Shown here piece by piece: positions 1 to 44,804 of a stretch of 44,804 bases of DNA. Numbering within the stretch: position 1 is the first letter of the stretch; every line of letters starts with the position of its first letter. Where the stretch lies: sequence record NC_073052.1. One strand, given 5' to 3'. The stretch is from Escherichia phage JLBYU60. The position numbers and the translations under genes were made by a program. The notes beneath the pieces were generated by a model. That model was not told the origin of the DNA. It did no database searches and saw only the letters and a program-made list of their open reading frames with translations.

Positions 1-54
1 TATAATCCCCTTAGATGGCAGGGCCGTCTCCTATGTTGCCGATGGTCGGCGCAT

Positions 55-627
55 ATGAACAAAAGGGCTTATATCATGGCAGAAATCAAAGTTAAGGGCC
101 GACGCGCCAAACTGGACGGACGAGTAGCAGTAACCCCGCGCCGTAAACCAGGCGAGCAAACCGAGCACACCAATCTCGGACCTGAAATCGAGTACGGAAA
201 GCGCCGCAAAGGCGGTAAATGCGGACGCCCTACTGACTACCGATCAGTTTACTGCGACCAGCTTCGCCGCTATTTTGCCGATGCTGATGCCTGGCAGGTC
301 AACTACTCCGATAAAGGCGCTGCGCAAGTAATCCCCCGCAACAAAATGCCAACCTTCGGTCGATTTGCCGCGGAAATCGGCGTGGGCGTAGCTTGCCTGT
401 ATCGCTGGGCGCGTGCACATGAGGAGTTCGCCGAGGCGATGGCGGACGCTATGGAGCTTCAGAAAACCTTCCTGATGGAAGCTGGCGGCGTGACCATCGC
501 GGCGGGCTTCGCTACCTTCCTACTTAAAGCTAACCACGGCGTCCGCGACGATGTACCGCTGGATGACGACGAAGATGATAACGGCGACGTCGTTGTCGAA
601 CCTTCCGGCAAAGGCCAGGGTGAATAA
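55..627 (+). CDS. Putative terminase small subunit
   Basis: 190-aa ORF directly upstream of the large terminase, stop overlapping its start (TAATG); HTH-like segment GRFAAEIGVGVACLYRWARAHEEF; acidic C-terminus. Alternative start ATG 76 has a better RBS (AAGGG). Confidence 0.55.
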   Translation: MNKRAYIMAEIKVKGRRAKLDGRVAVTPRRKPGEQTEHTNLGPEIEYGKRRKGGKCGRPTDYRSVYCDQLRRYFADADAWQVNYSDKGAAQVIPRNKMPTFGRFAAEIGVGVACLYRWARAHEEFAEAMADAMELQKTFLMEAGGVTIAAGFATFLLKANHGVRDDVPLDDDEDDNGDVVVEPSGKGQGE

Positions 628-2012
628 TGCGTAACTATGCGGCAGAACACCGCGCACTTGAGCGCGCGATTGCAAAGCGCAACCGACCACCGCGCCCGAC
701 ACGCGTTGCGCAGGCGGTGCGTCTTTACCAGCCTGATTGCCTGCCGCACCAGGTCGAACTACTGCGGGACACGAAGACTAAAATCCTCGGCCTGTGTTCC
801 GGCTTCGGCGGCGGCAAGTCATGGGTCGCTGCGCGTAAGGTCATCCAGCTTTTAACCCTGAACCCAGGTCATGATGGCATCGTTACAGAACCGACTATTC
901 CGCTCCTGGTTAAAATCATGTATCCGGAACTGGAGAAGGCATTCGACGAGGCTGGCTTCCGGTGGAAGTTCAATAAGCAGGACAAGATCTATAACGTGCT
1001 GGTGAAAGGGAAATGGACCCGCGTTATCTGTGAATCAATGGAGAACTATACCCGCCTGATCGGGGTCAACGCCGCATGGATTGTCGCCGATGAATTCGAC
1101 ACTACTAAGCAAGACGTCGCGCTGGCGGCGTATCACAAATTGCTCGGTCGTCTGCGTGCGGGCTTCGTCCGCCAGTTCGTCATCGTGTCAACGCCTGAAG
1201 GCTACCGGGCGATGTATCAAATCTTCGAGGTGGAGAAGGATAGCCAAAAGCGCCTGATCCGGGCGAAGACCACCGACAACCACCATCTACCGGCAGACTT
1301 TATCGACACGCTGCGCAGTCAGTACCCGGCTAACCTGATTGATGCGTACCTGAACGGCCTGTTTGTTAACCTTACGTCGGGCGCGGTGTACAAGATGTTC
1401 AACCGCGAGGAGAACGCCAGCACCGAAGAAGTGCAACCGGACGACACGCTGATTATCGGTATGGACTTTAACGTCACGAAGATGGCGGCGGTCGTGTACG
1501 TCAGACGGCAGCGCATCACCGAAAACAAGGAGTTCCGCGACGAGATTCACGCAGTGGATGAATTCGTAGACCTGTTTGATACCCCGGCTATGATTGAGGC
1601 GATCGAGGAGCGCTACCCCGATCATTGTGCCGCCGGTCGGGTCGTCGTTTACCCGGATAGCAGCGGCAAGTCTCGCAAGACTGTTAACGCATCGTCGTCA
1701 GATATCGCACAACTGGAAGACGCGGGCTTCGAGGTGGAATACGACAGTGTTAACCCACCTGTGAAAGACCGATTGATCGCGATGAATACTATGATGTGCA
1801 ACTCGAAGGGCGTGCGCCAGTATTTTGTCAACCTGGATAAATGCCCTACACTAGCGAAATGTCTGGAACAGCAGGTTTACGACCTGAAGAAAGGCGAGCC
1901 GGATAAAACCGCCGGTGTGGACCACATGAACGATGCAGCGGGCTATCCAATTGCGCACCTGTTCCCAGTGATTCGCCCAATCGCCGTTGTTCCAACTGTA
2001 GACTTCTACTAA
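627..2012 (+). CDS. Terminase large subunit
   Basis: 461 aa; Walker A-like GFGGGKS and Walker B-like WIVADEFD ATPase motifs followed by a nuclease-sized C-terminal half; first large gene of the morphogenesis block. Confidence 0.85.
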   Translation: MRNYAAEHRALERAIAKRNRPPRPTRVAQAVRLYQPDCLPHQVELLRDTKTKILGLCSGFGGGKSWVAARKVIQLLTLNPGHDGIVTEPTIPLLVKIMYPELEKAFDEAGFRWKFNKQDKIYNVLVKGKWTRVICESMENYTRLIGVNAAWIVADEFDTTKQDVALAAYHKLLGRLRAGFVRQFVIVSTPEGYRAMYQIFEVEKDSQKRLIRAKTTDNHHLPADFIDTLRSQYPANLIDAYLNGLFVNLTSGAVYKMFNREENASTEEVQPDDTLIIGMDFNVTKMAAVVYVRRQRITENKEFRDEIHAVDEFVDLFDTPAMIEAIEERYPDHCAAGRVVVYPDSSGKSRKTVNASSSDIAQLEDAGFEVEYDSVNPPVKDRLIAMNTMMCNSKGVRQYFVNLDKCPTLAKCLEQQVYDLKKGEPDKTAGVDHMNDAAGYPIAHLFPVIRPIAVVPTVDFY

Positions 2013-2022
2013 GGAAACGACC

Positions 2023-3543
2023 ATGACCGTTAACGTAGACAACCAGCACCCGCTCTATGCGCGCATCGCGCCAGAGTGGAAAATGATCCGTGACTGCGTA
2101 GCAGGGGAGCGCGCCGTGAAGGCGTGCGGCCCATTATACCTGCCACACCCAGCAAGCGGCGACACCACCGACCCTAAATCGCGTGCGCGTTATAAGGCGT
2201 ATAAGCAGCGCGCCGTCTTCCTGAACGCCACCGCCCGAACCCTTAACGCACTGTTAGGCGTGGCCTTCGCGAAGCCGGTGAGTATTGACCTTTCCGGGGC
2301 AATGGCTGACCTGATTGATGACGTAGACGGCAGCGGGATGCCACTGGCGCAACTCCTGCGCGGCGCTATGTCGGAAGTGCTGCAATCGGGCCGCGCTGGA
2401 TTTATGGTGGACTACGACCGCCAGGCTAACTTTGATGAACTGGGTAACGTAGTGCCGCAGACAGCCGCTGAAATGGCGACACACCGCCCGCTTATCCGCC
2501 TGTATACGGCTGAGCAGATCATTAACTGGCGGCAGACCCACGGGGTCGACACGCTAATCGTGCTGAAGGAGACGGACGAAATCAGCACCGAAGATCCGGA
2601 CGACTTCGCAAACCACGAGGTAACGATCTGGACTGAGCTTCGCATGATTAACGGTGTGGCGCATGGTCGCCGCTGGTATTACAACGCGGACACGTCCGAA
2701 GTGCAAATGGACTTGCCGCGCGGCTTCACCCGCACCGACCTTGTACCACTGGTGGATGCTGCCGGTAACGCGCTTACGCAACTGCCTTTCTGTTGGTGTG
2801 GCGCGGTGGACAACAACGCGACGCCGGACGCCGCACCGCTGGCAGATATTGCATCCATCAACATTAAGCACTACAACGCCGAAGCTGACGTCGCAGAGAT
2901 TGCGCACATCGTAGGTCAACCTACCCTAGTTGCGACGGGGCTAACCCAATCATGGGCTGATAAAAACCTGAAGGGCGGCATCGCGCTCGGGGCAACTAAA
3001 GGCGTCATCCTGGGTCAGAACATGGACGCTAAACTGCTTCAGGCGGAGGAGAGAAACCTGTCAGTTGCTCTGTGTGAGCGACGCGAATTGCAGATGGCTA
3101 AACTGGGCGCGGCCCTGGTCGAGAAGGGGACCGCACCTAAGACGGCAACTGAAGCGGCCTACGATGCGCAGACTGATAACAGTATCCTGTCACTGATTGC
3201 CGGTAACGTTGAGAAGGCTTTCAACCGCGCGCTGCAAATCGTCAAGCTGTTCACTGGCGACACCGCAGATCAACGCGTAACGCTGAATAAGTTCTACACC
3301 GAAATCACGGTTGACGCACAGCTTATGACCGCAATGATGGCGGGTGTGCAGACAGGTACGGTCCGTCTGGCGGACTTTATCAAGTGGATGATGGCCCAGG
3401 GCGTTATTGATGACTCGCAAACCGTCGAGCAGGTGGAAGACGAACTGCGAAATCAGAACCCATTGCCTCAAATGTCCCCGGATGCGGTAGAATCTACCGA
3501 AGAAGACCAGGGCAAGGTAGCGGACGATGGCGAGAACAATTAA
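2023..3543 (+). CDS. Portal protein
   Basis: 506-aa ORF immediately after terminase large subunit with RBS; size and position typical of portal; acidic C-terminal tail. Confidence 0.7.
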   Translation: MTVNVDNQHPLYARIAPEWKMIRDCVAGERAVKACGPLYLPHPASGDTTDPKSRARYKAYKQRAVFLNATARTLNALLGVAFAKPVSIDLSGAMADLIDDVDGSGMPLAQLLRGAMSEVLQSGRAGFMVDYDRQANFDELGNVVPQTAAEMATHRPLIRLYTAEQIINWRQTHGVDTLIVLKETDEISTEDPDDFANHEVTIWTELRMINGVAHGRRWYYNADTSEVQMDLPRGFTRTDLVPLVDAAGNALTQLPFCWCGAVDNNATPDAAPLADIASINIKHYNAEADVAEIAHIVGQPTLVATGLTQSWADKNLKGGIALGATKGVILGQNMDAKLLQAEERNLSVALCERRELQMAKLGAALVEKGTAPKTATEAAYDAQTDNSILSLIAGNVEKAFNRALQIVKLFTGDTADQRVTLNKFYTEITVDAQLMTAMMAGVQTGTVRLADFIKWMMAQGVIDDSQTVEQVEDELRNQNPLPQMSPDAVESTEEDQGKVADDGENN

Positions 3544-4630
3544 TCAATATATGGCGGATCGCATGATTCGCCGTCACATCTTCACCCAGCGCCTGAGCAA
3601 TGATCAGGCGCGAAGGGTGCTGGCTATGTGGGAGAAGTTCCGGCCCGCTTTACTTGGTAAGCTGACCGAGTTACTTGATGGCAAAAAGTCCATGAATAAC
3701 AAAGCACTTACCACACTGTTAACGCAACTCGACAAGACCGTCAAAACGGAACTGCGCACCGAGTTTAAGGCGTTGGCTGAAAGCCTTCAGGAGTTCGCCG
3801 ACACCGAGGCTGATTATCTCGCCGACACATTAACGGCAGCGATCCAGCCGGTAGTCGCCGTACCGGCGGTCGAGGTGGTTGGCGTAGTGACCGGCGCGCA
3901 GATCGCAGCAACGGCAATGAAAAACCCGTTCCAGGGCAATACCATGATGCAATGGCCTGACTCACTTTCTGAGTGGACCAGGACGCAGATCGGTAATCAG
4001 GTGCGGGCGGGATTCATCCAGGGCAAGCCAACGATGGAAATTATCGCGGACGTGAGGCGCGCGCTAGGCGGTCGTAGTGCGCAAGCCATCTCAAGCGTTG
4101 TTAAGTCCGCAGTAAACCACTATGCGGCGACTGCCCGCGAACTAATGGTAAAAGCAAATGACGATATTCTCGAAGGTCGCCAATGGTTATCTACATTGGA
4201 CACACATACTTCTCCCATGTGCCAGCTACGCGATCGCCTGTTTTATCCGGTTGATGTTACTCCCGACACCAAAGGAAAGCGCGGCGGGAAAGTGGTGGCG
4301 GGGTCGCAGTATGGCGCTGGCCCTGGCAAGCTGCATTATTGCTGCCGGTCGACGGAGACGTGGAAAGTCAAAGGCATGGAAGATTGGCCCAGTGGTAAGC
4401 GTCCGGCACTGAAGGCCGACGCGGGTCGATTGCTGAGTGAGCAGGTAGACGCGCAGACTGATTTCTTCTCATGGGTGCAGCGCCAGCCGCGCCATATCCT
4501 GGAAGAATTATATGGAGTGCAACGCGCCGACCAGATTATGCGCGGCGTGAAAGTGCCGAAGATGTTCACCGATTCTGGCGAACTGATGACTATTGCACAG
4601 CTTAAAAACCGGGGGTTATGGCGTGATTAA
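3527..4630 (+). CDS. Head morphogenesis / minor capsid protein (SPP1 gp7 / Mu F-like, putative)
   Basis: 367-aa ORF overlapping the portal stop; position between portal and scaffold is typical for this family; no motif-level confirmation. Confidence 0.5.
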   Translation: MARTINQYMADRMIRRHIFTQRLSNDQARRVLAMWEKFRPALLGKLTELLDGKKSMNNKALTTLLTQLDKTVKTELRTEFKALAESLQEFADTEADYLADTLTAAIQPVVAVPAVEVVGVVTGAQIAATAMKNPFQGNTMMQWPDSLSEWTRTQIGNQVRAGFIQGKPTMEIIADVRRALGGRSAQAISSVVKSAVNHYAATARELMVKANDDILEGRQWLSTLDTHTSPMCQLRDRLFYPVDVTPDTKGKRGGKVVAGSQYGAGPGKLHYCCRSTETWKVKGMEDWPSGKRPALKADAGRLLSEQVDAQTDFFSWVQRQPRHILEELYGVQRADQIMRGVKVPKMFTDSGELMTIAQLKNRGLWRD

Positions 4631-4952
4631 ATATGCAGCGATTGGACTGGTTATCGGTCTGGCGGTAGGATTCTGGCTAGGTGACTCCTATCGCGCTGGC
4701 GTAGTGGCGGAGGCGGCGCAAGAAGCGCAAGCCCAAGCCCAACGGCAGCAAACTAAAGTAATCGAGCGCTCCGTGCAGGCAGAACAAGCCCGCGACGTGG
4801 AATACCGGACTATCACAAAAGAGGTTGTTAAATATGTTACGCGCCCTGACCGCCCTGATTGTAGTTTTGACGCTGAGCGCGTGCGGATCAAGCAGCGTGC
4901 CGTTGATGCCGCTAACGGAGTCGGCACTGCGACCGCCGTGCAAGTTCGATAA
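4623..4952 (+). CDS. Putative i-spanin (Rz-like inner membrane spanin)
   Basis: N-terminal TM helix IGLVIGLAVGFWLG followed by A/Q/E/R-rich coiled-coil segment; probable GTG start at 4623 preceded by GGGGG RBS (six-frame ORF begins at TTG 4593); contains the o-spanin gene in the +1 frame. Confidence 0.6.
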   Translation: MIKYAAIGLVIGLAVGFWLGDSYRAGVVAEAAQEAQAQAQRQQTKVIERSVQAEQARDVEYRTITKEVVKYVTRPDRPDCSFDAERVRIKQRAVDAANGVGTATAVQVR

Positions 4953-5064
4953 CCCGTCTGCGGACCCCGACGAAGATTTGATGATTGACGTGAAAAATAT
5001 GGAATGCGGGGCGAAGCTGAGGGCGCAGGTGTTGGAGTTGCAGCAAATAATTAAGGGGCCGTAA
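4834..5064 (+). CDS. Putative o-spanin (Rz1-like outer membrane lipoprotein)
   Basis: Signal peptide with lipobox LTLSAC-G, proline-rich mature part; ATG 4834 with RBS AAGAGG; starts inside the i-spanin gene in another frame and extends beyond it (overlapped architecture). Confidence 0.7.
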   Translation: MLRALTALIVVLTLSACGSSSVPLMPLTESALRPPCKFDNPSADPDEDLMIDVKNMECGAKLRAQVLELQQIIKGP

Positions 5065-5076
5065 TGGCCCCTTTTC
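5053..5076. terminator. Bidirectional rho-independent terminator between convergent genes
   Basis: AAGGGGCC-gtaat-GGCCCCTT stem-loop followed by TTT; lies between + gene ending 5064 and - gene ending 5079. Confidence 0.6.
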
Positions 5077-5078
5077 AG

Positions 5079-5843
5079 TTAGCGAGGAATGCCGCAAATC
5101 TCGTTGAGTGTTTTCACATCCAGCGCCACCGCCGTGGATTTTGGCTTGTCCGGGTACGGGATGAATTGCTCAACTTCAGGCCATGCCTTGATCAGCTTCT
5201 TATCGGTATTGTGCATATCCAGCACGCCGGTAACAGTTAGTTTGAACGCGTCATACTTAGCCCGCAACTCACGGCGGGCCTTGTCGTTACGGTCCAGGCG
5301 CTTGCAGAAATCGTGGTCCGCAGGGTAGTCTATGCGACCGCGTGGCTTATAGATCGGCAGCGATTTTCCGTCCTTGTCCACTTCACACACCGAAGCCAGC
5401 ATAACTTCCTCGAACCCCGGTACGATATCGCCGAGATCGGGAGATAGCTTATTCATGTATTTATATTCCCAGTATCCGCGATGTACGCGGTATTGGTAAC
5501 CGTCACCGCTCAAGGACAAGGTGCGAACGTTTCCGCCTGCGTTGATTTCGAAAGTGGCGTCGTAAACGCTGCCGATACCTTTCGGGCGGTCGGTGTTATA
5601 ACTATACGTCGCCTTGTTGGTGTATACGCAAACGCCGTACATCTGCGACGGGTCATCGCCGATTGCTTCGATGCGCGCAAGTAGCTCGGCGAACGTGCGA
5701 ATGCCTTCCGGCATACAGTCAAGCGTGATTGCGTACGCCAGATCGCGTGAGTCCATCATGATTTGTTTGGCTTCGGTTGCGATTTCGTGGTCGCGCAGGA
5801 TGTTAGCCAGAATCTGATTTTTAATGTCTTTCGTCAGTCTCAT
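5079..5843 (-). CDS. Hypothetical protein (accessory gene antisense to structural block)
   Basis: 254-aa ORF with ATG and RBS GAGGA; convergent with the spanin genes across a bidirectional terminator; no recognisable motifs. Confidence 0.6.
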   Translation of the reverse strand: MRLTKDIKNQILANILRDHEIATEAKQIMMDSRDLAYAITLDCMPEGIRTFAELLARIEAIGDDPSQMYGVCVYTNKATYSYNTDRPKGIGSVYDATFEINAGGNVRTLSLSGDGYQYRVHRGYWEYKYMNKLSPDLGDIVPGFEEVMLASVCEVDKDGKSLPIYKPRGRIDYPADHDFCKRLDRNDKARRELRAKYDAFKLTVTGVLDMHNTDKKLIKAWPEVEQFIPYPDKPKSTAVALDVKTLNEICGIPR

Positions 5844-5883
5844 TTTTATGTCCTCATTTTAGGGGCTTTCGCCCCCGATTGGT

Positions 5884-6198
5884 TTAGTTGAATTTGATGT
5901 TGCCACCGGTGGAAGTTAAGCGGGCACATACAGCTTCAACGGCATCGACGCACATGAAATCGTTAAAGGCTTCGACCAGGGCGTTTATGAAAGATGCCGG
6001 AACCAGGCCGCAAGCCGGATTATCGAATGTTGCGGAGTTGATCGCCGCTTTTGCCGCTTCGGAAGCATTCATGCTCTGGCACAGATTCAGCGCTTCCGCG
6101 TTACGCATTGCGTGAAAGGTAAAGGTATTCGCTACGGTAGCTTTATTGAAACGGGCCATTGCGGCGTCTACTGGAGTTGCTACGGTCATGTTAGTCAT
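5884..6198 (-). CDS. Hypothetical protein
   Basis: 105 aa from ATG 6198 (MTNMTVATPV) with RBS AAGGA; sigma70-like promoter and TTGGTTGCA motifs immediately upstream. Confidence 0.55.
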   Translation of the reverse strand: MTNMTVATPVDAAMARFNKATVANTFTFHAMRNAEALNLCQSMNASEAAKAAINSATFDNPACGLVPASFINALVEAFNDFMCVDAVEAVCARLTSTGGNIKFN

Positions 6199-6226
6199 TT
6201 TGTTTTCCTTCATATCTCTGTTGGTG

Positions 6227-6263
6227 TGCAACCAATATAATGCAACCAACATACGCAATGCAA
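6227..6263 (-). promoter_or_regulatory. Putative sigma70-like promoter with two TTGGTTGCA elements
   Basis: On minus strand: -35 TTGCAT (6263-6258), 17-bp spacer, -10 TTATAT (6240-6235); TATATTGGTTGCACACCAACA element identical to that upstream of 40414. Confidence 0.45.
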
Positions 6264-6352
6264 GCGAATTTTGCGATTATTTCTATCGCTGATAATATTA
6301 AGGCGTGAAGTCAAGCGGGTGGCCCGCTTTGCCACAATCCCAGGGGGATAGC

Positions 6353-7054
6353 ATGAAACTTACTAAAGCAGAATATGACGCGTTGCCCGAAGGTATGAAG
6401 GCGCTTTTTGTTGCCGATGGCGATGGGTATAAATCAACGTTCATGACCGCAGAAGAAGTACAGGCGGAAATCAAGGGTCTGAAAGACAACAACGCGAAGC
6501 TGGTGAGCGAGAAGAAAGCAGAAGCTGAACGCCGCGCCGAAGCCGAGCGCCTTGCGAAAGAGAAAGAGGAAGCCGCCGCGCGCAAAAATGGTGACCTCGA
6601 AGCGATCGATAAGTCCTGGAAAGATAAGTTTGCAAAACACGAAGCAGACACATCGGGAAAAATCGAAGCCTACCGCAAGCAGATCCACGATCTAACCATC
6701 GGCAGCGCTGCCAAAGACCTGGCGTCGAAGCTGTTCGGTAAGAATGCGGGCATCATGCAACGCCACGTAATGGACCGCCTGACGCTGGAAGACGGCGAAG
6801 ACGGCAGCTTGAAAGTGCGTGTCTTGCAGGATGGCAAACCGTCCGCGCTGACTATGGAAGAGCTTGAAAAAGAGTTCCGTAATAACGCCGATTTTGCATC
6901 TGTTCTGGCTGGCACGCCCGCCGGTGGCGCGCCGAGCAAACCGACGCATGTTGTCGAAGATATGAAGTCGAAAATCACTATGGGACACAGCTTCGGCATC
7001 ACCGACCTGACGAAACAGGCGGGTGAAATCATCGCTAAAATGGGCGACGAGTAA
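6353..7054 (+). CDS. Putative scaffolding protein
   Basis: 233 aa, strongly charged coiled-coil-like region (KKAEAERRAEAERLAKEKEEAAARK), located directly upstream of the major capsid gene; start ATG 6353 with RBS GGGGGA. Confidence 0.6.
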   Translation: MKLTKAEYDALPEGMKALFVADGDGYKSTFMTAEEVQAEIKGLKDNNAKLVSEKKAEAERRAEAERLAKEKEEAAARKNGDLEAIDKSWKDKFAKHEADTSGKIEAYRKQIHDLTIGSAAKDLASKLFGKNAGIMQRHVMDRLTLEDGEDGSLKVRVLQDGKPSALTMEELEKEFRNNADFASVLAGTPAGGAPSKPTHVVEDMKSKITMGHSFGITDLTKQAGEIIAKMGDE

Positions 7055-7151
7055 GCACATTGCCCGCGAAAGCGGGCGATTTTGCGAGCGCGTAAATCTA
7101 AGGTAACATTAACGGTACTGGGCGAATGCTCACAACTCAAAGGATTTCGAT

Positions 7152-8252
7152 ATGTCTTTAACAGTGTTCCAGCGTAAACTCGTTACCGCGGTTACGCAAA
7201 TGATCCCCGACAACCTGAACGTTTTCAACGCCGCCGCCAATGGCGCTGTTGTTCTCGGTACTGGTGAAGTGCTGAAGGATGTTATTGAGAAAATGTCCGT
7301 AGGCTTGATCGCCAACCTCGTTACCGACCGTAACGCCTACGCCCCTGTCGGCACTCCGGCAACCGCGAAAGTGCTGGCGCGTATGCTGACCAACTCGGTT
7401 AACCTTTCCGCAAAAGTGGGTCCGGTAGCAATCACTAAGGCTATGATGGCTAAGATCGAAACCAACGTTAACAGCGTTGCGGCTGAGATTGCGGCACAGG
7501 CTACTCAAGCGATTATGCTGCACTACCTGAAAGCTGGTATCGGCGCAAGTAAAGCGGCGATCGAAAGCAACGAAGCGGCAAAATACACCCAACCGGCGCG
7601 CGTTGACGGCGTTGGCGGTCGTACCTTCCCGACCCTGGCAGACTTCCCGCTGGCGGCTTCTAAGTTCGGCGATCAGGCGTCTTTGATTAAGTCCTGGTTT
7701 ATGGACGGCGTTACCTGGGCAAACTTCATTGCGTACCAGGCACTCCCTTCCGCTGAACAGGTATTCGCAATTGGCGATCTACAGGTAATGGGTGATGGCC
7801 TGGGCCGTCGATTCATTATCTCCGATGCCGCTGCCGATGCTATGGGCGCTGGTAACGTGCTGGGTCTGGTTCCTGGCGCGGTTGCAGTTACCACCAACGG
7901 CCTCGATATGCTGGCGCAGGAGAAAGGCGGTAACGAGAACATCGAACGCTGGTGGCAGGGCGAGTTCGACTTCAACGTGGCCGTTAAAGGCTACCGACTG
8001 AAGGCGTCCGCTCGTACCCCGATCGAAGGTGTGCGCTCGTTCAAACTGGACGATATTACCACTTCCGCTAACTGGGAACTGGACCAGGGCCAGGTAGACA
8101 ACGCACCGGCAACCGTGCAGGACGTTGGCGCTGTGGGTGATGGCGATACTAAAGGCCGTCGTAAGACCCAGGCCGCACAGGCAGTGCCTACCCGTCACAT
8201 CAAGGAAACGGCTGGCGTACTGGTTACGCTGACTGCGACTACCGCGTCTTAA
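7152..8252 (+). CDS. Major capsid protein
   Basis: 366-aa ORF after scaffold with RBS AAAGGA; followed by strong rho-independent terminator, as expected for a highly expressed capsid gene. Confidence 0.7.
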   Translation: MSLTVFQRKLVTAVTQMIPDNLNVFNAAANGAVVLGTGEVLKDVIEKMSVGLIANLVTDRNAYAPVGTPATAKVLARMLTNSVNLSAKVGPVAITKAMMAKIETNVNSVAAEIAAQATQAIMLHYLKAGIGASKAAIESNEAAKYTQPARVDGVGGRTFPTLADFPLAASKFGDQASLIKSWFMDGVTWANFIAYQALPSAEQVFAIGDLQVMGDGLGRRFIISDAAADAMGAGNVLGLVPGAVAVTTNGLDMLAQEKGGNENIERWWQGEFDFNVAVKGYRLKASARTPIEGVRSFKLDDITTSANWELDQGQVDNAPATVQDVGAVGDGDTKGRRKTQAAQAVPTRHIKETAGVLVTLTATTAS

Positions 8253-8269
8253 CGGGCGCAAATCCCAAA

Positions 8270-8297
8270 GGGGCGGGCTTATGCCCGCCTTTTTTAT
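8270..8297 (+). terminator. Rho-independent terminator after major capsid gene
   Basis: GGGCGGGC-ttat-GCCCGCC stem followed by TTTTTT. Confidence 0.8.
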
Positions 8298-8310
8298 AGG
8301 AGTGAATACA

Positions 8311-8811
8311 ATGTATGGCGACCCGCAAACCTTTATTGATTATGCCGCTGCGCGAGGCGTTGAAGTCACGCTGAGCGATGCAACGCGACACCTTACCGTC
8401 GCTAATGACTTCCTTAACGGCATCAACTGGATCGGAGAACCCGCAGACCAGACTGGCATCGACGCATGGCCCCGCATCAATTACCAATCGGACGGTAAGC
8501 CGGTGCGCGACACGCTCACTGAAGTTGTGGCAGTAGTGCCTGCAGGGCAGATCGTAGATTTTGCATCAATCCCCATTGCCGTCGAGCAAGCCGTTTACAG
8601 GTTGGCGATGTTGGTGGCGGACGAGGTCGATATTTCTCCTGTTGGCAGTGGTAAGGAGACTATCCGCGAAACTGTCGGCCCGATCACGATGGAATATGAC
8701 CCTGCGACGATTGGTAGCGGTGTCTCGTTCCCGTGGTGGGATGGCTTGCTGGGCCACTGGATTGGCTCAGACGGCAACGCAGCGGGTAATTTTGATGTAT
8801 TCCGGGGGTAA
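8311..8811 (+). CDS. Hypothetical head-tail connector / head completion protein
   Basis: 166 aa from ATG 8311 with RBS AGGAG; position between capsid and tail genes. Confidence 0.45.
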   Translation: MYGDPQTFIDYAAARGVEVTLSDATRHLTVANDFLNGINWIGEPADQTGIDAWPRINYQSDGKPVRDTLTEVVAVVPAGQIVDFASIPIAVEQAVYRLAMLVADEVDISPVGSGKETIRETVGPITMEYDPATIGSGVSFPWWDGLLGHWIGSDGNAAGNFDVFRG

Positions 8812-8915
8812 TATGAATCCTGCATTACTGGCGGCTATTATCGCCGCAAATACTAAACGCCAACCAGAACCGGAACCAGCGCCAGAACCGGAACCACCGG
8901 TACAGGAGGATGATA

Positions 8916-9269
8916 ATGGCGGGCTTTAATTACGCGGGGTTAAAGCGGAAAGTCAATCCGCTGATTAAAAAGTTCGGCATGACGGCTACGGTGACGCGTC
9001 CGGGGTCGGTTGACCGCGTAGACGGCGACGAAGTGATAATCCCGCCAACGTCGTTCGACGTCATCGGTCTTCGAGAGGAGTACAAGCCGAGCGAGATCGA
9101 CGGGACGCGTATCGTTGCCGGTGATGTGAAGTTTTTGTGTCAGGCCGTCAAGCAGGTAAAGGTCGGGGATTTGGTTAGCCTGAACAATACAGACTACCGG
9201 GTTATCAATTCCAACCCACTGCAACCGGCGGGGACGACCATGCTGTTTCAACTACAGCTAAGGGGCTAA
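8916..9269 (+). CDS. Hypothetical head-tail joining protein
   Basis: 117 aa from ATG 8916 with RBS GGAGGA; position in the connector region. Confidence 0.45.
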   Translation: MAGFNYAGLKRKVNPLIKKFGMTATVTRPGSVDRVDGDEVIIPPTSFDVIGLREEYKPSEIDGTRIVAGDVKFLCQAVKQVKVGDLVSLNNTDYRVINSNPLQPAGTTMLFQLQLRG

Positions 9270-9270
9270 C

Positions 9271-9864
9271 GTGGCTGAAGTCTACTCATTCGCCGCCACT
9301 ATTGCTACGTGGGTGGATAAGACGAAGGAGAACAACGATAAGGCGGTGCGGGCGTACGGGATGCAAATACTCGGACGCCTTATTGAGATCTCCCCGGTGG
9401 GCGACCCTCGCCGGTGGAAAATTAACAGGGCTTACGCGCTGGCCCGCCAGCACGCGAACAAGGTGAACGCCGCGCAGCGTCGCAAGAATGGTGGCAAACT
9501 GAAGCGCGGGCAGAAAAAGCACGCCAGCGTGCTGGTATCATTCAAGACTAAAAACGGCAACGTCACGTTCCGCCAGCGTGGCTGGGCTGCGAAGAATTAC
9601 ACCGGCGGACGCTTCCGGGGAAACTGGCAGGTTACGTTCGACCGCCCGGCTGTTGGCGCTATTGACCGCGTGGACAAGGCCGGAACGGCAACATTAGCCG
9701 CTGGGCGTGAAGTGTTAGCGCACTATGATTCGAGTGAATACGGGTCGATCTGGTTTACTAACAACGTGCCATACGCGCAGCGACTTGAGTATGGCTGGAG
9801 TAAACAAGCGCCAGCGGGGATTGTTCGCGTCGTAGCGGCAGAAATTAATTCGAAGGTGAAATAA
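9271..9864 (+). CDS. Putative neck / tail completion protein (HK97 gp10-like)
   Basis: 197 aa; C-terminal NNVPYAQRLEYG-type segment reminiscent of HK97 gp10 family; position upstream of the major tail protein. Confidence 0.5.
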   Translation: MAEVYSFAATIATWVDKTKENNDKAVRAYGMQILGRLIEISPVGDPRRWKINRAYALARQHANKVNAAQRRKNGGKLKRGQKKHASVLVSFKTKNGNVTFRQRGWAAKNYTGGRFRGNWQVTFDRPAVGAIDRVDKAGTATLAAGREVLAHYDSSEYGSIWFTNNVPYAQRLEYGWSKQAPAGIVRVVAAEINSKVK

Positions 9865-10286
9865 TGAGCAATACCGCAATCCGCAAAGCGCTTAACAGCG
9901 TGGTTGAAGAGTTATCGGCAAGCCTGAGCACAAGCCAGCGTCCGATTAGGGTTAACTGGGAGAACGTGAGCGGCGACCACGCAAACGGCAGCGGTGTCTA
10001 CCTGGAGCCGTACCTGCTACCGGCCCCGACCCAGTTTGTGGGCTTACAGCAGAAGGGTCGGATCTATGCTGGCGTATATCAGGTTGCCGTGGTGTTTCCC
10101 GCAGGAACTGGAACACAGTACGCGAGCGAACTGGCGGACGCCATCGCTACGTCTGATAAGTGGCTGGCGGTGAAGATTTCCGGTGCGTCATTTCAGCTTC
10201 AGGACGCGCCATACACCAGTTCAGTGATTGAAGACGTTGATCGCGCCCGCATCGTGGTTACAGTACCCTACACCTGTTGCGCCTGA
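9864..10286 (+). CDS. Putative tail terminator / tail completion protein
   Basis: 140 aa, start overlapping the upstream stop (ATGA); position immediately before the major tail protein. Confidence 0.5.
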   Translation: MSNTAIRKALNSVVEELSASLSTSQRPIRVNWENVSGDHANGSGVYLEPYLLPAPTQFVGLQQKGRIYAGVYQVAVVFPAGTGTQYASELADAIATSDKWLAVKISGASFQLQDAPYTSSVIEDVDRARIVVTVPYTCCA

Positions 10287-10347
10287 TTTGGCGCTATTCT
10301 GCGCGTGCTGTATCATTAAACCGTATATCTAAACAGGAGCGTTCATT

Positions 10348-11073
10348 ATGGGTTATCAACTTCCTAACGGGTCTAGCGTCCAGATTGGGTCCGTACTGGG
10401 CAACGGCATCGCTGTTACGGCAGCTACCAACGCCGCCGCGTCGATCTCCGACCTTACGCAAGGTTGCGTAATTACCTGCGCGGAGTCTCACGGTCTGGTT
10501 GTTGGCGACGTTGTTATGTTCACTAAAACCCCGTGGGTCCGTGCGCTGAACCGCGCGTTCATCGTTGGTAAAGTATCGGGGAACGACGTTACACTGGCGC
10601 GCTTCGATACTCAAGACGCCACCAAATACCCGACCGGTGCTTTCGGCGTAGGCACACCAGGCGAGGTGGTGAAGGTGTCGAGCTTTATCGACTTCCCGTT
10701 TATCACTAACGTCGCCGTGTCTGGTGGCGACCAGCAGACTACTACCTTCCAGCCGTTGCAGGTGAATACCGCGATTAGTCTGAATACCACGAAAAACCCG
10801 TTGGTCCAGACTTACACCTTCACCCATGACGAAGAAGACCCGATCCGCCCGATTCTGGAAGACCTGGACGACACACAGAAAACCACTGTGATTAAGTTCA
10901 CTAACCCGGCAGCGGCAAGCGGCAAAGGTGAGATCCGCATTTACCCGGCTAAGGTGTCTTTCCGGAAGATTCCATCGGCTGAAGTAAACAACGTGGAGAC
11001 GGTGGAGTCCACTCTGACCATGCAATCCGATATGGTTATTTACCGTAAGGACCTGGTTGAAGCGCTGTCGTAA
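10348..11073 (+). CDS. Major tail (tube) protein
   Basis: 241 aa with RBS AGGAG; located directly upstream of the tail assembly chaperone and tape measure genes; followed by strong terminator. Confidence 0.65.
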   Translation: MGYQLPNGSSVQIGSVLGNGIAVTAATNAAASISDLTQGCVITCAESHGLVVGDVVMFTKTPWVRALNRAFIVGKVSGNDVTLARFDTQDATKYPTGAFGVGTPGEVVKVSSFIDFPFITNVAVSGGDQQTTTFQPLQVNTAISLNTTKNPLVQTYTFTHDEEDPIRPILEDLDDTQKTTVIKFTNPAAASGKGEIRIYPAKVSFRKIPSAEVNNVETVESTLTMQSDMVIYRKDLVEALS

Positions 11074-11103
11074 TTTGGTCGCTTAAATAGCGGGTGTTAA
11101 TAT

Positions 11104-11127
11104 GGGGCCAGTACGGCCCCTTTTTTA
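11104..11127 (+). terminator. Rho-independent terminator after major tail protein gene
   Basis: GGGGCC-agtac-GGCCCC followed by TTTTTT. Confidence 0.8.
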
Positions 11128-11142
11128 TTGGAGAATACTACA

Positions 11143-11505
11143 ATGGCAAAAGCACCACTCTTCACACTTGACCCTAAGCCGACCTTTAAGCTGCCGATTG
11201 AGATCCCGCGCCCCGGTGAAAACGAACCGGGAAAAATGACGTTTACCGTGCGCCACCGCCCGATCGACGAATTTTCGCAGACCATGCAGGATACTGAGCG
11301 CAAGTTGTCGGAATATGACGACAATGATCCTGACGGCTTTAACGTTATGGTCGAGGCCATCATGCACGTCGCAGAAGGCTGGAATCTGCCGGACGAATTT
11401 AACGCGGAGAACGTCCGCCGCCTGGTGGTCAACTATCCGCGCGCGTTCGGCGTGTTCCACACGTCGTACTATCTCGAACTGATGGGGTTGCGTGAAAAAA
11501 ACTAA
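11143..11505 (+). CDS. Tail assembly chaperone (gpG-like)
   Basis: 120 aa, acidic; ends at slippery heptamer AAAAAAC (11496-11502) followed 7 nt later by a GC-rich stem; canonical position upstream of tape measure. Confidence 0.7.
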   Translation: MAKAPLFTLDPKPTFKLPIEIPRPGENEPGKMTFTVRHRPIDEFSQTMQDTERKLSEYDDNDPDGFNVMVEAIMHVAEGWNLPDEFNAENVRRLVVNYPRAFGVFHTSYYLELMGLREKN

Positions 11506-11819
11506 TTGAGGCGGCGCTACGCTTTTATGGCCCGCCGCCACCCTCCGAAGATTTAGCCGCGAGTTTATGGGGTGCGGCCCCCGAAGATGTTTGTCCGCCT
11601 GTTGCGCTATGGCCCGACAACGCGAAGGTAGTCGCAGTCTTCACAGATTGCTCCACGCAATGGCGCACCGGTTTTGGTGGCGCATACGGCATCGACTACG
11701 GCGTGCTGGAGTGGTTATTTAAGATGCACGGTATCGAAAACGAGCAGCGCGCGTTTAAAGATATCAAGCTAATGGAGCGAATCGCGCTTGATGAGATGGC
11801 GCAGCAGAACCCCGCATAA
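11143..11819 (+). CDS. Tail assembly chaperone frameshift product (gpGT-like, -1 PRF)
   Basis: -1 frame after the slippery site is open to 11819 without an internal start, encoding ...ALWPDNAKVVAVFTDCSTQWRTGFGG..., typical of gpT-like extensions. Confidence 0.6.
11496..11539 (+). promoter_or_regulatory. Programmed -1 ribosomal frameshift signal
   Basis: Slippery heptamer A_AAA_AAC (11496-11502), 7-nt spacer, then stem GGCGGCG (11510-11516) / CGCCGCC (11533-11539). Confidence 0.6.
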
Positions 11820-11954
11820 TGAAGCGGGACAGGCGGGACGTCCCGTTTTGTCCCGCCTCTGTAAAACTGCATATCTACTCACTTCCACTGCATAAACTCA
11901 AAACGGGACAAGCGGGACGTCCCGTTTTGTCACGCCCTGTAAATATGCATACCT
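11819..11954. repeat. Tandem ~45-bp sub-repeats each containing the 12-bp palindrome CGGGACGTCCCG
   Basis: Two similar units (about 11824-11875 and 11896-11947); palindromes at 11834-11845 and 11913-11924; each unit also forms GGCGGGAC...GTCCCGCC inverted repeats. Confidence 0.7.
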
Positions 11955-12140
11955 ATGCAGATTTCGTGCATAAACCAAACGGGACAGAAAGCGGGACAAA
12001 CACGAGGCGGGACAAAACGGGACAGCACCCCGTCCCCGCCAGTGCTGCCGCGGTTTTCAGCCGATCGGGACAGCGGGACAGCACCCCAGTCTTTCAGACT
12101 AGACGGGGGTCAATGGCCCCCCTCGTCTGAGACTGAATAA
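11955..12140. repeat. Dispersed direct repeat, copy A (CGGGACA iterons plus long imperfect hairpin)
   Basis: About 186 bp, near-identical at both ends to 40016-40201 (shared ...tgcataaaccaaacgggacagaaagcgggacaaaca... and ...gggacagcgggacagcaccccagtctttcagactagacggggg...cccccctcgtctgagactgaataa); lies between chaperone and tape measure genes. Confidence 0.8.
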
Positions 12141-12203
12141 GGTTTGTTTTGAAATCGCTGATACAATATCCATCGGCAACTGCATAAAAAAGGGGACTGC
12201 ATA

Positions 12204-14846
12204 ATGGCAGATCAGGCAGCAGGCATCACGCTAAAGGCTGATGTTGCACAAATCAGAACGGCAAATACTGTGCTGGACTCCTTCGCACAGAAATCCGAGA
12301 ACACAGAAAACAAGGTTAAGAAATTAAACGACACCCTCGGCAAATCCAAAAAGGTGACGAGTGACGCCGCGGGCGGAATGGAAAAGCTGGCAAACGAATC
12401 GCAGCGCGCCGCCGATGGCATGACGAAACAGGAGCGACTCGCCAACAGGTTAGGCATGTCGACTAAAAACCTGGGCTTTGCCTCGCGTAACGCCGCATTC
12501 CAGTTACAGGATATCGCAGTTACGCTTGAGATGGGTATGCCGGTACACCGCGTTATGCTTCAGCAGTTACCGCAGCTAACCGGCGCATTTGGCGGACTAG
12601 GTAACACTCTGCGTTATGTTGCTGGCTTCCTCGGTCCAGTTGGGATCGGCCTTGCTGCGGTAACGGCAACGTTAGGCGTGGGCGTAGCAATTACGTCCCG
12701 AGCAGAGAACCAGGTAGCGGCGCTTAATAAGACGCTGGCACTTTCCGGTAACATTTCCGGCCTGACGGCAAACCAGATCCTGGTGCTATCCGAGAACGCC
12801 GAGCGCATGGGCGGGTCATTCCGCAAGACGCGTGACACAATCCAGGCGCTGGCGGCGGCGGGTGTGAAAGCTGGTGGTGACTTCGGCGCATTGGCTAAGG
12901 TAGTTAATGACTTTGCGAAGGTGTCCAGCCAGCCGATCGAGGATGTGGTAGCGGCGGTGGCGAAGCTGTCAACCGACCCCGTTGGCGGACTGCGTGCGCT
13001 GGCGGATAAGTATCACGTCGTAAACGAAGCGCAGATCCAGCAGGTACAGTCGCTCGTTGATGCGGGTCGTGAGACAGACGCAGTTGCGCTGGCTAACAAA
13101 ACAGCCGCTGCGTCGTTCACCAGCATGACCAATGAGATCAAGGAGAACATGGGTACGCTTGAGCGATCTATGAACGTCGTCACATCGGCAGCCAAATCAA
13201 TGTGGGATGCCATCCTGGATGTGGGCCGCGCGCAGTCCTCCAATGAATCCGAGATGAAAGCGCGCGAATCACTGCAGCGGCTGACCACGGCTTACTATGC
13301 CGAGATGAAAGCGGTAAACGCTGCCGGTGGGGTAATGACTGAAGCGCAGAAAGCACGTATTAACATGCTTTACAGCGAACTGGTCGCCCAGGAAAAAGTG
13401 GTGGCGTCGCTCACCCTGCGTAACCGTGCTGAGCGAGACAACGCCCGCGCCGCAGACGAATCCGCAAAGGCGAACGAGGAGGCCAACCGCACTGCCCGTG
13501 ACCGCGCCGCGTTCGAGAAGGAATACGCCACCAACGCTAAGAAGCGCGCCGACGAGATCGCCCGCCTCAATTTGCTGAATAAGCGCGGCGTTATTGATGA
13601 GAAAGAACTAGCCGAGGCGGTGAAGCAGGTAAACGAGCGGTACAAAGACCCAGCCCCGAAAAAGGCCGCGGCTGTTCGCGTGGATGCCGGTATGAAAATG
13701 CTGGAAGTCGCACGGAGCGAACTGGCCCAGCTTCGAGAATCCGGCAAGCAGATCGAAGCCAACGCGTCTACGCAGACCCGCACGCAACGCGCTCAAGCGG
13801 CCTTAAACAAGCTGATCGCCGACAATGAGCAGTTAATCGCTGCGAGCAAAGAAAGAGCGCTAACGGCAGCAGAAAAGCAGCAATTAGTCGAGTTCGGGCG
13901 CGTGAAGGAAGTCCGCGAGCAGATCGTCGAAGAAGCCAAATTGCTGGATGCGAAAGAGCAGCAGGTTAAGGCGCACGCGCAGATCGATGCCTTCGTTAAG
14001 AACCAGAACGCCGAACTAAAAGCCACCGCGGCGGGCTATGCGCTTTCCACTCGCGAAGCGGCTAACCTGCGCGAAGAATTACAGCTGATTGACCGCCTTA
14101 AGCGCGTTGGTGCTAACGATACCGATATTGACCTGGCGGTGTCTAAGCTGCGCGAAGTGCAGGAAGCACAGACCGGTGCTAACGCCTCGCTATGGGATGG
14201 CTTCAGCCGCGGGCTTAAGGATAGCGTGGATGAAATGGGTAACGGCTATACGCAGATGGCGTCACTCACAAAATTCACGTTCGGCGCTATGCAGGACACG
14301 ATGAACGAGTTTTTCGAGACTGGCAAGCTGAACGCAAAGGATATGGTTAAGTCCATCCTGAGCGAATTAATCAAGCTGGCTACCTCGCAGGCGTTCAAGT
14401 CCATCGTTAGCGCTTTCGGTGGTGACGGCGGCAAAAACGGATTGTTCGGCGCTATCTTTTCCGGCCTCACTAAGAATGCGGACGGCGGAGCGTACGCAGG
14501 GGGCAATCTCGCGGCCTATTCGGGGAAGGTGGTAAGCCAGCCAACCTTTTTCAGTTATGGCGTCCAGGCGTTCGCTAAGGGCGCAGGATTGATGGGCGAG
14601 GCTGGTCCAGAGGCCATCATGCCGCTGAAGCGCGGGCCGGACGGGAAACTGGGCGTTGCCGCGTCTGGCGCAGGCGGTGGTATGGTCGTGACGACTAACG
14701 TTTACACGGGGACCGGTAAAACGGATACCAGTGTCAGCGGGCCGGATCCCCGTACCGCGCAGGCGTTCGGCAAGCAAATCACCGAGGCGGTGAAGGCCGA
14801 GATCGTGAAGGCGACGAAACCGGGTGGTGTACTTTACAAACGATGA
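12204..14846 (+). CDS. Tail tape measure protein
   Basis: 880 aa, long A/Q/E/K-rich coiled-coil central region, glycine-rich C-terminal part; RBS AAGGGGA; lies between chaperone and minor tail genes. Confidence 0.85.
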   Translation: MADQAAGITLKADVAQIRTANTVLDSFAQKSENTENKVKKLNDTLGKSKKVTSDAAGGMEKLANESQRAADGMTKQERLANRLGMSTKNLGFASRNAAFQLQDIAVTLEMGMPVHRVMLQQLPQLTGAFGGLGNTLRYVAGFLGPVGIGLAAVTATLGVGVAITSRAENQVAALNKTLALSGNISGLTANQILVLSENAERMGGSFRKTRDTIQALAAAGVKAGGDFGALAKVVNDFAKVSSQPIEDVVAAVAKLSTDPVGGLRALADKYHVVNEAQIQQVQSLVDAGRETDAVALANKTAAASFTSMTNEIKENMGTLERSMNVVTSAAKSMWDAILDVGRAQSSNESEMKARESLQRLTTAYYAEMKAVNAAGGVMTEAQKARINMLYSELVAQEKVVASLTLRNRAERDNARAADESAKANEEANRTARDRAAFEKEYATNAKKRADEIARLNLLNKRGVIDEKELAEAVKQVNERYKDPAPKKAAAVRVDAGMKMLEVARSELAQLRESGKQIEANASTQTRTQRAQAALNKLIADNEQLIAASKERALTAAEKQQLVEFGRVKEVREQIVEEAKLLDAKEQQVKAHAQIDAFVKNQNAELKATAAGYALSTREAANLREELQLIDRLKRVGANDTDIDLAVSKLREVQEAQTGANASLWDGFSRGLKDSVDEMGNGYTQMASLTKFTFGAMQDTMNEFFETGKLNAKDMVKSILSELIKLATSQAFKSIVSAFGGDGGKNGLFGAIFSGLTKNADGGAYAGGNLAAYSGKVVSQPTFFSYGVQAFAKGAGLMGEAGPEAIMPLKRGPDGKLGVAASGAGGGMVVTTNVYTGTGKTDTSVSGPDPRTAQAFGKQITEAVKAEIVKATKPGGVLYKR

Positions 14847-14880
14847 TAAAATGGCCCTCACTACAACGTGGGGGCTTTTT

Positions 14881-15480
14881 ATGTCACAAGGTACAATCAC
14901 ACTAACGAAAGGAAGTAAGACCGTCACGGGCGCGGGAACGGCGTTCCTTAGCGAGATCGGGAAGGTACTCGTATTCGCCCGCATCGACGGCAACGACTAC
15001 ACCGGCAAAATTGCGGCATTCAACTCGAACACGGTCATTACTCTGAAAGATAACTGGGCTGGGCCAACGAAATCCGGTGCGACATATGAGCTAATCGAAG
15101 CACACGACCCGCGATCAAACGAATGGCCCTATTACTGGCACATGCAATTGCAGGGCGGTGGCGACGTGCAGTTAGCTTTCCGGTCGGAGGAATTGCAATT
15201 CGGTAATGGCTACGGACAGAACATCGCGGACGGCCCGAACGCCGAAACGAAACAGTTCCCCGTGCAATTCGTCGGGCTGACTACGGACAAGTGGTGCAAC
15301 CCTAAACTGGTTTACAACTTCCTTCGCGGGCACTTCGTCAAGCCGTTTGTCGTCACCGCGCCGGATGGCGAAACAGGTTTATTCGTGGTCGAGCGTTCGA
15401 GCTTGTCGTACACGGACAACGGACACCTCACGGCAACCGTATCCGCCACCCTTAAGACTGCTATTGGATTCGTAAGATGA
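14881..15480 (+). CDS. Minor tail protein (lambda gpM-like C-terminal domain)
   Basis: 199 aa; C-terminal FGNGYGQ...FVKPFVVTAPDGETG resembles lambda M (FGDGYSQ...); N-terminal ~25 aa resemble the N-terminus of the tail fibre at 22364. Confidence 0.65.
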   Translation: MSQGTITLTKGSKTVTGAGTAFLSEIGKVLVFARIDGNDYTGKIAAFNSNTVITLKDNWAGPTKSGATYELIEAHDPRSNEWPYYWHMQLQGGGDVQLAFRSEELQFGNGYGQNIADGPNAETKQFPVQFVGLTTDKWCNPKLVYNFLRGHFVKPFVVTAPDGETGLFVVERSSLSYTDNGHLTATVSATLKTAIGFVR

Positions 15481-16265
15481 ATAAACTTTATCGCGAGGCG
15501 ACGCGCTTTGACCCATCGGGTCGCGTTCGCCTGATTCACATTGACGCGCAGGACGTGGAGCCAGGCGACGGTGCGATCGGCGCGGGCCATCACTATTTCC
15601 ACTACTGCTTTATTCCGCACACTGCCGAGGATATTGCTGCCGCCGGTGGTGACGAGGACAAGCTAAAACCTAAATCCATCTTCTTCGGCGGGCAGGAGTT
15701 CGAATTTTGGCCCTTCGATTTGTCCGGCCTCAACTTCTCCACATCAACGGCAGCAGAACCGCAGCTGACTATCGTTGATATTGGCGGCATAATCACCCGG
15801 CTATCATTGAATCACGACCAGCTACTGGGCGCGAAGGTTGAAATAATCGACACGTTCGCGAAGTTCCTGGACAACGGGCCGGATCCAGACCCAACGCAAA
15901 AACGTGTCCAGGAGTTTTACATCGACTCGCAGGTCGGGCGCAATCCGGGCAAGCAAATTACCTTCGCACTATCCTCGCCTGCGGATATGGAAGGGCAGGT
16001 CGTTCCCCGTCGCCAAATCATGAATATGTGCGAATGGGCGCTCAACGGGAAGTACGCCAGCGGGGACGGGTGCACCTGGAACCTTGCGAGGCCCGGTATC
16101 AAGTATTACGACGAGCGAGGTAATGAAGTCATTGCGATGAATATGGACCGATGCGGCGGCTGTTTGTCTGACTGTTATCTTCGATTTGGGCAAGGGCTTG
16201 CGGACCCTAAAGCGGCGGTGCTGGACTTCGGCGGCTTTCCGGGGTCCAGATTAATTAAGGGGTAG
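15477..16265 (+). CDS. Minor tail protein (lambda gpL-like)
   Basis: 262 aa; C-terminal cysteine cluster CEWAL...DGCTWN...DRCGGCLSDC matching the Fe-S-binding cysteines of lambda gpL; gene order M-L-K-I-J. Confidence 0.8.
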   Translation: MNKLYREATRFDPSGRVRLIHIDAQDVEPGDGAIGAGHHYFHYCFIPHTAEDIAAAGGDEDKLKPKSIFFGGQEFEFWPFDLSGLNFSTSTAAEPQLTIVDIGGIITRLSLNHDQLLGAKVEIIDTFAKFLDNGPDPDPTQKRVQEFYIDSQVGRNPGKQITFALSSPADMEGQVVPRRQIMNMCEWALNGKYASGDGCTWNLARPGIKYYDERGNEVIAMNMDRCGGCLSDCYLRFGQGLADPKAAVLDFGGFPGSRLIKG

Positions 16266-16267
16266 TT

Positions 16268-17008
16268 ATGTTAACGAAAAAGGTTAAAAGCGATATCGCC
16301 GCACACGTTGCGGCGTGTCTGCCGGAAGAAGCCTGTGGCCTGGTTGTCATGGTGGGTCGTAAGCAAGTGTTCGTCCCATGTCTGAACGTATTCGAAGACC
16401 CGACCGGCGTGCGCTCCCGCAAAGACGCTTTTACGATTAGTGATATGGCCTGGATGGATGCCGAGGATATGGGCGACGTCGTGCGCGTAGTCCACTCACA
16501 CCCAGGTCAGCGCGAGTTAACCCCCTCACTGGGCGACGTTAACGGATGCAACGGCAGCGGCGTAGTGTGGACCATCACTAACGAATATGGCGACTTTATT
16601 GAGATTGACCCGGAAGACCCGCCGCTGGTTGGTCGCCGATTTGTTCTCGGAATTACGGATTGTTATGGCCTCGTTATGGACTGGCACAAAAAGCAGGGAG
16701 TAAATTTGCCAGACTTCCGCGTGCCGTACAACTGGTGGGAGACCGGGGAGAACCTGTACATGGATAACTGGTACGGTGCAGGCTTCAGGGAATGCGAGGA
16801 GAATACGCCTGGGGCGATGGTCATCATGCAGATTAGCGCGCCAGTGCCTAACCATGCCGGAATCTACCTTCCGGGCAACCAACTACTACACCACATCTAC
16901 GGCAGCCTGTCGAGCGTGGTCCCCTTCCGGGCGGGATTTTTCCGCGACAATGTGGTTAAATGGGTCCGTCATAAAGACCTACCGGGGAATATCACAGAAT
17001 GGCAATGA
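16268..17008 (+). CDS. Tail assembly protein (lambda gpK-like, JAB/MPN + NlpC/P60)
   Basis: JAMM motif VVHSHPGQRELTPSLGD and downstream catalytic-Cys region DCYGLV typical of gpK. Confidence 0.8.
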   Translation: MLTKKVKSDIAAHVAACLPEEACGLVVMVGRKQVFVPCLNVFEDPTGVRSRKDAFTISDMAWMDAEDMGDVVRVVHSHPGQRELTPSLGDVNGCNGSGVVWTITNEYGDFIEIDPEDPPLVGRRFVLGITDCYGLVMDWHKKQGVNLPDFRVPYNWWETGENLYMDNWYGAGFRECEENTPGAMVIMQISAPVPNHAGIYLPGNQLLHHIYGSLSSVVPFRAGFFRDNVVKWVRHKDLPGNITEWQ

Positions 17009-17616
17009 CAACGTTTAAATTGTACGGCGTCTTAGGGCGTCGATTCGGTAAAGTGCATAAGCTGGATTGCTTCACTCCGGGCGAAGGAATCACCGGCTTG
17101 TGTGTGAAGTTGCCTGGGTTACAAGACTTTTTAATGTCGGCCCACCTGGACAACATGATGTTCAAGGTGCGCAAAGGCGACCACACAATGACCGGCTATG
17201 ATGAGCTAGGAGAGTTCCACGGCAACCGCGTCGTTACCATCGCGCCGGTTATGACTGGCGCAAAAAGGGGGCTGGGCCAATTGCTGGCAGGTGTCGCGAT
17301 CGTAGTGGCGTCGTTCTATACGGGCGGACTTGCTACTGCCGCTTTCGGGGCTTCGGCTGCAACCGCTGCCGCTATCGGTACGGCGACGTTTTCGTTCGGT
17401 ATGTCGATGGCGCTGGGTGGCGTTATGCAATTGCTGTCGCCACAACCGAAAGGATTGCAGACAAGGCAGGACGTGGATAACAAGGCGTCGTATGCGTTCG
17501 GCGGCCCAGTAAACACGACCGCGCAAGGCACAGCACTTGGTGTATTATGGGGCGAGCGCGAGATCGGCGGCGCTATTATTTCAGCCGGAATCGTAACCGA
17601 GGACTTGAACGAATGA
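16999..17616 (+). CDS. Tail assembly protein (lambda gpI-like)
   Basis: 205 aa; glycine/alanine-rich hydrophobic C-terminal region; position between gpK-like and gpJ-like genes. Confidence 0.7.
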   Translation: MAMTTFKLYGVLGRRFGKVHKLDCFTPGEGITGLCVKLPGLQDFLMSAHLDNMMFKVRKGDHTMTGYDELGEFHGNRVVTIAPVMTGAKRGLGQLLAGVAIVVASFYTGGLATAAFGASAATAAAIGTATFSFGMSMALGGVMQLLSPQPKGLQTRQDVDNKASYAFGGPVNTTAQGTALGVLWGEREIGGAIISAGIVTEDLNE

Positions 17617-20600
17617 CGATTATCTACGACGTCACAGGGCATAAAGGCGGCGGCGGCAAACAGCACACCCCACAGGAGACGCCCGATAGCCTGCATTCGC
17701 TGGCTAAAATCCGCATCTTGCTTGCACTGGGCGAGGGTGAATTCGAAAGTATTACCAGCGCCAGCGAATTGCGGCAGCGAGTATATCTGGATGGAACGCC
17801 GATCCAGAACGCGGACTTGTCCGAAAACTTCCCCGGCGCGCGAGTGGAGTTCCGCCCAGGCACACAGCACCAGGACGTGATCCACGGATTTTCAGCGGTG
17901 GAAAGTGAGCAATCCGTCGGTGTAAAACTGGAAAACGGCACGCCGTGGGTGCGCCAGATTAATGACACCAGTTTGGACGCCGTGCGCATTCGCATCGGCA
18001 TTCCGGCCTTGTACACTAACGAAGATAATGGCGACCTGGTGGGCGGGCGCATCGACTATAAGATAGTTGTGTATACGGATAACGCCGACCCGCGTGAGTT
18101 CAGATTCGCCGCCGTTGGTAAAACAATGTCGCTGTATGAGCGCGACCACCGCATCGAATTACCGTCGAACGTGAATACCGGCTGGCGCGTGGAGGTGCAC
18201 CGCATAACGGCAGACTCCACATCGGCGAAAGTGGTTAATGATATCCGGGTGCAGTCCATCACTGAGATTATTGACGCCCGCCTGCGTTACCCGCTAACCG
18301 CGCTGTTGTTTGTGGAGTTCGACGCCAAAGCGTTCCAGAACATCCCGCGCGTGTCCATTAAGTGCAAAGGCCGTAAAGTTCTAATACCGAACAACTACGA
18401 CCCGATTAATCATACCTATTCCGGGGACTGGGACGGCACGTTTAAACGCGCATGGACGGATAACCCTGCGTGGCACTGGTACGATATTTGTATTACTGAA
18501 CGCTTCGGCCTCGGCCGGCGTATCAAACCGCAAATGTTAAACCGGTACGCGCTCTACCAGATTGCGCAGCGCTGCGATCAGTTGGTCAGCGACGGCAACG
18601 GTGGTCGAGAAATCCGCTTTAAGAATGATATGTACATCCAGTCGCAGACAGACGCCTGGACCGTGCTTAAGGATTTGGCTGCCATCTTCGCCGGAATGAC
18701 CTGGTGGGGTAACCAGATGTTGAATATTGTCAGTGACCAACCGGTCGCAGCAGTGTCGCACACTATCACCAACGCCTCGGTAATTGATGGGCGATTCGAC
18801 TACGCATCTGGTAGCCAGAAAACGCGCTATTCCACATTCGCGGTAGCATACGGCAATCCGAAAAACCACTATGAAGATGCTATCGCAACGGGGCAACGTG
18901 TCGAACTGGTACGCCGCCATAAGATTAACCGTCTTGATATTACGGCGATCGGCTGTACGCGTGAATCTGAAGCGCAACGCCGCGGGCACTGGGCGCTAAT
19001 TTCCAACCAGCTTGACCAGCAAGTTAGCTTTAAGGTTGGCATGGAGGGACTTTTCTTTATTCCGGGTAGCGTAGTCGCGATCGCCGATACAAACATTTCT
19101 GGCGGCTTCGAGACACGCGGCGGTCGCCTGTTGACAGATCCCGGCACGCGTACCGTGCTGAACACAGACAGCGAAATCACGTTCCGCCCAGGTGATAAAT
19201 TCCTGGTACGCACCGATAGCGGTAATGTGGAGACTCGCGAGATCGCCAGCGTCAACGGCAACAAGGTTACGCTAAAAACCGCACTGGACGCCGACCCTAT
19301 TCCGGACCAGCCGTTTTGCGTTGATGGCGACGATATCCAGTTGCAGAAGTTCCGCATCACCGATCTGGAATATGACGACTCTACGAGCACTTTCTCGGTG
19401 CGCGGGATTGAATACAACGATAGCAAATATGATGCCGTTGATAATGGCGCGCGCCTAGACCCGGGCATCTTTACGCAAGTGCCTGACGGCGTAATGAAGG
19501 GGCCGGAATCCGTGACCATCACCCCGTCGCAGATTTCATCGCAAGGACAGCTAATCACCAACGTGGATATTGTTTTCCCGCCGGTGAAGGACGCCGTGGT
19601 GTATGAAATCCAGTGGCGACGCACCAGCTTGCAGAATATGGAAATCCAGTGGGGTAACGACTGGGTGAATATCCCGCGCACGGCATCGAACGGTGCGCAC
19701 ATCCCTAACGTGTTCTCAGGTAACTACCAGGCACGCGTCCGCGCAATTGGCATGGGCGAAATCTCGTCACCGTGGGTGTCTTCCGCAATCACGCCAGTTG
19801 AAGGTCGCCTCGGCGGTCTTAACGCGCCTATCATCACCAACGCGATTTCGGGCCTCCACCAGATCTTGTGGAAGTGGAACCACAACAACGCCGCTACGGA
19901 TATTTCGTACACCGAGCTTGAAGTGCGCAAGACCGGTGAGACTGAATGGAAATTCCTTACCAACGTCCCATATCCGGGGGCGGAGTATGCGCAAACATCG
20001 CTGGAGTTCGGAATTTACCAGCAGTTGCGCGCCCGTGTAGCGGATAAAATCGGCAACCTGTCGGACTGGTCGGCCCCGTTTGAAGGGCAGGTGAGTGACA
20101 AAGTTGACGAGTACATGAAGGGGCTTGATGACGAGTTCTTGACTTCCGAGGATGGTAAACGCTTCCAGGAAGCAATCAACACGATCCCGCAGGGTATTTA
20201 CGAGGCGATGCTCACCGATGCGCAGCAATTGTTCAACGCCCGCGCCGAGTACAAGGGTATTTATGCGGAAATCTCGGTCGCGTATAACGTGGCGGCGGAC
20301 GCCCACAAGGCGGTCGCTCAACTGGAGACGTTGATCGGCACGCGACTTGATGACGCGGAAGCTGCGATCCACACGTTGCAGACCGCGCAGAGCACACAGG
20401 AACAAGCGTTCGCCCAGTATCAGCAAACTGTTGCCGCTAAGTTCGGGGAACAGGAAGCCGCCATCCAGCAGGTACAAACGGCAACCGCAGACGTGGCGGG
20501 AGCGCTGGCGGAATATAAGACCCAGGTCGCGACACAGTTTGGTCAGCAGTCCGCCGCTATCGAGCAGAAGATGACGTCCTCGTTTAACCATGCTGGTGGC

Positions 20601-21032
20601 AGCGCCACGTACAGTCTTAAGGCTGGCGTGACGTATAACGGGACTTACTATGACGCCGGTATGCAGCTTTCAGTTGTTACGTCAGGCAACGCAGTTAAAT
20701 CTCGTATCGCGTTCAAAGCCGACCAGTTCTATATCATGCACCCGTCAAATGGGTCGCTTTCGTCCGCGTTTATCGTTGACGGCGGGCAGGTGTATATTGA
20801 CACGGCACGCATCAAGGACGCGTCAATCAACTTTGCACAGATCACGGACACGCTGCAATCGAATAACTACGACGGCAGTACGCGTGGTTGGCGCTTAGGG
20901 AAAGACGGAACGTTTATCAACCTGGGGACTGGAAGCGGCGGCGGGATGAAACAGACGAACACAAGAATCAGCGTGAAGGACGGAAACGGCGTTCTCCGCG
21001 TGCAGATTGGTGAGCTTACTGGTAGCTGGTAG
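17613..21032 (+). CDS. Central tail fibre / host specificity protein (lambda gpJ-like)
   Basis: 1140 aa from ATG 17613 (overlaps gpI-like stop, ATGA); long stretch YSGDWDGTFKRAWTDNPAWHWYDICITERFGLGRRI...YQIAQRCDQLVSDGNGG closely parallels lambda J (YSGIWDGTFK...MAWCLWDML...GQYCDQSVPDGFGG), as recalled from memory. Confidence 0.9.
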   Translation: MTIIYDVTGHKGGGGKQHTPQETPDSLHSLAKIRILLALGEGEFESITSASELRQRVYLDGTPIQNADLSENFPGARVEFRPGTQHQDVIHGFSAVESEQSVGVKLENGTPWVRQINDTSLDAVRIRIGIPALYTNEDNGDLVGGRIDYKIVVYTDNADPREFRFAAVGKTMSLYERDHRIELPSNVNTGWRVEVHRITADSTSAKVVNDIRVQSITEIIDARLRYPLTALLFVEFDAKAFQNIPRVSIKCKGRKVLIPNNYDPINHTYSGDWDGTFKRAWTDNPAWHWYDICITERFGLGRRIKPQMLNRYALYQIAQRCDQLVSDGNGGREIRFKNDMYIQSQTDAWTVLKDLAAIFAGMTWWGNQMLNIVSDQPVAAVSHTITNASVIDGRFDYASGSQKTRYSTFAVAYGNPKNHYEDAIATGQRVELVRRHKINRLDITAIGCTRESEAQRRGHWALISNQLDQQVSFKVGMEGLFFIPGSVVAIADTNISGGFETRGGRLLTDPGTRTVLNTDSEITFRPGDKFLVRTDSGNVETREIASVNGNKVTLKTALDADPIPDQPFCVDGDDIQLQKFRITDLEYDDSTSTFSVRGIEYNDSKYDAVDNGARLDPGIFTQVPDGVMKGPESVTITPSQISSQGQLITNVDIVFPPVKDAVVYEIQWRRTSLQNMEIQWGNDWVNIPRTASNGAHIPNVFSGNYQARVRAIGMGEISSPWVSSAITPVEGRLGGLNAPIITNAISGLHQILWKWNHNNAATDISYTELEVRKTGETEWKFLTNVPYPGAEYAQTSLEFGIYQQLRARVADKIGNLSDWSAPFEGQVSDKVDEYMKGLDDEFLTSEDGKRFQEAINTIPQGIYEAMLTDAQQLFNARAEYKGIYAEISVAYNVAADAHKAVAQLETLIGTRLDDAEAAIHTLQTAQSTQEQAFAQYQQTVAAKFGEQEAAIQQVQTATADVAGALAEYKTQVATQFGQQSAAIEQKMTSSFNHAGGSATYSLKAGVTYNGTYYDAGMQLSVVTSGNAVKSRIAFKADQFYIMHPSNGSLSSAFIVDGGQVYIDTARIKDASINFAQITDTLQSNNYDGSTRGWRLGKDGTFINLGTGSGGGMKQTNTRISVKDGNGVLRVQIGELTGSW

Positions 21033-21035
21033 TAT

Positions 21036-21056
21036 GGGGGCTTCGGCCCCTTTTTA
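21036..21056 (+). terminator. Rho-independent terminator after gpJ-like gene
   Basis: GGGGC-ttcg-GCCCC followed by TTTTT. Confidence 0.75.
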
Positions 21057-21068
21057 ACGAGGTTATTT

Positions 21069-21371
21069 ATGGCATTCGGTATCGCAACGTGGGACGCGCA
21101 AGGACGCCCAAACAACTACGGCATTAAACCGGTAAGCGTGATCGGAAGGATTCATCTTGCGGAAGGACAAAAATCAGGCGCATGGTCATTCCCTGTACCG
21201 GCGGGGATGAAGGTCGGATACGTGGTCGCACTGGATAAAGGCGCGGTCGGGCCAGGACGCAGAATCACCGCCAGCGGGAACACTATCACGGTTTCCGCAG
21301 CAAGTGAGGTTGGTGGCGGGGTTTACTCCGCATCTGAATGTGACGTTATTGTTTTTGTGGAGCGAGCATAA
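21069..21371 (+). CDS. Hypothetical tail-associated protein
   Basis: 100-aa ORF after the gpJ terminator with plausible RBS; no recognisable motif. Confidence 0.45.
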   Translation: MAFGIATWDAQGRPNNYGIKPVSVIGRIHLAEGQKSGAWSFPVPAGMKVGYVVALDKGAVGPGRRITASGNTITVSAASEVGGGVYSASECDVIVFVERA

Positions 21372-22045
21372 TGGCTAATTACGGCGCGTTGATTGACTTA
21401 CCAAACGGCAACCCGTTTATCACGCCAGAATCGACGCCGTTTTGTCTATTCCGCCGTGTGGTTGTTGGGTCTTCGGCTAACGGCACTGCGCAGTCGGCGG
21501 CTGCCGATATTAATTTGGGTGGTGACTACCCTGCAATAGCGTTTGTGAAAACTACGCACACCGCCCAGCCGACCGTAGTAGGGTCTTCTCGCGTTGGTAA
21601 TGTGGTGAAGGTGAGCGCCAGCAATCCATTCGGGCAGGGCTTCACGATGACGGCTTACATCTTTGCTATATTCCCACAGACCCTTCCGCGGTGGGGCTTC
21701 GCTATTTGGGATAAGACGGGGAAGCTAGTGCTTACTAATGAGAGTCGCGTACTAAGTGATTTAGTTACCGTCGGATCGCCAGGCGCTAACGGGGGGATTA
21801 ACATTGACCAGACGCTAAACGGCAGCTACGCCGTCGCTCCGGGCATATTGGGGTCTACGCTGATCCGGTTTTTTGTGCAGGGCCAGCCGCAAGTAATATC
21901 GGTAACGGCGTACACGGGGGCCAGATTTGATGGGTCGCGAACGCGTATATCGGCAGCGTCGTCGGGGAACGCCACGGGGGATGTGGTGGGGTATACTAAC
22001 AACGGCAACGCGATTATGGCGATTAACACCGCCAATTATGATTGA
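21371..22045 (+). CDS. Hypothetical tail-associated protein
   Basis: 224 aa, start overlaps upstream stop (TAATG); between gpJ and the side tail fibre. Confidence 0.45.
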   Translation: MANYGALIDLPNGNPFITPESTPFCLFRRVVVGSSANGTAQSAAADINLGGDYPAIAFVKTTHTAQPTVVGSSRVGNVVKVSASNPFGQGFTMTAYIFAIFPQTLPRWGFAIWDKTGKLVLTNESRVLSDLVTVGSPGANGGINIDQTLNGSYAVAPGILGSTLIRFFVQGQPQVISVTAYTGARFDGSRTRISAASSGNATGDVVGYTNNGNAIMAINTANYD

Positions 22046-22046
22046 A

Positions 22047-22069
22047 GAAAGCCCCGAAAGGGGCTTATT
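22047..22069. terminator. Bidirectional terminator between convergent genes
   Basis: AAAGCCCC-gaaa-GGGGCTT with A-run upstream and T-rich tract downstream; between + gene ending 22045 and - lipoprotein gene ending 22065. Confidence 0.65.
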
Positions 22070-22283
22070 TGCAGGTTGTGCTTTTGAAGTGGTCTACAGA
22101 CACGTACTGGAAGCCGAACGGATAGCCCGCCCTTAGCATTTTATGCCCGGAGAAGTCTGCAACACCATACACAGGGACCGCATAATCCATACCGCCAGTG
22201 TGGTATGTCGCGTCGCAGATTTTTGACGGCATACCGGCACAACCTGACAGAAGAACCGCACAAATCATAATTAAAGTTTTCAT
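22065..22283 (-). CDS. Small lipoprotein, candidate superinfection-exclusion protein (Cor/Llp-like)
   Basis: 72 aa from ATG 22283 with RBS AGGAGATGA; signal peptide MKTLIMICAVLLSGC with lipobox LSG-C; antisense gene embedded among tail fibre genes with its own sigma70-like promoter. Confidence 0.6.
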   Translation of the reverse strand: MKTLIMICAVLLSGCAGMPSKICDATYHTGGMDYAVPVYGVADFSGHKMLRAGYPFGFQYVSVDHFKSTTCK

Positions 22284-22314
22284 GGTATCATCTCCTATAT
22301 TTGGTTGAGTTTTA

Positions 22315-22346
22315 GTATTACACCGCCCAACCAGGATTGCAACCAA
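22315..22346 (-). promoter_or_regulatory. Putative promoter for the antisense lipoprotein gene
   Basis: On minus strand: ATTGGTTGCAA containing -35 TTGCAA (22342-22337), 16-bp spacer, -10 TAATAC (22320-22315). Confidence 0.4.
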
Positions 22347-22363
22347 TTTAAGAGGATTTAGCT

Positions 22364-24049
22364 ATGGCAGCGGGTACACTATCCGTAACGAATAACAGCA
22401 AGGCGGTTGTCGGGGTAGGCACGACGTTTACCGCGTTTAAAGCTGGCGACTTCTTAACGCTGGTGGTAGGACAAGTCCCCTACACCGTGGCAATCGCGTC
22501 CATTGAAAGCGCAACCGCGCTTACGCTGGTGCTGCCGTTCGACGGCCCAACGGCAACCGGCCTCGCGTGGGATGGCGTTAAGCGCGATACCATGTCGCTG
22601 GCAACGATGGGCGTTACCGTACAGGCTCAAAAAGCATTGCGCTTGATGATTGCAGATGAAAACAACTGGCGTGCAATCTTCGGCGACGCTGAAGAAATCA
22701 CGGTCACGCTGCCGAACGGGCAGGTGATGCAGGGTATGTCATGGGGCTACCTGTCGCAGTTGATGAAACAGATCGACCCAGTGGAAATGCGCGACCTGCA
22801 ACAACAAGCCGCCGCATCGGAAGCAGCCGCGCAAGGATTTCGCAATGAGGCAGAAGGCTTCAAAAACGACACCAACACCATCAAGACGCAGACCAACCAG
22901 ATTAAGACGGACACACAGGCTATCCACGACGCCACCAATACCATCAAGACGCAGACCAACCAGATTAAGACGGATACGCAGGCCATCAAGGACCAGACCA
23001 ACCAAATTAAGACGGATACCGGAGTTATTCGCGACCAGGCCAACACCGCGAAGACGGACGCGCAAGCCGCCCGCGATGCCGCGCAGGTATACAGGGACGA
23101 GGCCGAACAATTCAAAAATGAGGTTGACCCGTCTCAATACGCTAAGGTAAGTAACAACCTCACCGACCTCACCGACAAAACCGCGGCACGGCAGACTCTC
23201 AACGCAATCGGCGTCGGGGATTATGGCATCGGAGGCGGCGCACCTGGCGGAAGTTGGGACACAGCAGATGATAGCACCCTGATCGCTACAAACACAGGGT
23301 CCCCACTAGGTGACGTCTCCGTAGCGGGTGTGCATGTTAAGTTTGCGCAAAACTATGCTGTACAGTTCGCGGCGCGTCAAAGCCGATTTTTCTGGCGAAC
23401 TAAAGAGAATGGGGCGCTACAGAATTGGTGCGAAGCGGTGAAGCCGGGGGACTACGGACTAGGGATTGAAAACTCAGTCCCCCCGCCGAATACGCAGGCT
23501 TGCTTTTTCTCGCAGTCGATCGGAACACCGACTTGGGCACCTGCAAACGGCGCAGGATTTCAATCGGCCTACTCGCCCTCTCGTGTCGCACAGCTTATGG
23601 TCGGCGCGTTGCCAGCGCTCTACTATCGTTGGAACACCTCCGGCAACGCGCAAGTCTCCGCTTCGACGGCGCCGTGGTCACGGGTGCAAGATGCCGGTAC
23701 GTCTGACGCCCGTGTGAAGGATATTAAGGGAAATTTAAATGTGGAGGCGGCGCTGGATAACATCAACCGCCTTGAGTTTAAGTTATTCCGGTATACGTTT
23801 GACGAACCGGAGCGATCTACGCGACGCGGAATCATTGCACAGCAAGCGGCAACGGTTGACCGGGAATATGTGCACGACCACGAAGTTCCGGGGATGATGA
23901 CGTTAGACTTAAACCCGCTTGTCGCGGATTGCCTGGCGGCTATTAAAGCGTTAAGAGCGCGTGACGAGGCGAACAAGGCCGAGATTGCAGAACTGAAAGC
24001 TGCCGTAGCGGATTTGAAAGCCGCGGTCGCGGCGCTGACTAAAGCATAA
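22364..24049 (+). CDS. Side tail fibre with C-terminal intramolecular chaperone (peptidase S74-like) domain
   Basis: 561 aa; tandem 21-aa repeats (NTIKTQTNQIKTDTQAI...); C-terminal region DARVKDIKG...LEFKLFRYTFD...GIIAQQAATVD typical of auto-cleaving chaperone domains of phage fibres/endosialidases; terminator downstream. Confidence 0.75.
   Translation: MAAGTLSVTNNSKAVVGVGTTFTAFKAGDFLTLVVGQVPYTVAIASIESATALTLVLPFDGPTATGLAWDGVKRDTMSLATMGVTVQAQKALRLMIADENNWRAIFGDAEEITVTLPNGQVMQGMSWGYLSQLMKQIDPVEMRDLQQQAAASEAAAQGFRNEAEGFKNDTNTIKTQTNQIKTDTQAIHDATNTIKTQTNQIKTDTQAIKDQTNQIKTDTGVIRDQANTAKTDAQAARDAAQVYRDEAEQFKNEVDPSQYAKVSNNLTDLTDKTAARQTLNAIGVGDYGIGGGAPGGSWDTADDSTLIATNTGSPLGDVSVAGVHVKFAQNYAVQFAARQSRFFWRTKENGALQNWCEAVKPGDYGLGIENSVPPPNTQACFFSQSIGTPTWAPANGAGFQSAYSPSRVAQLMVGALPALYYRWNTSGNAQVSASTAPWSRVQDAGTSDARVKDIKGNLNVEAALDNINRLEFKLFRYTFDEPERSTRRGIIAQQAATVDREYVHDHEVPGMMTLDLNPLVADCLAAIKALRARDEANKAEIAELKAAVADLKAAVAALTKA
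22877..23020 (+). repeat. In-frame tandem 63-bp repeats within tail fibre gene
   Basis: About 2.3 copies of accatcaagacgcagaccaaccagattaagacgga... (21-aa unit TIKTQTNQIKTDTQAI). Confidence 0.8.
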
Positions 24050-24055
24050 CGAGAA

Positions 24056-24078
24056 GGGGCCGCACGGCCCCTTTTTTA
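24056..24078 (+). terminator. Rho-independent terminator after tail fibre gene
   Basis: GGGGCC-gcac-GGCCCC followed by TTTTTT. Confidence 0.8.
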
Positions 24079-24651
24079 GTTTGAGTTTTCCCAGTCCATT
24101 TTGCGCCGCACCAGCGGGCTTTCGTAATATTCCTTGCCTTCCACTTCCACTAAGGGCCAGTCGTTCACTATAACGTATGGCTCCGCGATATCCTCGATCA
24201 CGCCGTGCGCACTATGTTGCCCGAAATCTACGCCCACCAGAATAACACCGGCAACTCGACGAGTGAGATACTCGCGAGCGCAACGCGCCTCTACCAGTCC
24301 GCGACGGATGCCGCTGGTGGCTTTGACCTCATATGTCCATACGGCATCAATCATGTGTTCTTTGTAGTCGGGGCCGGACTTAACCTTGCGCTTGCCGACC
24401 ATGATAATATCGCCGCGGTCGATAGTGTTAGCGCTAAACAGGCCAGTACGCATTAGCAAACCTTGTGGAATACAGCTACGCCCTCCCGCCTGCCCTTCGA
24501 GGTACATGCCTGCAAACATCTCGCCCAGTACACCGACAAGACGGCTTTGCTTGCACGCGTCAGACTTGTATCGCCACTGGTCAAACTCGATGCTTGCTAT
24601 CATTGCCGCCAGGTGGAATTGTTTACCCGATATTTCATATTCGCCGTACAT
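24076..24651 (-). CDS. Hypothetical protein, possible PD-(D/E)xK-type nuclease
   Basis: 191 aa; weak D...EVK signature (GDIIMVG...WTYEVKATSG); first gene of the minus-strand DNA metabolism block. Confidence 0.4.
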   Translation of the reverse strand: MYGEYEISGKQFHLAAMIASIEFDQWRYKSDACKQSRLVGVLGEMFAGMYLEGQAGGRSCIPQGLLMRTGLFSANTIDRGDIIMVGKRKVKSGPDYKEHMIDAVWTYEVKATSGIRRGLVEARCAREYLTRRVAGVILVGVDFGQHSAHGVIEDIAEPYVIVNDWPLVEVEGKEYYESPLVRRKMDWENSN

Positions 24652-24693
24652 TGTGTTGCCCTCATTGATGCGGGCCGAAGCCCGCGATTAGAA

Positions 24694-25215
24694 TTATTTA
24701 AGTGCGCCAGTCACCAGTGTTTTTTCCATGTTACGGAAGTCTTCCGGCGTCATGAGGATTTTAGATCCGTCTTCGCCGGTGAGTACGACCATAGGCTGTA
24801 CGTCCTGATCTGCGATGCCAAAATTAGCGGCTTTAACCATCTTGCCCGCCGATGCAGAAGGACGCCACGTTCCGCCGGTGGAGATGGGACAGCCTTTGAG
24901 GCTGTCGAATTGTGCTGCCGTTGTATCGATCTGAATCTCGTCGTGCACGGTCATGTAAGACTCACCCAGCAGTGCGGCATATGCTACCAGGTCCACGATG
25001 TTATCTTCCTGGTGCTTACGGTGCTGGCGCACCAGCTTCAGGCAGATCAGGAAGGTCCAGGCTTCTTGCTCGGTAAGGTCGCGCCCGGTAAGCGCGTTAA
25101 ACACGGCGGCGACCTGTTTAGCGCTGCGTTCTTCTTTCGCGTTGTCATAGCCGTTTTCTTTTCCGCGCTGCTCCATAGTGGTGGCGGCGTTTTTGCAGTA
25201 TTCGTATGCTTTCAT
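24694..25215 (-). CDS. Hypothetical protein
   Basis: 173 aa from ATG 25215 with RBS AGGAG (six-frame ORF extends to 25290 without RBS); no motif identified. Confidence 0.5.
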   Translation of the reverse strand: MKAYEYCKNAATTMEQRGKENGYDNAKEERSAKQVAAVFNALTGRDLTEQEAWTFLICLKLVRQHRKHQEDNIVDLVAYAALLGESYMTVHDEIQIDTTAAQFDSLKGCPISTGGTWRPSASAGKMVKAANFGIADQDVQPMVVLTGEDGSKILMTPEDFRNMEKTLVTGALK

Positions 25216-25277
25216 GGTTTGTCTCCTTTTAGGGGAGGCAGTATTGCCTCCCGATGTGGTTAATATAGTTGGTTGCA

Positions 25278-25748
25278 TTATTGGTTGCAAGTGAATTTTG
25301 CAAGATTCACAGAATAAATATGCGGGACCAGTTCTTCACACGCCCGTTTGATGGCGGCGATGTTCTTCGCGCAGTCGTCAATGATGACCAGTTCGTTAAC
25401 TTCTGCATAGCACACCAGGCCAAATACGGAACGGGCCTTGTACTCTGGCGGCGGCGTGTCATCAAGCATATGGCGTAAGAACAGACGACCTTTCGGGAAT
25501 CTATCCAATTGCTCTTTCGTTGACTCCCAGCAATCTGACTGGCGGTTTGACAGGTACGCAATGTCGAAGCCCTGTTTAGCGTACATGCGCAATAACGGCA
25601 GCATGTCATAATTAATGTCTTCGCGGACGTGGGCCTTATGCCACTTCGCCCAAAACGTTGATTTAGTCTTGATCCCCGGAACTAGGTCGTCGCGCACACT
25701 GCTTGACCCGTTGATAACGCCATCTAAATCGCAAATCAGTAGTTTCAT
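25278..25748 (-). CDS. HAD-superfamily phosphatase (nucleotidase / polynucleotide phosphatase-like)
   Basis: 156 aa; HAD motif I LICDLDGV and motif IV VIIDD. Confidence 0.65.
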   Translation of the reverse strand: MKLLICDLDGVINGSSSVRDDLVPGIKTKSTFWAKWHKAHVREDINYDMLPLLRMYAKQGFDIAYLSNRQSDCWESTKEQLDRFPKGRLFLRHMLDDTPPPEYKARSVFGLVCYAEVNELVIIDDCAKNIAAIKRACEELVPHIYSVNLAKFTCNQ

Positions 25749-25922
25749 TTTAATTCCGCCATTAAATTTTCACGTACAATACGGGCCGAGAATGCGTCGC
25801 ACACAAGATGGCAACGCGCCGTCATGACAAGCCAGCCAGTTAGGTCAAGGCCCAGCAATTGATGAGGTTGGCTTGCGCGCCTTACTTTATTTCCAGGGAA
25901 AACCTGGTAGCGTTTAATTATT

Positions 25923-26432
25923 TCATCCACGACGCGAGGACTTCGGTCGACGACTAAGATATTCATTTAATTCACCTTCGCTCATTATTTCGATTTGTGC
26001 GCTGCCGTTTGGCGGCACTTCTTCAAAGATTATCAATTGCTGGCACTTGTTGTTACTCGGCCCGACCTTACCGGTGACGGCGTGTATAAACCGGATCCGC
26101 CAGTCCAGCAAAATAATCAGGTTTGCAGTCTTCCTGGCCAGCTTCGCCCACTTCGTCGACGTGTCCTGATTCAGTAGCATGACCGTCCGGCGTCCGTGCG
26201 CTGCGCACTCTACCCACGGCAGCGGATCGGAATACGGCGGATTGCACCACTTCCACCCTTTCAACTCGGACCAGTCCACATCAAGCGCGCTGTGTTCCGC
26301 CGTGAAGTAACGCGGTAGCAGATGATTGGCGTCGCTTGCCGCCATATCGTAACGGAATAGGTATTTCCGACGAAGCGGTTTAAATAAAGCTGGCGGCGTG
26401 CGCCAGCTATCTTTTTGCTCATTCTCCGTCAT
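25923..26432 (-). CDS. DNA N6-adenine methyltransferase (phage Dam family)
   Basis: 169 aa; N-terminal WRTPPALF and catalytic WCNPPYS (NPPY motif IV), characteristic of small phage Dam methyltransferases. Confidence 0.8.
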   Translation of the reverse strand: MTENEQKDSWRTPPALFKPLRRKYLFRYDMAASDANHLLPRYFTAEHSALDVDWSELKGWKWCNPPYSDPLPWVECAAHGRRTVMLLNQDTSTKWAKLARKTANLIILLDWRIRFIHAVTGKVGPSNNKCQQLIIFEEVPPNGSAQIEIMSEGELNEYLSRRPKSSRRG

Positions 26433-26877
26433 AGTCGGGATCTATCGCATACAGGGCGGTTTTCTTGCCACTGGATAGCACGCGTTGGACTCGGGATAGC
26501 TCCGCCCTACTGAGCGGTCGGCTATCGGAATAGTAGCTGCCGTTTGCACGCCACGCTATACGCACCAGTCCTTTCCGCGGGATCGAAGACTGGCTGCCCT
26601 TCGGACGGACGTACTCCTCGGCCAGTTTGCAATGCTCGCGCAGACCTTCGGCAGTGATGCGGTTTAGCGCGACGGTGGTTGTGTACCCGGTGCGCTGCAT
26701 AATACCCATCAACTCATACAGCAGTTCGAAGCGCTCCTCTAACTCCTTGCGCATCTTTTCCTCGCCTTCATAGCTCGCCATGTAGGTATCCGCCAGCGCG
26801 TTCGCCCGTTCGACCTGTTCGCGGGCTTCGAGGCATTGCGCGGCCCAGTAATTTTTCTCTTCTTGTAAAATTTTCAT
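26419..26877 (-). CDS. Hypothetical protein
   Basis: 152-aa ORF; two TTGGTTGCA motifs and a sigma70-like promoter upstream; overlaps Dam start by 14 nt. Confidence 0.5.
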   Translation of the reverse strand: MKILQEEKNYWAAQCLEAREQVERANALADTYMASYEGEEKMRKELEERFELLYELMGIMQRTGYTTTVALNRITAEGLREHCKLAEEYVRPKGSQSSIPRKGLVRIAWRANGSYYSDSRPLSRAELSRVQRVLSSGKKTALYAIDPDYDGE

Positions 26878-26958
26878 CGTGTTGTCTCCAGGTATTAAAA
26901 AAGGCGTCCAAACCGGACACCCTTAAGATAATGCAACCAATATGATTATGCAACCAAT

Positions 26959-27282
26959 TTACGCATAAAAGTTCGGGTCGCGTGCGACGTCTACCAGGTA
27001 AAGGTTGCTTATGCGGTTGCCGTAGTGCCCTGGAGTGCGCTGGCGGCACACAACGGCGAAGCCTGGAGGGATTGTATTGCCCGTCTCAATAATCCACGCC
27101 ACGCGTGCGCCAGACAGCGTCTTTCCGTTGCATTCGATACGTGTTCCGCCGTCGGCAGTATTGATGTTGCCAATCTTGCAGCCGGTGGACTTCAGACGGA
27201 TGACTCCGGTTTTGCTGTCGTAGGTGAATAGCTGGTTAGTCATTGCGACCGAAAAATCGATGGTTTCGTATGTAGCGTTCAT
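26959..27282 (-). CDS. HNH_3 (AP2-like) family protein, possible small homing endonuclease
   Basis: 107 aa with RBS GAGGAA; architecture NGKT...ARVAWII...IPPGF...GHYGNRISNLYLV parallels HNH_3 endonucleases though the His-Asn core is shortened. Confidence 0.5.
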   Translation of the reverse strand: MNATYETIDFSVAMTNQLFTYDSKTGVIRLKSTGCKIGNINTADGGTRIECNGKTLSGARVAWIIETGNTIPPGFAVVCRQRTPGHYGNRISNLYLVDVARDPNFYA

Positions 27283-27989
27283 TTTAAATTTTCCTCGTTA
27301 ACCGCTATCGCGAAGCCGCGCGGAGTGAGTGAGCGGATTAATTTTGTACGAGCGGATTTACCACCGAGGCGACTATACTGTTTCGAGTACCCTTTTTCAA
27401 CGAAAACAGGTTTCTTCTCTGGCATACGGAAGCCGTTGCCGGTCCATAAGCAAGTCAGCTTCGGATATGAATCGCGGGCGTTGATGTATTCCGGGAAGAG
27501 CGGGTGTACGTCATCCTCCGGCAGATACCCCCCATACTCCCACGGGTCGAACGAGTGATCCGGCTTGCGCCACTGGGTGGAAAGCACACTGCGCGGATTC
27601 TCAATCATATATGGCACTTCGAAGAAGTCACCCAGGTAAGCGGCGATCTTCGCGGTGCGCACCGCCTTAAGCTGAAAGGCTGGGTCTTTTGCACGCTTGC
27701 GCGGGAAAGCTGGCGCACCGCTCACCGCCAGATCCGTGCACGGCGGGAACGCATATATGATATCCGGAGTACCGAAATCGCCATTCATCGCACGGTCTAC
27801 AAAGTCCAGATCGATAAACTCATTGCGATACCGGATTCCGCGACCATAAATCCGGTAGTCAAGGTAAGACCCGTGATCGGCTTCGGAGTAGTTGAAGCAA
27901 TAACACTTATGCCCCATCTCGGCCGCACGCTCAATCATCAAGCCGCTGCCGTCAAACAGTGACCAGATTGTCATTTTAGCAATAGTCAT
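27279..27989 (-). CDS. Compact C5-methyltransferase-like protein (putative DNA cytosine-5 modification enzyme)
   Basis: 236 aa; motif I-like SLFDGSG, motif IV-like DIIYAFPPCTDLAVSGA (catalytic Pro-Cys), motif VI-like YMIENPRS, motif IX-like SLTPRG; no room for a normal target-recognition domain; start ATGA-overlaps the SNF2 helicase stop. Confidence 0.6.
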   Translation of the reverse strand: MTIAKMTIWSLFDGSGLMIERAAEMGHKCYCFNYSEADHGSYLDYRIYGRGIRYRNEFIDLDFVDRAMNGDFGTPDIIYAFPPCTDLAVSGAPAFPRKRAKDPAFQLKAVRTAKIAAYLGDFFEVPYMIENPRSVLSTQWRKPDHSFDPWEYGGYLPEDDVHPLFPEYINARDSYPKLTCLWTGNGFRMPEKKPVFVEKGYSKQYSRLGGKSARTKLIRSLTPRGFAIAVNEENLK

Positions 27990-29446
27990 TTGCGCGCCTT
28001 TTTAGCTTTCATGTATTCCATCAAGTCGTCCTGGATATCTCGCTTACTGTCGCGACGCTCGGCGACCAATTCGTCCAGTGTCCCGCGCGCCTGGATAATG
28101 TAGACGAATACCGGTCGAGGGTGTCCGGCCTGCATCTGGCGAACCGGCCCGATACGTTCAACGATCTGCGAAAAGTGCTCAAAGTTCCAGGTGTCGGAGA
28201 AGATTGCCAGGTGATGACCGCCGTCCTGCAAGTTAAGGCCGTGGCCCGCCGATGCCGGGTGTGCAAACATGATGGGGATCTCGCCCCTGTTCCACGCTTC
28301 CATATCCTTATTGCCCTGCTTACCTTTACCCAACGCAACGCCGTGCGGAAATTTCTTCTTAAGACGTGCCAGGTCATGCTTATACTGATACGCAACGAGC
28401 AACGGCGCGCCGTTCAACTCCTCCACGATACTTTCCAGTGCGTCCAGCTTCGCGTCGTGAATCTTCACCCATTCGTCGGTGCGCTCGCCGTCTTCGTCGA
28501 CCTTATACACGGCCCCGGAAGCAAGCTGAAGGCACTTAATAGTCTTCGAAGCAGCGTTCGCCGCCTCCACCGTTCCGCTTTCCAGTTCGGCAAATAGCTC
28601 CGCTTCGAATTGGTCATAAATCTTGCGGGCTTTTTTCGGCAGGTCCACAACAACCGGCGTATAGATTGGCTTGTCACACCCGAAGTATTCAGCCGCATCA
28701 ACGGTTAGCGACACGTCGGACAGTCGTTGTTGTATTTCTTTCTCGGAGTTCTTAAGCGGGGCGTGCTGCATCGTGAAGCTGCCAGGCTTAACCGGCTTGC
28801 TAATAAACCAGCGGTCTGTGAATGCCTTATAACTACTGCCGAGGCGTTCGCCACCGTCGACAAACCACGTCTGACCCCACAGGTCTTTCAGTCCGTTTGG
28901 TGCGGGTGTGCCAGTCAGGTTAATCCAGCGCTTGACGTGCTTATGTGCGATCGCTGCCAGCGCACGGGCGCGCTTACTTCCCTGCTTGCTTCTATAGCCT
29001 TTCAGCTTAGTGGATTCATCGGCAACCACGACCGTAAAGGGCCACTCGTCGCCGCAATACTCAACAAGCCACTCAACTACATCATAGTTAATACAAACCA
29101 CGTTAGCGTCGCTCTCAAGCGCAGCGATGCGGTCCTTCTCTGGCCCAGTGCCGTCTACTACCAGCAAGGCTGGGAAGCGCCATTTCTCCTGTTCCGGGGG
29201 CCATGTACCGGACGCAACGCGCAGCGGGGCCAGCACCAGTACGCGGTCATCCTGGTTGGACAGGATGCCAGTCTGGAACATTTTATTCAGCGCCCACATG
29301 GTCGCGCCGGTTTTACCCGACCCCATTGTCGCCCAAATATTGCAGCGCTTATGCTCGAGGATGAACGCGGTTATCAACTTCTGATATTCGCGGCGTCGGA
29401 ATCGTGCCATTTCTTTATTCCGCCTTTTTCCAGACTTCGGTTTCAC
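27986..29446 (-). CDS. SNF2-family ATP-dependent helicase
   Basis: Walker A MGSGKTG, DExx box VVADESTKL, SNF2 signature LTGTPAPNG, C-terminal helicase motifs (FAHPASAGHGLNLQDG...); start either GTG 29446 (RBS AAGGAA) or ATG 29410. Confidence 0.8.
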   Translation of the reverse strand: MKPKSGKRRNKEMARFRRREYQKLITAFILEHKRCNIWATMGSGKTGATMWALNKMFQTGILSNQDDRVLVLAPLRVASGTWPPEQEKWRFPALLVVDGTGPEKDRIAALESDANVVCINYDVVEWLVEYCGDEWPFTVVVADESTKLKGYRSKQGSKRARALAAIAHKHVKRWINLTGTPAPNGLKDLWGQTWFVDGGERLGSSYKAFTDRWFISKPVKPGSFTMQHAPLKNSEKEIQQRLSDVSLTVDAAEYFGCDKPIYTPVVVDLPKKARKIYDQFEAELFAELESGTVEAANAASKTIKCLQLASGAVYKVDEDGERTDEWVKIHDAKLDALESIVEELNGAPLLVAYQYKHDLARLKKKFPHGVALGKGKQGNKDMEAWNRGEIPIMFAHPASAGHGLNLQDGGHHLAIFSDTWNFEHFSQIVERIGPVRQMQAGHPRPVFVYIIQARGTLDELVAERRDSKRDIQDDLMEYMKAKKARK

Positions 29447-29633
29447 TGTTCCAGTTCCTTTTTGTAGCGTCGTAGTTGGTGGCGTGTCCGATGTGCACCC
29501 CGGTAGCCCGGAAGCTCTTAAATTTTTGCCAGCACACCGTCAACGGCAGCGGATCATTCATGCCCGCGATAAACCATACGCGATCGCCCGGTTTACATTC
29601 GCCCAGCTTGGTGAGTCGGTAATGTTCTTTCAT
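29415..29633 (-). CDS. Hypothetical protein
   Basis: 72 aa from ATG 29633 with RBS GGGAGA preceded by a terminator-like hairpin; no motifs. Confidence 0.45.
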   Translation of the reverse strand: MKEHYRLTKLGECKPGDRVWFIAGMNDPLPLTVCWQKFKSFRATGVHIGHATNYDATKRNWNSETEVWKKAE

Positions 29634-29645
29634 CGTCATGTCTCC

Positions 29646-29670
29646 CAAAAATGGCGGGACAAGCCCGCCG
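29646..29670 (-). terminator. Terminator-like hairpin on minus strand
   Basis: Minus strand reads GGCGGGC-ttgt-CCCGCC then ATTTTT, immediately followed by RBS GGGAGA and ATG of the 29415-29633 gene. Confidence 0.5.
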
Positions 29671-29676
29671 TATTAA

Positions 29677-29850
29677 TTATTTTTGTTCTGCACGGTAGCG
29701 GCGCTGCCGTTCGCGCTCTTTCTTATTGCGGCACGATTTGCACTCGGCCCTATACCCGTCTGGACTGCGCGCAGTCTTACCGGTGTATTTGTGGAACTGG
29801 GATAGCGGCTTTACACAGCCGCAATTACTGCAGCGTTTCTCTTCAATCAT
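29677..29850 (-). CDS. Small zinc-ribbon protein
   Basis: 57 aa from ATG 29850 with RBS GAGGA; CSNCGCVKPL...ECKSCRNKK matches the repeated N-terminal zinc-ribbon modules of the HNH endonuclease at 30166-30768. Confidence 0.45.
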   Translation of the reverse strand: MIEEKRCSNCGCVKPLSQFHKYTGKTARSPDGYRAECKSCRNKKERERQRRYRAEQK

Positions 29851-29890
29851 TTCTAAAATCCTCGTTAGTGCTAACCTGCTCACTATACTG

Positions 29891-30169
29891 TTAAGCGACC
29901 AAATCAGCAACCAATAAATCGCAGTCGACTATGTTGTCAATAACGCGAACGTTAGCACCGCGGCGGGCCATCCGCTCATGTTCGCGTACCTGGTGCGGCT
30001 TCGGTTTTCCACCGGGGCGCTTCACTTCGACGAACACTATTTTGCCGTTGATGATGATAATCAGGTCGGGCGCACCTGCGCGCCCCTCCCATGCCAGTTT
30101 TCGGCAGAATCCGCCTACCTCTTTCACCCGTCGCATCAGGTGACTTTGTATCTTGCCTTCTGGTGTCAT
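29891..30169 (-). CDS. VRR-NUC domain nuclease
   Basis: 92 aa from ATG 30169 with RBS AAGGA; core GAPDLIIIINGKIVFVEVKRPGGKPKPHQ typical of VRR-NUC (PD-(D/E)xK) proteins; start ATGA-overlaps HNH gene stop. Confidence 0.65.
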   Translation of the reverse strand: MTPEGKIQSHLMRRVKEVGGFCRKLAWEGRAGAPDLIIIINGKIVFVEVKRPGGKPKPHQVREHERMARRGANVRVIDNIVDCDLLVADLVA

Positions 30170-30768
30170 TGTCGGCTTTTCCTTACGGCAGCGATGGCAG
30201 GTCCGATAAACTTCTTCATTTCGTCCGGGGTAAACCGATCCCCGCGGGCTATGTTGCACTCTACGCAGCACGGCACGCAGTTATCTTTCGTATGGCCTAC
30301 TGCGTTGTCGAGTCGGTCCGCGCCATTGTCGCCGGTGAATCCGCAGTATGCGCACGGCTGAGAAGTAAGGCGCAGCACGTCCTCTGTAGTAAGGTCGGTG
30401 TTTAGCCCCTTCCTTTCGTCTGCCTTACGGTACTGAAAGAGTTTATAGTAAGCGCGGATCTCTGGTGTCCGGTGGTTGTACTCGCGGCGTGACTTATTAG
30501 CGCACGATCGGCATTCTTTACGAATATGTGACCCGTTTGCTTGGCTTCCTGGCCGGAAGTTTTCCGGCGTGAGCGGCTTGCGCTCACCGCACGTACGACA
30601 TGTTACGATCTCCCCGGTGTACTCTCGCCATACTTCTCTCGGCGGCGCGCCTCTTTCCTTATCCCGTCTCTCTTTCTTATATGCCGCCATGCATTTGGCG
30701 CACCACGACTGGCCCTTGTTGAAAGCGGACTCATCTTTACCCGTATTACAACGCCCACAATGTTTCAT
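30166..30768 (-). CDS. HNH endonuclease with N-terminal zinc-ribbon repeats
   Basis: 200 aa from ATG 30768 with RBS GAGGTG; C-terminal HNH core CAYCGFTGDNGADRLDNAVGHTKDNCVPCCVECN; two CxxC...CxxC modules at the N-terminus. Confidence 0.7.
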   Translation of the reverse strand: MKHCGRCNTGKDESAFNKGQSWCAKCMAAYKKERRDKERGAPPREVWREYTGEIVTCRTCGERKPLTPENFRPGSQANGSHIRKECRSCANKSRREYNHRTPEIRAYYKLFQYRKADERKGLNTDLTTEDVLRLTSQPCAYCGFTGDNGADRLDNAVGHTKDNCVPCCVECNIARGDRFTPDEMKKFIGPAIAAVRKSRQ

Positions 30769-30816
30769 ATACACCTCGAAAAAGAAAACGCCAGACAATA
30801 ATGCCCAACGTTTCCG

Positions 30817-33108
30817 CTACTTGCGGTAGCGATACATGCAATCGCCCTCTGCGGCGAGTGGGAAGCCTTTCGCCCAAATAGGTAGGTCGCACATCAGCGC
30901 GCAAAGCTCCTCGGTCGTGTAGTCGTCAGTGTCCGGCACTTCTGTGATCAATTCGTCGTGTACGGACAGGACGATCTCATACCCCGCGGCTTCAACGCCA
31001 GGCATGGACCATGCGAGAATATCGCGGCACAACGCCTGTACGATGTTCTCCGTCAGTTTGCCGCCGTAGGTGTACTGGAAACCCCACTGGCGCGTAGTCT
31101 GATTCTCGCCCTGGTATTTGATGCGGGTGCTGGTGCGCTTCTTGCCGGTGTCTTCGTCGATCTCGGTCGTGACAGATAGCGCGATGCCGGGATAGCTCAT
31201 GATGCGCCCTGAAGGCAACTCAATTTTAAGCCACCACCCCGCGGCGTTCGGGTCGTCGCGCTCCTCGTCAAAGGTTGGGTCGTGCTTCGCCTTCGTACGG
31301 ACAATCTTGAGCGCTTTTCTACCGTCCGGGCGAACGTTCGCACCCGCCCAGTATGCTTTGCCCGGATTGCGGATTGCACACAACACCGCGTCCTCAAGCT
31401 CGGCCCAAAAGGCTACCGTCATCGGGTGAGACTCACGCCACATACGTTTGATCGCGTCACACGTCAACCACACGTTTTTTGGCAGTATGTAAGTTGGGCG
31501 CTCGTCTTTCTTGCCAGGCTTCGGCGGGCGCTTGGCTTCGTTAATGCGGGCATACTCATAACCACGTTTCGCCGCGGCCCAAATATGATCGGGGAATGTG
31601 CCCTTCATGACGTCCGCCATCGCATACAGGTCGAGGCCCAGGTTTTTAGCAAACTGCAGGAACGCTGCAACACCGCCACCATAGCCCAACCCCAATTCGC
31701 ACGCCTTACCAATCTGGCGCAAGTCTTTGCGGTTGGCTTTGATGTATTCCGGGTCGAGGCCAAACATCTTACCGGCAGTCTCACAATAGATATCACGATC
31801 GGCCTTAAACACCATTAGCGCGGTTTTCTCGCCAGCGATCCAGGCAAGCCCGCGACCTTCCACGTTAGAAAAGTCAGCTACAACAAACTTCTTGCCCTTA
31901 GCCGGAATAATGCACCCGCGAACGGTCGAGGCCGTTAACTTCGATATGTCATACGCCCAGTGTGCAGTCCCGCGTAACAGGGAGTTGATGCCGTTGGTGA
32001 GCATGTGCGACCGCACCCAATAAGAAACGTCGCTCTCGCCATCACGGCGTTTAATCTTCCCTTCATGGTCGTCGCTGTACTCGCCACGCGCCAGGTTTTG
32101 AGGTTGAAAGCCTTTACCGGCCCAGCGTAGCGTGCGCTTTGCCCCACCATACTGAAGACAACCACGGCGGCGACCATCTGCGGATAAGCCGTTAACTAGC
32201 GGATTGTACTTAGTCGATGCCGTTGATGACGCACCGAGGCGCATTTCGATAAGCGCTTTGCCTTCGTCGGGGAAGTCCGGGTCTTCAAGCAGGTCATTCA
32301 GCGTGGATTTCTGCGCGTTGTGGATTGTGAACGCTGGCGCAATATCACGCAGGATTGGCAGGAAGTCATTGCCGGTCAGCTTACCGCCAAATCGCTCCCA
32401 GGCTTCCTCCTTCAATTCTTCCTTATGCGCCTGCACCGCTTTGATCGCGGCGTTCGCCAGGTCAACGTCCACATAGAAGCCGCGGTCGTTGATCAACTGG
32501 TCAATAAGCAGTATCTCGTCTTCCTTCGGAGTATTACCCCAGTCCGGTATGCGCCAGTAGACCTCACGCATCGCGATAATATCCAGCGCGGCATATCGCA
32601 GAAATTTGGCCCATTCTTCAGGGTGAGTCTCGCGCGTGTAGCGGCGTATTTTGTAGGTCTTAGGGGTAGGCTTACAGAATCGTTTGATCAGCGCCTTGCC
32701 TGCCTTATCCTTCGCGTGCTCTGCGTCAACGCCCAACACCTGACACTGCATATCGAGGCTACCCGGCAGCGCGTGGCGAAAGGCCATAATCATTGTGTCT
32801 TCGATCTGGCTTACCGGCAGGTCAATACCCCACTTCTCGCGGATAACCAGGCGGTCAAACAGGAGGCCGTTAGCCATCACTATTTTTGCTTTCTTGCGGG
32901 AAACATGGCGGAGCGCCTTGCGCAGTTCACGCGGCATTGTGGGGGATTCAGTGCAATCCCATGTCTGCACGCGGCCCTCGTCGATGGCGTATGTGCAAAT
33001 CATAATCTCGGTGGTTGGGTGCTCTGCGTAGGCGTACGCCCCAACCTTCTTTAGGTCCACCCCGCTAAATGTCTCGGTGTCGAGAAACAGACGTTCGAAG
33101 TCTTTCAT
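30817..33108 (-). CDS. DNA polymerase, family A, with 3'-5' proofreading exonuclease domain
   Basis: 763 aa; Exo I-like LFLDTETFSG; Pol A motif A DFSNVEGRGLAWIAGE, motif B RQIGKACELGLGYGGG, motif C VLSVHDELI. Confidence 0.9.
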   Translation of the reverse strand: MKDFERLFLDTETFSGVDLKKVGAYAYAEHPTTEIMICTYAIDEGRVQTWDCTESPTMPRELRKALRHVSRKKAKIVMANGLLFDRLVIREKWGIDLPVSQIEDTMIMAFRHALPGSLDMQCQVLGVDAEHAKDKAGKALIKRFCKPTPKTYKIRRYTRETHPEEWAKFLRYAALDIIAMREVYWRIPDWGNTPKEDEILLIDQLINDRGFYVDVDLANAAIKAVQAHKEELKEEAWERFGGKLTGNDFLPILRDIAPAFTIHNAQKSTLNDLLEDPDFPDEGKALIEMRLGASSTASTKYNPLVNGLSADGRRRGCLQYGGAKRTLRWAGKGFQPQNLARGEYSDDHEGKIKRRDGESDVSYWVRSHMLTNGINSLLRGTAHWAYDISKLTASTVRGCIIPAKGKKFVVADFSNVEGRGLAWIAGEKTALMVFKADRDIYCETAGKMFGLDPEYIKANRKDLRQIGKACELGLGYGGGVAAFLQFAKNLGLDLYAMADVMKGTFPDHIWAAAKRGYEYARINEAKRPPKPGKKDERPTYILPKNVWLTCDAIKRMWRESHPMTVAFWAELEDAVLCAIRNPGKAYWAGANVRPDGRKALKIVRTKAKHDPTFDEERDDPNAAGWWLKIELPSGRIMSYPGIALSVTTEIDEDTGKKRTSTRIKYQGENQTTRQWGFQYTYGGKLTENIVQALCRDILAWSMPGVEAAGYEIVLSVHDELITEVPDTDDYTTEELCALMCDLPIWAKGFPLAAEGDCMYRYRK

Positions 33109-33275
33109 TGCTTTATCCTCACTACGGCGTCAGCGCTGCCGATCATGGAGAAGATGCCGTCTGACAGGGCAATCTCTTCGCCGTTGTTGCGAATCTCGGC
33201 AACTGTGAAATATTCCCCCAGTAGCTTAGACCATACCCGCATTCCGACTTTTACTTCGCTGGCTTTAATACGCAT
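33105..33275 (-). CDS. Small hypothetical protein translationally coupled to DNA polymerase
   Basis: 56-aa ORF (MRIKASEVKVGMRVWSKLLGEYFTV...) not in the six-frame track; its TGA overlaps the polymerase ATG (ATGA). Confidence 0.4.
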   Translation of the reverse strand: MRIKASEVKVGMRVWSKLLGEYFTVAEIRNNGEEIALSDGIFSMIGSADAVVRIKQ

Positions 33276-33333
33276 TTTTCATTGTCCTATTAAAAAGCCC
33301 GCATTAAGCGGGCTTGAATAGTGGGCTTTGCCC

Positions 33334-34113
33334 TTAACGGCGGCGACGTTTACGTGGCGCTTCGTCTTCGTCGTCGTCCTCATCTTCGTCATCGCGTGGC
33401 TTACGCCGTTTGCGAGGTTTTTCATCTTCCTCATCGTCGTCGTCATCGCGGCGCTTGGATTTCTTGGACTTGCGCGGCTTGTCATCTTCATCATCGTCAT
33501 CACGACGTTTTGACTTTTTGGACTTGCGCGGTGCTTCGTCTTCGTCGTTGTCCAGGTCTTCATCGGAGCAAGACGACCCGCCACCTCCGAAGGCTTCGCC
33601 GTCTTCACGGAATCGCAGACCCAGCAAGCCAGCCCCGAGACCCTTGCCGTTGGTATTGTTCCACGCCCAAATATCCAGGGACACATTGCAATAACAACCG
33701 GAGTAGATCTCCTGGCCTTCGATCTCGTCGCCTTCTACGGTCAGACCTTGTTCCGTCTGCTTCTCGCCAAGTGACGTTTGAATGATCGGCTGTTTGAACG
33801 ATTTGGCGTTGATGTACAACATGCCTTCGAATTCTTCGGTTACTTCGTCGCGCTCGTCACCGTCGCGAACTGCGCATTCCTTAGAATCCTGGGCGTAGTG
33901 GCGGTCCATCCACTTATCGGCATTCTTCTCGGATTTCAGCTTATCGGTGAGCACTGCGCGCGCTGCCGCTTCCACTTTGTCCACCTGCGGATCTTCTTTA
34001 TCCAGAAGAATAACGGCACGGTATGCCGGTTTTTGACCATCCTGTTTAGGGGTATCACGTTCCCAAATTTTAAGGAAGCATACGCGCACATTTTTCAGGT
34101 TGACTTTAGCCAT
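33334..34113 (-). CDS. Putative ssDNA-binding protein (DUF2815/gp2.5-like) with charged C-terminal repeats
   Basis: 259 aa from ATG 34113 (MAKVNLKNVRV) with RBS GAGGAA; adjacent to a DUF2800-like exonuclease; C-terminus has tandem K/R-rich and D/E-rich blocks (DEAPRKSKKSKRRDDDDEDDKPRKSKKSKRRDDDDDEED...). Confidence 0.45.
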   Translation of the reverse strand: MAKVNLKNVRVCFLKIWERDTPKQDGQKPAYRAVILLDKEDPQVDKVEAAARAVLTDKLKSEKNADKWMDRHYAQDSKECAVRDGDERDEVTEEFEGMLYINAKSFKQPIIQTSLGEKQTEQGLTVEGDEIEGQEIYSGCYCNVSLDIWAWNNTNGKGLGAGLLGLRFREDGEAFGGGGSSCSDEDLDNDEDEAPRKSKKSKRRDDDDEDDKPRKSKKSKRRDDDDDEEDEKPRKRRKPRDDEDEDDDEDEAPRKRRRR

Positions 34114-34203
34114 TTTCCAATTCCTCATTTTCACATGTATCGGGGTTATTGGAGGCCACCCCGTTCGGCTTGGTTGCCAATTTACTTGGTTGCGCTTAAG
34201 CGG

Positions 34204-34446
34204 TCAAGCATTTTCATTAAAAAGATTTCTGGTCACGTAGTTGGTAGCGTTCTCGATCCAGCTTAACGGCGGGCGGTCGATGTTCTTCTCCACCCAATCG
34301 ACGGCAACTTCGCTATAGCCGTCATCCAGCCAGCGGGTCGGATGGCGAATCATCCACGCCACCATTAACACGCCTTGCACGCAATGCAGGATAAAGCCCA
34401 GCGCTCCGAGCAAAAACATCAATAAGATTGCGAATACTTTATTCAT
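34204..34446 (-). CDS. Small membrane protein
   Basis: 80 aa with two predicted TM helices (FAILLMFLLGALGFILHCV; VLMVAWMI); stop overlaps region of TTGGTTGC motifs. Confidence 0.5.
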   Translation of the reverse strand: MNKVFAILLMFLLGALGFILHCVQGVLMVAWMIRHPTRWLDDGYSEVAVDWVEKNIDRPPLSWIENATNYVTRNLFNENA

Positions 34447-35869
34447 TGCTTAAGTCCTCGTCAGTAGCTTCCGACCACGCAGGGCGCGGGTCGTCGATTG
34501 GTGCTAACACCGGTTTGGCTGGTGCGCGCGTGATTTTATCACACAGCTTCGCCCACACTTTCGGTTTTTCGTCCTTCAGTACCTTCTCGGCATCCGTAGG
34601 GCTGAGCAATGTTTCTTTGTACATCACATCGCGCTTGATCCGGGCCTTCGTGAAGATTTCAATAACTTCGCTCTCGTCCGCCCACTTACGGATCCCTTCC
34701 TTACCGGCAACCATCTTGAGGCCCAGCGATTCGCCATCGCCCGCCATTACCGCTTTGAATACCGCGGACTCGATAGCTTTGATGTGCTGGCGCATTGCGT
34801 CCAGGCCTTCATAAGCCTTGCGCAGTTCCGCAGCGCTCATAGCGCCTGGGGCCGCTTCTTTCTTGCCACGCTTCGCACGTCGTGCCGCTTTGCGGGCTTC
34901 GCGGGCCATATTGCGGTCGTGATTGGCGCATTCTTCCTCTGTCGCAATACTTACGTCGTCGCCCAGGTCTTCGTCTGTTGCCGTTGGTGGGGTCATCGTG
35001 TCGATTGCAGCCTTAGCGCGGGCGCTACACTGATCCGCAAATCTGCACCACTGACACGCATCAACGCTCGGTCGGAAGTCGGCACGGGTGAGTCCCTTTT
35101 TGCCGCGGGCGTACGCTTCCAGGGCGGCGATAGCACGCTTTGACGCAAACTTAGCGAATATCTCCAGGGCTTCTACCGAAATATCCCACTCCGACGCCCC
35201 GCCGCAATACGGCTGGAAGATAACCAGGCGCACGGTCGTGATGTCGTACATGGATTGCAGCTTGCGCAGCAGGCCGAGCGCGTACAACATAAGCTGTTTG
35301 TTTTCTTTCGCCTCGACCTTATGCCGCCCGGTCTTCAGGTCGCCAACAATCAGCATGTACGTGCCGTCGGTCTTCTTCATGACCATGACCATATCCGCAG
35401 TGCCGAACGTCTTAACCCGGTTGCCGTCGATCTCGAAGCCAGAGTGTAGGACGCGGGTGAGATCGGCGCGCATCTCAAGCTGAACAAACTCCGCCACTTC
35501 GAGGAGCGGTCGCCAGTGGTCGATGTACGCGTCGCACTGTTTCACCATGTCGTCGTTGACCAGTACGCCGCCTTTCGGTGCTTTCGGGTGGGCCTTTACC
35601 GGCCCCTTACCTTCGTTCTCGACGTAACACCCTTTGTACGTCTTAGCGGTTATCAGCTTCTCACCGGCGATAATACGGTTGAGCACGACTTCAGATACGG
35701 TGTGCATACTCGTACCGTTAATCGCCGCTTGCCCGGATTCGTTCGGGATACCCTGTTCTACCACCAGGGCGGCGGGGCAACCCATCCATTTTTTAGCACC
35801 GGATGGCCCGAGTAATGAATGTTCCGTATTACTACCGGATTGTGTTTTGCGCTTCGGTTTAATCGCCAT
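34439..35869 (-). CDS. Cas4/RecB-like PD-(D/E)xK exonuclease (DUF2800-like) with C-terminal extension
   Basis: 476 aa with RBS AAGGGTGG; N-terminal LLGPSGAKKWMGCPAAL, nuclease core IVGDLKTG, Cys cluster CQWCRFADQC; extra ~150-aa charged C-terminal region. Confidence 0.6.
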   Translation of the reverse strand: MAIKPKRKTQSGSNTEHSLLGPSGAKKWMGCPAALVVEQGIPNESGQAAINGTSMHTVSEVVLNRIIAGEKLITAKTYKGCYVENEGKGPVKAHPKAPKGGVLVNDDMVKQCDAYIDHWRPLLEVAEFVQLEMRADLTRVLHSGFEIDGNRVKTFGTADMVMVMKKTDGTYMLIVGDLKTGRHKVEAKENKQLMLYALGLLRKLQSMYDITTVRLVIFQPYCGGASEWDISVEALEIFAKFASKRAIAALEAYARGKKGLTRADFRPSVDACQWCRFADQCSARAKAAIDTMTPPTATDEDLGDDVSIATEEECANHDRNMAREARKAARRAKRGKKEAAPGAMSAAELRKAYEGLDAMRQHIKAIESAVFKAVMAGDGESLGLKMVAGKEGIRKWADESEVIEIFTKARIKRDVMYKETLLSPTDAEKVLKDEKPKVWAKLCDKITRAPAKPVLAPIDDPRPAWSEATDEDLSNE

Positions 35870-36057
35870 TATTCCACCCTTGAAAATTGAGCAATGTAAT
35901 AATCGTGTTCAACATTGGCCCGCTTCGCGGCATTGTTCATGGTAGCCGCCAGTCCTCGAGCTTGCATCCAGCAGCAATTCCAGTTTTGATTCATAACGAT
36001 TTCTGGTTGCTCGTCGCCGGTAATACGGCAACGAAATAAAACAAAGAATATAGCCAT
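35869..36057 (-). CDS. Small hypothetical protein
   Basis: 62-aa ORF with ATG 36057 abutting the upstream gene stop; end overlaps exonuclease start by 1 nt; no motifs. Confidence 0.35.
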   Translation of the reverse strand: MAIFFVLFRCRITGDEQPEIVMNQNWNCCWMQARGLAATMNNAAKRANVEHDYYIAQFSRVE

Positions 36058-36309
36058 TTATTTTGTCTCCCAGCGGTCAATTGTTTTTGCTTCGGATGCA
36101 ACTGCGAAGCGAACATATTCCAGATTGGAATCAGCCCAAATATAAAAGTCTGGATTAATAAAGGTGGTGCGCTTAATTTGCGCGGGAGTATTGCGGCGTT
36201 TATCTATTACGGCAACGCGTGACTGAAAGTTGCCGATGCGTTCGAATAGCCAATAATAAGGGCGTTGGTCGCGTGAATCCACCGCCTCGATTAGCGTGAA
36301 GCGTGCCAT
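36058..36309 (-). CDS. Hypothetical protein
   Basis: 83 aa with RBS GAGGA; preceded by a terminator-like hairpin. Confidence 0.5.
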   Translation of the reverse strand: MARFTLIEAVDSRDQRPYYWLFERIGNFQSRVAVIDKRRNTPAQIKRTTFINPDFYIWADSNLEYVRFAVASEAKTIDRWETK

Positions 36310-36321
36310 TGTCTCGTCCTC

Positions 36322-36350
36322 TAAAAAGAGGCCCGCAGATTAGCAGGCCG
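36322..36350 (-). terminator. Terminator-like hairpin on minus strand
   Basis: Minus strand reads GGCCTGC-taatct-GCGGGCC (one mismatch) then TCTTTTT; downstream of stop at 36358. Confidence 0.45.
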
Positions 36351-36357
36351 GAATACA

Positions 36358-36873
36358 TTAATCTTCCAGTTCGAAATAGGTTTCGACGATTTCTTTTAGC
36401 TCTGTGTGGAAGTCTTCGACGTCGTCATCTTCCAGCTTGGCGATTGATTTGATCTCGAACGATTCCAGCAGGTCGTCGAATTCGTCGTTCGCATCGTCGT
36501 CGTCACCACCGGCAATAATCGCGGCATACTGTTTGATCTCGTCGCGCATCTCTGCCAGCGGATCGGCATCTTTCTTGCCTTTGCCTTTTGCCGGTGCTTT
36601 TTTAGACTTAGCCGGTTTTTCATCTTCGGCATCGTCGTCGTCATCTTCTACGACTTCTTTTTTGGCCTTACCCTTCGCCGGTGCTTTTTTAGCTTTAGCC
36701 GGTTTTTCGTCTTCGGCGTCATCGTCGCCATCTTCGACAACTTCTTTTTTGGCCTTAGACGGCTTCTTGTCTTCCTGCTTACCAACGGCAGCGCCAACGG
36801 TTTCATAATGCTTTGCAATGGTCTCCAGTGCTACTACGCCGCGAGTGATCAGGTTTACGATTTGCTCAAACAT
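36358..36873 (-). CDS. Hypothetical protein with tandem lysine-rich/acidic repeats
   Basis: 171 aa from ATG 36873 (MFEQIVNL) with RBS GGAGATA; central duplicated ~31-aa unit (KPAKAKKAPAKGKAKKEVVEDDDDDAEDE) and acidic C-terminus; the six-frame ORF extension to 37053 lacks a credible start. Confidence 0.55.
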   Translation of the reverse strand: MFEQIVNLITRGVVALETIAKHYETVGAAVGKQEDKKPSKAKKEVVEDGDDDAEDEKPAKAKKAPAKGKAKKEVVEDDDDDAEDEKPAKSKKAPAKGKGKKDADPLAEMRDEIKQYAAIIAGGDDDDANDEFDDLLESFEIKSIAKLEDDDVEDFHTELKEIVETYFELED

Positions 36874-37110
36874 GGTATATCTCCGATTGGTTAAGTTTAG
36901 GTGTCGGCAGTTAACTTCGTCGGTGGCCTTAACATATTGCCAGGTTACGCGTTCTCCCGTTCGGGTAGTGGACCTGGTTATATAATCACGGTTGGGAATC
37001 CTGACACTTCGATCCGGCCCCTGCGGTGCCCCTCTCCAGTTTGCGTCCTGCATCCTGTCGACGGAGTGAATGATAGATTGGTTGCAGGATGGGTGTCAAC
37101 AACTAATTTC

Positions 37111-37143
37111 AAAAAAAAGCGCCGAAGCAAAATGCGACGGCGC
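37111..37143 (-). terminator. Terminator-like hairpin on minus strand in large intergenic region
   Basis: Minus strand GCGCCG...CGGCGC stem (large loop) followed by TTTTTTTT. Confidence 0.4.
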
Positions 37144-37214
37144 TAACCAATAAGAGACAATGAGACGGAAAGTATTATTACACGCGTGCGCGCCCGTTTC
37201 AATATCCAAAGGAT

Positions 37215-37243
37215 TTGACACCCTGCGGTTTTAGGTGTAGTTT
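37215..37243 (+). promoter_or_regulatory. Putative sigma70-like promoter for HTH regulator gene
   Basis: -35 TTGACA (37215-37220), 17-bp spacer, -10 TAGTTT (37238-37243); followed by inverted repeat TTGGTcattaaCCAAC overlapping the RBS region. Confidence 0.4.
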
Positions 37244-37274
37244 CATTGGTCATTAACCAACAGGAGACTGAATT

Positions 37275-37604
37275 ATGAATATCAAAGAAGCAATTGAAGT
37301 GTTATCTAATGCTATCCGCGGCGAGGCGGGTAAATCCTGGTATTACACAAATGCGGTGGATACTCTGTTATTTGAAGTGTCCAGGTTATCGCGTGCTGAG
37401 AAGGAGCTTACCGCCAAACTGGAATTACTGAATGGAACGGCAGCAAGCAAGCTGCAAAAACACAATGAAGAAATGGAAGAATACAAAAAGCAGGTTATCC
37501 GTTTGCGCGCCGAGGGCAAATCTTGGGCGATGATTGCCGAGTTGACCGGAATTAATCAGAGCACAGTGCGCTCCTGGGTACGCAATAATAAAACTTCTAA
37601 GTAA
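37275..37604 (+). CDS. HTH DNA-binding protein (putative early transcriptional regulator)
   Basis: 109 aa with RBS AGGAGA; C-terminal HTH-like segment SWAMIAELTGINQSTVRSWVRNN; first + strand gene after a 400-bp divergent intergenic region with sigma70-like promoter. Confidence 0.6.
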   Translation: MNIKEAIEVLSNAIRGEAGKSWYYTNAVDTLLFEVSRLSRAEKELTAKLELLNGTAASKLQKHNEEMEEYKKQVIRLRAEGKSWAMIAELTGINQSTVRSWVRNNKTSK

Positions 37605-37614
37605 GGCCACGGCA

Positions 37615-39879
37615 ATGAGCTTGATTAAATTCGCTGTAACAAAACCCGCTAAAAAAGGCGAAAAAGCCAGGGCGGAAAACTTCCAGATGACGACCGATGA
37701 GTTTTTCGAATTTATCAAAGATGCGAAAGAAATCTCCTCGGTGCATATCAACAAGACGGAAGATAAAGCCGAGTATGCGCGCCGCAAGCGTAAGGCCGAT
37801 GGCATCGTGGCGTATACCAGTGACGGATTGCGTCGTAAGACCAGTGCGGTGGACCGTTCGATCCTGTTCTTTGATATTGACCGCACCGACACCCGCACCC
37901 TGCGCCGCTGCCGCAAGGCGTTCATCGACGCGGGTCTGGAACACGTATTTCACACCACAACCGGCGACCGCCACCCGCTGAAAGGAGGCACGCGTTGCGC
38001 TCGTTTCCTGGTGCTCACCGATAAGCCTGTACCTGCTGAAGACCTGGGCCGCGTCCAGTATGCACTATTACACCAACTGGGCCTGTCAGATGTGGACTTC
38101 GATGATTGCACGAAAGACACAAACCGCCTTATGTACCTGCCTCACCAGCAATCGGTTGTTAAGTGTCACTACGGCAAACGTGCCCGCGTCCGTCGTCTGC
38201 TGCGCCTGGCGGATAAGCTGGGAGTGGAAAAAGAGGAAGTACGCCGCGAACTAACCCAGGGCGATGACGGCGTGGCGGACGGCATTCTGGATTGGTGCTT
38301 CCAGGCCGGATTCGAACCGCTGTCGTCCGGTCGTGGTTATGAAGTGCCATGCCCGAACGAACATCTGCATAGTGGCGAAGGGTCCACCGCTATCATGGTT
38401 AAGGATGGCGAGATCCGTTTCAAGTGTATGCACACCGGCAACGAGTGCTGTTCCGAACTGAACAGACACCAGCACCTGGCGCTACGTCTTATCGGGATCC
38501 CGGACCACCTGAACGTCGAACCGCACAACATGTCACGTAAGCAAATCGCCGCCATCCTTCCGGGACTGGACGACGAGGAGGTCGAATCGTGCTATGAACA
38601 TATCGTTGATGCGGTCGGTGACGGCGACGAGTACGGCGGATGTACGGACGCAGACCTGGACAACGAGCCGGTTGCACTGTTCAGTAAGCACGACCCGATC
38701 ATAGAAGGTCTGATTAACTTCAAATCGACCTGGTATATGGCTGGCGAGTCGAACATCGGTAAATCGTTCTACGTGCTGGGCCAAATGGGTGCGGTTGCCG
38801 CGGGGATTCCGTTCGGCGGCGCGAAGGTCGTCCAGTCCCATTGCTTCTATTTCGACGCGGAAGGTGGCGAAGCCTCTAACCAGCGCAAAGAAGCATTGCA
38901 GATTAAATATGAGCACGACCTGGACAAGCTGCACATTATCGATCTGCAATCACGCGGCTGGGATATCACCAGCAAATCCGGCTTGCGTGAAGTTATCAGC
39001 TTCATCAACCGCACCGCTAACGGCGAACCGGTTGGCCTGGTGGCGTTCGACTCACTCAACCAGACTGTTGCGTTGCGGTCCGCGGATGCTAAACCGTTCG
39101 ACGAGAACAACGCCAGCGATATGGGTGAAGTGGTCAAAGCGCTGAAGGCCATCGCGGAAAATACAGGTGGCAGTGCGGGCGTCATCCACCACCCGGCGAA
39201 GGGTGCAAACGGCAGCAGAACCCCCCGCGGGTCCGGCGCGCTGCATGGCGCTGTCGATTCTGCGTTCTTCCTGGAACAGCCGGACGACAACCAGCCAGGC
39301 CAATTGAACCTGTATCACGAAAAGGCACGTAACGGCATCAAGCAAGCGCCGCGTGGCTTCGTCCTGCTCAAGTGCAAGGTGAAGGTGGATCTCCGCAAGT
39401 CAGAAGCGTTCGAAGCCCACCAGTCCACCAGCACCGGGCCGGACTTCGGCGATGTGGTCGCCGGTTGGGACGTCAAGCCGATCGCATCAACGCCACGCGA
39501 CGAGACTCTTTACCTCGTACCGGTCGCCCTGGCACCGTTCGCCATTGAGCAGGCAAAGGCCGCTGGCAAGGCCGCAGTTAAGGAAGAGAACGCCGCAGGA
39601 CCGCGCAACGAAAAAGAGAAAGTGCTTTATGCAGCGCTGGAAAAACTGATGGAAGATAACCCGGACCATACCGGATTCAGCAAATCGGCAATTGTCCGCC
39701 AGGCTGGGCTTGCGAAAGGTGGCACATCGACGAAGGCAATCGACGATATGGTCGAGCGCGGCGTACTCGGTTTTTACACAGATCCGCACACCGGGGCCAT
39801 CTATGGGTCGTCGAATATCGTCATCAAAACGAATATACCCATCACGCTTTCGGCGACCGATGATGATTTAAAAGATTAA
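37615..39879 (+). CDS. Primase-helicase (replication initiation protein with RecA-like AAA_25-type ATPase domain)
   Basis: 754 aa; N-terminal region with LFFDIDRTD acidic motif and Cys/His zinc-binding segment CPNEHLHSGEG...FKCMHTGNEC; central Walker A GESNIGKS and Walker B-like LVAFDSLNQ. Confidence 0.7.
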   Translation: MSLIKFAVTKPAKKGEKARAENFQMTTDEFFEFIKDAKEISSVHINKTEDKAEYARRKRKADGIVAYTSDGLRRKTSAVDRSILFFDIDRTDTRTLRRCRKAFIDAGLEHVFHTTTGDRHPLKGGTRCARFLVLTDKPVPAEDLGRVQYALLHQLGLSDVDFDDCTKDTNRLMYLPHQQSVVKCHYGKRARVRRLLRLADKLGVEKEEVRRELTQGDDGVADGILDWCFQAGFEPLSSGRGYEVPCPNEHLHSGEGSTAIMVKDGEIRFKCMHTGNECCSELNRHQHLALRLIGIPDHLNVEPHNMSRKQIAAILPGLDDEEVESCYEHIVDAVGDGDEYGGCTDADLDNEPVALFSKHDPIIEGLINFKSTWYMAGESNIGKSFYVLGQMGAVAAGIPFGGAKVVQSHCFYFDAEGGEASNQRKEALQIKYEHDLDKLHIIDLQSRGWDITSKSGLREVISFINRTANGEPVGLVAFDSLNQTVALRSADAKPFDENNASDMGEVVKALKAIAENTGGSAGVIHHPAKGANGSRTPRGSGALHGAVDSAFFLEQPDDNQPGQLNLYHEKARNGIKQAPRGFVLLKCKVKVDLRKSEAFEAHQSTSTGPDFGDVVAGWDVKPIASTPRDETLYLVPVALAPFAIEQAKAAGKAAVKEENAAGPRNEKEKVLYAALEKLMEDNPDHTGFSKSAIVRQAGLAKGGTSTKAIDDMVERGVLGFYTDPHTGAIYGSSNIVIKTNIPITLSATDDDLKD

Positions 39880-39954
39880 ATTTTGCGCGCATTGGTTGCC
39901 GATATGGGAATTCCCATATCGCTAAAAGGTTAAATTTTGCGCGCATTGGTTGCC
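39876..39954. repeat. 25-bp perfect direct repeats flanking a 20-bp perfect palindrome
   Basis: TTAAATTTTGCGCGCATTGGTTGCC at 39876-39900 and 39930-39954; palindrome GATATGGGAATTCCCATATC at 39901-39920; first repeat overlaps the primase-helicase stop codon. Confidence 0.85.
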
Positions 39955-40015
39955 ATTTTGAGTGTTTTTATCAGGTCGTATTGGTTGCCGTGTAGTGTGA
40001 ATATAGTGAATAGTT

Positions 40016-40201
40016 ATGCAGTTTTACTGCATAAACCAAACGGGACAGAAAGCGGGACAAACAAGGGGCGGGACAAAGCGGGACAGCACCCCCGTCCCGC
40101 CCCGGATGGCGCGGCCTGGAGAGGAGCGGGACAGCGGGACAGCACCCCAGTCTTTCAGACTAGACGGGGGTCAGCGGCCCCCCTCGTCTGAGACTGAATA
40201 A
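40016..40201. repeat. Dispersed direct repeat, copy B (CGGGACA iterons plus long imperfect hairpin)
   Basis: Same orientation and length as copy A, 28,061 bp downstream; central ~45 bp diverged; located in the non-coding hub after the primase-helicase gene. Confidence 0.8.
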
Positions 40202-40350
40202 AATCCGAGGATTGCAAAATACACGGCAGCATGATGCGAAGGGCGGTCGTCGATGAACCAGGCAACCAATGCGGGTTGCATTATGCTGAGTGAAAAATGC
40301 AGTTTGCAGTCACAGCAGATAGCGATCAACTTTTTCATGCGCGTGATTAA

Positions 40351-40393
40351 TATTGGTTGCACCCTGCCTGGCGCCCTGCTATATTGGTTGCAC
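40351..40393 (+). promoter_or_regulatory. Putative sigma70-like promoter with duplicated TATTGGTTGCAC elements
   Basis: -35 TTGCAC (40357-40362), 17-bp spacer, -10 TATATT (40380-40385) preceded by TG-like extension; second TTGGTTGCACACCAA copy spans the predicted start site; gene starts at 40414. Confidence 0.5.
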
Positions 40394-40413
40394 ACCAACA
40401 AGAGGACTGAACG

Positions 40414-40719
40414 ATGAAAGTATTAATCTGGAATTACACAATGGCAGTGGCGAAGCTGTACGAAGCGAAACACACAAACGGCAACGCAGACGACGCGCGC
40501 CAGGTTGTCATCCTGGCCCAGCAGGGAATCATGAACGCGTTCGACGATATGTTTGCCAGCCTGGACGAACTGGAACCGCTGCGCGTGGCGATCTGCGAAT
40601 ATGCGATGGCATTTGCCCGTGAACGCCTGGCGTATCGCTTCGGGATCGGCGAGACGGCAGTGACAAACGTCGCCCGGATTAAAGCCCAGCGTGAGCTATT
40701 CGCCCAGCTTGCGAAATAA
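40414..40719 (+). CDS. Hypothetical protein
   Basis: 101-aa ORF with RBS AAGAGGA, directly downstream of a sigma70-like promoter (TTGCAC-17-TATATT). Confidence 0.5.
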   Translation: MKVLIWNYTMAVAKLYEAKHTNGNADDARQVVILAQQGIMNAFDDMFASLDELEPLRVAICEYAMAFARERLAYRFGIGETAVTNVARIKAQRELFAQLAK

Positions 40720-40728
40720 GAGGCCAAA

Positions 40729-41160
40729 ATGACCCGTAGACGCGCAAAACAGCTTTCGTGGCATATTCCCCTGCATTGCATACGAATATGGGCTAAGAAT
40801 GCGAATGTGGGGGATTCTGTATTCTGGTGTTATCGCGACGACGTAAAGCCACTGACGCAGACTCGCTACTTGCACCTGTTCGCAGCAAAGCACGGATTCC
40901 AGGTGCGGACTTCCTTGCAACCAATGGGGATCCGTATTACATTACGCCGAAAGCCCGCCATTGAGCGGGTAGGCAAACACTGGAGACTGAGCAAAATGAA
41001 CAAGCAACCTGAACGCTGGCGGAGTAAGGCCACGCGACTGACTTACTTCGTGACAGAAGAAGCAAACGGCAACGTGACTATTTCACACCCTAAGTGTGGT
41101 ACTCGCCGCACTATCTCGCGCCTCACATTAGTTCGTAACTACAGGAGATTGACAGAATGA
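40729..41160 (+). CDS. Hypothetical basic protein
   Basis: 143-aa ORF, arginine-rich; RBS-like GAGG upstream; no motifs. Confidence 0.5.
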   Translation: MTRRRAKQLSWHIPLHCIRIWAKNANVGDSVFWCYRDDVKPLTQTRYLHLFAAKHGFQVRTSLQPMGIRITLRRKPAIERVGKHWRLSKMNKQPERWRSKATRLTYFVTEEANGNVTISHPKCGTRRTISRLTLVRNYRRLTE

Positions 41161-41558
41161 AAATGATATTCCGCAATAAGCATAATGGGCGATTCCTTAC
41201 CCCGATCGAAGTGCTGCCGAACTATGTGCGCATGTACCATGAAGCCAGCGACCGCGTATTCTGGTACAAGAAAGCCACCCTGCATGAGCATTTGCAGGTA
41301 GTGCACCACGACGTACGAGTAGGTGATGTGCTGCGTTGTGATGGCAATGACTACACTTGGGTCGTGAAGTCAGTCGGGACGGAATGGATTACTATCGACA
41401 GCACTCTGGTGGCAGGCGCGACTATTAACCCCGCCACCCTGGTGAATTACACCCGCGTAGGCCGGAACTACACACCTAAGCGCCCTGGCGTCGTGGCGAA
41501 AGCGATCACCCGTACGGAGCACCCATATACCAAATACGACGAGAGCAAGGTGCGCTAG
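41157..41558 (+). CDS. Hypothetical protein
   Basis: 133-aa ORF, start ATGA-overlaps the upstream stop; ends at TAG followed in-frame by ~50 further sense codons. Confidence 0.5.
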   Translation: MKMIFRNKHNGRFLTPIEVLPNYVRMYHEASDRVFWYKKATLHEHLQVVHHDVRVGDVLRCDGNDYTWVVKSVGTEWITIDSTLVAGATINPATLVNYTRVGRNYTPKRPGVVAKAITRTEHPYTKYDESKVR

Positions 41559-41983
41559 CATATCGACAACGCCCGGAAGGCCATTACCCAGCAATGCGAT
41601 GCAATGCGCATGGCTAATCTGGACGCAAAACGCCACGGAATCGGCGTGCTCCTGGTCTACCCCGACGGTAGCATGAAGTCCGTAAGCCCGTTGCGTGTGG
41701 TGCTGAAATGAATAAATTCGATTTAGTGCGGGATAAATTAACCCGCGATTTATACTTGGTGGTCGCCGTAACCCATTACCAGGTTAAACTACGTAATGTG
41801 GCTACTAAGCAAGCGCACTGGGCGCCACGCCATAACCCACATCTGGAGGTCGTATCCCGTGTCGGCTGTGATTCGTGATATGCTGATGCATAACCGCTTT
41901 GAGATAGGCGGTCGGGTATTTCGCAATTACTTCGTGGCGCGTGCATGGGCGCGCCATATTGGCAAACCGGAAGGGGCAATTCG

Positions 41984-42271
41984 ATGCTACACGATTTGAT
42001 TTATTGGTTTGGTTTTGGGTGCGCGACACTCTTTGCTACGGTGCTGGCGCTGTTGGTATGGGTATTCCTGATTTGGCCCGCGGTGGAAGCTGCCAGTATT
42101 ACCCGCATGACGTTCGAGGTCTACAAGCGCCGTGGAATAACGGAGCACCCGACCAGGCTTCGGATGTGGTGGCTGTGGTATCGGGATATGATAGGCGGTC
42201 GAACATTCGAAGCCGTCCGCTCATCCGGGTGGGAGTGGAAAGGCGTCGGCAAGTGGTCCGTTTTCGATTAA
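41984..42271 (+). CDS. Small membrane protein
   Basis: 95 aa from ATG 41984 (MLHDLIYWFGFGCATLFATVLALLVWVFLIW), one strong TM helix; followed by a strong terminator. Confidence 0.45.
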   Translation: MLHDLIYWFGFGCATLFATVLALLVWVFLIWPAVEAASITRMTFEVYKRRGITEHPTRLRMWWLWYRDMIGGRTFEAVRSSGWEWKGVGKWSVFD

Positions 42272-42288
42272 TTATGCAAGCGTGATAT

Positions 42289-42323
42289 AGTCCCAGTGAG
42301 CTAAAACTTACTGGGACTTTTTT
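42289..42323 (+). terminator. Rho-independent terminator immediately upstream of holin start
   Basis: Perfect 9-bp stem AGTCCCAGT / ACTGGGACT with 12-nt loop followed by TTTTT; holin ATG at 42324. Confidence 0.75.
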
Positions 42324-42614
42324 ATGGATAAGCTAAACGAGTGGTTATTCGCCCTTGCGTGTCTTGCTGGTGGCTTCGTCGGCGCACGCATTCACGGCGA
42401 GGCTACGAAAGGGCCGCTAAACTTCGTGTTATATATCGTAGTTGGCTTCCTGTGTGCCATCTTTGGTGCGCCAGCTATCGCCGAGTGGGCTGGCTTATCT
42501 GGCGAGCGCACTGTCGCCGGTTTGGGCTTCGTAACTGCAATCTTCTGGATGCCAATAGCCGCCCGGATCAGGGAGACTATTGAGTCGTTCCGACTTCCGG
42601 GGGGCGCAAAATGA
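42324..42614 (+). CDS. Putative holin
   Basis: 96 aa with three predicted TM segments; immediately upstream of a second small membrane protein and the endolysin. Confidence 0.55.
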   Translation: MDKLNEWLFALACLAGGFVGARIHGEATKGPLNFVLYIVVGFLCAIFGAPAIAEWAGLSGERTVAGLGFVTAIFWMPIAARIRETIESFRLPGGAK

Positions 42615-42856
42615 TTATCTCCGTCCTGTTGTTTGTTATCATAGGGGCTTCGTCCCTGTTTAACGTGTATGCGCCGTCCGTTCAGGATGGCTTCTTCGGT
42701 CGGGTGTTATATCTGCTTACGGCGATGGTCTGCATTATCGGACTGTTGCAAACCGGAGACGTATCTGACGCCACCTGGACCGCGTTAATCTGGTTGTTTG
42801 CATTGCGCACGCTGCGTAATGCTGTTCTAAATGGGGTAAAACATGCGATTCAGTGA
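42611..42856 (+). CDS. Putative second holin / antiholin
   Basis: 81 aa with 2-3 TM segments; start overlaps upstream stop (ATGA); precedes endolysin. Confidence 0.5.
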   Translation: MIISVLLFVIIGASSLFNVYAPSVQDGFFGRVLYLLTAMVCIIGLLQTGDVSDATWTALIWLFALRTLRNAVLNGVKHAIQ

Positions 42857-43334
42857 CAACGGTCTAAGATTTACGGCAGCATGGGAGCAATTCAGCCCAG
42901 TGCCGTATTTTGCGACTAAGAAAGAGCAGGCCCGCGGCCTGTATACCTGGGGCTATGGTCACACCGGCACTAATCCGCCGCGGAGCATTACCCGTGCGGA
43001 AGCACTGGAGCTACTCAAGCGCGACGTGGCGTATGCCGAGAACTGGGTAAACAAGTACGCACACCCGAGCATCAACCAGGCGCAATTCGACGCGCTGGTG
43101 GACCTGGTTATCAATGCCGGTCCTGGTCCGATCATGCCGGACGACGTCGCCGGAGACTTCGACGATGCGATCCGCCTGGGTGACTGGGCAAAGGTCCGTG
43201 CTACGCTGCCACAATTCCGCAAGCAAGGCGGGGCAGTGCTCAAGGGGCTTGTCCGTCGTGCAATCGGCAGGCAGGCACTATTTGATGGTAAGCAGTGGGA
43301 CGTTGCCGAGAAAATCGGGCGAAACGCCGCATAA
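42843..43334 (+). CDS. Endolysin (phage lysozyme, GH24-like)
   Basis: 163 aa; N-terminal catalytic region TAAWEQFSPVPYFATKKEQARGLYTWGYGHTG matching the Glu...Asp...Thr pattern of T4-type lysozymes. Confidence 0.8.
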   Translation: MRFSDNGLRFTAAWEQFSPVPYFATKKEQARGLYTWGYGHTGTNPPRSITRAEALELLKRDVAYAENWVNKYAHPSINQAQFDALVDLVINAGPGPIMPDDVAGDFDDAIRLGDWAKVRATLPQFRKQGGAVLKGLVRRAIGRQALFDGKQWDVAEKIGRNAA

Positions 43335-43350
43335 TACGAGGAGACACAGT

Positions 43351-43512
43351 ATGTTAAAAAGCATTCTTGATCATAACGCCGACGCGCTCGCCGCGCTGGC
43401 TAAAACCGAAGACCCAGGCGCTCGCGCCATTATCGCGGACACTATCAGTCATGCTGGCGTATTTGACGCGAAGCTGCCGAGTCCGCCACCGCCCGCAGAG
43501 ACTGAAGAGTAA
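43351..43512 (+). CDS. Small hypothetical protein
   Basis: 53 aa from ATG 43351 with RBS GAGGAG; followed by rho-independent terminator. Confidence 0.4.
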   Translation: MLKSILDHNADALAALAKTEDPGARAIIADTISHAGVFDAKLPSPPPPAETEE

Positions 43513-43519
43513 ACCACCA

Positions 43520-43546
43520 AGCCCGGAATTATCCGGGCTTTTTTAT
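43520..43546 (+). terminator. Rho-independent terminator
   Basis: AGCCCGGA-atta-TCCGGGCT followed by TTTTTT. Confidence 0.8.
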
Positions 43547-43607
43547 TTATTGCCCCAGTACCGTGGTATATTGCATCCAGGTCATCTCAATCTGGAAGTA
43601 AATTAAT

Positions 43608-44750
43608 ATGCACCCGCAAACTAAAATCACCGACGAGCAATTGATCGCCGAGTTGCAATCCGGCACTACCTCGAAAGATATTGCGAAGAAATACGGGATT
43701 GCCCTACGCAATGTTTATATGCGCAAAGCCCGCCTGTCGAAAAAAGGCATTGGACACGGCAACGATGCCGTAATACGCAAGCGCGTTGCCGATGGGTTTG
43801 GGGTTAAGCGCGTATCGGCCCTGGTGCGTGGCAATGGCGAAGAGGTCATGTCGTGGGTCATCACTGAGCAGGACAAAGAGCGCCAACTCGAAGCCATGCG
43901 CGCTGTTGTCGAGGGTATGAACAGCGAAATCACACCGGCAGCGCCAGTAAAAGCCCCGCCAGTACCGATCCAGGCGCTCGACTTGCTCAACCTGTACACC
44001 GTGTCAGACTTCCACCTGGGCATGTTGGCATGGGGCGAGGAGACTGGCGAAGACTGGGATATGGCGATCGCCGAAGACCTGTTCTACCGCTGGTTTGTCG
44101 AAGCCTTCGCACGCGCCCCGGACGCAGGCACTGCCGTAATTAATATCCTCGGTGATATGGTCCACTTTGATAGCCTTGATGCCGTCACACCGGCCAGCGG
44201 TCACGTACTGGACGCGGATACCCGCTACCAGAAGCTGGTCCGCTACATGATTCGCATGGTGCGCAACGTCGTCGAACTGGCGCTGCAAAAACACCACAAA
44301 GTCAAACTGCTAATCGTCCAGGGAAATCATGACGAGTCGGGTATGATTTGGCTGGCTGAGATGTTCAATACTCTGTACGAGAACGAGCCGCGCGTCGATG
44401 TGGATACGTCCCCGGACGTCTACAAAATGGTGCAGCACGGTAAGACCACGCTATTCTTCCACCACGGGCACAAAGCGCGATTCGATGCTATCGAGCAGGT
44501 TATGATTTCTAAATTCAGACAGGCTTTCGGATCCAGTGAGTACAGCTACGCGCACGTAGGCCACTTGCACCACCAGAAGATTGTAGAATCCCGCAACATG
44601 ATTGTTGAACAGCACCGGACGCTCGCAGCGAAAGACGCCTACGCCAGTCGTGGCGGTTGGATGTCCGGTCGCAGCGCAAACGTCATCACCTATAGCGCCA
44701 ACTACGGCGAAGTAGCGCGCTTAACCATTAGCCCGGAAATGTTGAAGTAA
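43608..44750 (+). CDS. HTH-domain fused metallophosphoesterase (calcineurin-like phosphatase/nuclease fold)
   Basis: 380 aa; N-terminal HTH-like TSKDIAKKYGIALRNVYMRKARL; metallophosphatase motifs GDMVHFD, GNHDE, HHGH, GHLHH. Confidence 0.75.
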   Translation: MHPQTKITDEQLIAELQSGTTSKDIAKKYGIALRNVYMRKARLSKKGIGHGNDAVIRKRVADGFGVKRVSALVRGNGEEVMSWVITEQDKERQLEAMRAVVEGMNSEITPAAPVKAPPVPIQALDLLNLYTVSDFHLGMLAWGEETGEDWDMAIAEDLFYRWFVEAFARAPDAGTAVINILGDMVHFDSLDAVTPASGHVLDADTRYQKLVRYMIRMVRNVVELALQKHHKVKLLIVQGNHDESGMIWLAEMFNTLYENEPRVDVDTSPDVYKMVQHGKTTLFFHHGHKARFDAIEQVMISKFRQAFGSSEYSYAHVGHLHHQKIVESRNMIVEQHRTLAAKDAYASRGGWMSGRSANVITYSANYGEVARLTISPEMLK

Positions 44751-44804
44751 CGGCAACCCATAAGCCTCCCAGCCTGCCGATTTGGTGGGCTTTTTTGTGC
44801 CTGT

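What the first reader, a model, noticed from the sequence alone, without database searches (positions are those of the whole stretch)
4623..5064. Overlapped Rz/Rz1-like spanin pair embedded in the head module, ~37 kb from holin-endolysin cassette
A TM plus coiled-coil protein (i-spanin-like) contains in its +1 frame a lipoprotein gene (lipobox LSAC, proline-rich) that extends past its stop, the overlapped spanin architecture. The pair sits between the head morphogenesis gene and a terminator, whereas the holin/holin/endolysin genes are at 42324-43334. The i-spanin appears to use a non-ATG start (GTG 4623 or TTG 4593). A split lysis cassette implies separate transcriptional control of spanins with late structural genes.
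Basis: partly seen in the sequence, partly recalled or inferred. Interest (0 to 1): 0.5.

Follow-up and report, generated by a model that had tools for sequence, protein, structure and literature searches.

The report
Known overlapped spanin pair, Dhillonvirus phage

Summary
The window is a complete Dhillonvirus (HK578-like) E. coli siphophage genome, 99.9% identical in the compared 2.4-kb stretch to phage Zumzum. Gene 4623-4952 (GTG start, 109 aa) has one N-terminal transmembrane helix. Gene 4834-5064 (76 aa, +1 frame) has lipobox LSAC with Cys17. They overlap by 119 nt and the second runs past the first. Both match PHROG "Rz-like spanin" families. Both stay intact across 19 Dhillonvirus sequences, and the codon-position signal switches frame between them. 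Distant homologues lie directly after a holin-holin-endolysin cassette. Kongari et al. 2018 (SpaninDB) already list this pair for HK578, JL1, EK99P-1, SSL-2009a, EP23 and SO-1. They file it in the overlapped "Jersey" spanin family, with the same coordinates and start. Placement in the head module, apart from holin-holin-endolysin, recurs in Jerseyvirus and (head-module position only) Kagunavirus. Two corrections apply. The map is circular, so the spanins lie about 6.1 kb downstream of the endolysin on the same strand, not 37 kb away. The coiled-coil claim is weak. No functional test exists. Verdict: interpretation supported, already known, low interest.

The parts
4611..4615 (+). Shine-Dalgarno-like GGGGG, 7 nt upstream of the i-spanin GTG
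   Evidence: Conserved as (G)GGGG in all 19 Dhillonvirus sequences. It is the same SD marked in SpaninDB for HK578/JL1/EK99P-1.
4623..4952 (+). i-spanin gene (109 aa, GTG start). It overlaps the head-morphogenesis stop codon (4628-4630) by 8 nt, so it is probably translationally coupled.
   Evidence: phrog_2536 Rz-like spanin, 2.9e-35. It is 35% identical to the Jerseyvirus Ent1 Rz-like spanin, E 4e-15. It is listed in SpaninDB with identical coordinates in EK99P-1. It is intact in all 19 relatives at 102 or 109 aa.
4632..4679 (+). N-terminal transmembrane segment of the i-spanin (residues ~4-19, YAAIGLVIGLAVGFWL)
   Evidence: Hydropathy scan. It lies within the long helix of the AlphaFold model (low confidence).
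4821..4824 (+). Shine-Dalgarno GAGG, 9 nt upstream of the o-spanin ATG, inside the i-spanin reading frame
   Evidence: AAAGAGG is conserved in all 19 sequences. It is marked as the SD in SpaninDB.
4834..5064 (+). o-spanin gene (76 aa, +1 frame relative to the i-spanin). Residues 1-16 form the signal peptide, the lipobox LSAC is at nt 4873-4884, the Cys17 codon is 4882-4884, and the mature lipoprotein is 60 aa.
   Evidence: phrog_5672 2.5e-26 and phrog_1267 2.4e-11, both Rz-like spanin. It is 42% identical to the Ent1 o-spanin, E 1e-18. Lipobox, Cys17/36/58 and Gly-Ser after the lipid Cys are invariant in 19 sequences.
4834..4952 (+). 119-nt stretch read in two frames (i-spanin C-terminus and o-spanin signal peptide plus N-terminal linker)
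   Evidence: Variability is lowest (6/40) at the position that is codon position 2 of the i frame and position 1 of the o frame. It is equal (16/16) at the two other positions.
5053..5073 (.). Hairpin terminator shared by the convergent spanin and Nmad5 genes. The o-spanin stop codon lies in its loop.
   Evidence: -15.7 and -15.9 kcal/mol.
42324..43334 (+). Holin (42324-42614), second holin (42611-42856) and soluble lysozyme-type endolysin (42843-43334): the rest of the lysis equipment
   Evidence: phrog_2359 holin, phrog_2508 holin, PF00959 and phrog_7 endolysin. The cassette is flanked by hairpin terminators at 42289-42318 and 43519-43540.

Best explanation
The two genes encode the phage's two-component spanin. 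The 109-aa product is anchored in the inner membrane by its N-terminal helix and extends a mostly helical domain into the periplasm. The 76-aa product is made from an internal ribosome-binding site in the +1 frame. It is exported, lipidated on Cys17, cleaved by signal peptidase II, and sorted to the outer membrane, because Gly rather than Asp follows the Cys. The two are expected to bind through their C-terminal parts and form a bridge across the periplasm, held in homodimers by the conserved periplasmic cysteines. After the holins and the endolysin remove the peptidoglycan mesh, the complex would fuse or disrupt the outer membrane to release progeny. The sequence features, homology, conservation and gene arrangement are shown here. 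Membrane topology, lipidation, complex formation and the lytic role are inferred from the lambda Rz/Rz1 paradigm. The pair is the last cistron of the terS-terL-portal-head-morphogenesis gene string. It is translationally coupled to the head-morphogenesis gene and ends at a terminator. It is therefore probably made with the late packaging and head genes, from a transcript separate from the terminator-flanked holin-endolysin cassette ~6 kb upstream on the circular map. That last step is inferred from consensus patterns only.
For: PHROG spanin families are hit by both proteins. A TMD, a lipobox, a +2 Gly and periplasmic Cys are present and invariant in 19 Dhillonvirus sequences. The codon-position variability switches frame exactly at the gene boundaries. 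Homologues at 36-39% identity in viral contigs L019-L021 sit directly behind holin (phrog_198), holin (phrog_217) and a GH19 endolysin. The pair is homologous to Jerseyvirus Ent1 Rz/Rz1. Kongari et al. 2018 list the same pair with the same coordinates, start and SD in the overlapped 'Jersey' family. The only other lipoprotein candidate that passes the same lipobox and signal-peptide filter and corresponds to a family-matched gene is a Cor exclusion protein. No unimolecular spanin follows the endolysin, so this is the genome's only spanin candidate. The i-spanin orthologue of phage EE09 (88% identical) was detected by mass spectrometry, so the ORF is translated.
Against: I found no functional test of any member of this spanin family in the searched literature. 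Coiled coils, typical of many i-spanins, are not predicted for the closest orthologues, and the single-sequence AlphaFold model has a mean pLDDT of only 59.5. Pfam has no match. The pair is not adjacent to the holin-endolysin genes. The EE09 authors suggested from gene position that the orthologue is structural.
Confidence: 0.9

Rival explanations
1. The two small proteins are virion or head-assembly components, as their position between the head-morphogenesis and scaffold/capsid genes would suggest. The spanin-like features would then be incidental.
For: They lie in the head module. The EE09 orthologue of the i-spanin was detected with one peptide in a pelleted cell-free lysate, and those authors called it 'very likely' structural on positional grounds.
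Against: The same EE09 preparation also contained terminase, the phosphoesterase and the endolysin, so it was not pure virions. Membrane fragments pellet at 82,000 g. Homologues in L019-L021 sit in a canonical lysis cassette and not among head genes. A lipoprotein signal and a membrane anchor do not fit capsid proteins.
Confidence: 0.03
2. The lipoprotein, with its membrane partner, is a superinfection-exclusion or receptor-blocking factor of the Cor/Llp kind rather than a lysis protein.
For: Small phage lipoproteins often have this role, and this genome does encode one such protein (Cor, 22065-22283).
Against: The genome already has a Cor homologue in the usual place beside the tail-fibre gene. 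The pair here matches spanin profiles and not Cor or Llp. Obligate pairing with an overlapping type-II membrane protein and linkage to an endolysin in distant relatives are spanin hallmarks.
Confidence: 0.03
3. Only the i-spanin-like gene is real, and the +1-frame ORF is a chance open frame.
For: Several GenBank records annotate only one of the two genes, or a truncated second gene.
Against: The ORF, its ATG, its SD, the lipobox and three Cys are kept in all 19 sequences down to 74% protein identity. The region past the i-spanin stop shows third-position variability in the o frame. Homologous o-spanins are found in 645 phage records.
Confidence: 0.01

Closest known systems
'Jersey' overlapped two-component spanin family of Kongari et al. 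2018 (SpaninDB), second subfamily EP23/HK578/JL1/EK99P-1/SSL-2009a/SO-1
   Same: Essentially the same genes. EK99P-1 has its i-spanin at 4623-4953 and its o-spanin at 4834-5065 with a 119-nt overlap. The products are 109 and 76 aa, with the same SD sequences. In the mature o-spanin shown I see a single difference from the window (K to R near the C-terminus, by eye).
   Different: Only a few substitutions. Nothing differs in architecture or context.
Jerseyvirus (vB_SenS-Ent1 gp07/gp08) and Kagunavirus (phiEc3) Rz/Rz1-like spanins
   Same: Homologous proteins (35% and 42% identity) with the overlapped architecture. They sit in the same place, between the head-morphogenesis gene and the scaffold/major-capsid genes. 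In Ent1 the holin-holin-endolysin genes lie at the far right end, flanked by terminators.
   Different: The Ent1 i-spanin is longer (128 aa). Its pair has its own upstream intergenic region and its own annotated flanking terminators, instead of being coupled to the head-morphogenesis gene.
Phage P2 LysB/LysC (prototype of the overlapped spanin architecture) and lambda Rz/Rz1 (embedded prototype)
   Same: An inner-membrane type-II protein plus an outer-membrane lipoprotein encoded in the +1 frame. This comparison rests on established knowledge and on the description in Kongari et al..
   Different: I found no detectable sequence similarity to them here, and the matching PHROG families are different ones. 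In lambda and P2 the spanin genes directly follow the endolysin. The lambda Rz1 gene is fully embedded, and its mature product is shorter and more proline-rich. That last point is from my own knowledge.
Phage T4 PseT.3/PseT.2 spanins
   Same: The spanin genes are located away from the holin and endolysin genes, so a split lysis gene set is a known situation (Kongari et al., Fig. 8 legend).
   Different: The T4 genes have the separated architecture and belong to an unrelated family.

Membership tests
Two-component spanin (Rz/Rz1 type) | i-spanin: small protein with a single N-terminal transmembrane segment and the rest in the periplasm | tested here: met
   One hydrophobic segment at residues ~4-19 and none later. 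Topology itself was not tested.
Two-component spanin (Rz/Rz1 type) | i-spanin periplasmic domain is mainly alpha-helical (two helices joined by a linker, often coiled-coil) | tested here: inconclusive
   The AlphaFold single-sequence model gives helices 5-72 and 84-97 with a linker at 73-83, but the mean pLDDT is 59.5. Pepcoil predicts no coiled coil for the HK578, JL1 and EK99P-1 orthologues and one (29-56) for SSL-2009a.
Two-component spanin (Rz/Rz1 type) | o-spanin: lipoprotein signal with lipobox and Cys, and no Asp at +2 (outer-membrane sorting) | tested here: met
   LSAC with Cys17 followed by Gly-Ser, invariant in 19 sequences. Lipidation was not tested.
Two-component spanin (Rz/Rz1 type) | Periplasmic cysteines available for intermolecular disulfide bonds | tested here: met
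   i-spanin Cys80 and o-spanin Cys36 and Cys58 are invariant. Kongari et al. note constant Cys in this family. Bond formation was not tested.
Two-component spanin (Rz/Rz1 type) | Required for outer-membrane disruption (spherical-cell arrest without it, in the presence of divalent cations) | not testable with these tools
   No experiment on this family was found in the papers searched.
Two-component spanin (Rz/Rz1 type) | Genetic linkage to holin and endolysin genes | tested here: not met
   In this genome the pair is ~6.1 kb downstream of the endolysin, behind three terminator-like sites. The feature is met in distant homologues L019-L021. Linkage is usual but not obligatory, and T4 is a known exception.
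Overlapped spanin architecture (P2 LysB/LysC type) | The o-spanin gene starts inside the i-spanin gene in another frame and ends beyond its stop codon | tested here: met
   Start at 4834 in the +1 frame, i-spanin stop at 4952, o-spanin stop at 5064.
'Jersey' spanin family (SpaninDB) | Sequence similarity of both proteins to family members | tested here: met
   Near-identity to the HK578/JL1/EK99P-1 entries. BLASTP against the Ent1 pair gives 4e-15 and 1e-18. phrog_2536 and phrog_5672/phrog_1267 are matched.

The most novel reading that the evidence does not exclude
Placing the spanin pair as the last, translationally coupled cistrons of the terminase-portal-head-morphogenesis gene string could be a functional device rather than a historical accident. 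It might tie spanin dosage or timing to head assembly. Alternatively, the i-spanin might have a second, particle-associated role, which the single peptide seen in an EE09 lysate pellet hints at. The arrangement is conserved in Dhillonvirus, Jerseyvirus and Kagunavirus.
Probability: 0.05. Interest if true: 0.4.

Novelty: already known. Interest (0 to 1): 0.1.

Why it matters
It matters little for discovery. The pair, its architecture, its start codon and its family are already in the 2018 spanin catalogue, and split lysis gene sets are known from T4. The practical value lies in annotation. GenBank records of this genus annotate the pair inconsistently: only one gene, a truncated o-spanin that lacks its signal peptide, or 'hypothetical'. 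One proteomics paper took the i-spanin orthologue for a structural protein. A correct call also shows that these phages, which are used in therapy and engineering studies, carry a complete lysis set of two holins, an endolysin and a two-component spanin.

Tried and rejected
- Pfam scans of both proteins gave nothing, so Pfam has no model for this spanin family.
- I asked whether a second spanin, unimolecular or two-component, sits beside the endolysin. The ORF there (43351-43512, 53 aa) has no TMD or lipobox and matches only phrog_11068 of unknown function.
- The genome-wide lipobox scan gave the o-spanin, the Cor homologue, and three further ORFs on other frames (706-855, 23533-23706, 22747-23043). 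I did not take these three for genes; each lies inside a longer ORF.
- TTG 4593 was rejected as the start. It is lost in 4 of 19 relatives, and it would place the conserved GGGGG inside the coding sequence.
- The '37 kb apart' reading was rejected after I showed that the window ends are contiguous in a differently permuted relative and that the genus has circular maps. One paper reports cos ends instead, which would still circularise after infection.
- The single-sequence AlphaFold model was too uncertain to use for fold searches, so I ran none.
- Literature searches for experimental work on Dhillonvirus or Jerseyvirus spanins found only annotation-level statements.
- I did not use the large protein-database searches because the answer was already settled.

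Full report
**What the window is.** A 2.4-kb stretch around the finding is 99.9% identical to Escherichia phage Zumzum. It is 93-96% identical to more than a hundred Dhillonvirus (HK578/SO-1-like) coliphages. The gene order is terS, terL, portal, head morphogenesis, the two small genes of the finding, then a short minus-strand island. Scaffold, major capsid and tail genes follow, then replication genes, and finally holin-holin-endolysin near the right end.

**Check of the observation.**
- ORF 4623(GTG)-4952 encodes 109 aa with one hydrophobic segment at residues ~4-19.
- ORF 4834(ATG)-5064 lies in the +1 frame at an offset of 211 nt. It encodes 76 aa that begin MLRALTALIVVLTLSAC, with lipobox LSAC and Cys17.
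- The mature part is 60 aa with 7 prolines and two further cysteines.
- The genes share 119 nt, and the second runs 112 nt past the stop of the first.
- A GC-rich hairpin at 5053-5073 follows. The o-spanin stop codon is in its loop. It is stable on both strands, between convergent genes.

**More than chance.** Both proteins hit PHROG families annotated 'Rz-like spanin'.
- The i-spanin hits phrog_2536 at 2.9e-35.
- The o-spanin hits phrog_5672 at 2.5e-26 and phrog_1267 at 2.4e-11.
- I aligned the window with 18 related loci. The lowest protein identity to the window is 78% for the i-spanin and 74% for the o-spanin.
- Both ORFs are intact in every locus. The i-spanin is 109 or 102 aa and the o-spanin is always 76 aa.
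- The lipobox, the Gly-Ser after the lipid cysteine, o-spanin Cys36/Cys58 and i-spanin Cys80 never change.
- In the i-only part, variable sites fall at codon positions 1/2/3 of the i frame as 24/12/44 (p=1e-7).
- In the o-only part, they fall in the o frame as 12/6/22 (p=7e-4).
- In the overlap, the site that is position 2 of one frame and position 1 of the other is the most constrained (6/40). The other two sites are equal at 16 each.
- This is the signature of two real coding frames that hand over to each other.

**Start codon.**
- GTG 4623 lies 7 nt after a conserved GGGGG and overlaps the head-morphogenesis stop codon by 8 nt (GTGATTAA). Both features are present in all 19 sequences.
- TTG 4593 is not available as an ORF start in four relatives.
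- The o-spanin ATG is preceded by a conserved AAAGAGG at 9 nt.

**What it is.**
- Distant homologues of both proteins (36-39% identity) occur in viral contigs L019-L021. There the overlapped pair directly follows a GH19 endolysin. In L020, where the upstream genes were scanned, two holins (phrog_198, phrog_217) precede that endolysin, giving a canonical lysis cassette.
- The pair is also homologous to the annotated Rz-like spanins of Jerseyvirus vB_SenS-Ent1 (E 4e-15 and 1e-18).
- tblastn finds i-spanin relatives in 664 phage records and o-spanin relatives in 645. Most are Salmonella and Escherichia siphophages.
- A scan of both strands (the sequence extended 3 kb past its end) for lipoprotein signals gave, apart from the o-spanin, one family-matched gene: a Cor superinfection-exclusion homologue next to the tail fibre gene. 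It also gave three ORFs on other frames that I did not take for genes.
- Nothing spanin-like follows the endolysin.
- The pair is therefore the genome's only candidate for the outer-membrane step of lysis.

**Already known.** Kongari et al. 2018 (PMC6139136) built the spanin database.
- It lists HK578, JL1, EK99P-1, SSL-2009a, EP23 and SO-1 as overlapped members of the 'Jersey' i- and o-spanin families.
- Its supplementary tables give, for EK99P-1, an i-spanin at 4623-4953 and an o-spanin at 4834-5065 with a 119-nt overlap.
- They record a 109-aa product that begins MIKYAAIGL with SD GGGGG, and a 76-aa o-spanin with signal MLRVLTVLIAVLMLSA|C. These match the window almost residue for residue.
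- That note explains the GenBank inconsistencies. Zumzum annotates only the o-spanin. PS2 annotates only the i-spanin. Over9000 annotates an o-spanin truncated at an internal start. Many records say 'hypothetical'.

**The split from the lysis cassette.**
Dhillonvirus genomes assemble as circles with predicted headful packaging, and by convention they are opened at terS. One paper predicts cos ends, which would also circularise.
- The end and start of the window are contiguous in the differently permuted Zumzum record.
- On the circular map the i-spanin start lies about 6.1 kb downstream of the endolysin stop, on the same strand.
- The genes in between are a 53-aa ORF, a 380-aa exonuclease/phosphoesterase-like gene, terS, terL, portal and head morphogenesis.
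- The split is still real. The + strand carries terminator-like hairpins with U-tracts at three sites. One is just before the holin (42289-42318, -20 kcal/mol, z -7.2). One is after the 53-aa ORF (43519-43540, z -5.0). One is after the exonuclease gene (44771-44791, z -1.8).
- A TTGGTG-N17-TATAAT match spans the window junction just upstream of terS.
- No terminator-like site on the + strand lies between terS and 5053.
- The most likely reading, from patterns only, is that the spanins are the distal genes of the terS-to-head-morphogenesis transcript.
- The arrangement is not peculiar to this phage. Jerseyvirus Ent1 has its spanins at 6005-6500, between the head-morphogenesis/Hoc-like genes and the scaffold gene. 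Its holin-holin-endolysin genes lie at 39734-40773, flanked by annotated terminators.
- Kagunavirus phiEc3 has its spanins in the same head-module position.
- Spanin genes away from the holin and endolysin are also known from T4.

**Weak points.**
- I found no functional test for this spanin family.
- The 'coiled-coil' label is not well founded. Pepcoil predicted none for the closest orthologues. My single-sequence AlphaFold model is helical (5-72 and 84-97, with a linker around the conserved PDRPDC) but has a mean pLDDT of 59.5.
- A proteomics study of Dhillonvirus EE09 found one peptide of EE09_34 in a pelleted lysate and guessed that it is structural. I show that EE09_34 is the i-spanin orthologue, 88% identical and with the same 8-nt overlap with the head-morphogenesis gene.
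- That preparation also contained terminase, phosphoesterase and endolysin. It supports translation of the ORF but not a virion role.

**Verdict.** The feature is already known, both as a catalogued spanin pair and as a conserved gene arrangement. Interest is low.

Noticed in passing
window 5079-6258 (- strand): A minus-strand island sits between the spanins and the scaffold gene. It holds a 254-aa Nmad5 protein (nucleotide-modification-associated domain 5, PF18757, 7.6e-59) and a 124-aa phrog_24635 protein of unknown function. Its content varies between relatives: JL1 has a 225-nt gene there, and loci L006, L014 and L015 differ. It looks like a moron or hot-spot site.
   Followed up: partly
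window 43351-43512 (+): A 53-aa ORF with no TMD or lipobox (phrog_11068, unknown function, 2e-37) sits directly after the endolysin, where spanin genes usually lie. A strong terminator hairpin follows it at 43519-43540. In phage EE09 a 137-aa ORF occupies this position and was detected by mass spectrometry in lysates and in infected cells.
   Followed up: partly
window 22065-22283 (- strand): A 72-aa lipoprotein (lipobox LSGC) between a membrane-associated protein gene and the tail fibre gene matches the Cor superinfection exclusion family (phrog_1119, 1.8e-27).
   Followed up: yes
window 42289-42318, 43519-43540, 44771-44791 (+), and the junction 44782-44804 with 1-6: The holin-holin-endolysin cassette is bracketed by strong hairpin-plus-U-tract terminators. 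A third follows the exonuclease-like gene. A TTGGTG-N17-TATAAT promoter-like match spans the window ends just upstream of terS. I did not test conservation of these sites in relatives.
   Followed up: partly
window 4834-5064; GenBank records PP925847, OK499985, PV637039; phrog_5672: Public annotation of the pair is inconsistent: one gene missing, or an o-spanin truncated to 52 aa without its signal peptide. The PHROG profile phrog_5672 is 47 positions long and covers only the C-terminal 45 aa of the o-spanin. It was probably built from such truncated calls.
   Followed up: partly
window 2023-3543 (+): The 506-aa gene after terL is called 'portal protein' in some relatives' records and 'minor tail protein' in many others. 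Its position after the large terminase fits a portal.
   Followed up: no
window 41945-42271 (+): A 108-aa ORF with a hydrophobic segment (phrog_2531, unknown function, 9.5e-37) lies just upstream of the terminator that precedes the holin gene. It could be another membrane protein linked to lysis or exclusion.
   Followed up: no
L028 (Zumzum PP925847 22411-22623) versus window 44750-44804: Zumzum carries an extra ~220-nt segment with a 70-aa hypothetical gene between the exonuclease-like gene and terS. The window lacks it, although the two genomes are otherwise 95-99.9% identical in the stretches compared.
   Followed up: partly

Follow-up and report, generated by a model that had tools for sequence, protein, structure and literature searches.

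The Dhillonviruses SM_A8 and SM_S22 have been studied against the Tmn defence, and mutants that escape it carry substitutions in nmad5, K216E in SM_A8 and K296E in SM_S22 (Yamashita et al., 2025, Commun Biol 8:290; PMC11846954). Reverting the nmad5 mutation in SM_S22 makes the phage Tmn-sensitive again, and introducing the mutation alone results in escape, while deletion of nmad5 from SM_S22 leaves a viable, plaque-forming phage that is still Tmn-sensitive (PMC11846954). The same study places nmad5 “near the capsid gene”, finds that the SM_S22 gene could not be cloned, apparently through toxicity, records an additional scaffold mutation in one escape mutant, and assigns the anti-Tmn function to a different gene, ORF35 of SM_S22, reported absent in SM_A8 (PMC11846954). 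In phage T2, Tmn is activated by direct binding of RIIB, with a single residue deciding activation and with binding separable from activation (preprint PMC13001434, 2026).

The window analysed here is the whole genome of Escherichia phage JLBYU60 (∼44.8 kb), with its first base just 5′ of the small terminase gene. Judged by its sequence, this is the genome of a Dhillonvirus, an HK578-like virulent E. coli siphophage. The region from 4600 to 6700 matches 153 phage records, nearly all of them Escherichia or Shigella Dhillonvirus, the closest being phage Zumzum at 98.9% identity. On the + strand, the 5′ flank of this region carries terminase, portal and head morphogenesis genes followed by an overlapping Rz/Rz1-like spanin pair, and the 3′ flank carries scaffold and then major capsid. 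Two minus-strand genes, at 5079–5843 and 5884–6198, interrupt this series, as the earlier note on this DNA had observed. Their GC contents, 0.527 for the larger gene and 0.508 for the smaller, lie below the genome-wide value of 0.545 and the 0.56–0.58 of the portal and capsid genes. Neither Rfam families nor tRNA genes were detected in the whole window.

The larger gene (5079–5843, minus) encodes a 254 amino acid protein that is a clear member of the Pfam family Nmad5 (PF18757; E = 7.6e-59, 199.7 bits against a cut-off of 27), even though no motif had been recognised in it by eye. The match is full length, with residues 1–253 aligned to profile positions 1–206 of 206, and the protein also belongs to phrog_1965. 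It is the orthologue of SM_A8 CDS7, to which it aligns without gaps at 90% identity, so that K216 is the same residue in both phages. The smaller gene is 99% identical to SM_A8 CDS8, and nothing substantive differs between the two loci. The locus, and with it the larger gene as Dhillonvirus nmad5, has been published before.

The orthologous gene in SM_S22, CDS6, lies at the matching genomic position but is annotated as 334 amino acids long, overlapping the opposite-strand scaffold gene. The conserved start MRLTKDIK gives it 254 amino acids. The SM_S22 annotation is over-extended, and K296 of SM_S22 is therefore K216 of SM_A8. On the evidence of this conserved start, the reported N-terminal truncation that sets SM_A8 apart from SM_S22 is not real and stems from the annotation.

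Both genes are genuine coding genes. Pairwise dN/dS for nmad5 among four phages is 0.06–0.19, which indicates purifying selection; by region, the ratio is 0.21 in the variable middle of the protein (residues 51–135) and 0.06–0.08 at both ends. The smaller gene (5884–6198, minus) spans 105 codons, the last of which is the stop, so the protein has 104 residues and not the 105 first given for it. Its start, MTNMTV, is that of all homologues, and the open reading frame 5884–6258 is merely the longest, TTG-started version of the same gene. It is truly coding, since its length is kept at 57%–64% identity in unrelated phage groups. The distance between the two genes is 40 nt.

A hairpin at 5053–5073, with an 8-bp GC-rich stem and a U-rich tail on each side, lies beyond the 3′ end of nmad5. 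It folds on both strands, at −18.2 and −17.1 kcal/mol with z about −3, which bears out its earlier description as a bidirectional terminator. Our terminator scan scored it on the minus strand only; the HK578 record annotates the site as a terminator on both strands. The spanin unit on the + strand and the nmad5 operon on the minus strand share this hairpin. A second GC-rich hairpin on the minus strand, GGGGGCGAAAGCCCC (5862–5875; −12.4 kcal/mol, z −2.6), lacks a U tract and lies between nmad5 and the 104 amino acid gene. It is kept in JL1 and HK578 and, in the relatives examined, delimits the swappable upstream gene on its 3′ side.

At the other end, the 155-nt gap to the scaffold gene contains a putative σ70-type promoter for the operon (6227–6263, minus), with a −35 element TTGCAT at 6263–6258, an 18-nt spacer and a −10 element TATATT at 6239–6234. 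The predicted transcription start is near 6227. Two minus-strand copies of the 9-mer TTGGTTGCA, at 6249–6241 and 6235–6227, bracket the −10 element. The assertion that the pair has its own promoter with associated elements therefore holds for the two 9-mer copies, while the promoter stays putative: its match to the consensus, 8 positions out of 12, is too weak for the standard promoter scan, which called no promoter at 6227–6263, and so we regard it as plausible, not proven. The 9-mer itself is clearly non-random: the window has 11 exact copies where 0.34 would be expected. Ten of the 11 are intergenic (contexts judged by eye), and at most sites a relaxed σ70-like promoter is aimed at the next gene; the site at 37078 has no promoter passing these relaxed criteria. 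A matching promoter block precedes whichever gene stands first in SM_S22, HK578 and JL1, and the identical string TATATTGGTTGCACACCAACA is also found upstream of the + strand gene at 40414. From the sequence of the same gap, a candidate + strand promoter for the scaffold/capsid unit (6271–6299; TTGCGA, a 16–17-nt spacer and TAATAT or AATATT) could stand back to back with that of the operon. The standard scan did not flag it.

Extra genes that carry their own promoter and terminator and lie between conserved genes are reportedly what Juhala and Hendrix described in 2000 as the morons of lambdoid phages. The JLBYU60 pair resembles these in being an insertion between genes that lie closer together in some relatives, in what is probably a transcription unit of its own and in having slightly lower GC. 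It differs in that the phage is virulent, so that no prophage-expressed benefit to the host comes into play, and in that its terminator is shared with the neighbouring operon.

The contents of this slot vary considerably among Dhillonviruses. Taking as denominator the ∼157 records whose capsid gene is of the Dhillonvirus type at ≥80% nucleotide identity, Nmad5 is detected by tblastn at ≥60% identity in 146, and is full length in ∼143. The 104 amino acid protein is found at ≥90% identity in 59 records only, and just 53 records cover both genes, while ∼85 Dhillonvirus records have nmad5 without the smaller gene. SM_S22 is among the latter, with nmad5 right behind the promoter and no upstream gene. 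In HK578, nmad5 is deleted after codon 4 and an unrelated 140 amino acid gene stands upstream; in JL1, nmad5 is shortened to ∼74 amino acids and the 104 amino acid gene is kept. EP23 has a 170 amino acid phrog_3007 (“RusA-like”) gene upstream of nmad5, and Zar3M has a 135 amino acid gene there. The 104 amino acid gene is thus one of at least four alternative genes at this position. In the metagenomic protein P0054, an in-frame deletion has fused the N-terminal half of the 104 amino acid protein to the C terminus of Nmad5. The flanks, promoter block and terminator are kept while the contents of the slot change. These record counts and individual loci indicate that the slot is variable, that its two genes are mutually independent and that nmad5 has been lost repeatedly. 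The comparison with relatives proposed in the earlier note thus confirms variable presence, and its view of the pair as accessory cargo with independent transcription is largely correct.

The location of the genes, between head morphogenesis and scaffold, would also be compatible with a role in head assembly or in the virion, and the scaffold mutation found in one Tmn escape mutant could be taken in the same sense (PMC11846954). We consider such a role very improbable. The genes are encoded on the opposite strand and have a terminator of their own, deletions occur in nature, and the engineered nmad5 deletion is viable (PMC11846954). In the cell-free lysate proteome of the related phage EE09, in which 24 phage proteins and 16 of 17 annotated structural proteins were recovered, none of the 24 (Table 1) is a 254 amino acid protein of the size of Nmad5; EE09 lacks the 104 amino acid gene. 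Distant Nmad5 homologues, moreover, are encoded in early replication modules. The earlier note had named virion membership and strict conservation as the findings that would count against accessory cargo; the viable deletions, the EE09 proteome and the variable presence all point the other way.

Adjacent and co-oriented, 40 nt apart behind one putative promoter, the two genes could alternatively form a toxin-antidote or otherwise obligate pair, with the small upstream protein neutralising or regulating a toxic Nmad5, and the failure to clone nmad5 alone would agree with this (PMC11846954). The distribution of the genes makes such a pairing improbable. Among the ∼85 records with nmad5 and without the 104 amino acid gene is SM_S22, the very source of the non-clonable nmad5, and unrelated genes hold the upstream position in HK578, EP23 and Zar3M. 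Homologues of the 104 amino acid protein in Pantoea phage AAM37 (64% identity) and in large myophages of about 150 kb (57%–61%), such as RPN242 of the Ackermannviridae, extend the same pattern. In the AAM37 and RPN242 loci the homologue has early or replication genes as neighbours and no Nmad5 gene in the vicinity, and no homologue of the 104 amino acid protein is present at the distant Nmad5 loci.

The 104 amino acid protein itself is acidic (pI 5.1) and corresponds to phrog_24635 (E = 1.5e-68), an entry with no assigned function. Throughout its family, a DNPACGLVP motif and three cysteines are invariant. Searches against Pfam, NCBIfam, PADLOC and the PDB returned no match, and the AlphaFold model, predicted to be helical, is unreliable (pLDDT 50.6). 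An exhaustive HMM search of 1.84 billion representative proteins at E ≤ 0.001 gave four clusters, of which three are genuine: P0074, P0075 (147 amino acids) and the P0054 deletion fusion. The remaining match, to a 2421 amino acid low-complexity tandem-repeat protein, was judged spurious by eye. The protein is in our view an independent, horizontally exchanged small accessory, whose target would probably be the host or a defence system.

For Nmad5, the residues that are invariant across divergent members of the family (from M6, lambdoid mEp235, Bas97, Vibrio phage Athena1 and metagenomic phages) are M1, R2, L3, G104, T213, L217, W221, P222, P229, L246 and N247. Both the family-wide N-terminal M..RL motif and the C-terminal T-x3-L-x3-WP...LN segment are present in the JLBYU60 protein. 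No Asp, Glu, His, Cys, Ser or Lys is invariant across this divergent set, and the residue pattern is more like that of a binding or adaptor protein than that of an enzyme. K216 is invariant in 38 Dhillonvirus sequences. An AlphaFold model built on a 28-sequence alignment is of moderate quality (pLDDT 69.8, pTM 0.70), so that a distant enzymatic fold could have escaped notice; it consists of an N-terminal helical hairpin, a small β sheet and a long C-terminal helix. Foldseek with this model found nothing in the PDB at E ≤ 0.001, a profile search against the PDB gave no matches, and PADLOC, with its models of known defence and anti-defence systems, did not match Nmad5.

The Pfam name of the family is “nucleotide modification associated domain 5”. 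Nmad domains are said to have been defined by Iyer et al. in 2013 and to take their name from neighbouring nucleotide- or base-modification genes. In Pseudomonas phages M6 and SN1, nmad5 does lie inside a thymidine hypermodification cluster, next to thymidylate-synthase-like, kinase, aGPT-Pplase, radical SAM and PLP genes. The M6/SN1 protein shares with that of JLBYU60 the Pfam family, the N-terminal RL motif and the C-terminal T-x3-L-x3-WP...LN segment, but identity is ∼29% and the neighbours in JLBYU60 are spanins and scaffold. The lack of a base-modification neighbourhood around JLBYU60 nmad5 is a contextual feature and not a criterion of family membership.

Elsewhere, the gene keeps different company. 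In two types of metagenomic phage, nmad5 comes after a divergently oriented gene for an HTH repressor and before those for a DUF2800 exonuclease, an Enc34/gp2.5-type SSB and PolA. The pL operon of lambdoid mEp235 has nmad5 immediately behind N and Nun, in Bas97 the gene is flanked by helicase and resolvase, and in Vibrio phage Athena1 it precedes replication protein O. The context of distant nmad5 genes is thus that of an early operon concerned with replication and recombination, with hypermodification genes in M6-like phages only. A second Nmad5 paralogue was sought in the replication module of the window, the site used in the distant phages, and none was found.

These contexts bear on the possibility that Nmad5 is a DNA- or nucleotide-base-modifying enzyme, or an essential subunit of one, and that Tmn reads the modification state of phage DNA. 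The family name and the M6/SN1 cassette favour it, and it is the interpretation of Yamashita et al. (PMC11846954). We nevertheless think it unlikely. Nmad5 has no invariant catalytic-type residues and no relative, in fold or sequence, among solved structures, and its homologues in lambdoid and other phages are not adjacent to hypermodification genes. The annotation of the Zumzum genome, 98.9% identical, includes no hydroxymethylase, aGPT-Pplase or kinase cassette, and Dhillonviruses are comparatively sensitive to restriction-modification (type I and II). Deleting nmad5 leaves Tmn sensitivity unchanged (PMC11846954), and in T2 Tmn is activated by the binding of a protein (PMC13001434). Given the lack of a solved structural relative and of invariant catalytic-type residues, together with the early replication and recombination context, the label “DNA modification enzyme” is unsupported for Nmad5.

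Nor is nmad5 a simple anti-defence gene, because its deletion leaves Tmn sensitivity unchanged and only the K216E allele escapes. T2 RIIB offers a partial parallel. Like Nmad5, it is a non-structural, replication-linked protein in which a single amino acid change decides the Tmn outcome. The two have no sequence relationship, however, and RIIB loss-of-function mutants escape Tmn, which deletion of nmad5 reportedly does not achieve. Deletion without escape would need a change-of-function allele or a second trigger. Ksap1 of SECphi18, the trigger of KpAvs2, is likewise a dispensable, genus-restricted Dhillonvirus protein that sets defence sensitivity, but it has 74 amino acids and is encoded at another locus, between methyltransferase and phosphatase genes (PMC11564622). 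We considered whether either JLBYU60 gene might be Ksap1 and rejected this, as Ksap1 is smaller and is a different gene at another locus. The published anti-Tmn was considered too and appears an unlikely identity for either gene, ORF35 being reported absent from SM_A8, whose locus matches that of JLBYU60.

Considered together, these data are, in our judgement, probably best accounted for by a non-structural accessory operon in a hypervariable slot, in which Nmad5 is a non-catalytic early binding protein and the 104 amino acid gene is an independent accessory. The slot is flanked by the packaging/portal/spanin unit on one side and by the scaffold/capsid unit on the other. Transcription would start from a promoter of host type, in which the genus-wide 9-mer stands on either side of the −10 element, and the transcript would carry the swappable first gene, here that of the 104 amino acid protein, followed by nmad5, and stop at the two-way terminator shared with the spanins. 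Nmad5 would be made early and have a partner, either of the host or of the replication/recombination machinery, which it would contact through its invariant basic N-terminal MRLTKDIK and C-terminal T-x3-L-x3-WP...LN segments. K216 would lie on the interaction surface, making K216E a gain- or change-of-function allele. That Nmad5 acts through protein or DNA contacts, with K216 on a functional surface, is something we infer rather than demonstrate. We likewise only infer the early timing of the operon, because its promoter motif is shared and because distant Nmad5 homologues are encoded in early operons; a literature search for transcript-timing data on Dhillonviruses yielded none that was usable.

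A bolder version of this model, which we put forward tentatively and hold to be rather doubtful, is that Nmad5 is misnamed and is a widespread immediate-early replication/recombination adaptor that also serves, like RIIB, as a ligand or modulator of the Tmn arms, with K216 at the contact. The position upstream of it would then be a hot spot for the exchange of small counter-defence genes, the 104 amino acid protein with its Cys motif being a new one. If this were true, Tmn, a membrane NTPase, would read Nmad5 through its cytosolic arms.

The locus is relevant chiefly to phage therapy and to the biology of defence systems: a single residue, K216, decides the Tmn outcome, and natural isolates vary both in the presence of nmad5 and in the small gene upstream of it. 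To the published picture we add that Nmad5 has no enzyme-like features, that its homologues elsewhere are encoded in early operons and that the truncation described between SM_A8 and SM_S22 is an artefact of annotation. These three additions shift the question from a DNA modification sensed by Tmn to a protein interaction of Nmad5. The 104 amino acid protein and the alternative genes of the slot are cheap candidates for defence-system screens.

The 9-mer TTGGTTGCA, which brackets the −10 of the putative promoter of the nmad5 operon (6227–6263, minus strand), occurs 11 times as an exact match in the window, against an expectation of 0.34. The copies are frequently paired and lie at 6227–6249, 22338–22346, 25269–25289, 26932–26957, 37078–37086, 40353–40392, and 40916–40924; by our reading of their contexts, ten of the 11 are intergenic. 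At most sites, TTGGTTGCA either provides a TTGCAx −35 or flanks a TATATT −10, forming a relaxed sigma-70-like promoter aimed at the next gene. A near-palindrome, TTGGTTGCACACCAA, often includes the second copy. TTGGTTGCA may act as a promoter element shared across the genus, or as an operator for a regulator. For the Dhillonvirus EE09, PhageTerm predicted the 5′ cohesive end ATCTTAAGGG (PMC10673088), which has a single occurrence in the window, at 26920–26929 on the minus strand. This is 2 nt from a copy of TTGGTTGCA, such that the putative cos site would fall within a motif-bearing promoter region.

The region between the 104-aa gene upstream of nmad5 and the scaffold gene contains a 41-codon ORF (6210–6335, minus strand), annotated in the relative Zumzum as CDS0023, “hypothetical protein.” This ORF, which runs through the region of the divergent promoters and into that of the true start of the 104-aa gene, is unlikely to be a gene. 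A conserved hairpin, AAGCGGG-TGG-CCCGCTT (6313–6329, plus strand), is present in the predicted scaffold 5′ leader; it lacks a U tract and lies ∼24 nt ahead of the scaffold ATG at 6353.

Three independent natural deletions of nmad5 were found. In phage HK578, only ATGAGACTGACG is left, joined to the terminator (∼1990–2060 of locus L007), while phage JL1 retains ∼74 codons (1738–1962 of locus L008) and is also missing one copy of TTGGTTGCA along with the TATATT −10 hexamer. In the third, the metagenomic protein P0054, the N-terminal half of the 104-aa protein is fused in frame to the last ∼40 residues of Nmad5. In two distant phages bearing Nmad5 (L003 and L004), the gene directly upstream (5471–5941 and 5477–5953, respectively) is a conserved one of 156–158 aa without a known family, and shows no relationship to the 104-aa family. 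It opens the operon in L004 and is preceded by a 267-aa gene in L003; both operons are divergent from an HTH repressor gene.

The packaging and head-morphogenesis unit ends in an overlapping Rz/Rz1-like spanin pair (4593–4952 and 4834–5064, plus strand; o-spanin lipobox LSAC), so the head block is not purely structural, even leaving the nmad5 operon aside. The genes that relatives annotate as holin and endolysin, located here at roughly 42.3–43.3 kb, are ∼6 kb away around the genome.

The nmad5 gene of phage SM_S22 (L006 1501–2505; compare 5079–5843 in the window) is annotated as encoding 334 aa, a model that extends ∼200 nt into the opposite-strand scaffold gene; the conserved start gives 254 aa. 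Counted from this start, the published K296E (SM_S22) and K216E (SM_A8) substitutions fall at one and the same position, and the N-terminal truncation reported for SM_A8 is an artefact of annotation. A deletion based on the 334-aa model would hit the scaffold promoter or start.

What the first reader, a model, noticed from the sequence alone, without database searches (positions are those of the whole stretch)
11496..11539. Programmed -1 frameshift site in the tail assembly chaperone with downstream stem-loop
Slippery heptamer A_AAA_AAC at the end of the gpG-like gene, a 7-nt spacer and a GC-rich stem (GGCGGCG/CGCCGCC); the -1 frame stays open for 105 codons with no usable start codon and encodes a gpT-like extension. 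The frameshift ORF is invisible to the six-frame ORF track and would be missed by standard gene callers.
Basis: partly seen in the sequence, partly recalled or inferred. Interest (0 to 1): 0.45.

Follow-up and report, generated by a model that had tools for sequence, protein, structure and literature searches.

The report
Tail chaperone G/GT -1 frameshift site
This is the usual programmed -1 ribosomal frameshift that lets a tailed phage make a short and a long tail-assembly chaperone from one gene; the site is real and well conserved but of an already known kind, and it is missing from the six related public genome annotations I inspected.

Summary
The window is a Dhillonvirus-like E. coli siphophage. 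Gene G (11143-11505, Pfam Phage_TAC_4) ends ...GA_A AAA AAC TAA. The heptamer A_AAA_AAC (11496-11502) is in the correct phase. The -1 frame opens only at 11496, after a TGA at 11493-95, and runs 105 codons to TAA 11817-19. It has no start codon before 11703 and encodes a full DUF1799 domain.

Gene order is tail terminator, tube, G, T, tape measure. In 171 of 174 related loci the T frame is -1. In 139 of them AAAAAAC sits directly before the G stop, at G identity down to about 30%. One Ralstonia phage has G_GGA_AAC at the same place. In Dhillonviruses the -1 frame varies mainly at third codon positions (22/10/70).

The hairpin (11510-16 / 11533-39, 7-nt spacer, about -15 kcal/mol) exists. It lies partly within the longest run of invariant synonymous sites (p = 0.006). 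The same register recurs with compensatory changes in some lineages, but it is absent in others and is not clearly more stable than null sequences.

Verdict: a genuine -1 programmed frameshift making a 225-aa G-T fusion. The stimulatory role of the hairpin is plausible but unproven. It is a new member of a known kind.

The parts
10348..11073 (+). Tail tube (major tail) protein gene. Upstream neighbour that fixes the canonical gene order.
   Evidence: Pfam PF08813 Phage_tail_3, E = 1.3e-32. ORF.
11104..11127 (+). Intrinsic-terminator-like hairpin (GGGGCC...GGCCCC) plus a T-run, between the tube gene and G. May lower expression of G and the genes after it.
   Evidence: 6 GC pairs, 5-nt loop, TTTTTTATTG tail. 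Function is inferred.
11143..11505 (+). Gene G: tail assembly chaperone, 120 aa, 0 frame. GGAG ribosome-binding site at 11130-33.
   Evidence: Pfam PF08748 Phage_TAC_4, E = 1.4e-23, full length. phrog_569.
11493..11495 (+). TGA stop in the -1 frame. It limits the G/T frame overlap to 11496-11505.
11496..11502 (+). Slippery heptamer A_AAA_AAC, in phase with gene G.
   Evidence: Identical heptamer directly before the G stop in 139 of 174 related loci. Invariant in 20 distinct Dhillon-like sequences.
11503..11505 (+). TAA stop codon of G, immediately 3' of the heptamer. This adjacency is conserved across the family.
11503..11509 (+). 7-nt spacer (TAATTGA) between the heptamer and the stem.
   Evidence: Invariant among Dhillon-like sequences.
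11510..11539 (+). Hairpin. The lower stem is 11510-16 / 11533-39 (7 GC-rich pairs). A small upper stem is 11521-23 / 11529-31. Candidate frameshift stimulator.
   Evidence: Free energy -15.1 kcal/mol. Minimum-free-energy structure in a short context. The 5' arm lies in the longest run of invariant third codon positions. Pair counts across relatives.
11502..11819 (+). T extension in the -1 frame: 105 sense codons plus TAA. No start codon before GTG at 11703.
   Evidence: Variable sites by codon position are 22/10/70 in this frame.
11568..11798 (+). DUF1799 domain within the -1 extension, with the conserved TQWRxG..G..G(L/I)DY and D(I/L)RxME motifs.
   Evidence: Pfam PF08809, E = 2.7e-21, profile positions 1-80 of 80. 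Alignment A5.
11143..11819 (+). Predicted G-T fusion product of 225 aa: G residues 1-120 joined to the 105 codons of the -1 frame. The junction reads ...REKN|LIEAALR if both tRNAs slip together, or ...REKK|LIEAALR if the A site is re-read or the mRNA gains an extra A.
   Evidence: plus inference from the standard slippage model. phrog_17368 covers both halves.
12204..14846 (+). Tape measure protein gene, the downstream partner of the chaperones.
   Evidence: Pfam PF06791 TMP_2, E = 2.3e-43, and PF09718.

Best explanation
Ribosomes translating the tail assembly chaperone gene G (11143-11505) mostly terminate at TAA 11503-05 and release a 120-aa chaperone.

A minority slip back one nucleotide on A_AAA_AAC (11496-11502). 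tRNA-Lys moves from AAA to AAA and tRNA-Asn from AAC to AAA. These ribosomes continue in the -1 frame through 105 further codons to TAA 11817-19. The product is a 225-aa G-T fusion whose C-terminal part is a DUF1799 domain.

By analogy with lambda gpG/gpGT, the G parts of both proteins coat the tape measure protein (gene at 12204). The rarer T domain recruits the tail tube protein (gene at 10348). The intrinsic slip rate therefore sets the G:GT ratio needed for tail assembly.

The GC-rich hairpin 7 nt downstream (11510-11539) probably raises the efficiency of a heptamer that is only weakly shifty in E. coli. The adjacent stop codon may also contribute.

Shown here: sequence anatomy, family assignment, conservation, and coding constraint on the -1 frame.
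Inferred: the slip itself, its rate, the assembly role, and the stimulatory roles of the hairpin and the stop codon.
For: - Anatomy: the heptamer is in phase, and the overlap between the two frames is only 11496-11505. There is no start codon in the -1 frame before codon 68.
- Families: G is PF08748 Phage_TAC_4. The extension is a complete PF08809 DUF1799 domain that starts 45 codons upstream of the first possible start codon. phrog_17368 matches G at positions 1-107 and the extension at 149-212.
- Gene order: tail terminator, tube, G, T, tape measure.
- Breadth: tblastn of the fusion finds 1159 phage records. In 790 of them one place covers at least 80% of the fusion query, and all such records listed show two pieces, that is, two frames.
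- Conservation: of 174 loci, 171 have T in the -1 frame and 139 have AAAAAAC directly before the G stop. The preceding codon varies (GAA, GTA, ACA, GCA) but its third base is always A. A Ralstonia phage has G_GGA_AAC at the same position.
- Coding constraint: in 20 distinct Dhillon-like sequences, variable sites by codon position in the -1 frame are 22/10/70 of 105 each.
- Nucleotide constraint: the longest run of invariant third positions in G-T is 9 sites, at 11493-11516. It covers the heptamer, the spacer and the 5' arm. Permutation p = 0.006.
- Precedent in the family: a 35%-identical homologue in Klebsiella phage Sweeny is deposited as 'tail assembly chaperone frameshift product', a joined CDS.
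- Literature: the lambda G:GT ratio of about 30:1 is needed for tail assembly, and A_AAA_AAC is shift-prone but weaker than A_AAA_AAG in E. coli (PMC5009743). An A_AAA_AAC IS cluster is a proven -1 frameshift case (PMC4066793). AAAAAAC next to the chaperone stop was noted in Acinetobacter phage Loki (PMC5313236). Tail chaperone clusters gave 6-7% frameshifting in reporter assays (PMC3711429).
Against: - No protein-level or reporter evidence exists for this phage or genus in anything I could search.
- A_AAA_AAC is a comparatively poor slip site in E. coli (PMC5009743).
- The heptamer alone is not over-represented in the window.
- The hairpin is not more stable than dinucleotide shuffles (z = -0.76).
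- Against synonymous recoding, the hairpin is only marginally more stable (p about 0.05 in a short context, 0.57 in a longer one).
- RNAalifold finds no family-wide consensus structure.
- Several clades that keep the heptamer lack any stable helix.
- Three related contigs carry A5C instead of A6C.
Confidence: 0.9

Rival explanations
1. Transcriptional slippage. RNA polymerase stutters on the A7 run (11495-11501) and inserts one extra A in a fraction of mRNAs. Standard translation of those mRNAs then gives the G-T fusion, with a ...REKK-LIEAALR junction.
For: The window has seven consecutive A residues. One inserted A would put the T frame in phase (reasoning). Three related contigs differ by one A in this run, which shows that its length is labile or error-prone.
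Against: The known transcriptional slippage sites that I recall use runs of about 9 or more (my own recollection of the field reviewed in PMC5009743; I did not extract that figure from the paper). Here the run is 7. It is 6 in the Tlsvirus-like clades and 4 in Webervirus. The Ralstonia site is G4A3. What is conserved is a phased X_XXY_YYZ pattern placed exactly before the stop, even where the frame overlap is up to 541 nt long. Lambda G-T is reported to be translational (PMC5009743).
Confidence: 0.05
2. No recoding. The T region is translated on its own, either from the internal GTG at 11703 or ATG at 11724 (as the deposited 38-aa 'DUF1799' ORFs imply), or by termination-reinitiation at a non-canonical codon near the G stop.
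For: Public records call a 38-aa ORF at the position equivalent to 11703-11819. Gene callers found a 90-aa DUF1799 ORF with its own ATG in a 58%-identical relative.
Against: The DUF1799 profile match (positions 1-80 of 80) begins 45 codons upstream of GTG 11703, so that ORF would carry less than half of the domain. Purifying selection covers all 105 codons, including the 67 upstream of any start. No start-like codon is conserved after the stop: CTA ATT here, but CTA AAA, CTG ATA and CTA ACA in relatives. No Shine-Dalgarno sequence plus start pair is present, in contrast to an ordinary ATGA gene overlap elsewhere in the window.
Confidence: 0.03
3. The frameshift is real, but the hairpin 11510-11539 is a by-product of coding rather than a stimulator. 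Its arms are the codons for Glu-Ala-Ala (GAG GCG GCG) and Pro-Pro-Pro (CCG CCG CC), written in the commonest codons.
For: - GCG and CCG are the preferred Ala and Pro codons in this phage (0.37 and 0.54).
- Stability is not significant against shuffles and only borderline against synonymous recoding.
- RNAalifold gives no consensus structure.
- The L031, Guelphvirus and L139 clades lack a stable helix. L107 and L119 break pairs by synonymous changes without compensation, yet keep the heptamer.
- An IS cluster using A_AAA_AAC shifts without any known stimulator (PMC4066793).
Against: - The five third-position G residues needed for pairing have a joint codon-usage probability of 0.019. All five are invariant, while 66% of third positions vary.
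- The helix keeps the same register (+8..+14 / +31..+37) with compensatory changes in the Tlsvirus-like clade (GGCGGUUU / AAACCGCC) and in the L031 clade. The Ralstonia phage keeps the first five pairs (GGCGG / CCGCC) unchanged.
- 72.9% of cells are paired against 60.5% in shuffles (0 of 500 shuffles as high) and 30-52% in slid controls.
- The 7-nt spacer is in the usual range for such stimulators (my own knowledge).
Confidence: 0.4

Closest known systems
Lambda gpG / gpGT programmed -1 frameshift, and the conserved tail-chaperone frameshift of dsDNA tailed phages (Levin et al. 1993; Xu, Hendrix & Duda 2004, 2013, as reviewed in PMC5009743)
   Same: Two reading frames lie between the major tail and tape measure genes. 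The downstream frame is -1 and has no start of its own. A canonical X_XXY_YYZ heptamer sits at the end of the upstream gene. The expected output is a short abundant chaperone and a rare long fusion.
   Different: - The slip site is A_AAA_AAC, not G_GGA_AAG. It lies directly against the stop codon, whereas the lambda site lies several codons before the G stop.
- The proteins belong to other families (Phage_TAC_4 plus DUF1799), with no detectable homology to lambda G or T (hhalign probability below 1%).
- A candidate 3' hairpin is present.
- A 385-nt repeat-filled gap separates T from the tape measure gene, whereas in lambda T overlaps H.
Tail assembly chaperone frameshift annotated in Klebsiella phage Sweeny (Webervirus, Drexlerviridae; MK931443, CPT_Sweeny_039/040)
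   Same: Homologous G and T proteins (about 35% identity), the same gene order, and the same -1 relation. It is deposited as a joined 'frameshift product' CDS.
   Different: Sweeny and its clade end G with GCA_AAA_GTT_TAA, an A_AAA_G type site and not a full heptamer. Its helix, GGGCUG / CAGCCU, starts closer to the G stop codon.
AAAAAAC next to the chaperone stop codon in Acinetobacter phage Loki gp12/gp13 (PMC5313236), and A_AAA_AAC in the g-t genes of haloarchaeal virus HCTV-2 (PMC5009743)
   Same: The same heptamer is used for the same purpose. [quoted passage not shown]
   Different: The phages are unrelated, and I did not compare the protein families. Those cases are also predictions from sequence.
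IS-element cluster using A_AAA_AAC, listed as a proven -1 frameshift case in E. coli (Sharma et al. 2014, PMC4066793). From memory this is probably IS1 InsAB'; I did not check that.
   Same: The same A6C heptamer works in the same host at low efficiency, without an established stimulator.
   Different: It is a transposase, not a structural chaperone, and has no relation in sequence or gene context.

Membership tests
Conserved tailed-phage tail assembly chaperone G/GT frameshift | The pair of reading frames lies between the major tail (tube) gene and the tape measure gene. | tested here: met
   PF08813 tube at 10348-11073, G at 11143-11505, T to 11819, and PF06791/PF09718 tape measure at 12204-14846.
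Conserved tailed-phage tail assembly chaperone G/GT frameshift | The second frame is -1 relative to the first, overlaps its 3' end, and has no initiation codon of its own at its start. | tested here: met
   The -1 frame is open over 11496-11816. The first start codon is at 11703. No ORF of 40 aa or more is listed in that frame.
Conserved tailed-phage tail assembly chaperone G/GT frameshift | A canonical slippery sequence, in the 0-frame phase, lies within the overlap. | tested here: met
   A_AAA_AAC at 11496-11502 fills the whole 10-nt overlap together with the stop codon.
Conserved tailed-phage tail assembly chaperone G/GT frameshift | The slip site and the frame arrangement are conserved among diverged relatives, and the downstream frame evolves as coding sequence. 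| tested here: met
   171 of 174 loci have T in the -1 frame. 139 have AAAAAAC before the stop and 1 has GGGAAAC. Codon-position variability is 22/10/70.
Conserved tailed-phage tail assembly chaperone G/GT frameshift | The fusion protein is made at a low fixed ratio and is required for tail assembly. | not testable with these tools
   Needs mass spectrometry, western blot, reporter assays and phage genetics.
Pfam PF08748 Phage_TAC_4 (G) and PF08809 DUF1799 (T) | Score above the Pfam gathering threshold over the full profile. | tested here: met
   G: 83.9 bits against a cut-off of 21.1, profile positions 1-124 of 124. T: 76 bits against a cut-off of 26, profile positions 1-80 of 80.
Lambda gpG and gpT sequence families | Detectable sequence or profile homology to lambda G and T. 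| tested here: not met
   hhalign of A1 against lambda G gives probability 0.05%. A5 against lambda T gives 0.65%, E = 0.088. No other Pfam hit at E up to 1. The resemblance is positional and functional only.
-1 frameshift sites with a 3' stimulatory stem-loop (dnaX and IS3 type) | A stable helix starts about 5-9 nt after the heptamer. | tested here: met
   7-nt spacer. 7-bp GC-rich stem plus a 3-bp upper stem, -15.1 to -16.6 kcal/mol.
-1 frameshift sites with a 3' stimulatory stem-loop (dnaX and IS3 type) | The structure is maintained by selection: covariation, excess stability, and suppressed synonymous change. | tested here: inconclusive
   For: synonymous-site run p = 0.006, and pair counts above both shuffled and slid controls. 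Against: z = -0.76, synonymous recoding p = 0.05-0.57, no RNAalifold consensus, and no helix in several clades.
-1 frameshift sites with a 3' stimulatory stem-loop (dnaX and IS3 type) | The helix raises frameshift efficiency. | not testable with these tools
   Needs reporter assays with disruptive and compensatory mutants.
Transcriptional slippage sites | A long homopolymer run (typically 9 or more A or T), conserved as a run irrespective of phase. | tested here: not met
   The run is A7 here. Relatives have A6, A4 or G4A3, while the phased heptamer pattern is conserved.

The most novel reading that the evidence does not exclude
In the whole Phage_TAC_4/DUF1799 family, what is selected may be the heptamer abutting the stop codon rather than a heptamer alone. 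The shift would then occur largely as a termination-coupled slip of the P-site tRNA: tRNA-Asn on AAC re-pairs to AAA while the slowly decoded stop codon occupies the A site. Lineage-specific 3' hairpins would tune the rate. That would make this family a natural bacterial system in which stop-codon context sets a -1 frameshift ratio. My evidence shows the near-invariant adjacency (170 of 174 loci have a slip site immediately before the stop) but cannot tell this mechanism apart from classical tandem slippage.
Probability: 0.15. Interest if true: 0.4.

Novelty: new member of a known kind. Interest (0 to 1): 0.2.

Why it matters
**Annotation.** The 225-aa G-T fusion is almost certainly an essential tail assembly protein. 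It is absent from the six Dhillonvirus GenBank/RefSeq records I inspected. Those records instead call a meaningless 38-aa fragment, or label the chaperone 'tape measure protein'. Adding the joined CDS would correct the proteome of a genus of E. coli phages that is often isolated for therapy and defence-system studies. Tail assembly chaperones have recently been reported as triggers of bacterial Avs immune sensors (bioRxiv 10.64898/2026.01.04.697583).

**Mechanism.** The family offers more than 100 natural sequence variants of one A_AAA_AAC-plus-stop cassette, some with and some without a 3' hairpin. That is a convenient comparative set for asking what tunes weak frameshift sites in E. coli.

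Beyond these two points the finding is ordinary.

Tried and rejected
**Searches and comparisons that gave nothing useful**
- A locus search with a broad 8-sequence G alignment failed because no conserved stretch was found. Narrower alignments worked.
- A protein search with the fusion returned only 3 hits and no natural in-frame G-T fusion.
- No relative with a solved structure and no NCBIfam model.
- hhalign against lambda G and T found no homology.
- An Rfam scan of 11000-12300 gave only chance-level hits.
- RNAalifold on 76 sequences gave no consensus structure.
- Literature searches for a described Dhillonvirus or HK578 frameshift found none. A search for DUF1799 found only a gene table.

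**Ideas considered and set aside**
- An upstream Shine-Dalgarno-like stimulator: the GGGG at 11483-86 varies at synonymous positions among close relatives, so I rejected it.
- A pseudoknot between the hairpin loop and downstream sequence: I checked by eye only and saw no complement.
- The other in-phase heptamer followed by a long open -1 frame (27285-27291, minus strand): it is an ordinary ATGA gene overlap with a Shine-Dalgarno sequence.

**Not attempted**
- Structure prediction. The alignments I had contain sequences the tool does not accept, and the result would not change the verdict.
Full report
**What the window is.** Megablast of 10300-12300 against GenBank phages finds 157 records at 90-99% identity. 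Nearly all are Escherichia phages of the genus Dhillonvirus, and the best hit is SM_A8 at 98.8%. The window is therefore a Dhillonvirus-like siphophage genome.

**Checking the observation.** The sequence reads ...CTG ATG GGG TTG CGT GAA AAA AAC TAA TTG AGG CGG CG....
- Gene G runs from 11143 to 11505 and encodes 120 aa. Its last codons are GAA AAA AAC TAA, so AAAAAAC at 11496-11502 is in the X_XXY_YYZ phase.
- The -1 frame has a TGA at 11493-95. It is then open for 105 sense codons (11502-11816) up to TAA at 11817-19.
- The first ATG, GTG or TTG in that frame is GTG at 11703. No ORF of 40 aa or more is listed in that frame.
- The spacer TAATTGA (11503-09) is 7 nt. GGCGGCG (11510-16) and CGCCGCC (11533-39) are exact complements.

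All elements of the observation are therefore present at the stated coordinates. The two frames overlap only over 11496-11505, so any G-to-T transition has to happen on the heptamer itself.

**Is it more than chance?** The heptamer alone is not unusual. It occurs 4 times in the window against 8.6 expected. About 14% of codon positions are followed by 105 or more open codons. The only other in-phase heptamers followed by a long open -1 frame (two overlapping ones, AAATTTA and TTTAAAA, at about 27282-27291 on the minus strand) sit at an ordinary ATGA overlap of two genes, with a Shine-Dalgarno sequence and an ATG. That case is a useful contrast, because at G/T there is neither. The weight of evidence comes from identity, context and conservation.

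**Identity and context.**
- G matches Pfam PF08748 Phage_TAC_4 over its full length (E = 1.4e-23).
- The -1 extension matches PF08809 DUF1799 over the whole profile (positions 1-80 of 80, E = 2.7e-21). The match begins at residue 24 of the extension, 45 codons upstream of the first possible start codon.
- One PHROG family, phrog_17368 (213 positions), matches G at positions 1-107 and the extension at 149-212. That family therefore contains joined G-T sequences.
- The flanking genes are tail terminator (PF13554), tail tube (PF08813) and tape measure (PF06791 plus PF09718). This is the canonical order.

**Conservation.** tblastn of the predicted fusion finds 1159 phage records. In 790 of them one place covers at least 80% of the fusion query, and all such records listed show two pieces, that is, two frames. 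They include Dhillonvirus, many Drexlerviridae, an Aeromonas Yanchengvirus and Ralstonia phages.

I collected 174 loci: the window, GenBank records, Logan contigs and IMG/VR contigs. For each I located the G stop and the T frame.
- T is in the -1 frame in 171 loci.
- The seven bases before the G stop are AAAAAAC in 139 loci, with G identity to the window down to about 30%.
- They are AAAAG(TT/TC/CC) in 31 loci (Webervirus clade) and GGGAAAC in one Ralstonia phage.
- The codon before the heptamer changes (GAA, GTA, ACA, GCA), but its third base is always A. Neighbouring Arg and Gly codons vary freely at synonymous positions. The constraint is therefore on the nucleotides.
- Three Tlsvirus-like contigs have A5C instead of A6C. 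One of them also has frame breaks elsewhere in G and T, so these look like homopolymer-length errors, although I cannot prove that.

**Coding constraint on the -1 frame.** Among 20 distinct Dhillon-like G-T sequences, variable sites fall 10/6/79 by codon position in G. Over the T region in the -1 frame they fall 22/10/70 of 105 each. The -1 frame is under purifying selection along its whole length, including the 67 codons that lie before any start codon. An alignment of T domains from 14 lineages shows invariant T, Q, W, G, G and Y residues in the TQWRxG..G..G(L/I)DY motif, and a conserved D(I/L)RxME motif.

**The hairpin.**

Evidence for a selected structure:
- The five third-position G residues it needs (11510, 11513, 11516, 11534, 11537) have a joint probability of 0.019 from this phage's codon usage. 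All five are invariant among Dhillon-like sequences, while 66% of third positions vary.
- The longest run of invariant third positions in the whole G-T region is 9 sites, at 11493-11516. It spans the last Arg codon (CGT), the heptamer, the spacer and the 5' arm. Permutation p = 0.006.
- On 76 distinct, ungapped homologous sequences, 72.9% of cells form pairs in the helix in this register. Column shuffles give 60.5% (0 of 500 as high) and slid controls give 30-52%. Four of the seven pairs show changes on both sides.
- The minimum-free-energy helix starts at +8 in the window's 58-62% identical relatives (-20 to -22 kcal/mol), in the Tlsvirus-like clade (GGCGGUUU / AAACCGCC, -15.5) and in the Ralstonia phage (-14.1).

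Evidence against:
- The fold of 11496-11580 is no more stable than dinucleotide shuffles (z = -0.76), and in that context it uses a shifted register.
- Against synonymous recoding the p-value is 0.05 in a short context and 0.57 in a longer one.
- RNAalifold finds no family-wide consensus structure.
- The large L031 clade, Guelphvirus, L107/L119 and L139 keep the heptamer but have no stable helix (-5 to -9 kcal/mol). L107 and L119 break pairs by synonymous changes without compensation.
- The double changes represent only a few evolutionary events, and the structure was derived from the window's own sequence. Both facts inflate the pair-count measures.

I therefore rate the hairpin as a plausible, lineage-specific stimulator (about 0.6), not an established one. 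No upstream Shine-Dalgarno-like element is supported, because synonymous positions upstream of 11493 vary.

**Mechanism.** The best explanation is classical -1 programmed ribosomal frameshifting. With tRNA-Lys on AAA and tRNA-Asn on AAC, both slip back one base to AAA/AAA. Decoding resumes at CUA (11502). The result is a 225-aa fusion with the junction ...REKN-LIEAALR.

Published context:
- Lambda needs a gpG:gpGT ratio of about 30:1.
- A_AAA_AAC is shift-prone but much weaker than A_AAA_AAG in E. coli (PMC5009743). A weak site suits a low fixed ratio, and it leaves room for a stimulator.
- An IS cluster using A_AAA_AAC is a proven -1 frameshift case without a known stimulator (PMC4066793).
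- Tail chaperone clusters gave 6-7% frameshifting in reporter assays (PMC3711429).
- The same 'AAAAAAC adjacent to the stop' arrangement was pointed out in Acinetobacter phage Loki (PMC5313236).

The slip itself, its rate and the assembly role are inferred, not shown.

**Rivals.**
- Transcriptional slippage on the A7 run could give the same fusion, but with Lys at the junction. It is disfavoured because relatives conserve a phased heptamer with runs of only 6, 4 or 3 A, placed exactly before the stop even where the frame overlap is up to 541 nt long.
- Independent initiation of T is disfavoured. The domain and the purifying selection both start far upstream of any start codon, and no start-like codon is conserved after the stop.

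**Comparison with what is known.** In mechanism and context this is the conserved tail-chaperone frameshift of tailed phages. Membership of that functional class is met on every feature I could test.

It is not a sequence homologue of lambda G or T. hhalign probabilities are 0.05% and 0.65% (lambda genes). 'gpG-like' and 'gpT-like' should therefore be read as positional analogy.

Within its own protein family the frameshift has already been annotated at least once: Klebsiella phage Sweeny carries a joined CDS labelled 'frameshift product'. The six Dhillonvirus records I opened do not annotate it. They call the chaperone plus a 38-aa or 76-aa fragment, or nothing at all. I found no paper that describes it for this genus.

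**Verdict.** Novelty is low: a new member of a known kind, and in practice an annotation gap. Interest 0.2. The most novel reading still open is that the near-universal heptamer-next-to-stop arrangement reflects a termination-coupled P-site slip, tuned by lineage-specific hairpins (probability about 0.15).

Noticed in passing
window 11820-12203, and window 40007-40201: The 385-nt gap between the T stop and the tape measure ATG is filled with repeats.
- 13 of the window's 30 CGGGAC hexamers lie in 11825-12079. Another 7 lie in 40041-40140.
- A ~79-nt unit is locally duplicated: 11822-11918 aligns with 11901-11997 at 79% identity.
- A 195-nt dispersed direct repeat, 11946-12140 against 40007-40201, is 87% identical. 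It ends in a strong GC hairpin (AGACGGGGGTCA..GGCCCCCCTCGTCT).

In relatives outside Dhillonvirus, T and the tape measure gene are only about 35-40 nt apart, so this looks like a genus-specific insertion. It could be a regulatory DNA array or a structured RNA. There is no Rfam match. Some public records call a 103-aa ORF or a 'repeat_region' here.
   Followed up: partly
window 11104-11127: A strong intrinsic-terminator-like hairpin (GGGGCC AGTAC GGCCCC followed by TTTTTT) lies between the tail tube gene stop and the chaperone gene start. It could reduce expression of the chaperone and tape measure genes relative to the tube protein.
   Followed up: no
L123, L135, L143 (IMG/VR Tlsvirus-like contigs), at the G stop: Three related contigs have GTAAAAACTAA, one A fewer than the usual A6C. 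This puts T in the +1 frame, or in the same frame as the aberrant G match in L143. L123 also has frame breaks inside G and T. These are probably homopolymer sequencing errors, but genuine length variation of the run is not excluded.
   Followed up: partly
L010 and L144-L173 (Webervirus clade): This clade ends G with GCA_AAA_GTT/GTC/GCC_TAA, an A_AAA_G type site rather than a full heptamer. It is followed by a GGGCUG / CAGCCU helix that starts closer to the stop codon. The Sweeny record annotates it as a frameshift product.
   Followed up: partly
Public records for Envy, EE09, jat, JLBYU37, Kenya-K19 and Opt212 (L001-L004, L174, L175): Annotation problems. The chaperone is named 'tail length tape measure protein', following the PHROG label, in RefSeq Envy. 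A 38-aa ORF starting at the GTG equivalent to 11703 is called 'DUF1799 domain-containing protein' or 'hypothetical protein'. None of the six records has the joined CDS.
   Followed up: yes
window 27279-27291, minus strand: The in-phase heptamers AAATTTA and TTTAAAA are followed by a 108-codon open -1 frame. This is an ordinary ATGA overlap of two genes with a GAGGAAAA Shine-Dalgarno sequence, not a frameshift site.
   Followed up: yes

What the first reader, a model, noticed from the sequence alone, without database searches (positions are those of the whole stretch)
11819..11954. Tandem units with perfect 12-bp palindromes CGGGACGTCCCG in the chaperone-tape measure gap
Immediately upstream of repeat copy A there are two ~45-bp units (about 72 bp apart), each with the perfect palindrome CGGGACGTCCCG nested in a larger inverted repeat GGCGGGAC...GTCCCGCC, followed by TGCATA-containing sequence. 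Palindromes of this kind are typical operator sites for dimeric DNA-binding proteins. The six-frame ORF 11819-12130 across this region is probably not coding. Transcription of tape measure and tail genes must cross or start in this region, so it could gate late tail gene expression.
Basis: seen in the sequence. Interest (0 to 1): 0.55.

Follow-up and report, generated by a model that had tools for sequence, protein, structure and literature searches.

The report
Candidate phage replication-origin repeats (iterons)
The two palindromes are head-to-head copies of a 5-7 bp repeat (CGGGACA) that, together with AT-rich segments and a long hairpin, most likely forms a replication-origin-type binding array for the phage's own primase-helicase rather than an on/off switch for tail genes; this is a familiar kind of element, not previously worked out for this phage group.

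Summary
CGGGACGTCCCG occurs exactly twice in this 44.8-kb Dhillonvirus genome, at 11834 and 11913, 79 bp apart, in the 384-bp gap between the tail chaperone and tape-measure genes.

The palindromes are not stand-alone operators. Each is two head-to-head copies of a repeat, CGGGACA. That repeat occurs 9 times in the gap and 6 times in a second region (40041-40141) just after the helicase-primase gene.

Both regions share a 195-nt module: an AT-rich TGCATA box, an array of repeats, and a ~20-bp-stem hairpin. In 13 related phage lineages the same module sits immediately 3' of the helicase-primase gene, but the repeat word changes between lineages (CGGACAA, TGTGCCA, GGGGGAGA, ACTCGCAA and others).

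The most variable part of the helicase-primase is a C-terminal domain predicted to be a winged helix, and it tracks the repeat word.

This matches iteron origins served by initiator-helicases (SaPI Pri-Rep/ori, P4 alpha ori/crr, pRN1 stem-loop). Best reading (about 0.58): the finding is part of an origin-type iteron array.

ORF 11819-12130 is not coding. The tail genes have their own conserved extended -10 promoter at 12159-12167. No experiment supports any of this. The repeats were already flagged in the SO-1 GenBank record.

The parts
11822..11857 (.). Unit 1: four repeat cores arranged -> -> <- <- (GGGAC at 11826 and 11835; GTCCC at 11840 and 11850). Contains the palindrome CGGGACGTCCCG at 11834-11845.
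   Evidence: the palindrome is kept in 16 of 18 Dhillonvirus gaps
11859..11897 (.). AT-rich box 1 (about 38% GC) with two CTGCATA motifs (11867-11873 and 11888-11894). It is flanked by repeat cores of opposite orientation.
11901..11936 (.). Unit 2: GGGAC at 11905 and 11914, GTCCC at 11919, and a degenerate fourth core (GTCAC). Contains the palindrome at 11913-11924.
   Evidence: replaced by a spaced inverted repeat (e.g. GGGACAGGGGTGCTGTCCC) in 7 of 18 relatives
11937..11975 (.). AT-rich box 2 (about 33% GC) with ATGCATA, TATGCAG and GTGCATAA. Its 3' part is the start of repeat copy A.
11946..12140 (+). Repeat copy A: a 195-nt module, 87% identical to 40007-40201.
   Evidence: alignment of 18 A copies and 12 B copies
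11980..12040 (.). Main array: four direct CGGGACA repeats (cores at 11981, 11993, 12009, 12019) followed by one inverted core (GTCCC at 12032).
   Evidence: repeats nearly invariant while spacers vary
12066..12080 (.). Two further direct CGGGACA repeats, spaced 8 bp here and 9 bp in other genomes.
12087..12135 (.). Long imperfect hairpin (about 20 bp of stem, variable loop, no T tract after it). This is the conserved end of the module.
   Evidence: found in eiAU and the other lineages with a different sequence but the same shape
12159..12167 (+). Extended -10 promoter-like site TGATACAAT in front of the tape-measure gene. It lies outside the finding and is the likely start of tail-gene transcription.
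   Evidence: only TGnTAYAAT in the genome; TGATACAAT invariant in 18 gaps; TACAAT followed by ATCGGCAAC also in eiAU
40007..40201 (+). Repeat copy B. It comprises an AT-rich TATGCAG-N5-CTGCATA box, repeat cores at 40042, 40054, 40070 and 40080 (direct), 40094 (inverted), 40128 and 40136 (direct), and a hairpin at about 40148-40196. It starts about 130 bp after the helicase-primase stop.
37615..39879 (+). Helicase-primase gene (754 aa) with an AAA_25 RepA-like helicase core. The C-terminal ~100 aa (about 39577-39876) are predicted to form a winged helix. This is the candidate repeat-binding initiator.
   Evidence: family hits; alignment; C-terminus least conserved; model and fold matches
11128..11819 (+). 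Tail assembly chaperone G/GT. G ends at 11505; the -1 slippery heptamer A_AAA_AAC is at 11496-11502; the T part (DUF1799) ends at 11819. This is the upstream boundary of the gap.

Best explanation
The finding is the 5' part of a composite array of short DNA repeats (iterons, core GGGAC, full word CGGGACA), interleaved with AT-rich TGCATA boxes and closed by a long hairpin.

The same module ('region B') lies directly downstream of the phage's helicase-primase gene. The chaperone-tape measure gap ('region A') carries a second, expanded copy.

The most likely function is that of an iteron-type replication origin or origin-accessory site. The proposed steps are:
1. The C-terminal winged-helix domain of the helicase-primase binds the repeats on double-stranded DNA.
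2. Oppositely oriented repeats on both sides of an AT-rich box position initiator-helicase assemblies so that the AT-rich DNA melts.
3. The adjacent palindrome or hairpin may extrude or mark where priming starts.
4. The phage DNA polymerase I then takes over.

On this reading the two 'perfect palindromes' are simply two repeats placed head to head.

Shown here: the anatomy, the conservation pattern, the linkage to the helicase-primase gene, the change of repeat word between lineages, and the predicted winged helix.

Inferred: that this domain is the binder, and that the arrays fire replication. It is also not known whether region A, region B or both do so.
For: 1. Clustering. 15 of the 18 CGGGACA copies in the genome lie in two non-coding regions. 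GGGAC/GTCCC occurs 15 and 7 times there, against about 0.4 per 384 bp elsewhere.

2. Constraint on the repeat word rather than on the whole sequence. Mean column identity is 0.95 for repeat cores versus 0.87 for other columns, and 76% versus 48% of columns are invariant (Mann-Whitney p = 1.5e-5). Spacers and spacing vary. Repeats occur in both orientations, which suits recognition of duplex DNA.

3. Conserved architecture at a conserved place. The order is AT-rich box, about 4 direct plus 1 inverted repeat, a spacer, 2-3 more repeats, then a long hairpin. This lies immediately 3' of the helicase-primase gene in Dhillonvirus, eiAU, phiEap-2, SE1, 37P2 and eight metagenomic lineages. phiEap-2 has it although it has no chaperone-tape measure gap.

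4. The repeat word is lineage-specific: CGGGACA, CGGACAA, TGTGGCA, TGTGCCA, GGTGCCA, GGGGGAGA, AGGGATA, ACTCGCAA, TCGCCCCG, GGGGATC, GTGCGGAA.

6. The neighbouring small HTH protein has an invariant recognition region across lineages with different repeats, so it is not the specificity determinant.

7. Region A has AT-rich boxes flanked by repeats of opposite orientation, as described for SaPI origins (PMC9371898). The hairpin shape is kept while its sequence changes, as for the pRN1 origin stem-loop located 3' of its primase-helicase gene (PMC4234260).
Against: - There is no experimental evidence of any kind: no binding data, no origin mapping, no deletion phenotype.
- GC skew follows gene orientation and says nothing about origins.
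- An origin in the middle of the tail operon is an odd position. Two origin-like copies need an extra assumption (a second origin, or a P4 crr-like accessory site).
- Region B in this genome lacks repeats on the left of its AT-rich box.
- Jerseyvirus and Kagunavirus relatives keep the C-terminal domain but show no array downstream of the gene.
- The co-variation argument rests on about 13 lineages and was read by eye, not tested statistically.
- Fold matches are generic winged-helix hits. The Foldseek E-values are not significant.
- A promoter-like site reads into copy B, so an RNA role cannot be excluded.
Confidence: 0.58

Rival explanations
1. Transcriptional control array. A phage DNA-binding protein, possibly the same winged-helix domain, occupies the repeats. 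It acts as a roadblock, insulator or activator that separates head/chaperone transcription from tape-measure/tail transcription and times the downstream promoter.
For: - The array lies between the chaperone stop and a conserved extended -10 promoter for the tape-measure gene.
- Copy B lies between two operons and is surrounded by promoter-like ATTGGTTGC sites.
- eiAU and a divergent Dhillonvirus have a canonical terminator right after the chaperone gene, so transcription is interrupted here anyway.
- Many replication initiators also autoregulate (general knowledge).
Against: - The repeats lie 80-340 bp upstream of the promoter, with a hairpin in between. None overlaps a -35 or -10 element.
- Half-site spacing of the palindromes is not conserved.
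- The module's conserved position is next to the replication gene, not next to tail genes. phiEap-2, SE1 and 37P2 show this.
- No repeats occur at other late-gene starts.
Confidence: 0.16
2. RNA-level element. The region acts in the transcript, as an attenuator or terminator after the chaperone gene, as a processing or stabilising hairpin (for example an RNase III site), or, for copy B, as a ~185-nt small RNA started from its own promoter.
For: - The region folds very stably as RNA: 11815-11980 gives -61 kcal/mol (z = -6.9), and copies A and B give z = -2.8 and -3.2.
- The ~20-bp imperfect hairpin is of RNase III-substrate size, and its shape is conserved across lineages.
- The HK578 and WFI records annotate unit 1 as a rho-independent terminator.
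- A -10-like TATAGT/AATAGT lies just upstream of copy B.
Against: - No Rfam family matches.
- No terminator-like site is found on the + strand; the hairpins lack T tracts, and CGGGAC/GTCCCG has no loop.
- Conservation falls on a short word whose spacers vary and whose orientation flips.
- The word is replaced wholesale between lineages while the architecture stays. That is hard to reconcile with a structured RNA or a sponge for a host protein.
- The high folding scores follow automatically from inverted copies of one repeat.
Confidence: 0.12
3. Packaging signal. The repeat arrays are binding sites for the small terminase subunit (a pac site) of this headful-packaging phage.
For: - Dhillonviruses are reported to package by the headful mechanism (PMC9022532 and PMC10059673).
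- Known pac sites such as that of P1 are clusters of short repeats (own knowledge).
- Several GenBank records start or end in or beside the gap.
Against: - There are two copies, 11 kb and 40 kb from the terminase genes, and the conserved linkage is to the helicase-primase gene instead.
- The record ends fall at different positions (query positions 212, 290 and 311). They are better explained by assembly breaks at the 195-nt A/B repeat.
- The one paper that reports defined ends places them elsewhere, at 26920-26929.
Confidence: 0.04

Closest known systems
SaPI (Staphylococcus aureus pathogenicity island) replicon: Pri, Rep and ori (PMC9371898)
   Same: - The initiator-helicase carries a C-terminal winged-helix domain that reads short (5-6 nt) iterons.
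- There are 6-12 iterons immediately downstream of the rep reading frame.
- An AT-rich centre has iterons of opposite orientation on both sides.
- Iterons and Rep specificity differ between islands.
- In SaPI5 the primase and helicase are fused into one protein.
   Different: - The SaPI Rep ATPases described are SF3 or MCM-type, whereas this protein hits AAA_25 (RepA/RecA-like).
- There is no detectable sequence homology.
- The module here ends in a long hairpin.
- The module here is duplicated at a distant site inside the tail operon.
- Nothing here has been tested biochemically.
Phage P4 alpha protein with ori and crr (own knowledge: Ziegelin & Lanka 1995; Yeo et al. 2002; both cited in PMC4234260)
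   Same: - One polypeptide combines primase, helicase and a C-terminal winged-helix origin-binding domain.
- Octamer repeats occur in two separate cis regions (ori and crr) several kilobases apart. This offers a precedent for regions A and B.
   Different: - The P4 primase is of the Toprim type and its helicase is SF3.
- P4 has a different repeat word and no terminal hairpin.
- In P4 both regions are experimentally required; here neither has been tested.
pRN1 plasmid origin stem-loop (PMC4234260)
   Same: - The origin lies directly downstream of the gene for a multifunctional primase-helicase that has a winged-helix domain.
- A long stem-loop is the essential element.
- A small DNA-binding protein gene sits upstream in the same operon.
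   Different: pRN1 has no iterons. It is an archaeal plasmid with an SF3 helicase, and its stem-loop is about 100 nt long.
IncQ plasmid RSF1010 oriV (own knowledge; references listed in PMC4234260)
   Same: The order is iterons, then a GC-rich/AT-rich segment, then hairpin-forming single-strand initiation sites used by a plasmid-encoded primase. It also uses a RepA-type hexameric helicase; the Pfam hit here is AAA_25, and the PDB hit to RSF1010 RepA is weak (E = 0.54).
   Different: In RSF1010 iteron binding, helicase and primase are three separate proteins. Its iterons are 20 bp long. The similarity here is one of layout only.
'Region A' and 'region B' repeat_region features of the Sodalis phage SO-1 GenBank record NC_013600
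   Same: This is the same DNA. Region A corresponds to the chaperone-tape measure gap and region B to the gap after the helicase-primase gene. Both are annotated as 'direct, inverted and palindromic repeat sequences; sequence similarity with region B/A; possible ...'.
   Different: It contains no analysis of the repeat word, of other lineages, or of a binding protein.

Membership tests
Iteron-type origin served by an initiator-helicase with a winged-helix domain (SaPI ori / P4 ori-crr type) | A cluster of many copies of one short repeat in non-coding DNA | tested here: met
   9 and 6 copies of CGGGACA in two intergenic regions, with only 3 elsewhere. Repeat cores are more conserved than spacers.
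Iteron-type origin served by an initiator-helicase with a winged-helix domain (SaPI ori / P4 ori-crr type) | The array lies immediately downstream of the initiator-helicase gene | tested here: inconclusive
   Met for copy B and for 13 related lineages. Not met for the finding itself (copy A), which lies 28 kb from the gene on the map, or 16.7 kb the other way round the circular map. Only a P4 crr-like second site would cover this.
Iteron-type origin served by an initiator-helicase with a winged-helix domain (SaPI ori / P4 ori-crr type) | An AT-rich segment flanked by repeats of opposite orientation | tested here: met
   Boxes 11859-11897 (38% GC) and 11937-11975 (33% GC) lie between <- <- and -> -> cores.
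Iteron-type origin served by an initiator-helicase with a winged-helix domain (SaPI ori / P4 ori-crr type) | [quoted passage not shown] | tested here: met
Iteron-type origin served by an initiator-helicase with a winged-helix domain (SaPI ori / P4 ori-crr type) | The repeat word is specific to each lineage and changes together with the initiator's DNA-binding domain | tested here: inconclusive
   At least 11 different words occur in 13 lineages. The C-terminal domain is the most variable part and is most similar where the word is shared. The sample is small and no statistical test was done.
Iteron-type origin served by an initiator-helicase with a winged-helix domain (SaPI ori / P4 ori-crr type) | The initiator binds the repeats, and the region supports initiation of replication | not testable with these tools
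   Needs EMSA or footprinting, plus origin mapping or plasmid replication assays.
   In unit 2 the GGGAC/GTCCC cores abut in 9 of 18 genomes and are 9 nt apart in 7 of 18. The same interconversion is seen at the fourth repeat of copy A in HK578.
   No sigma-70-like site lies within the units. The conserved promoter-like site is at 12159-12167, which is 235-325 bp downstream.
Rho-independent terminator (as annotated in the HK578 and WFI records) | GC-rich stem with a loop of 3 nt or more, followed by a T tract on the transcribed strand | tested here: not met
   The scan finds no + strand terminator in 11400-12400. The palindrome has no loop, and the TTTTG that follows can pair back into the stem.
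Known structured RNA family (Rfam) | Match to a covariance model | tested here: not met
   No hit at gathering thresholds in the whole window. Only chance-level microRNA-model hits appear at E >= 0.1.
Protein-coding gene (ORF 11819-12130) | Start codon and reading frame conserved among relatives; family match | tested here: not met
   The start codon is missing in 8 of 18 genomes. Stops or frameshifts occur in 5 more. Indels of 1, 2 and 11 nt are present. There is no Pfam hit.

The most novel reading that the evidence does not exclude
Region A is not a redundant copy. It would be a second, fully equipped initiator-binding site placed deliberately between the chaperone and tape-measure genes, so that replication and tail-gene expression are coupled. 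Initiator-helicase loaded on the head-to-head repeats would both fire replication and block or insulate read-through from the head genes. Tape-measure and tail proteins would then be made from their own promoter only in step with genome copy number. This would resemble a P4 ori/crr two-site system that doubles as a late-gene timer.
Probability: 0.12. Interest if true: 0.6.

Novelty: new member of a known kind. Interest (0 to 1): 0.4.

Why it matters
Dhillonviruses are common coliphages. About 150 genomes are known, they are part of the BASEL collection, and they are used in phage-therapy and defence-system studies. No replication origin has been defined for them.

If the reading is right, it gives three things:
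- a concrete, testable origin and initiator pair (CGGGACA arrays plus the winged-helix tail of the helicase-primase);
- a simple rule for finding the equivalent element in related genera (look immediately 3' of the helicase-primase gene);
- a natural set of matched repeat/domain variants for studying how initiator specificity evolves.

It also corrects misleading annotations of this gap as hypothetical proteins or terminators. It warns that the A/B repeat breaks assemblies. For phage engineering, it marks 11.82-12.14 kb and 40.0-40.2 kb as regions that should not be used as neutral insertion sites.

Tried and rejected
- **Rfam searches.** A search of the whole window and a permissive search of the gap found nothing.
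- **Promoter/terminator scan of both regions.** It gave no + strand terminator and only weak promoter matches.
- **Coding potential of ORF 11819-12130.** Rejected.
- **CRISPR-repeat mimic.** Similarity of GTCCCCGCCAGTG to the E. coli type I-E repeat is partial and absent from copy B. Rejected by eye.
- **CsrA-sponge small RNA (GGA motifs).** Rejected because the word changes to GGA-free words such as TGTGCCA and ACTCGCAA in sister lineages, and because it occurs in both orientations.
- **G-quadruplex or R-loop idea.** G tracts lie on opposite strands in Dhillonvirus and eiAU, and several lineages have no G tracts. Dropped.
- **cos site.** The ATCTTAAGGG ends reported for EE09 map to 26920-26929, not to the gap.
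- **GC and AT skew.** They follow gene orientation and are uninformative for origins.
- **Small HTH protein (37275-37604) as the repeat binder.** Rejected because its recognition region is invariant across lineages with different repeats.
- **Concerted evolution of copies A and B within genomes.** Not significant (p = 0.08-0.12).
- **Consensus folding of hairpins across lineages.** It failed because the sequence alignment was poor. This was replaced by single-sequence folds.
- **Homologue search with the C-terminal fragment alone.** It returned nothing; the full-length query worked.
- **Literature searches.** Searches for the SO-1 'region A/B' note and for a Dhillonvirus origin found nothing relevant.
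Full report
**What the window is.** The 44.8-kb window is a complete genome of a Dhillonvirus, an HK578/SO-1-like virulent coliphage. The gap region matches 157 phage records, 150 of them over most of its length at 80-99% identity. Gene order matches annotated relatives. The finding lies in a 384-bp non-coding gap. Upstream is the tail chaperone G/GT: G ends at 11505, a -1 slippery A_AAA_AAC sits at 11496-11502, and the DUF1799 T part stops at 11819. Downstream is the tape-measure gene, starting at 12204.

**Check of the observation.** CGGGACGTCCCG occurs exactly twice, at 11834 and 11913. The chance expectation is 0.15. The palindromes sit in two direct-repeat units with a 79-bp period. Each unit is a 36-nt GC-rich part (92% identical between units) followed by a 39-nt AT-rich part with TGCATA motifs (72% identical). 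The description is therefore correct apart from the spacing (79 bp, not about 72) and a degenerate outer arm in unit 2.

**What the palindromes are made of.**
- They are head-to-head pairs of a shorter repeat. CGGGACA occurs 18 times in the genome: 9 in 11825-12080, 6 in 40041-40141, and 3 elsewhere.
- The core GGGAC/GTCCC occurs 15 and 7 times in these two regions.
- The two regions share a 195-nt repeat, 11946-12140 and 40007-40201, at 87% identity.
- The module reads: AT-rich box with TATGCAG/CTGCATA, four direct repeats, one inverted repeat, a spacer, two more repeats, then a hairpin with about 20 bp of stem and no T tract.
- The finding's two units are extra modules of the same kind. Each is -> -> <- <- followed by an AT-rich box, placed in front of copy A. 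As a result, region A has AT-rich boxes flanked by oppositely oriented repeats.

**What it is not.**
- ORF 11819-12130 is not conserved. The start codon is missing in 8 of 18 distinct relatives, 5 more have stops or frameshifts, and there are indels of 1, 2 and 11 nt. It has no Pfam match.
- No Rfam family matches.
- No + strand intrinsic terminator is detected, although the HK578 and WFI records annotate one at unit 1.
- The very stable predicted RNA folds follow automatically from inverted copies of one word.

**Variation within Dhillonvirus.**
- In 18 distinct copies of the gap, repeat cores are significantly more conserved than the rest of the array. Mean column identity is 0.95 versus 0.87, and 76% versus 48% of columns are invariant (p = 1.5e-5). 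Spacer sequences and even spacings change.
- The 12-bp palindrome of unit 2 is kept in 9 of 18 genomes. In 7 of 18 it is replaced by an inverted repeat whose GGGAC and GTCCC cores are 9 nt apart (e.g. GGGACAGGGGTGCTGTCCC). In HK578 the converse change creates a palindrome at the fourth repeat of copy A.
- A fixed-geometry dimer operator is therefore unlikely. A word read one copy at a time fits.

**Variation between genera.**
- A scan of viral contigs for the hairpin showed two copies per Dhillonvirus genome. It also found a related hairpin upstream of the tape-measure gene of Edwardsiella phage eiAU, preceded by TCGCCCCG repeats instead of CGGGACA.
- I then followed the helicase-primase gene (window 37615-39879) into relatives. 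The same module lies immediately 3' of that gene in phiEap-2 (CGGACAA), SE1 (GGGGGAGA), Klebsiella phage 37P2 (ACTCGCAA, both orientations), and eight metagenomic lineages. Those carry CGGGACA, TGTGGCA, TGTGCCA, GGTGCCA, AGGGATA, GGGGATC, GTGCGGAA, and CTCGCAA; one lineage (L051) has a mixed GGGA-type repeat.
- The hairpin sequence also changes, but a long hairpin remains.
- phiEap-2 has no chaperone-tape measure gap at all.
- The position after the helicase-primase gene is therefore the ancestral one. The finding belongs to a secondary, expanded copy present in Dhillonvirus and eiAU.
- Jerseyvirus and Kagunavirus relatives lack such an array at that position.

**Which protein reads the repeats.** Two DNA-binding candidates lie next to region B.
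- The small HTH protein (37275-37604; HTH_23 and Sigma70_r4_2 hits) has an invariant recognition region (...SWAMIAExTGINxSTVRSWVRN) in lineages with four different repeat words. It cannot set the specificity.
- The helicase-primase has an AAA_25 RepA-like helicase core, and its N-terminal part matches phage primase families in PHROGs. Its least conserved part is the C-terminal ~100 residues: 52-62% identity there versus 75-81% in the helicase core.
- That C-terminal tail is most similar (62%) in lineage L046, the one that shares CGGGACA. This holds even though L046's helicase core is the most diverged.
- 37P2 and L050 have related tails and related repeats.

**Most likely mechanism.** The evidence shown is: a lineage-specific short repeat in arrays, AT-rich boxes flanked by oppositely oriented repeats, a closing hairpin, tight linkage to a primase-helicase gene, and a variable winged-helix tail on that enzyme. 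From this I infer an iteron-type origin. The winged-helix tail binds the repeats, initiator-helicase assemblies melt the AT-rich DNA, priming follows at or near the hairpin, and the phage DNA polymerase I extends. Region A may be a second origin or a P4 crr-like accessory site. Binding, firing, and the division of labour between A and B are all untested. I put this reading at about 0.58.

**Comparison with known systems.**
- The closest described system is the SaPI replicon. Rep has a C-terminal winged helix that reads 5-6-nt iterons. There are 6-12 iterons immediately downstream of rep, an AT-rich centre, oppositely oriented iterons on both sides, island-specific specificity, and in SaPI5 a fused Pri-Rep (PMC9371898).
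- P4 alpha combines primase, helicase and a winged helix, with repeats in two distant regions, ori and crr (own knowledge; cited in PMC4234260).
- The pRN1 origin is a stem-loop directly 3' of its primase-helicase gene (PMC4234260).
- The layout also recalls RSF1010 oriV: iterons, an AT-rich segment, and hairpin priming sites.
- None of these is homologous in sequence to the phage protein, apart from the generic AAA_25 hit (the PDB match to RSF1010 RepA, E = 0.54, is not significant). The claim is therefore 'works like', not 'belongs to the same protein family'.

**Rival readings.**
- *Transcriptional role (0.16).* A conserved extended -10 site (TGATACAAT, 12159-12167) lies between the hairpin and the tape-measure gene. 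It is unique in the genome, invariant in 18 gaps, and partly conserved in eiAU. However, the repeats are 80-340 bp upstream of it and are linked in evolution to the replication gene.
- *RNA role (0.12).* This is disfavoured by the wholesale change of word, the use of both orientations and the variable spacers.
- *pac site (0.04).* This is disfavoured by position and duplication. The GenBank records that start or end in the gap do so at different points, consistent with assembly breaks at the A/B repeat. Published packaging calls are headful, or a cos site that maps to 26920-26929.

**Novelty and score.** The repeats themselves are already annotated as 'region A' and 'region B' in the SO-1 GenBank record, with a truncated 'possible ...' note. 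I found no paper that analyses them or defines a Dhillonvirus origin. The element is best filed as a new member of a known kind, namely iteron origins of self-loading initiator-helicases. Its mildly unusual features are the terminal hairpin and the second copy inside the tail operon. Interest is moderate (0.4). It would be useful for this widely used phage group and as a natural series of matched repeat and domain variants, but it is not surprising in principle.

Noticed in passing
window 6228-6236(-), 22339-22347(-), 25280-25288(+), 26933-26958(-, two copies), 29907-29915(-), 37077-37085(+), 39891-39988(+, three copies), 40262-40270(-), 40352-40391(+, two copies), 40917-40925(-): A second conserved word, ATTGGTTGC, has 13 exact copies. 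All lie in intergenic promoter-like places and are oriented with the downstream genes. The word overlaps a -35 (TTGCAC/TTGCAT) spaced 17-18 bp from TATATT/TATCTT. It is also present in eiAU and the metagenomic relatives, with variants TGTTGGCTG in phiEap-2/SE1 and GTTGGCAGC in L049. The small sigma-70-region-4-like HTH protein (37275-37604) has an invariant recognition region in the lineages that share this word, so it is a candidate binder.
   Followed up: partly
window 12159-12167: The extended -10 promoter-like site TGATACAAT lies in front of the tape-measure gene. It is the only TGnTAYAAT in the genome and is invariant in 18 Dhillonvirus gaps. TACAAT followed by ATCGGCAAC is also conserved in eiAU.
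   Followed up: partly
window 26920-26929 (- strand): The 10-nt '5' cos end' ATCTTAAGGG reported for Dhillonvirus EE09 maps here, just downstream of a double ATTGGTTGC promoter-like site. Other papers report headful packaging for the genus, so the cos call may be an artefact.
   Followed up: no
window 11820-12203, in GenBank records NC_073077.1, NC_073059.1, OX460974.1, MK138527.1, MN158213.1, NC_073081.1: Six deposited Dhillonvirus genomes begin or end inside or next to this gap, at different positions. The likely cause is assemblies breaking at the 195-nt A/B repeat rather than real genome ends.
   Followed up: partly
MG065648.1 (hits H2 and H91): A record named 'Campylobacter phage A144' (host C. 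jejuni) is 99-100% identical to this coliphage in the gap and in the tape-measure N-terminus. The host label is doubtful.
   Followed up: no
window 40013-40034, compared with loci L010, L017, L023 and others: In region B the centre of the TATGCA...TGCATA palindrome is GTTTTAC in some genomes and its approximate reverse complement ATAAAAC in others. This looks as if the loop had been flipped.
   Followed up: no
L007 2780-3698 and L008 1-222 (Edwardsiella phage eiAU): The eiAU chaperone-tape measure gap is about 1.1 kb long. It holds a canonical terminator, a minus-strand gene cassette with its own GCAACCAAT promoter motifs, and then the TCGCCCCG array and hairpin. The deposited record is cut inside this gap.
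   Followed up: partly
window 33350-33564 and 36464-36737 (- strand genes); window 22866-23033: There are coding low-complexity repeats. GAC/GAA-rich (acidic) tandem units of 54 and 87 nt occur in early minus-strand genes. A 63-nt tandem repeat occurs in the lateral tail fibre gene.
   Followed up: no
window 11496-11502: The canonical -1 frameshift heptamer A_AAA_AAC joins the chaperone G frame to the T (DUF1799) frame. Many relatives annotate the T part only as small 'hypothetical proteins'.
   Followed up: no
L043 and L044 (Kagunavirus Golestan, Jerseyvirus wksl3): These relatives keep a winged-helix-like C-terminal tail on the helicase-primase. However, a terminator and a minus-strand cro-like gene lie downstream instead of a repeat array, so their origin, if of the same kind, must be elsewhere.
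   Followed up: partly

What the first reader, a model, noticed from the sequence alone, without database searches (positions are those of the whole stretch)
11955..12140. Two ~186-bp near-identical direct repeats 28 kb apart, built from CGGGACA iterons and a long hairpin
Copy A (11955-12140) and copy B (40016-40201) share about 35 bp at the 5' end and about 80 bp at the 3' end almost base for base, with a diverged centre. Each carries 5-7 CGGGACA/G iterons and ends in a 17-bp imperfect hairpin (TTCAGACTAGACGGGGG...CCCCCCTCGTCTGAGACTGAA) with no T-tract, so it is not an ordinary terminator. Copy A sits in a 385-bp non-coding gap between the tail chaperone and tape measure genes, where phages rarely carry anything. 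Copy B sits in the non-coding hub after the primase-helicase gene. Conservation of non-coding DNA at two distant loci implies a sequence-specific function: iteron-type origin, binding sites for a phage DNA-binding protein, or a structured small RNA present in two copies. Direct repeats this far apart could also allow recombinational deletion or rearrangement.
Basis: seen in the sequence. Interest (0 to 1): 0.75.

Follow-up and report, generated by a model that had tools for sequence, protein, structure and literature searches.

The report
Duplicated replication-origin-like iteron element
The two 195-bp repeats are real, non-coding and kept in every phage of this genus, and they most likely are binding-site arrays plus a priming hairpin for the phage's own primase-helicase, that is, a replication origin present in two copies, which has not been tested experimentally.

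Summary
In detail: 11946-12140 and 40007-40201 are 195-nt direct repeats (87% identical, ungapped), each with six CGGGACA motifs and a long hairpin. The window is a complete Dhillonvirus genome, and all 157 related phage records carry both copies. The Sodalis phage SO-1 GenBank record already annotates them as repeat 'region A/B', with no function shown. The coinciding 61-aa ORFs are chance, and no RNA family or covariation supports an RNA. The decisive evidence is comparative. CGGGACA arrays followed by a G/C-rich hairpin occur in about 11 unrelated phage lineages, and the only gene they share is a homologue of the window's primase-helicase (37615-39879). The array starts within about 40 nt of that gene's stop codon, on either strand. 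Closer relatives keep the layout but use a different motif (16-3 CGTGACA, FSL SP-031 GGGGAGA, VLCpiS11a TTGCGAG). The modelled protein is a RepB'-like AEP primase, a RepA-like helicase and a C-terminal winged helix. Best reading (about 0.55): copy B is an iteron-plus-hairpin origin, working like RSF1010 oriV or P4 ori. Copy A is a duplicate inside the tail operon (second origin or crr-like site). VLCpiS11a independently has a second copy in its head genes.

The parts
11820..12203 (.). Region A: 384-bp non-coding gap between the tail chaperone (frameshift product ends 11819) and the tape measure gene (starts 12204)
   Evidence: Equivalent to the annotated repeat_region 'region A' of Sodalis phage SO-1.
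11822..11857 (+). Palindrome made of motif copies: GCGGGACAGGCGGGAC|GTCCCGTTTTGTCCCGC (2 direct + 2 inverted CGGGAC)
   Evidence: the repeat finder D7; motif map; ssDNA fold -12.9 kcal/mol.
11901..11936 (+). Second copy of the motif palindrome (92% identical to 11822-11857)
   Evidence: the repeat finder D7; fold -11.2 kcal/mol.
11946..12140 (+). Copy A of the 195-nt element
   Evidence: the repeat finder D2; conserved in 157 phage records; alignment A2.
11940..11979 (.). AT-rich 5' box of copy A (32.5% GC) with TGCATA/TATGCA/TGCATA half-sites
   Evidence: Composition profile; sequence.
11980..12024 (+). Iterons 1-4 of copy A (CGGGACA at 11980, 11992, 12008, 12018)
   Evidence: positions invariant in 35 aligned copies.
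12066..12080 (+). Iterons 5-6 of copy A (CGGGACA at 12066, 12074)
12087..12135 (.). Long imperfect hairpin of copy A; stem and flanks invariant across all copies, loop variable
37615..39879 (+). Primase-helicase, proposed reader of the element: AEP primase (about aa 1-205), Cys/His cluster (246-287), AAA_25 helicase (357-531), winged helix (about 666-737)
   Evidence: Pfam AAA_25; PHROG replicative helicase-primase; AF2 N-terminus pLDDT 86.6 with Foldseek hits S-2L PrimPol 7e-6 and RepB' 2.5e-3; AF2 C-terminus winged-helix topology with winged-helix hits.
39880..40413 (.). Region B: 534-bp non-coding hub after the primase-helicase gene
   Evidence: Equivalent to SO-1 'region B'.
40007..40201 (+). 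Copy B of the 195-nt element
   Evidence: the repeat finder D2; alignment A2.
40000..40039 (.). AT-rich 5' box of copy B (27.5% GC, lowest in the region), containing GTGAATAGTTATGCAG...CTGCATAA
   Evidence: the box is shared with Salmonella phage FSL SP-031.
40041..40085 (+). Iterons 1-4 of copy B (CGGGACA at 40041, 40053, 40069, 40079)
40065..40103 (.). Inner hairpin GGGGCGGGAC...GTCCCGCCCC, pairing a direct with an inverted motif copy
   Evidence: -15.1 kcal/mol as ssDNA.
40127..40141 (+). Iterons 5-6 of copy B
40148..40196 (.). Long hairpin of copy B (same invariant core as copy A)

Best explanation
Each element is a cis-acting DNA site for the phage's own replication protein, the 754-aa primase-helicase. 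It would work as follows. The C-terminal winged helix binds the CGGGACA repeats as duplex DNA, concentrating and oligomerising the protein. The RepA-like helicase core opens the adjacent 40-bp AT-rich box. The invariant long hairpin then extrudes in single-stranded DNA and serves as the start signal for the N-terminal RepB'-like primase. Copy B, immediately after the gene, is the ancestral origin. Copy A is a complete duplicate placed in the tail operon and acts either as a second origin or as a distant helper site, like crr of phage P4. Shown here: the repeats, their conservation, the gene-array linkage across lineages, the motif switching, and the predicted folds. Inferred: binding, melting, priming, and any role in replication.
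For: (1) A motif-arrangement scan found CGGGACA arrays plus a G/C-run hairpin plus inverted GTCCCG copies in about 33 non-Dhillonvirus viral contigs, GC 57-73%. (2) Of all window ORFs, only the primase-helicase has homologues in those loci. It is the only gene family shared by 17 of 27 array loci, and the first motif lies -23 to +37 nt from its stop codon in 10 of the 11 loci with an array there. (3) N-terminal domains differ (Prim-Pol, DnaB-N, unassigned) and upstream neighbours differ; the AAA_25 core plus the C-terminal segment is the constant part. (4) The motif changes coherently with lineage while position and architecture are kept: 16-3 CGTGACA, 15 of 24 copies in the held 48 kb in 367 nt, p=2e-26; FSL SP-031 GGGGAGA 7/9, p=3e-14; VLCpiS11a TTGCGAG 6/14, p=2e-8. 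(5) Motif orientation relative to the gene varies between lineages, as expected for duplex recognition. (6) The C-terminal domain models as a winged helix, and all top matches are winged-helix DNA binders. The N-terminus models as an AEP primase closest to S-2L PrimPol and to RepB' bound to its hairpin. (7) The layout is AT-rich box, then iterons, then GC hairpins. (8) About 45 nt of hairpin stem and flanks are invariant in 35 copies at both loci while the loop varies, as for a sequence-specific priming signal such as ssiA (PMC8567376). (9) Experimentally established analogues exist: the pRN1 origin stem-loop just downstream of its primase-helicase-winged-helix gene, the P4 alpha winged helix on ori repeats, and RSF1010 iterons plus ssi hairpins (PMC4234260). 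(10) A second copy arose independently in VLCpiS11a, and the A and B copies evolve in concert.
Against: There is no experimental datum for any Dhillonvirus. GC skew follows gene orientation and its minimum is at the divergent hub near 37.1 kb, not at copy B. Iteron spacing is irregular (12, 16, 10, 48, 8 nt) rather than helically phased. The AT-rich box is only about 40 bp. The winged-helix fold matches are individually weak (best E = 5e-3). The same CGGGACA motif is used by helicases only about 25% identical, while a 44% relative uses GGGGAGA, so the specificity determinant is not pinned down. Both copies, and both VLCpiS11a copies, are co-oriented with the surrounding genes and start at or near a stop codon, which would also suit a transcript-level role. 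Kagunavirus and Jerseyvirus relatives have no room for an array after the gene. Some strong arrays have no helicase gene within 3.5 kb.
Confidence: 0.55

Rival explanations
1. Transcription-control DNA sites. The arrays would be operators or activator sites for a phage regulator, and the hairpin a leader, terminator or attenuator. Together they would set expression at the boundary between the replication gene and the next operon (copy B) and lower or time tape-measure and distal tail gene expression (copy A).
For: Both copies sit between co-oriented genes. In weak-homologue loci the repeats flank a TATATA box and a long hairpin just upstream of the next gene's ribosome-binding site. Region B is full of promoter-like ATTGGTTGC boxes, including TTGCAC-17-TATATT at 40357-40385. 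Both VLCpiS11a copies start at a stop codon. An HTH/sigma-region-4-like protein is encoded just upstream.
Against: No regulator family co-occurs with the arrays; only the helicase does. Downstream genes are unrelated between lineages. The sigma-70 scan finds no promoter in either element. The hairpin lacks a conserved U-tract.
Confidence: 0.2
2. A structured RNA present in two copies, either cis-acting (antitermination like HK022 put or lambda nut, or an mRNA stabiliser or processing site) or a small RNA, transcribed with the flanking + strand genes.
For: Both copies are on the strand of the flanking genes. Both fold into the same three hairpins, with z-scores of -3.3 and -3.5. Some G-C to G-U changes are tolerated only on the + strand. 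Length is held at 184-187 nt.
Against: 0 of 32 consensus pairs show compensatory change and the covariation term is -0.06. There is no Rfam family at gathering or permissive thresholds. The minus strand folds nearly as well. In other lineages the motif lies on the strand opposite the helicase gene, so it cannot be the same RNA motif. Stems are invariant rather than covarying. No dedicated promoter or terminator was found.
Confidence: 0.15
3. A selfish or neutral duplication: a recombination scar or miniature mobile element with no function of its own at locus A.
For: Two copies in direct orientation; concerted evolution indicates exchange between them; FSL SP-031 and 16-3 manage with a single locus.
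Against: Copy A is at the same position in all 157 records. About 45 nt are invariant at both loci. There are no terminal inverted repeats or target duplications, no copies elsewhere in the genome and none in 5,426 E. coli genomes. A second copy arose independently in VLCpiS11a.
Confidence: 0.04
4. Two paralogous genes for a 61-aa protein (the finding's coordinates equal two ATG ORFs).
For: The ORFs 11955-12140 and 40016-40201 exist in the window, with the same length and frame. Several GenBank records call a hypothetical protein here.
Against: In 36 copies the start is ATT in 10 of 17 A copies, most B copies have stops at codon 3 or 8, and several copies are frameshifted. The centre differs without amino-acid conservation.
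Confidence: 0.01

Closest known systems
RSF1010 (IncQ) oriV with RepC, RepA and RepB'
   Same: The ingredients match: short direct repeats bound by an initiator, a RepA-type hexameric helicase (the window protein hits Pfam AAA_25), and an AEP primase that starts at a specific hairpin. The window's N-terminal model matches the RepB' catalytic domain bound to ssiA DNA (PMC8567376, PMC4234260).
   Different: Here the three activities are in one polypeptide. Iterons are 7 bp with irregular spacing, not 20-bp repeats. Each element has one long near-palindromic hairpin rather than ssiA and ssiB on opposite strands. The element is present twice, 28 kb apart. No sequence similarity to oriV was tested or seen.
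Phage P4 alpha protein with ori and crr
   Same: A single protein combines primase, helicase and a C-terminal winged-helix origin-binding domain that binds short repeats (PMC4234260). That there are two separate repeat-bearing cis regions on one genome, ori and crr, rests on my own knowledge of the P4 literature; it was not retrieved here.
   Different: The P4 primase is Toprim type and its helicase is superfamily 3. Here the primase is AEP and the helicase AAA_25/RepA-like. The P4 repeat sequence is different. The distance is 28 kb, and copy A lies inside the tail operon.
pRN1 ORF904 / Bordetella phage BIP-1 stem-loop origin
   Same: The origin lies immediately downstream of the gene for a Prim-Pol + helicase + C-terminal winged-helix protein and includes a required long stem-loop. 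The same layout is noted in a phage (PMC4234260).
   Different: pRN1 has no iterons and uses an SF3 helicase. The element here has six to ten iterons, and its helicase is RepA-like.
Sodalis phage SO-1 'region A' / 'region B' (GenBank GQ502199)
   Same: These are the same elements at the same two positions, annotated as repeat regions with mutual similarity.
   Different: It is only an annotation.

Membership tests
Iteron-type replication origin | Several copies of a short motif clustered in a non-coding region | tested here: met
   Six CGGGACA per element, 15 of 18 genomic copies in the two loci; binomial p=5e-8 for region B.
Iteron-type replication origin | Linked to a cognate initiator gene whose product has a DNA-binding domain | tested here: met
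   The array abuts the stop codon of homologous primase-helicase genes in about 11 lineages. The C-terminus models as a winged helix. Binding itself was not tested.
Iteron-type replication origin | Motif and initiator co-vary between relatives | tested here: met
   CGGGACA, CGTGACA, GGGGAGA and TTGCGAG at the same position in related phages.
Iteron-type replication origin | Adjacent AT-rich unwinding element | tested here: inconclusive
   A 40-bp box of 27.5% / 32.5% GC lies at the 5' edge of each element. This is short for an unwinding element. 16-3 has a longer AT-rich stretch.
Iteron-type replication origin | Supports initiation of replication in vivo or in vitro | not testable with these tools
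   Needs marker-frequency analysis, 2D gels or a plasmid ori assay.
P4 alpha / ori-crr system | One protein with primase, helicase and a winged-helix origin-binding domain | tested here: met
   AEP primase fold, AAA_25, winged-helix topology; the domain classes differ from those of P4.
P4 alpha / ori-crr system | Toprim primase and SF3 helicase homologous to alpha | tested here: not met
   Pfam gives AAA_25 only, the N-terminus is AEP, and no PDB sequence hit was found.
P4 alpha / ori-crr system | Two repeat-bearing cis regions on one genome | tested here: met
   Copies A and B. Functional interdependence was not tested.
RSF1010 oriV | Two ssi hairpins on opposite strands recognised by RepB' | tested here: inconclusive
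   There is one near-palindromic hairpin per element, equally stable on both strands. The primase fold resembles RepB'. Recognition was not tested.
Rfam RNA family / structured RNA | Match to a curated covariance model, or covariation supporting a structure | tested here: not met
   0 gathering hits, only chance hits of about 20 bits, 0 compensatory pairs.
Intrinsic terminator | GC-rich hairpin directly followed by a U-tract | tested here: not met
   The scan finds none on the + strand in either element. Copy B is followed by TAAAATCCGAGG.
Protein-coding gene | Open reading frame maintained in relatives | tested here: not met
   Start codon lost, in-frame stops and frameshifts in most of 36 copies.
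Host-derived repeat (REP/ERIC-like) or mobile element | Copies in host genomes or at variable positions | tested here: not met
   No match in 5,426 complete E. coli genomes; fixed positions in 157 phage records.

The most novel reading that the evidence does not exclude
The second copy is not just a spare origin. A primase-helicase-bound iteron/hairpin module placed inside the late structural operon (tail genes in Dhillonvirus, head genes in VLCpiS11a) would physically couple replication initiation to late-gene expression or to genome processing. It might act as a replication-dependent switch or roadblock for transcription of the tape measure and distal tail genes, or pair with copy B by looping or handcuffing to time or limit initiation. 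This design would have evolved at least twice.
Probability: 0.1. Interest if true: 0.75.

Novelty: new variant of a known kind. Interest (0 to 1): 0.5.

Why it matters
Dhillonviruses are common E. coli phages, including members of the BASEL collection, and I found no report of a mapped replication origin for them. If the reading is right, it gives two exact candidate origins and a candidate initiator domain. Origin mapping, plasmid-interference assays and binding-specificity swaps (CGGGACA versus CGTGACA versus GGGGAGA) then become directly testable. It also points to a widespread, apparently undescribed module in phages of Proteobacteria, including the classic Rhizobium phage 16-3: a fused AEP-primase/RepA-helicase/winged-helix protein with its iteron-plus-hairpin site at its own stop codon. 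It would also be a natural system for studying how initiator-iteron specificity drifts, and why some lytic phages keep a second copy inside their structural genes.

Tried and rejected
**Coding ORF:** rejected.

**Known RNA family or tRNA:** none found.

**RNA covariation:** none, but the stems are invariant, so this test is uninformative rather than negative.

**Host origin:** no match in E. coli genomes.

**General feature of this tail module:** no. Serratia phage Smarc4 has a 95-bp gap, and FSL SP-031, 590B and VLCpiS11a have no element before the tape measure gene.

**GC skew as an origin locator:** confounded by gene orientation.

**Small HTH protein as binder:** no conserved family next to the arrays.

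**First 7-mer array scan:** it missed GGGGAGA because of my low-complexity filter; corrected by reading the sequence.

**Homologue search with the C-terminal domain alone:** found one fragment; the full-length query worked.

**Dating the duplication:** two tape-measure-based scans recovered only close relatives, so the tape-measure region of the ~65% tier contig (...050407) was not obtained and the age of copy A is unresolved.

**Kagunavirus 590B and Jerseyvirus f2SE:** the helicase gene is followed within 14-17 nt by an opposite-strand gene and no array was seen.

**Literature:** searches for the motif, Dhillonvirus intergenic repeats, SO-1 and a 16-3 origin found no functional study.

Full report
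**1. What is there.**
The window is a complete Dhillonvirus genome (an HK578/SO-1-like E. coli siphophage) that starts at the small terminase gene. The repeat finder reports one long-range family: 11946-12140 and 40007-40201, 195 nt, 87% identical without gaps, in direct orientation 28,061 bp apart (alignment).

Each copy has, in order:
- a 40-bp AT-rich box (32.5% and 27.5% GC in a genome of about 55% GC) containing TATGCA/TGCATA half-sites;
- four CGGGACA motifs;
- an inner hairpin that pairs a direct with an inverted motif copy;
- a diverged centre;
- two more CGGGACA motifs;
- a long imperfect hairpin.

CGGGACA occurs 18 times in the window against 5.9 expected, and 15 of the 18 lie in the two loci. 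Region A also holds two 36-nt palindromes built from the same motif (D7). The stated coordinates coincide exactly with two 61-aa ORFs of the mechanical ORF list.

**2. It is conserved, non-coding and already noticed.**
All 157 related phage records carry the element, about two places per record. The GenBank record of Sodalis phage SO-1 annotates 'region A' and 'region B' as mutually similar repeat regions, with a note cut off at 'possible ...'. I found no paper that analyses them.

In 36 aligned copies the putative ORF is not maintained. The start codon is ATT in 10 of 17 A copies, most B copies have stop codons at codon 3 or 8, and several copies are frameshifted. Element length, however, is held at 184-187 nt. 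About 45 nt of the long hairpin's stem and flanks are invariant at both loci while its loop varies freely.

**3. RNA tests.**
Rfam gives nothing at gathering thresholds and only chance matches of about 20 bits to miRNA-precursor models in permissive mode. No tRNA or tmRNA was found. Both copies fold well on the + strand (z -3.3, -3.5), but the minus strand folds nearly as well. The consensus fold of 35 copies has 32 pairs, none with a compensatory change, and a covariation term of -0.06. The only robust helix never varies, so RNA structure is neither supported nor excluded by this test alone. No sigma-70-like promoter or intrinsic terminator is found on the + strand within either element.

**4. 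The key result: the motif array is widespread and tied to one gene.**
A scan of viral contigs for CGGGACA-N4-5-CGGGACA-N7-11-CGGGAC returned 62 loci. About 33 of these are not Dhillonvirus (GC 57-73%, contigs of 4-125 kb). By my own rough estimate only a few would be expected by chance; this was not computed. Most of them show the same architecture: four to nine direct CGGGACA, a hairpin with G and C runs, and inverted GTCCCG copies.

Searching every window ORF against these loci, only the primase-helicase (37615-39879) has homologues, at 24-28% identity. Clustering all ORFs within 3.5 kb of strong arrays gives a single family shared by 17 of 27 loci, and that family is this helicase. Most of the other loci are cut off at the array. 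In 10 of the 11 loci that have an array after the gene, the first motif lies between -23 and +37 nt from the gene's stop codon; in the window it is +162. N-terminal domains differ (Prim-Pol, DnaB-N, unassigned), upstream and downstream neighbours are unrelated, and no small HTH protein travels with the arrays. The constant partner is the AAA_25 helicase core plus a C-terminal segment.

**5. DNA site or RNA motif?**
Relative to the helicase gene, CGGGACA lies mainly on the gene strand in five lineages, mainly on the opposite strand in three, and is mixed in two. Conserved position with free orientation is what a duplex-DNA protein site shows. It is not what a motif in the gene's transcript shows.

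**6. The motif co-varies with the protein.**
Closer relatives keep the position and architecture but use other 7-mers.

| Phage | Helicase identity | Motif | Copies in the post-helicase gap | Loci in genome |
|---|---|---|---|---|
| Rhizobium phage 16-3 (p101) | 68% to a CGGGACA-using contig (L133) | CGTGACA | 15 of 24 in the 48 kb held (27 genome-wide), in 367 nt, p=2e-26 | one |
| Salmonella phage FSL SP-031 | 44% to the window | GGGGAGA | 7 of 9, p=3e-14 | one |
| Klebsiella phage VLCpiS11a | 49% to the window | TTGCGAG | 6 of 14, p=2e-8 | two |

FSL SP-031 also shares the 5' box GTGAATAGTTATGCAG with the window's copy B. More distant homologues show lineage-specific short repeats, a TATATA box and a long hairpin just after the stop codon. 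A coherent change of every copy in a locus between related proteins is the expected trace of a co-evolving protein-DNA pair.

**7. The protein.**
Pfam detects only AAA_25 (aa 357-531), and PHROGs calls the protein a replicative helicase-primase.

With an alignment of 35 homologues, AlphaFold models the N-terminal 330 aa confidently (pLDDT 86.6). Foldseek places this region among archaeo-eukaryotic primases: cyanophage S-2L PrimPol (E=7e-6), the RSF1010 RepB' catalytic domain bound to its initiator hairpin (E=2.5e-3, probability 0.99), Prim-PolC and LigD. Invariant residues fit this class: a DxD pair, an H/T/D/H block, and a Cys/His cluster.

The C-terminal 165 aa model less well overall (pLDDT 72), but residues 77-148 of that segment form a helix-strand-helix-helix-strand-wing-strand unit at pLDDT 78-90. 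All the best matches are winged-helix DNA binders (MarR family, linker histone, LexA, a plasmid initiator, ORC), none individually strong. The protein therefore unites, in one chain, the three activities that RSF1010 splits between RepB', RepA and RepC.

**8. Mechanism proposed.**
By analogy with established systems, the steps would be:
- the winged helix binds the iterons;
- the helicase opens the AT-rich box;
- the invariant hairpin forms in single-stranded DNA and directs the primase.

The analogues are RSF1010 iterons plus ssiA/ssiB hairpins, the P4 alpha winged helix on ori repeats, and the pRN1 (and Bordetella phage BIP-1) stem-loop just downstream of a primase-helicase-winged-helix gene that is required for replication (PMC4234260, PMC8567376). 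These steps are inferred; none is shown here.

**9. Copy A.**
FSL SP-031 and 16-3 have one locus, so the helicase-adjacent site is the general state and copy A is a later duplication. It is fixed in all Dhillonvirus records examined.

VLCpiS11a independently has a second homologous copy: 96 nt, 75% identity, direct, 30.6 kb away. It starts at the stop codon of the head-morphogenesis gene. Some CGGGACA arrays in other contigs also lie in packaging or structural regions.

Within 15 genomes, A and B of the same genome are more alike than A and B of different genomes (0.902 versus 0.879, permutation p=0.003). This indicates exchange between the copies or co-selection by one reader. Recurrent acquisition and strict conservation argue that the second site is useful. 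Whether it is a second origin or a crr-like helper is open.

**10. Weak points.**
There is no experiment. GC skew is dominated by gene orientation and reaches its minimum at the 37.1-kb divergent hub. Iteron spacing is irregular and the AT-rich box is short. The winged-helix assignment is at fold-class level only. CGGGACA is shared by helicases only 25% identical while a 44% relative differs, so the specificity determinant is unresolved. Kagunavirus and Jerseyvirus relatives lack room for an array. The co-orientation of both copies with neighbouring genes keeps a transcript-level or transcription-control role alive. I put the origin/initiator-site reading at about 0.55, a transcription-control site at 0.2, a structured RNA at 0.15, and a neutral duplication or a gene at 0.05 together.

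**11. Novelty and verdict.**
The repeats themselves were already annotated in 2009. The kind of system (iterons and a hairpin next to the initiator gene) is known. Three things appear to be new in the sources I could search: the link to a fused AEP-primase/RepA-helicase/winged-helix protein across many phage lineages, the motif series CGGGACA / CGTGACA / GGGGAGA / TTGCGAG, and the independent appearance of a second copy inside structural operons. I class it as a new variant of a known kind, of moderate interest, and directly testable.

Noticed in passing
window 39891, 39945, 39980, 40262(-), 40352, 40383; also 6228(-), 22339(-), 25280, 26933(-), 26950(-), 29907(-), 37077, 40917(-): ATTGGTTGC occurs 14 times exactly, mostly in intergenic DNA and co-oriented with the next gene; six copies flank copy B. 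At 40352 it supplies TTGCAC-17-TATATT, a good sigma-70-like promoter. VLCpiS11a has a related 52-nt repeat GTTGGTTGCAAT...TATTATAGT (L183 18984 and 34795). This is probably a promoter box conserved across genera, separate from the iterons.
   Followed up: partly
window 39869-39954: A 32-nt direct repeat TAAAAGRTTAAATTTTGCGCGCATTGGTTGCC (39869 and 39923) brackets the perfect palindrome GATATGGGAATTCCCATATC, just after the primase-helicase stop codon and upstream of copy B.
   Followed up: no
window 39996-40013; L164 13781-13813: TGTGAATAT and GTGAATAG at the 5' edge of copy B resemble the complement of a DnaA box (TGTGNATAA; from my own knowledge). The box GTGAATAGTTAT is kept twice in FSL SP-031 even though its iteron differs. 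It could be a host-factor site in the origin.
   Followed up: partly
GenBank MG065648.1, OQ221563.1: Records named 'Campylobacter phage A144' (99.5% identical over the element) and 'Acinetobacter phage NJ01' (89%) are Dhillonvirus-like; their host labels look doubtful.
   Followed up: no
L021 (NC_073086.1, phage L-h 1M) 19984-20203: The record has N bases inside the hairpin, and its gene table appears shifted by about 785 nt relative to where the element and tape measure start should be.
   Followed up: no
Edwardsiella phage eiAU (PMC3025963, Table 1): There are gaps of about 875 bp after the helicase/primase ORF44 and about 870 bp between the gp16-like ORF22 and the tape measure ORF21. These are the equivalents of regions B and A, so eiAU may be a further lineage with two loci. 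The sequence was not fetched.
   Followed up: no
L142 7066-7205; L138 10033-10165; L150/L151 two arrays about 1 kb apart: These strong CGGGACA arrays have no helicase gene within 3.5 kb. In L142 the array lies between terminase-like and portal-like ORFs. They may be counterparts of copy A in other phage lineages.
   Followed up: partly
window 33350-33564, 36464-36737, 22866-23033: Coding repeats: GTCGTC-rich (acidic on the minus strand) repeats in two minus-strand genes, and three 63-nt repeats in the 22364-24049 tail fibre-like gene (D1, D3, D4, D6).
   Followed up: no

What the first reader, a model, noticed from the sequence alone, without database searches (positions are those of the whole stretch)
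22065..22283. Antisense small lipoprotein gene among tail fibre genes: candidate superinfection exclusion factor
A 72-aa lipoprotein (MKTLIMICAVLLSGC...) is encoded on the opposite strand between the gpJ-associated genes and the side tail fibre gene, with its own sigma70-like promoter and a bidirectional terminator. This mirrors the arrangement of receptor-blocking lipoproteins such as T5 Llp and T1/phi80 Cor, which sit beside receptor-binding protein genes and mask the receptor after infection. Spanins are already accounted for elsewhere, making an o-spanin role unlikely.
Basis: partly seen in the sequence, partly recalled or inferred. Interest (0 to 1): 0.6.

Follow-up and report, generated by a model that had tools for sequence, protein, structure and literature searches.

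The report
Phage Cor receptor-blocking lipoprotein gene
The small antisense gene is an ordinary member of the well-known Cor family of phage lipoproteins, which switch off the FhuA receptor after infection so that further phages cannot attach; close relatives already carry this annotation.

Summary
The 72-codon ORF at 22065-22283 (minus strand) is real. It has a strong ribosome-binding site, a lipoprotein signal peptide with the lipobox LSGC, and dN/dS of about 0.09 across eight relatives. It is not just similar to Cor; it is Cor. It matches PHROG 1119 "Cor superinfection exclusion protein" (E 1.8e-27) and the NCBIfam equivalog NF047972 "phage exclusion lipoprotein Cor" (62.6 bits, cut-off 31). 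It aligns full length with Cor of T1 (48%), HK022 (46%) and phi80 (43%).

The window is a Dhillonvirus genome, about 94% identical to JLBYU37, Gluttony and Envy. Many of these relatives already annotate this gene as cor. The layout J, 100-aa gene, 224-aa gene, hairpin, then antisense cor is the same as in phage T1.

The predicted fold's best PDB match is T5 Llp bound to FhuA, though the match is weak (E 0.11). Llp falls in the same PHROG, and its disulfide cysteines are conserved here.

The terminator hairpin is supported. The claimed promoter is a conserved match that falls below the scan threshold.

Function in this phage is inferred, not tested.

The parts
22065..22283 (-). cor: 72-aa precursor of the phage exclusion lipoprotein Cor (stop codon included)
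   Evidence: ORF list. PHROG 1119 E 1.8e-27. NCBIfam NF047972 62.6 bits against a cut-off of 31. tblastn to T1, HK022 and phi80 Cor. dN/dS 0.09.
22239..22283 (-). Lipoprotein signal peptide (MKTLIMICAVLLSG) plus the lipidated Cys15. Residue +2 is Ala, so outer-membrane sorting is expected.
   Evidence: Read from the sequence and found by the lipobox pattern scan. Cys15 is invariant in 63 family members. Lol sorting is inferred from the established +2 rule.
22291..22296 (-). Shine-Dalgarno AGGAGA, 7 nt upstream of the ATG
   Evidence: Sequence. Conserved in relatives as AGGAGA or AGGGGA.
22314..22342 (-). Promoter-like element: TTGCAA, 17-nt spacer, TGnAATACT (extended -10). Candidate own promoter of cor.
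   Evidence: Read by eye. The -35 hexamer and the TG are kept in 8 of 8 Dhillonvirus relatives, the -10 hexamer in 7 of 8. NOT called by the consensus scan. Inference only.
22049..22066 (.). Hairpin AAGCCCC-GAAA-GGGGCTT between the convergent 224-aa gene and cor. Probable bidirectional intrinsic terminator. It overlaps the cor stop codon.
   Evidence: Folds on both strands, z -2.5 and -3.3. One compensatory A:T to G:C change and variable loops in relatives. T1 has an annotated rho-independent terminator at the same place. Not called by the simple scan.
21069..21371 (+). 100-aa gene of the FhuA-associated cassette downstream of J (PHROG name 'outer membrane protein'; proposed part of the receptor-binding locus)
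   Evidence: PHROG 557 E 1e-32. 54% identical to T1 orf32. Literature: PMC8594841, PMC13164509.
21371..22045 (+). 224-aa gene of the same cassette (PHROG name 'membrane associated protein'; proposed receptor-binding protein)
   Evidence: PHROG 425 E 4.6e-70. 53% identical to T1 orf31. 100% identical at the protein level in phages Envy and Lust.
17547..21032 (+). J-like central tail fibre / tail tip protein, immediately upstream of the cassette
   Evidence: PHROG 31 'central tail fiber J', E 0.

Best explanation
The gene is cor, the phage exclusion lipoprotein of the Cor/Llp family, in a virulent Dhillonvirus that most likely uses FhuA as its terminal receptor. It is transcribed against the late tail operon, probably from its own promoter, so it can be made independently of tail-gene expression. 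[quoted passage not shown] The mature 57-residue beta-rich domain is held by a Cys23-Cys71 disulfide. [quoted passage not shown] This is expected to block superinfection by this phage and by other FhuA-dependent phages. It should also keep progeny from being wasted on FhuA in the debris of lysed cells. Shown here: the ORF, its signals, family membership, conserved cysteines, the gene neighbourhood and purifying selection. Inferred: localisation, FhuA binding, the allosteric mechanism (by homology to T5 Llp) and the timing of expression.
For: Family membership: PHROG 1119 'Cor superinfection exclusion protein', E 1.8e-27, full length. NCBIfam equivalog NF047972, 62.6 bits against a cut-off of 31. 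tblastn full-length matches to T1 Cor (48%, 3e-14), HK022 (46%) and phi80 (43%). The lipobox Cys, Cys23 and Cys71 are invariant in 63 homologues. Neighbourhood: the J, 100-aa, 224-aa, terminator, antisense-cor layout is the same as in T1, and the two upstream proteins are 53-54% identical to T1's. Link to Llp: T5 Llp falls in the same PHROG. hhalign of the Cor alignment against Llp gives probability 84%, E 7.6e-6, with all three Cys aligned. The AF2 model (pLDDT 82.7, above 90 in the mature domain) has FhuA-bound Llp (8a60_B) as its best hit among 350,542 PDB chains. Receptor: the close relatives JLBYU37, JLBYU60 and Teewinot were shown to need FhuA loop 8, and bob and Envy are cited there as shown earlier to be FhuA-dependent (PMC10373560). 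Llp binding moves FhuA loops EL7 and EL8 (PMC9586334). The cor cassette tracks FhuA use in BASEL phages, including Dhillonvirus (PMC13164509). Selection: dN/dS 0.09.
Against: No experiment on this protein or on any Dhillonvirus Cor was found in the literature searched. The Foldseek match to Llp is the top hit but is not significant on its own (E 0.11, TM 0.52-0.59). The promoter is below the scan threshold, so early or independent expression is unproven. Cor/Llp-like lipoproteins of some phages accompany BtuB use (PMC13164509), so family membership alone does not fix the receptor. Pfam has no model that matches.
Confidence: 0.88

Rival explanations
1. It is an outer-membrane spanin subunit (o-spanin) needed for the last step of lysis.
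For: It is a small outer-membrane-type lipoprotein. The lysis cassette at 42324-43334 (two holins and an endolysin) has no spanin next to it.
Against: A proper overlapping i-spanin/o-spanin pair lies at 4593-4952 and 4834-5064 and matches the 'Rz-like spanin' PHROGs 2536 and 5672. Relatives annotate the same pair. The ORF in question has no i-spanin partner, no spanin family hit, and matches Cor families instead.
Confidence: 0.01
2. It is a Cor/Llp-family exclusion lipoprotein that blocks a TonB-dependent transporter or outer-membrane protein other than FhuA (for example BtuB).
For: Cor/Llp-like lipoproteins occur in phages reported to use BtuB (PMC13164509). Other Dhillonviruses use LptD, BtuB or LamB with other lipoproteins at the same locus (PMC8594841 and PMC12685063). 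The gene is locally more diverged than its neighbours.
Against: The full three-gene cassette homologous to T1's is present. In BASEL phages that cassette co-occurs only with FhuA use. Relatives with about 94% DNA identity here, and a 99-100% identical 224-aa protein, are experimentally FhuA-dependent: JLBYU37, and Envy as cited from earlier work. The protein passes an equivalog-level Cor model.
Confidence: 0.07
3. It is a lipoprotein 'moron' with a host-directed role unrelated to receptor masking (for example serum resistance like lambda Bor) or with no function in this virulent phage.
For: The gene is a separate transcription unit with moron-like structure (own promoter-like site and a terminator). 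HK022 cor is annotated as a moron.
Against: Strong purifying selection in virulent phages. Fixed position beside the receptor-recognition genes in T1, phi80, HK022, SSU5 and Erwinia phages. Homology to proteins whose exclusion function was shown experimentally, as cited in PMC9586334 and 10.64898/2026.03.26.714494.
Confidence: 0.04

Closest known systems
Cor of phage T1 (orf30, AAP49969)
   Same: 48% identical over the full length. Same lipobox and the same two conserved cysteines. Identical locus: J, about 100-aa gene, about 225-aa gene, terminator, then antisense cor in a virulent siphovirus. The neighbouring proteins are 53-54% identical.
   Different: A different phage group (Dhillonvirus versus Drexlerviridae/Tunavirus). 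In T1 the next gene block is recombination genes, whereas here the lateral tail fibre gene follows directly.
Cor of temperate phages phi80, N15, HK022 and mEp167 (NCBIfam NF047972)
   Same: 43-46% identity, same family model, same cassette downstream of J. These are the proteins for which exclusion of FhuA-dependent phages was shown (cited).
   Different: In the temperate phages cor is co-directional with J and acts as a lysogenic-conversion gene. They also carry a 3-residue insertion (EKQ) after the lipobox that is absent here.
Llp of phage T5 (PDB 8A60 chain B, 7QJF)
   Same: Same PHROG 1119. Profile match with probability 84% and the three Cys aligned. Best PDB fold match. The gene lies beside the receptor-binding protein gene, on the opposite strand, with its own promoter. 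Relatives of this phage need FhuA loop 8, and Llp displaces EL7 and EL8.
   Different: Only about 22-25% identity. The T5 receptor-binding protein pb5 is unrelated to the 100-aa/224-aa cassette. A direct sequence search of the PDB does not find Llp.
Rtp45 of phage Rtp, and the lipoprotein bas18_0026 that PMC12685063 calls the SE lipoprotein of Oekolampad (Dhillonvirus) (PDB 9RPS for Rtp45)
   Same: An exclusion lipoprotein encoded in the locus downstream of J together with the receptor-binding protein gene, as described in PMC12685063 and PMC8594841. I did not inspect these loci myself.
   Different: Rtp45 targets LptD and acts by steric displacement of loops rather than TonB-transporter allostery. 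No sequence relationship was seen in my searches.

Membership tests
Cor phage exclusion lipoprotein (NCBIfam NF047972 / PHROG 1119) | Sequence matches the curated family model above its cut-off over the full length | tested here: met
   NF047972 equivalog: 62.6 bits against a cut-off of 31, residues 2-71. PHROG 1119: E 1.8e-27, residues 1-72.
Cor phage exclusion lipoprotein (NCBIfam NF047972 / PHROG 1119) | Type II (lipoprotein) signal peptide with a lipobox cysteine, giving a mature protein of about 57-62 aa | tested here: met
   MKTLIMICAVLLSG|C. Cys15 is invariant in 63 homologues. No dedicated predictor (LipoP or SignalP) was available.
Cor phage exclusion lipoprotein (NCBIfam NF047972 / PHROG 1119) | Two further conserved cysteines near the N and C termini of the mature protein (the disulfide that is essential in Llp) | tested here: met
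   C23 and C71 are invariant and align with Llp C11 and C58 of the mature protein (PMC9586334). Actual bond formation was not testable.
Cor phage exclusion lipoprotein (NCBIfam NF047972 / PHROG 1119) | Encoded directly after the J gene and the two-gene (about 100 aa plus about 225 aa) cassette | tested here: met
Cor phage exclusion lipoprotein (NCBIfam NF047972 / PHROG 1119) | The phage uses FhuA as terminal receptor | not testable with these tools
   Literature only. JLBYU37, JLBYU60 and Teewinot were shown to be FhuA-dependent, and bob and Envy are cited there as shown earlier (PMC10373560). The window's length, 44,804 bp, equals that listed for JLBYU60, but that record is not in the collection.
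Cor phage exclusion lipoprotein (NCBIfam NF047972 / PHROG 1119) | Expression excludes FhuA-dependent phages and inactivates FhuA transport | not testable with these tools
   Requires plating and albomycin or colicin M assays.
T5 Llp-like fold and mechanism | Compact beta-rich fold superposable on FhuA-bound Llp | tested here: inconclusive
   AF2 pLDDT 82.7 with four beta-strands. 8a60_B is rank 1 of 350,542 chains, but E is 0.11, TM 0.52/0.59 and rmsd 3.2 A over 54 columns.
T5 Llp-like fold and mechanism | Binds the periplasmic face of FhuA | not testable with these tools
   No complex prediction tool was available. An AF3 model for KanT1 Cor with FhuA is reported with ipTM 0.84 (PMC13164509).
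o-spanin | Lipoprotein gene embedded in, overlapping or adjacent to an i-spanin gene, with a spanin family match | tested here: not met
   There is no i-spanin neighbour and no spanin PHROG hit. The true spanin pair is at 4593-5064.

The most novel reading that the evidence does not exclude
cor behaves as an independently exchanged and faster-diverging module. Against Gluttony and GeorgBuechner it is 91% and 82% identical at the DNA level, while the adjacent 100-aa and 224-aa genes are 97-98% identical. Against Dru_SM5 the 3' half of the 224-aa gene has no synonymous difference, while cor has dS of about 0.55. Most of this window's own amino-acid differences from its relatives lie in residues 17-35 of the precursor. 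This could reflect an arms race, for example adaptation to FhuA or plug variants, or escape from competitors that overcome exclusion, rather than simple mosaicism.
Probability: 0.12. Interest if true: 0.35.

Novelty: already known. Interest (0 to 1): 0.1.

Why it matters
The finding confirms a correct functional call made from raw sequence, but it adds nothing new. Cor/Llp lipoproteins beside receptor-binding genes are a textbook exclusion strategy of T1-, T5- and lambda-like siphoviruses, and the gene is annotated as cor in dozens of Dhillonvirus records. It has two practical uses. The cor cassette is a genomic marker predicting FhuA as the terminal receptor. Cells or lysates expressing it would resist other FhuA-dependent phages, which matters for phage cocktail design.

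Tried and rejected
Pfam has no family for this protein. A direct sequence search of the PDB found only a chance signal-peptide match to TraV, E 0.79. The word-indexed homologue search with the single sequence reached only 6 close relatives, so an alignment with T1, phi80 and HK022 Cor was needed to reach 341. The exhaustive phmmer search found just 19 cluster representatives, which shows a small enterobacterial-phage family. The consensus promoter/terminator scan called neither the proposed promoter nor the hairpin. The only minus-strand 'promoter' it reported overlaps the start codon and was discarded. The longer 93-aa TTG-started ORF (22346), which one relative (ZCEC12) annotates, was rejected because it would bury the signal peptide and has no RBS. 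The o-spanin reading was rejected. Retrieval of the JLBYU60 record to confirm the window's identity failed because it is not in the collection. My ungapped dN/dS comparison of the 224-aa gene across its two alleles is meaningless, since those sequences are misaligned; only within-allele pairs were used.

Full report
**Observation**

The window carries a 72-codon ORF on the minus strand. Its ATG is at 22283-22281 and its TAA stop at 22067-22065, exactly the coordinates given. AGGAGA lies 7 nt upstream of the ATG (22296-22291). The N terminus, MKTLIMICAVLLSG|C, is a classical lipoprotein signal peptide with a lipobox. The residue after the lipidated Cys is Ala, so by the established Lol +2 rule the protein should go to the outer membrane (inference).

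A pattern scan of every possible start in all six frames found only two such lipoprotein ORFs in the 44.8-kb window: this one and an ORF at 4834-5064. Across eight Dhillonvirus relatives the gene has mean dN 0.062 and mean dS 0.66, a ratio of 0.09. It is therefore a protein-coding gene under purifying selection, not a chance antisense ORF.

**Context**

The window is a complete-looking Dhillonvirus genome. The region 21000-23000 is about 94% identical to phages JLBYU37, Gluttony, Envy and others.

Upstream on the + strand lie three genes:
- the J-like central tail fibre (17547-21032);
- a 100-aa gene (21069-21371, PHROG 557);
- a 224-aa gene (21371-22045, PHROG 425).

Downstream is the lateral tail fibre gene (22364-24049, PHROG 1980).

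The window length, 44,804 bp, equals the length listed for the FhuA-dependent Dhillonvirus JLBYU60 in PMC10373560. That record is not in the searchable collection, so the identification is an inference.

**What it is**

The protein matches PHROG 1119 "Cor superinfection exclusion protein" over its full length (E 1.8e-27). It also matches the NCBIfam equivalog NF047972 "phage exclusion lipoprotein Cor" at 62.6 bits against a curated cut-off of 31.

tblastn gives full-length matches to:
- T1 Cor (48%, 3e-14);
- HK022 Cor (46%);
- phi80 Cor (43%);
- about 75 Dhillonvirus records at 82-93% identity, many annotated "Cor superinfection exclusion protein".

In alignments of 9 and of 63 family members, the lipobox Cys15, Cys23, Cys71, A52, G53 and F66 are invariant. 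The surrounding RAGYPF segment is only largely conserved; P55 and F56 are kept in at least 90% of sequences. Pfam has no model.

**Locus architecture**

Phage T1 has the same arrangement: J, orf32 (101 aa), orf31 (229 aa), a rho-independent terminator, then cor on the opposite strand. The two upstream proteins of the window are 54% and 53% identical to T1's. In the temperate phages phi80 and HK022, in SSU5 and in an Erwinia phage, the same cassette is present but cor is co-directional. The antisense orientation is thus the normal state in the two virulent lineages examined, not a peculiarity of this window.

The literature describes this cassette downstream of J as the receptor-recognition plus exclusion locus of small siphoviruses. 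It ties the cor cassette to FhuA use, including in Dhillonvirus (PMC8594841; PMC13164509; PMC11990801).

**Regulatory signals**

The hairpin AAGCCCC-GAAA-GGGGCTT (22049-22066) sits between the two convergent stop codons. It folds stably on both strands, with z -2.5 on + and -3.3 on -. In relatives the GCCCC/GGGGC core of the stem is invariant while the loop varies (TTTC, GGAA, GAAC, GAAA). GeorgBuechner shows a compensatory A:T to G:C change. The T tracts are short, and the simple scan did not call it. A bidirectional terminator is nevertheless the reasonable reading, and T1 has one annotated at the same spot.

For the promoter, the scan found nothing upstream of the ATG. By eye there is TTGCAA (22342-22337), a 17-nt spacer and TGnAATACT (22322-22314), which is an extended -10 type site. 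The -35 hexamer and the TG are conserved in all eight relatives and the -10 hexamer in seven; Dru_SM5 reads GATACT. The whole intergenic region is about as conserved as its surroundings, so conservation is not independent proof.

**Mechanism**

T5 Llp (sequence verified at 100% against T5 records) falls in the same PHROG 1119 (E 1.1e-19). A profile comparison of the Cor alignment with Llp gives probability 84% and E 7.6e-6. The lipobox Cys and both disulfide cysteines align.

An AlphaFold2 model built on 63 homologues has mean pLDDT 82.7, above 90 across the mature domain, with four beta-strands. Its best match among 350,542 PDB chains is Llp in the FhuA-Llp crystal structure (8a60_B): TM 0.52/0.59, rmsd 3.2 A and 22% identity. 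With E = 0.11 this is a lead rather than proof. In BFVD the best matches are a Dhillonvirus exclusion protein and lipoproteins of T5-like phages.

Published work bears on the mechanism:
- The C11-C58 disulfide is essential.
- Cor proteins are considered to be of the same family and mechanism.
- The Dhillonviruses JLBYU37, JLBYU60 and Teewinot require FhuA loop 8 (PMC10373560).

The most likely mechanism therefore runs in four steps. Cor is made independently of the late tail operon. It is lipidated and sorted to the outer membrane. It binds FhuA from the periplasm. It switches off the surface loops that the phage needs. This would exclude FhuA-dependent phages and spare progeny from adsorbing to debris. 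All steps after "it is a Cor-family lipoprotein" are inferred by homology.

**Rivals**

The o-spanin reading is rejected. A proper overlapping i-/o-spanin pair lies at 4593-4952 and 4834-5064 (PHROGs 2536 and 5672). Relatives annotate the same pair, and the cor ORF has no i-spanin partner.

A different receptor target, such as BtuB, cannot be fully excluded from sequence. It is unlikely, given the T1-type cassette and the FhuA dependence of near-identical relatives.

**Novelty**

None. The gene, its family, its position and its presumed function are all described and annotated.

The only mildly interesting residue is that cor is locally more diverged than its neighbours. It is 90.7% and 81.9% identical at the DNA level to Gluttony and GeorgBuechner, against 97-98% for the adjacent 100-aa and 224-aa genes. 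Against Dru_SM5, dS is about 0.55 for cor and 0 for the 3' half of the 224-aa gene. This points to independent exchange of the cor module.

Noticed in passing
window 22068-22283 versus 21069-22042: cor is a local hot spot of divergence. It is 90.7% and 81.9% identical at the DNA level to Gluttony and GeorgBuechner, while the adjacent 100-aa and 224-aa genes are 97-98% identical. Against Dru_SM5 the last 375 nt of the 224-aa gene have no synonymous change, but cor has dS of about 0.55. A recombination boundary seems to lie at the terminator hairpin, so cor is exchanged as its own module.
   Followed up: partly
window 4593-5064 (+) and 42324-43334 (+): The spanin pair (i-spanin 4593-4952, overlapping o-spanin 4834-5064) sits among the head genes, right after the head-morphogenesis gene. 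It is separated from the holin-holin-endolysin cassette at 42324-43334. The ORF following the endolysin (about 43351-43512, PHROG 11068, 53 aa) has no membrane or lipoprotein signal.
   Followed up: partly
L010, L011, L013 (SSL-2009a, ZCEC12, YD-2008.s) versus window 21371-22045: Dhillonviruses carry two clearly different alleles of the 224-aa putative receptor-binding protein. Other Dhillonviruses with a divergent allele (UAE_MI-01, PaulFeyerabend, Pubbukkers, SECphi18) are 52-54% identical to the window's protein, and the C-terminal sequences of SSL-2009a, ZCEC12 and YD-2008.s differ visibly. Both alleles are paired with closely related Cor proteins (82-88% identity). Whether both alleles target FhuA was not checked.
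   Followed up: no
window 22244-22271 (+): A sigma70-like site (CTGACA, 16-nt spacer, CATAAT; 10 of 12 matches) lies on the + strand inside the cor coding sequence and points toward the lateral tail fibre gene that starts at 22364. It could restart transcription after the terminator hairpin. If so, it would overlap and collide with cor transcription.
   Followed up: no
window 22364-24049 (+): The lateral tail fibre gene has a conserved 5' end (94% to Gluttony) but a divergent distal part (44-66%). It has a 63-nt tandem repeat (22866-23002, 2.2 copies) encoding TNTIKTQTNQIKTDTQAI-type heptad-like repeats. It also has a C-terminal Peptidase_S74 intramolecular chaperone domain at residues 447-503.
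   Followed up: partly
window 21069-22045 (+): [quoted passage not shown] Neither has a signal peptide or a hydrophobic segment in its sequence, and neither has a Pfam or NCBIfam hit. Recent literature treats them as the receptor-binding module (PMC8594841; 10.64898/2026.04.02.716166), whereas PMC13164509 suggests an exclusion-related role.
   Followed up: partly
whole window: The window length (44,804 bp) is identical to the genome length listed for the FhuA-dependent phage JLBYU60 (OK272474) in PMC10373560. That accession is absent from the phage collection. The exact Cor protein was found only on one 4.5-kb Logan contig, SRR25464442.
   Followed up: partly
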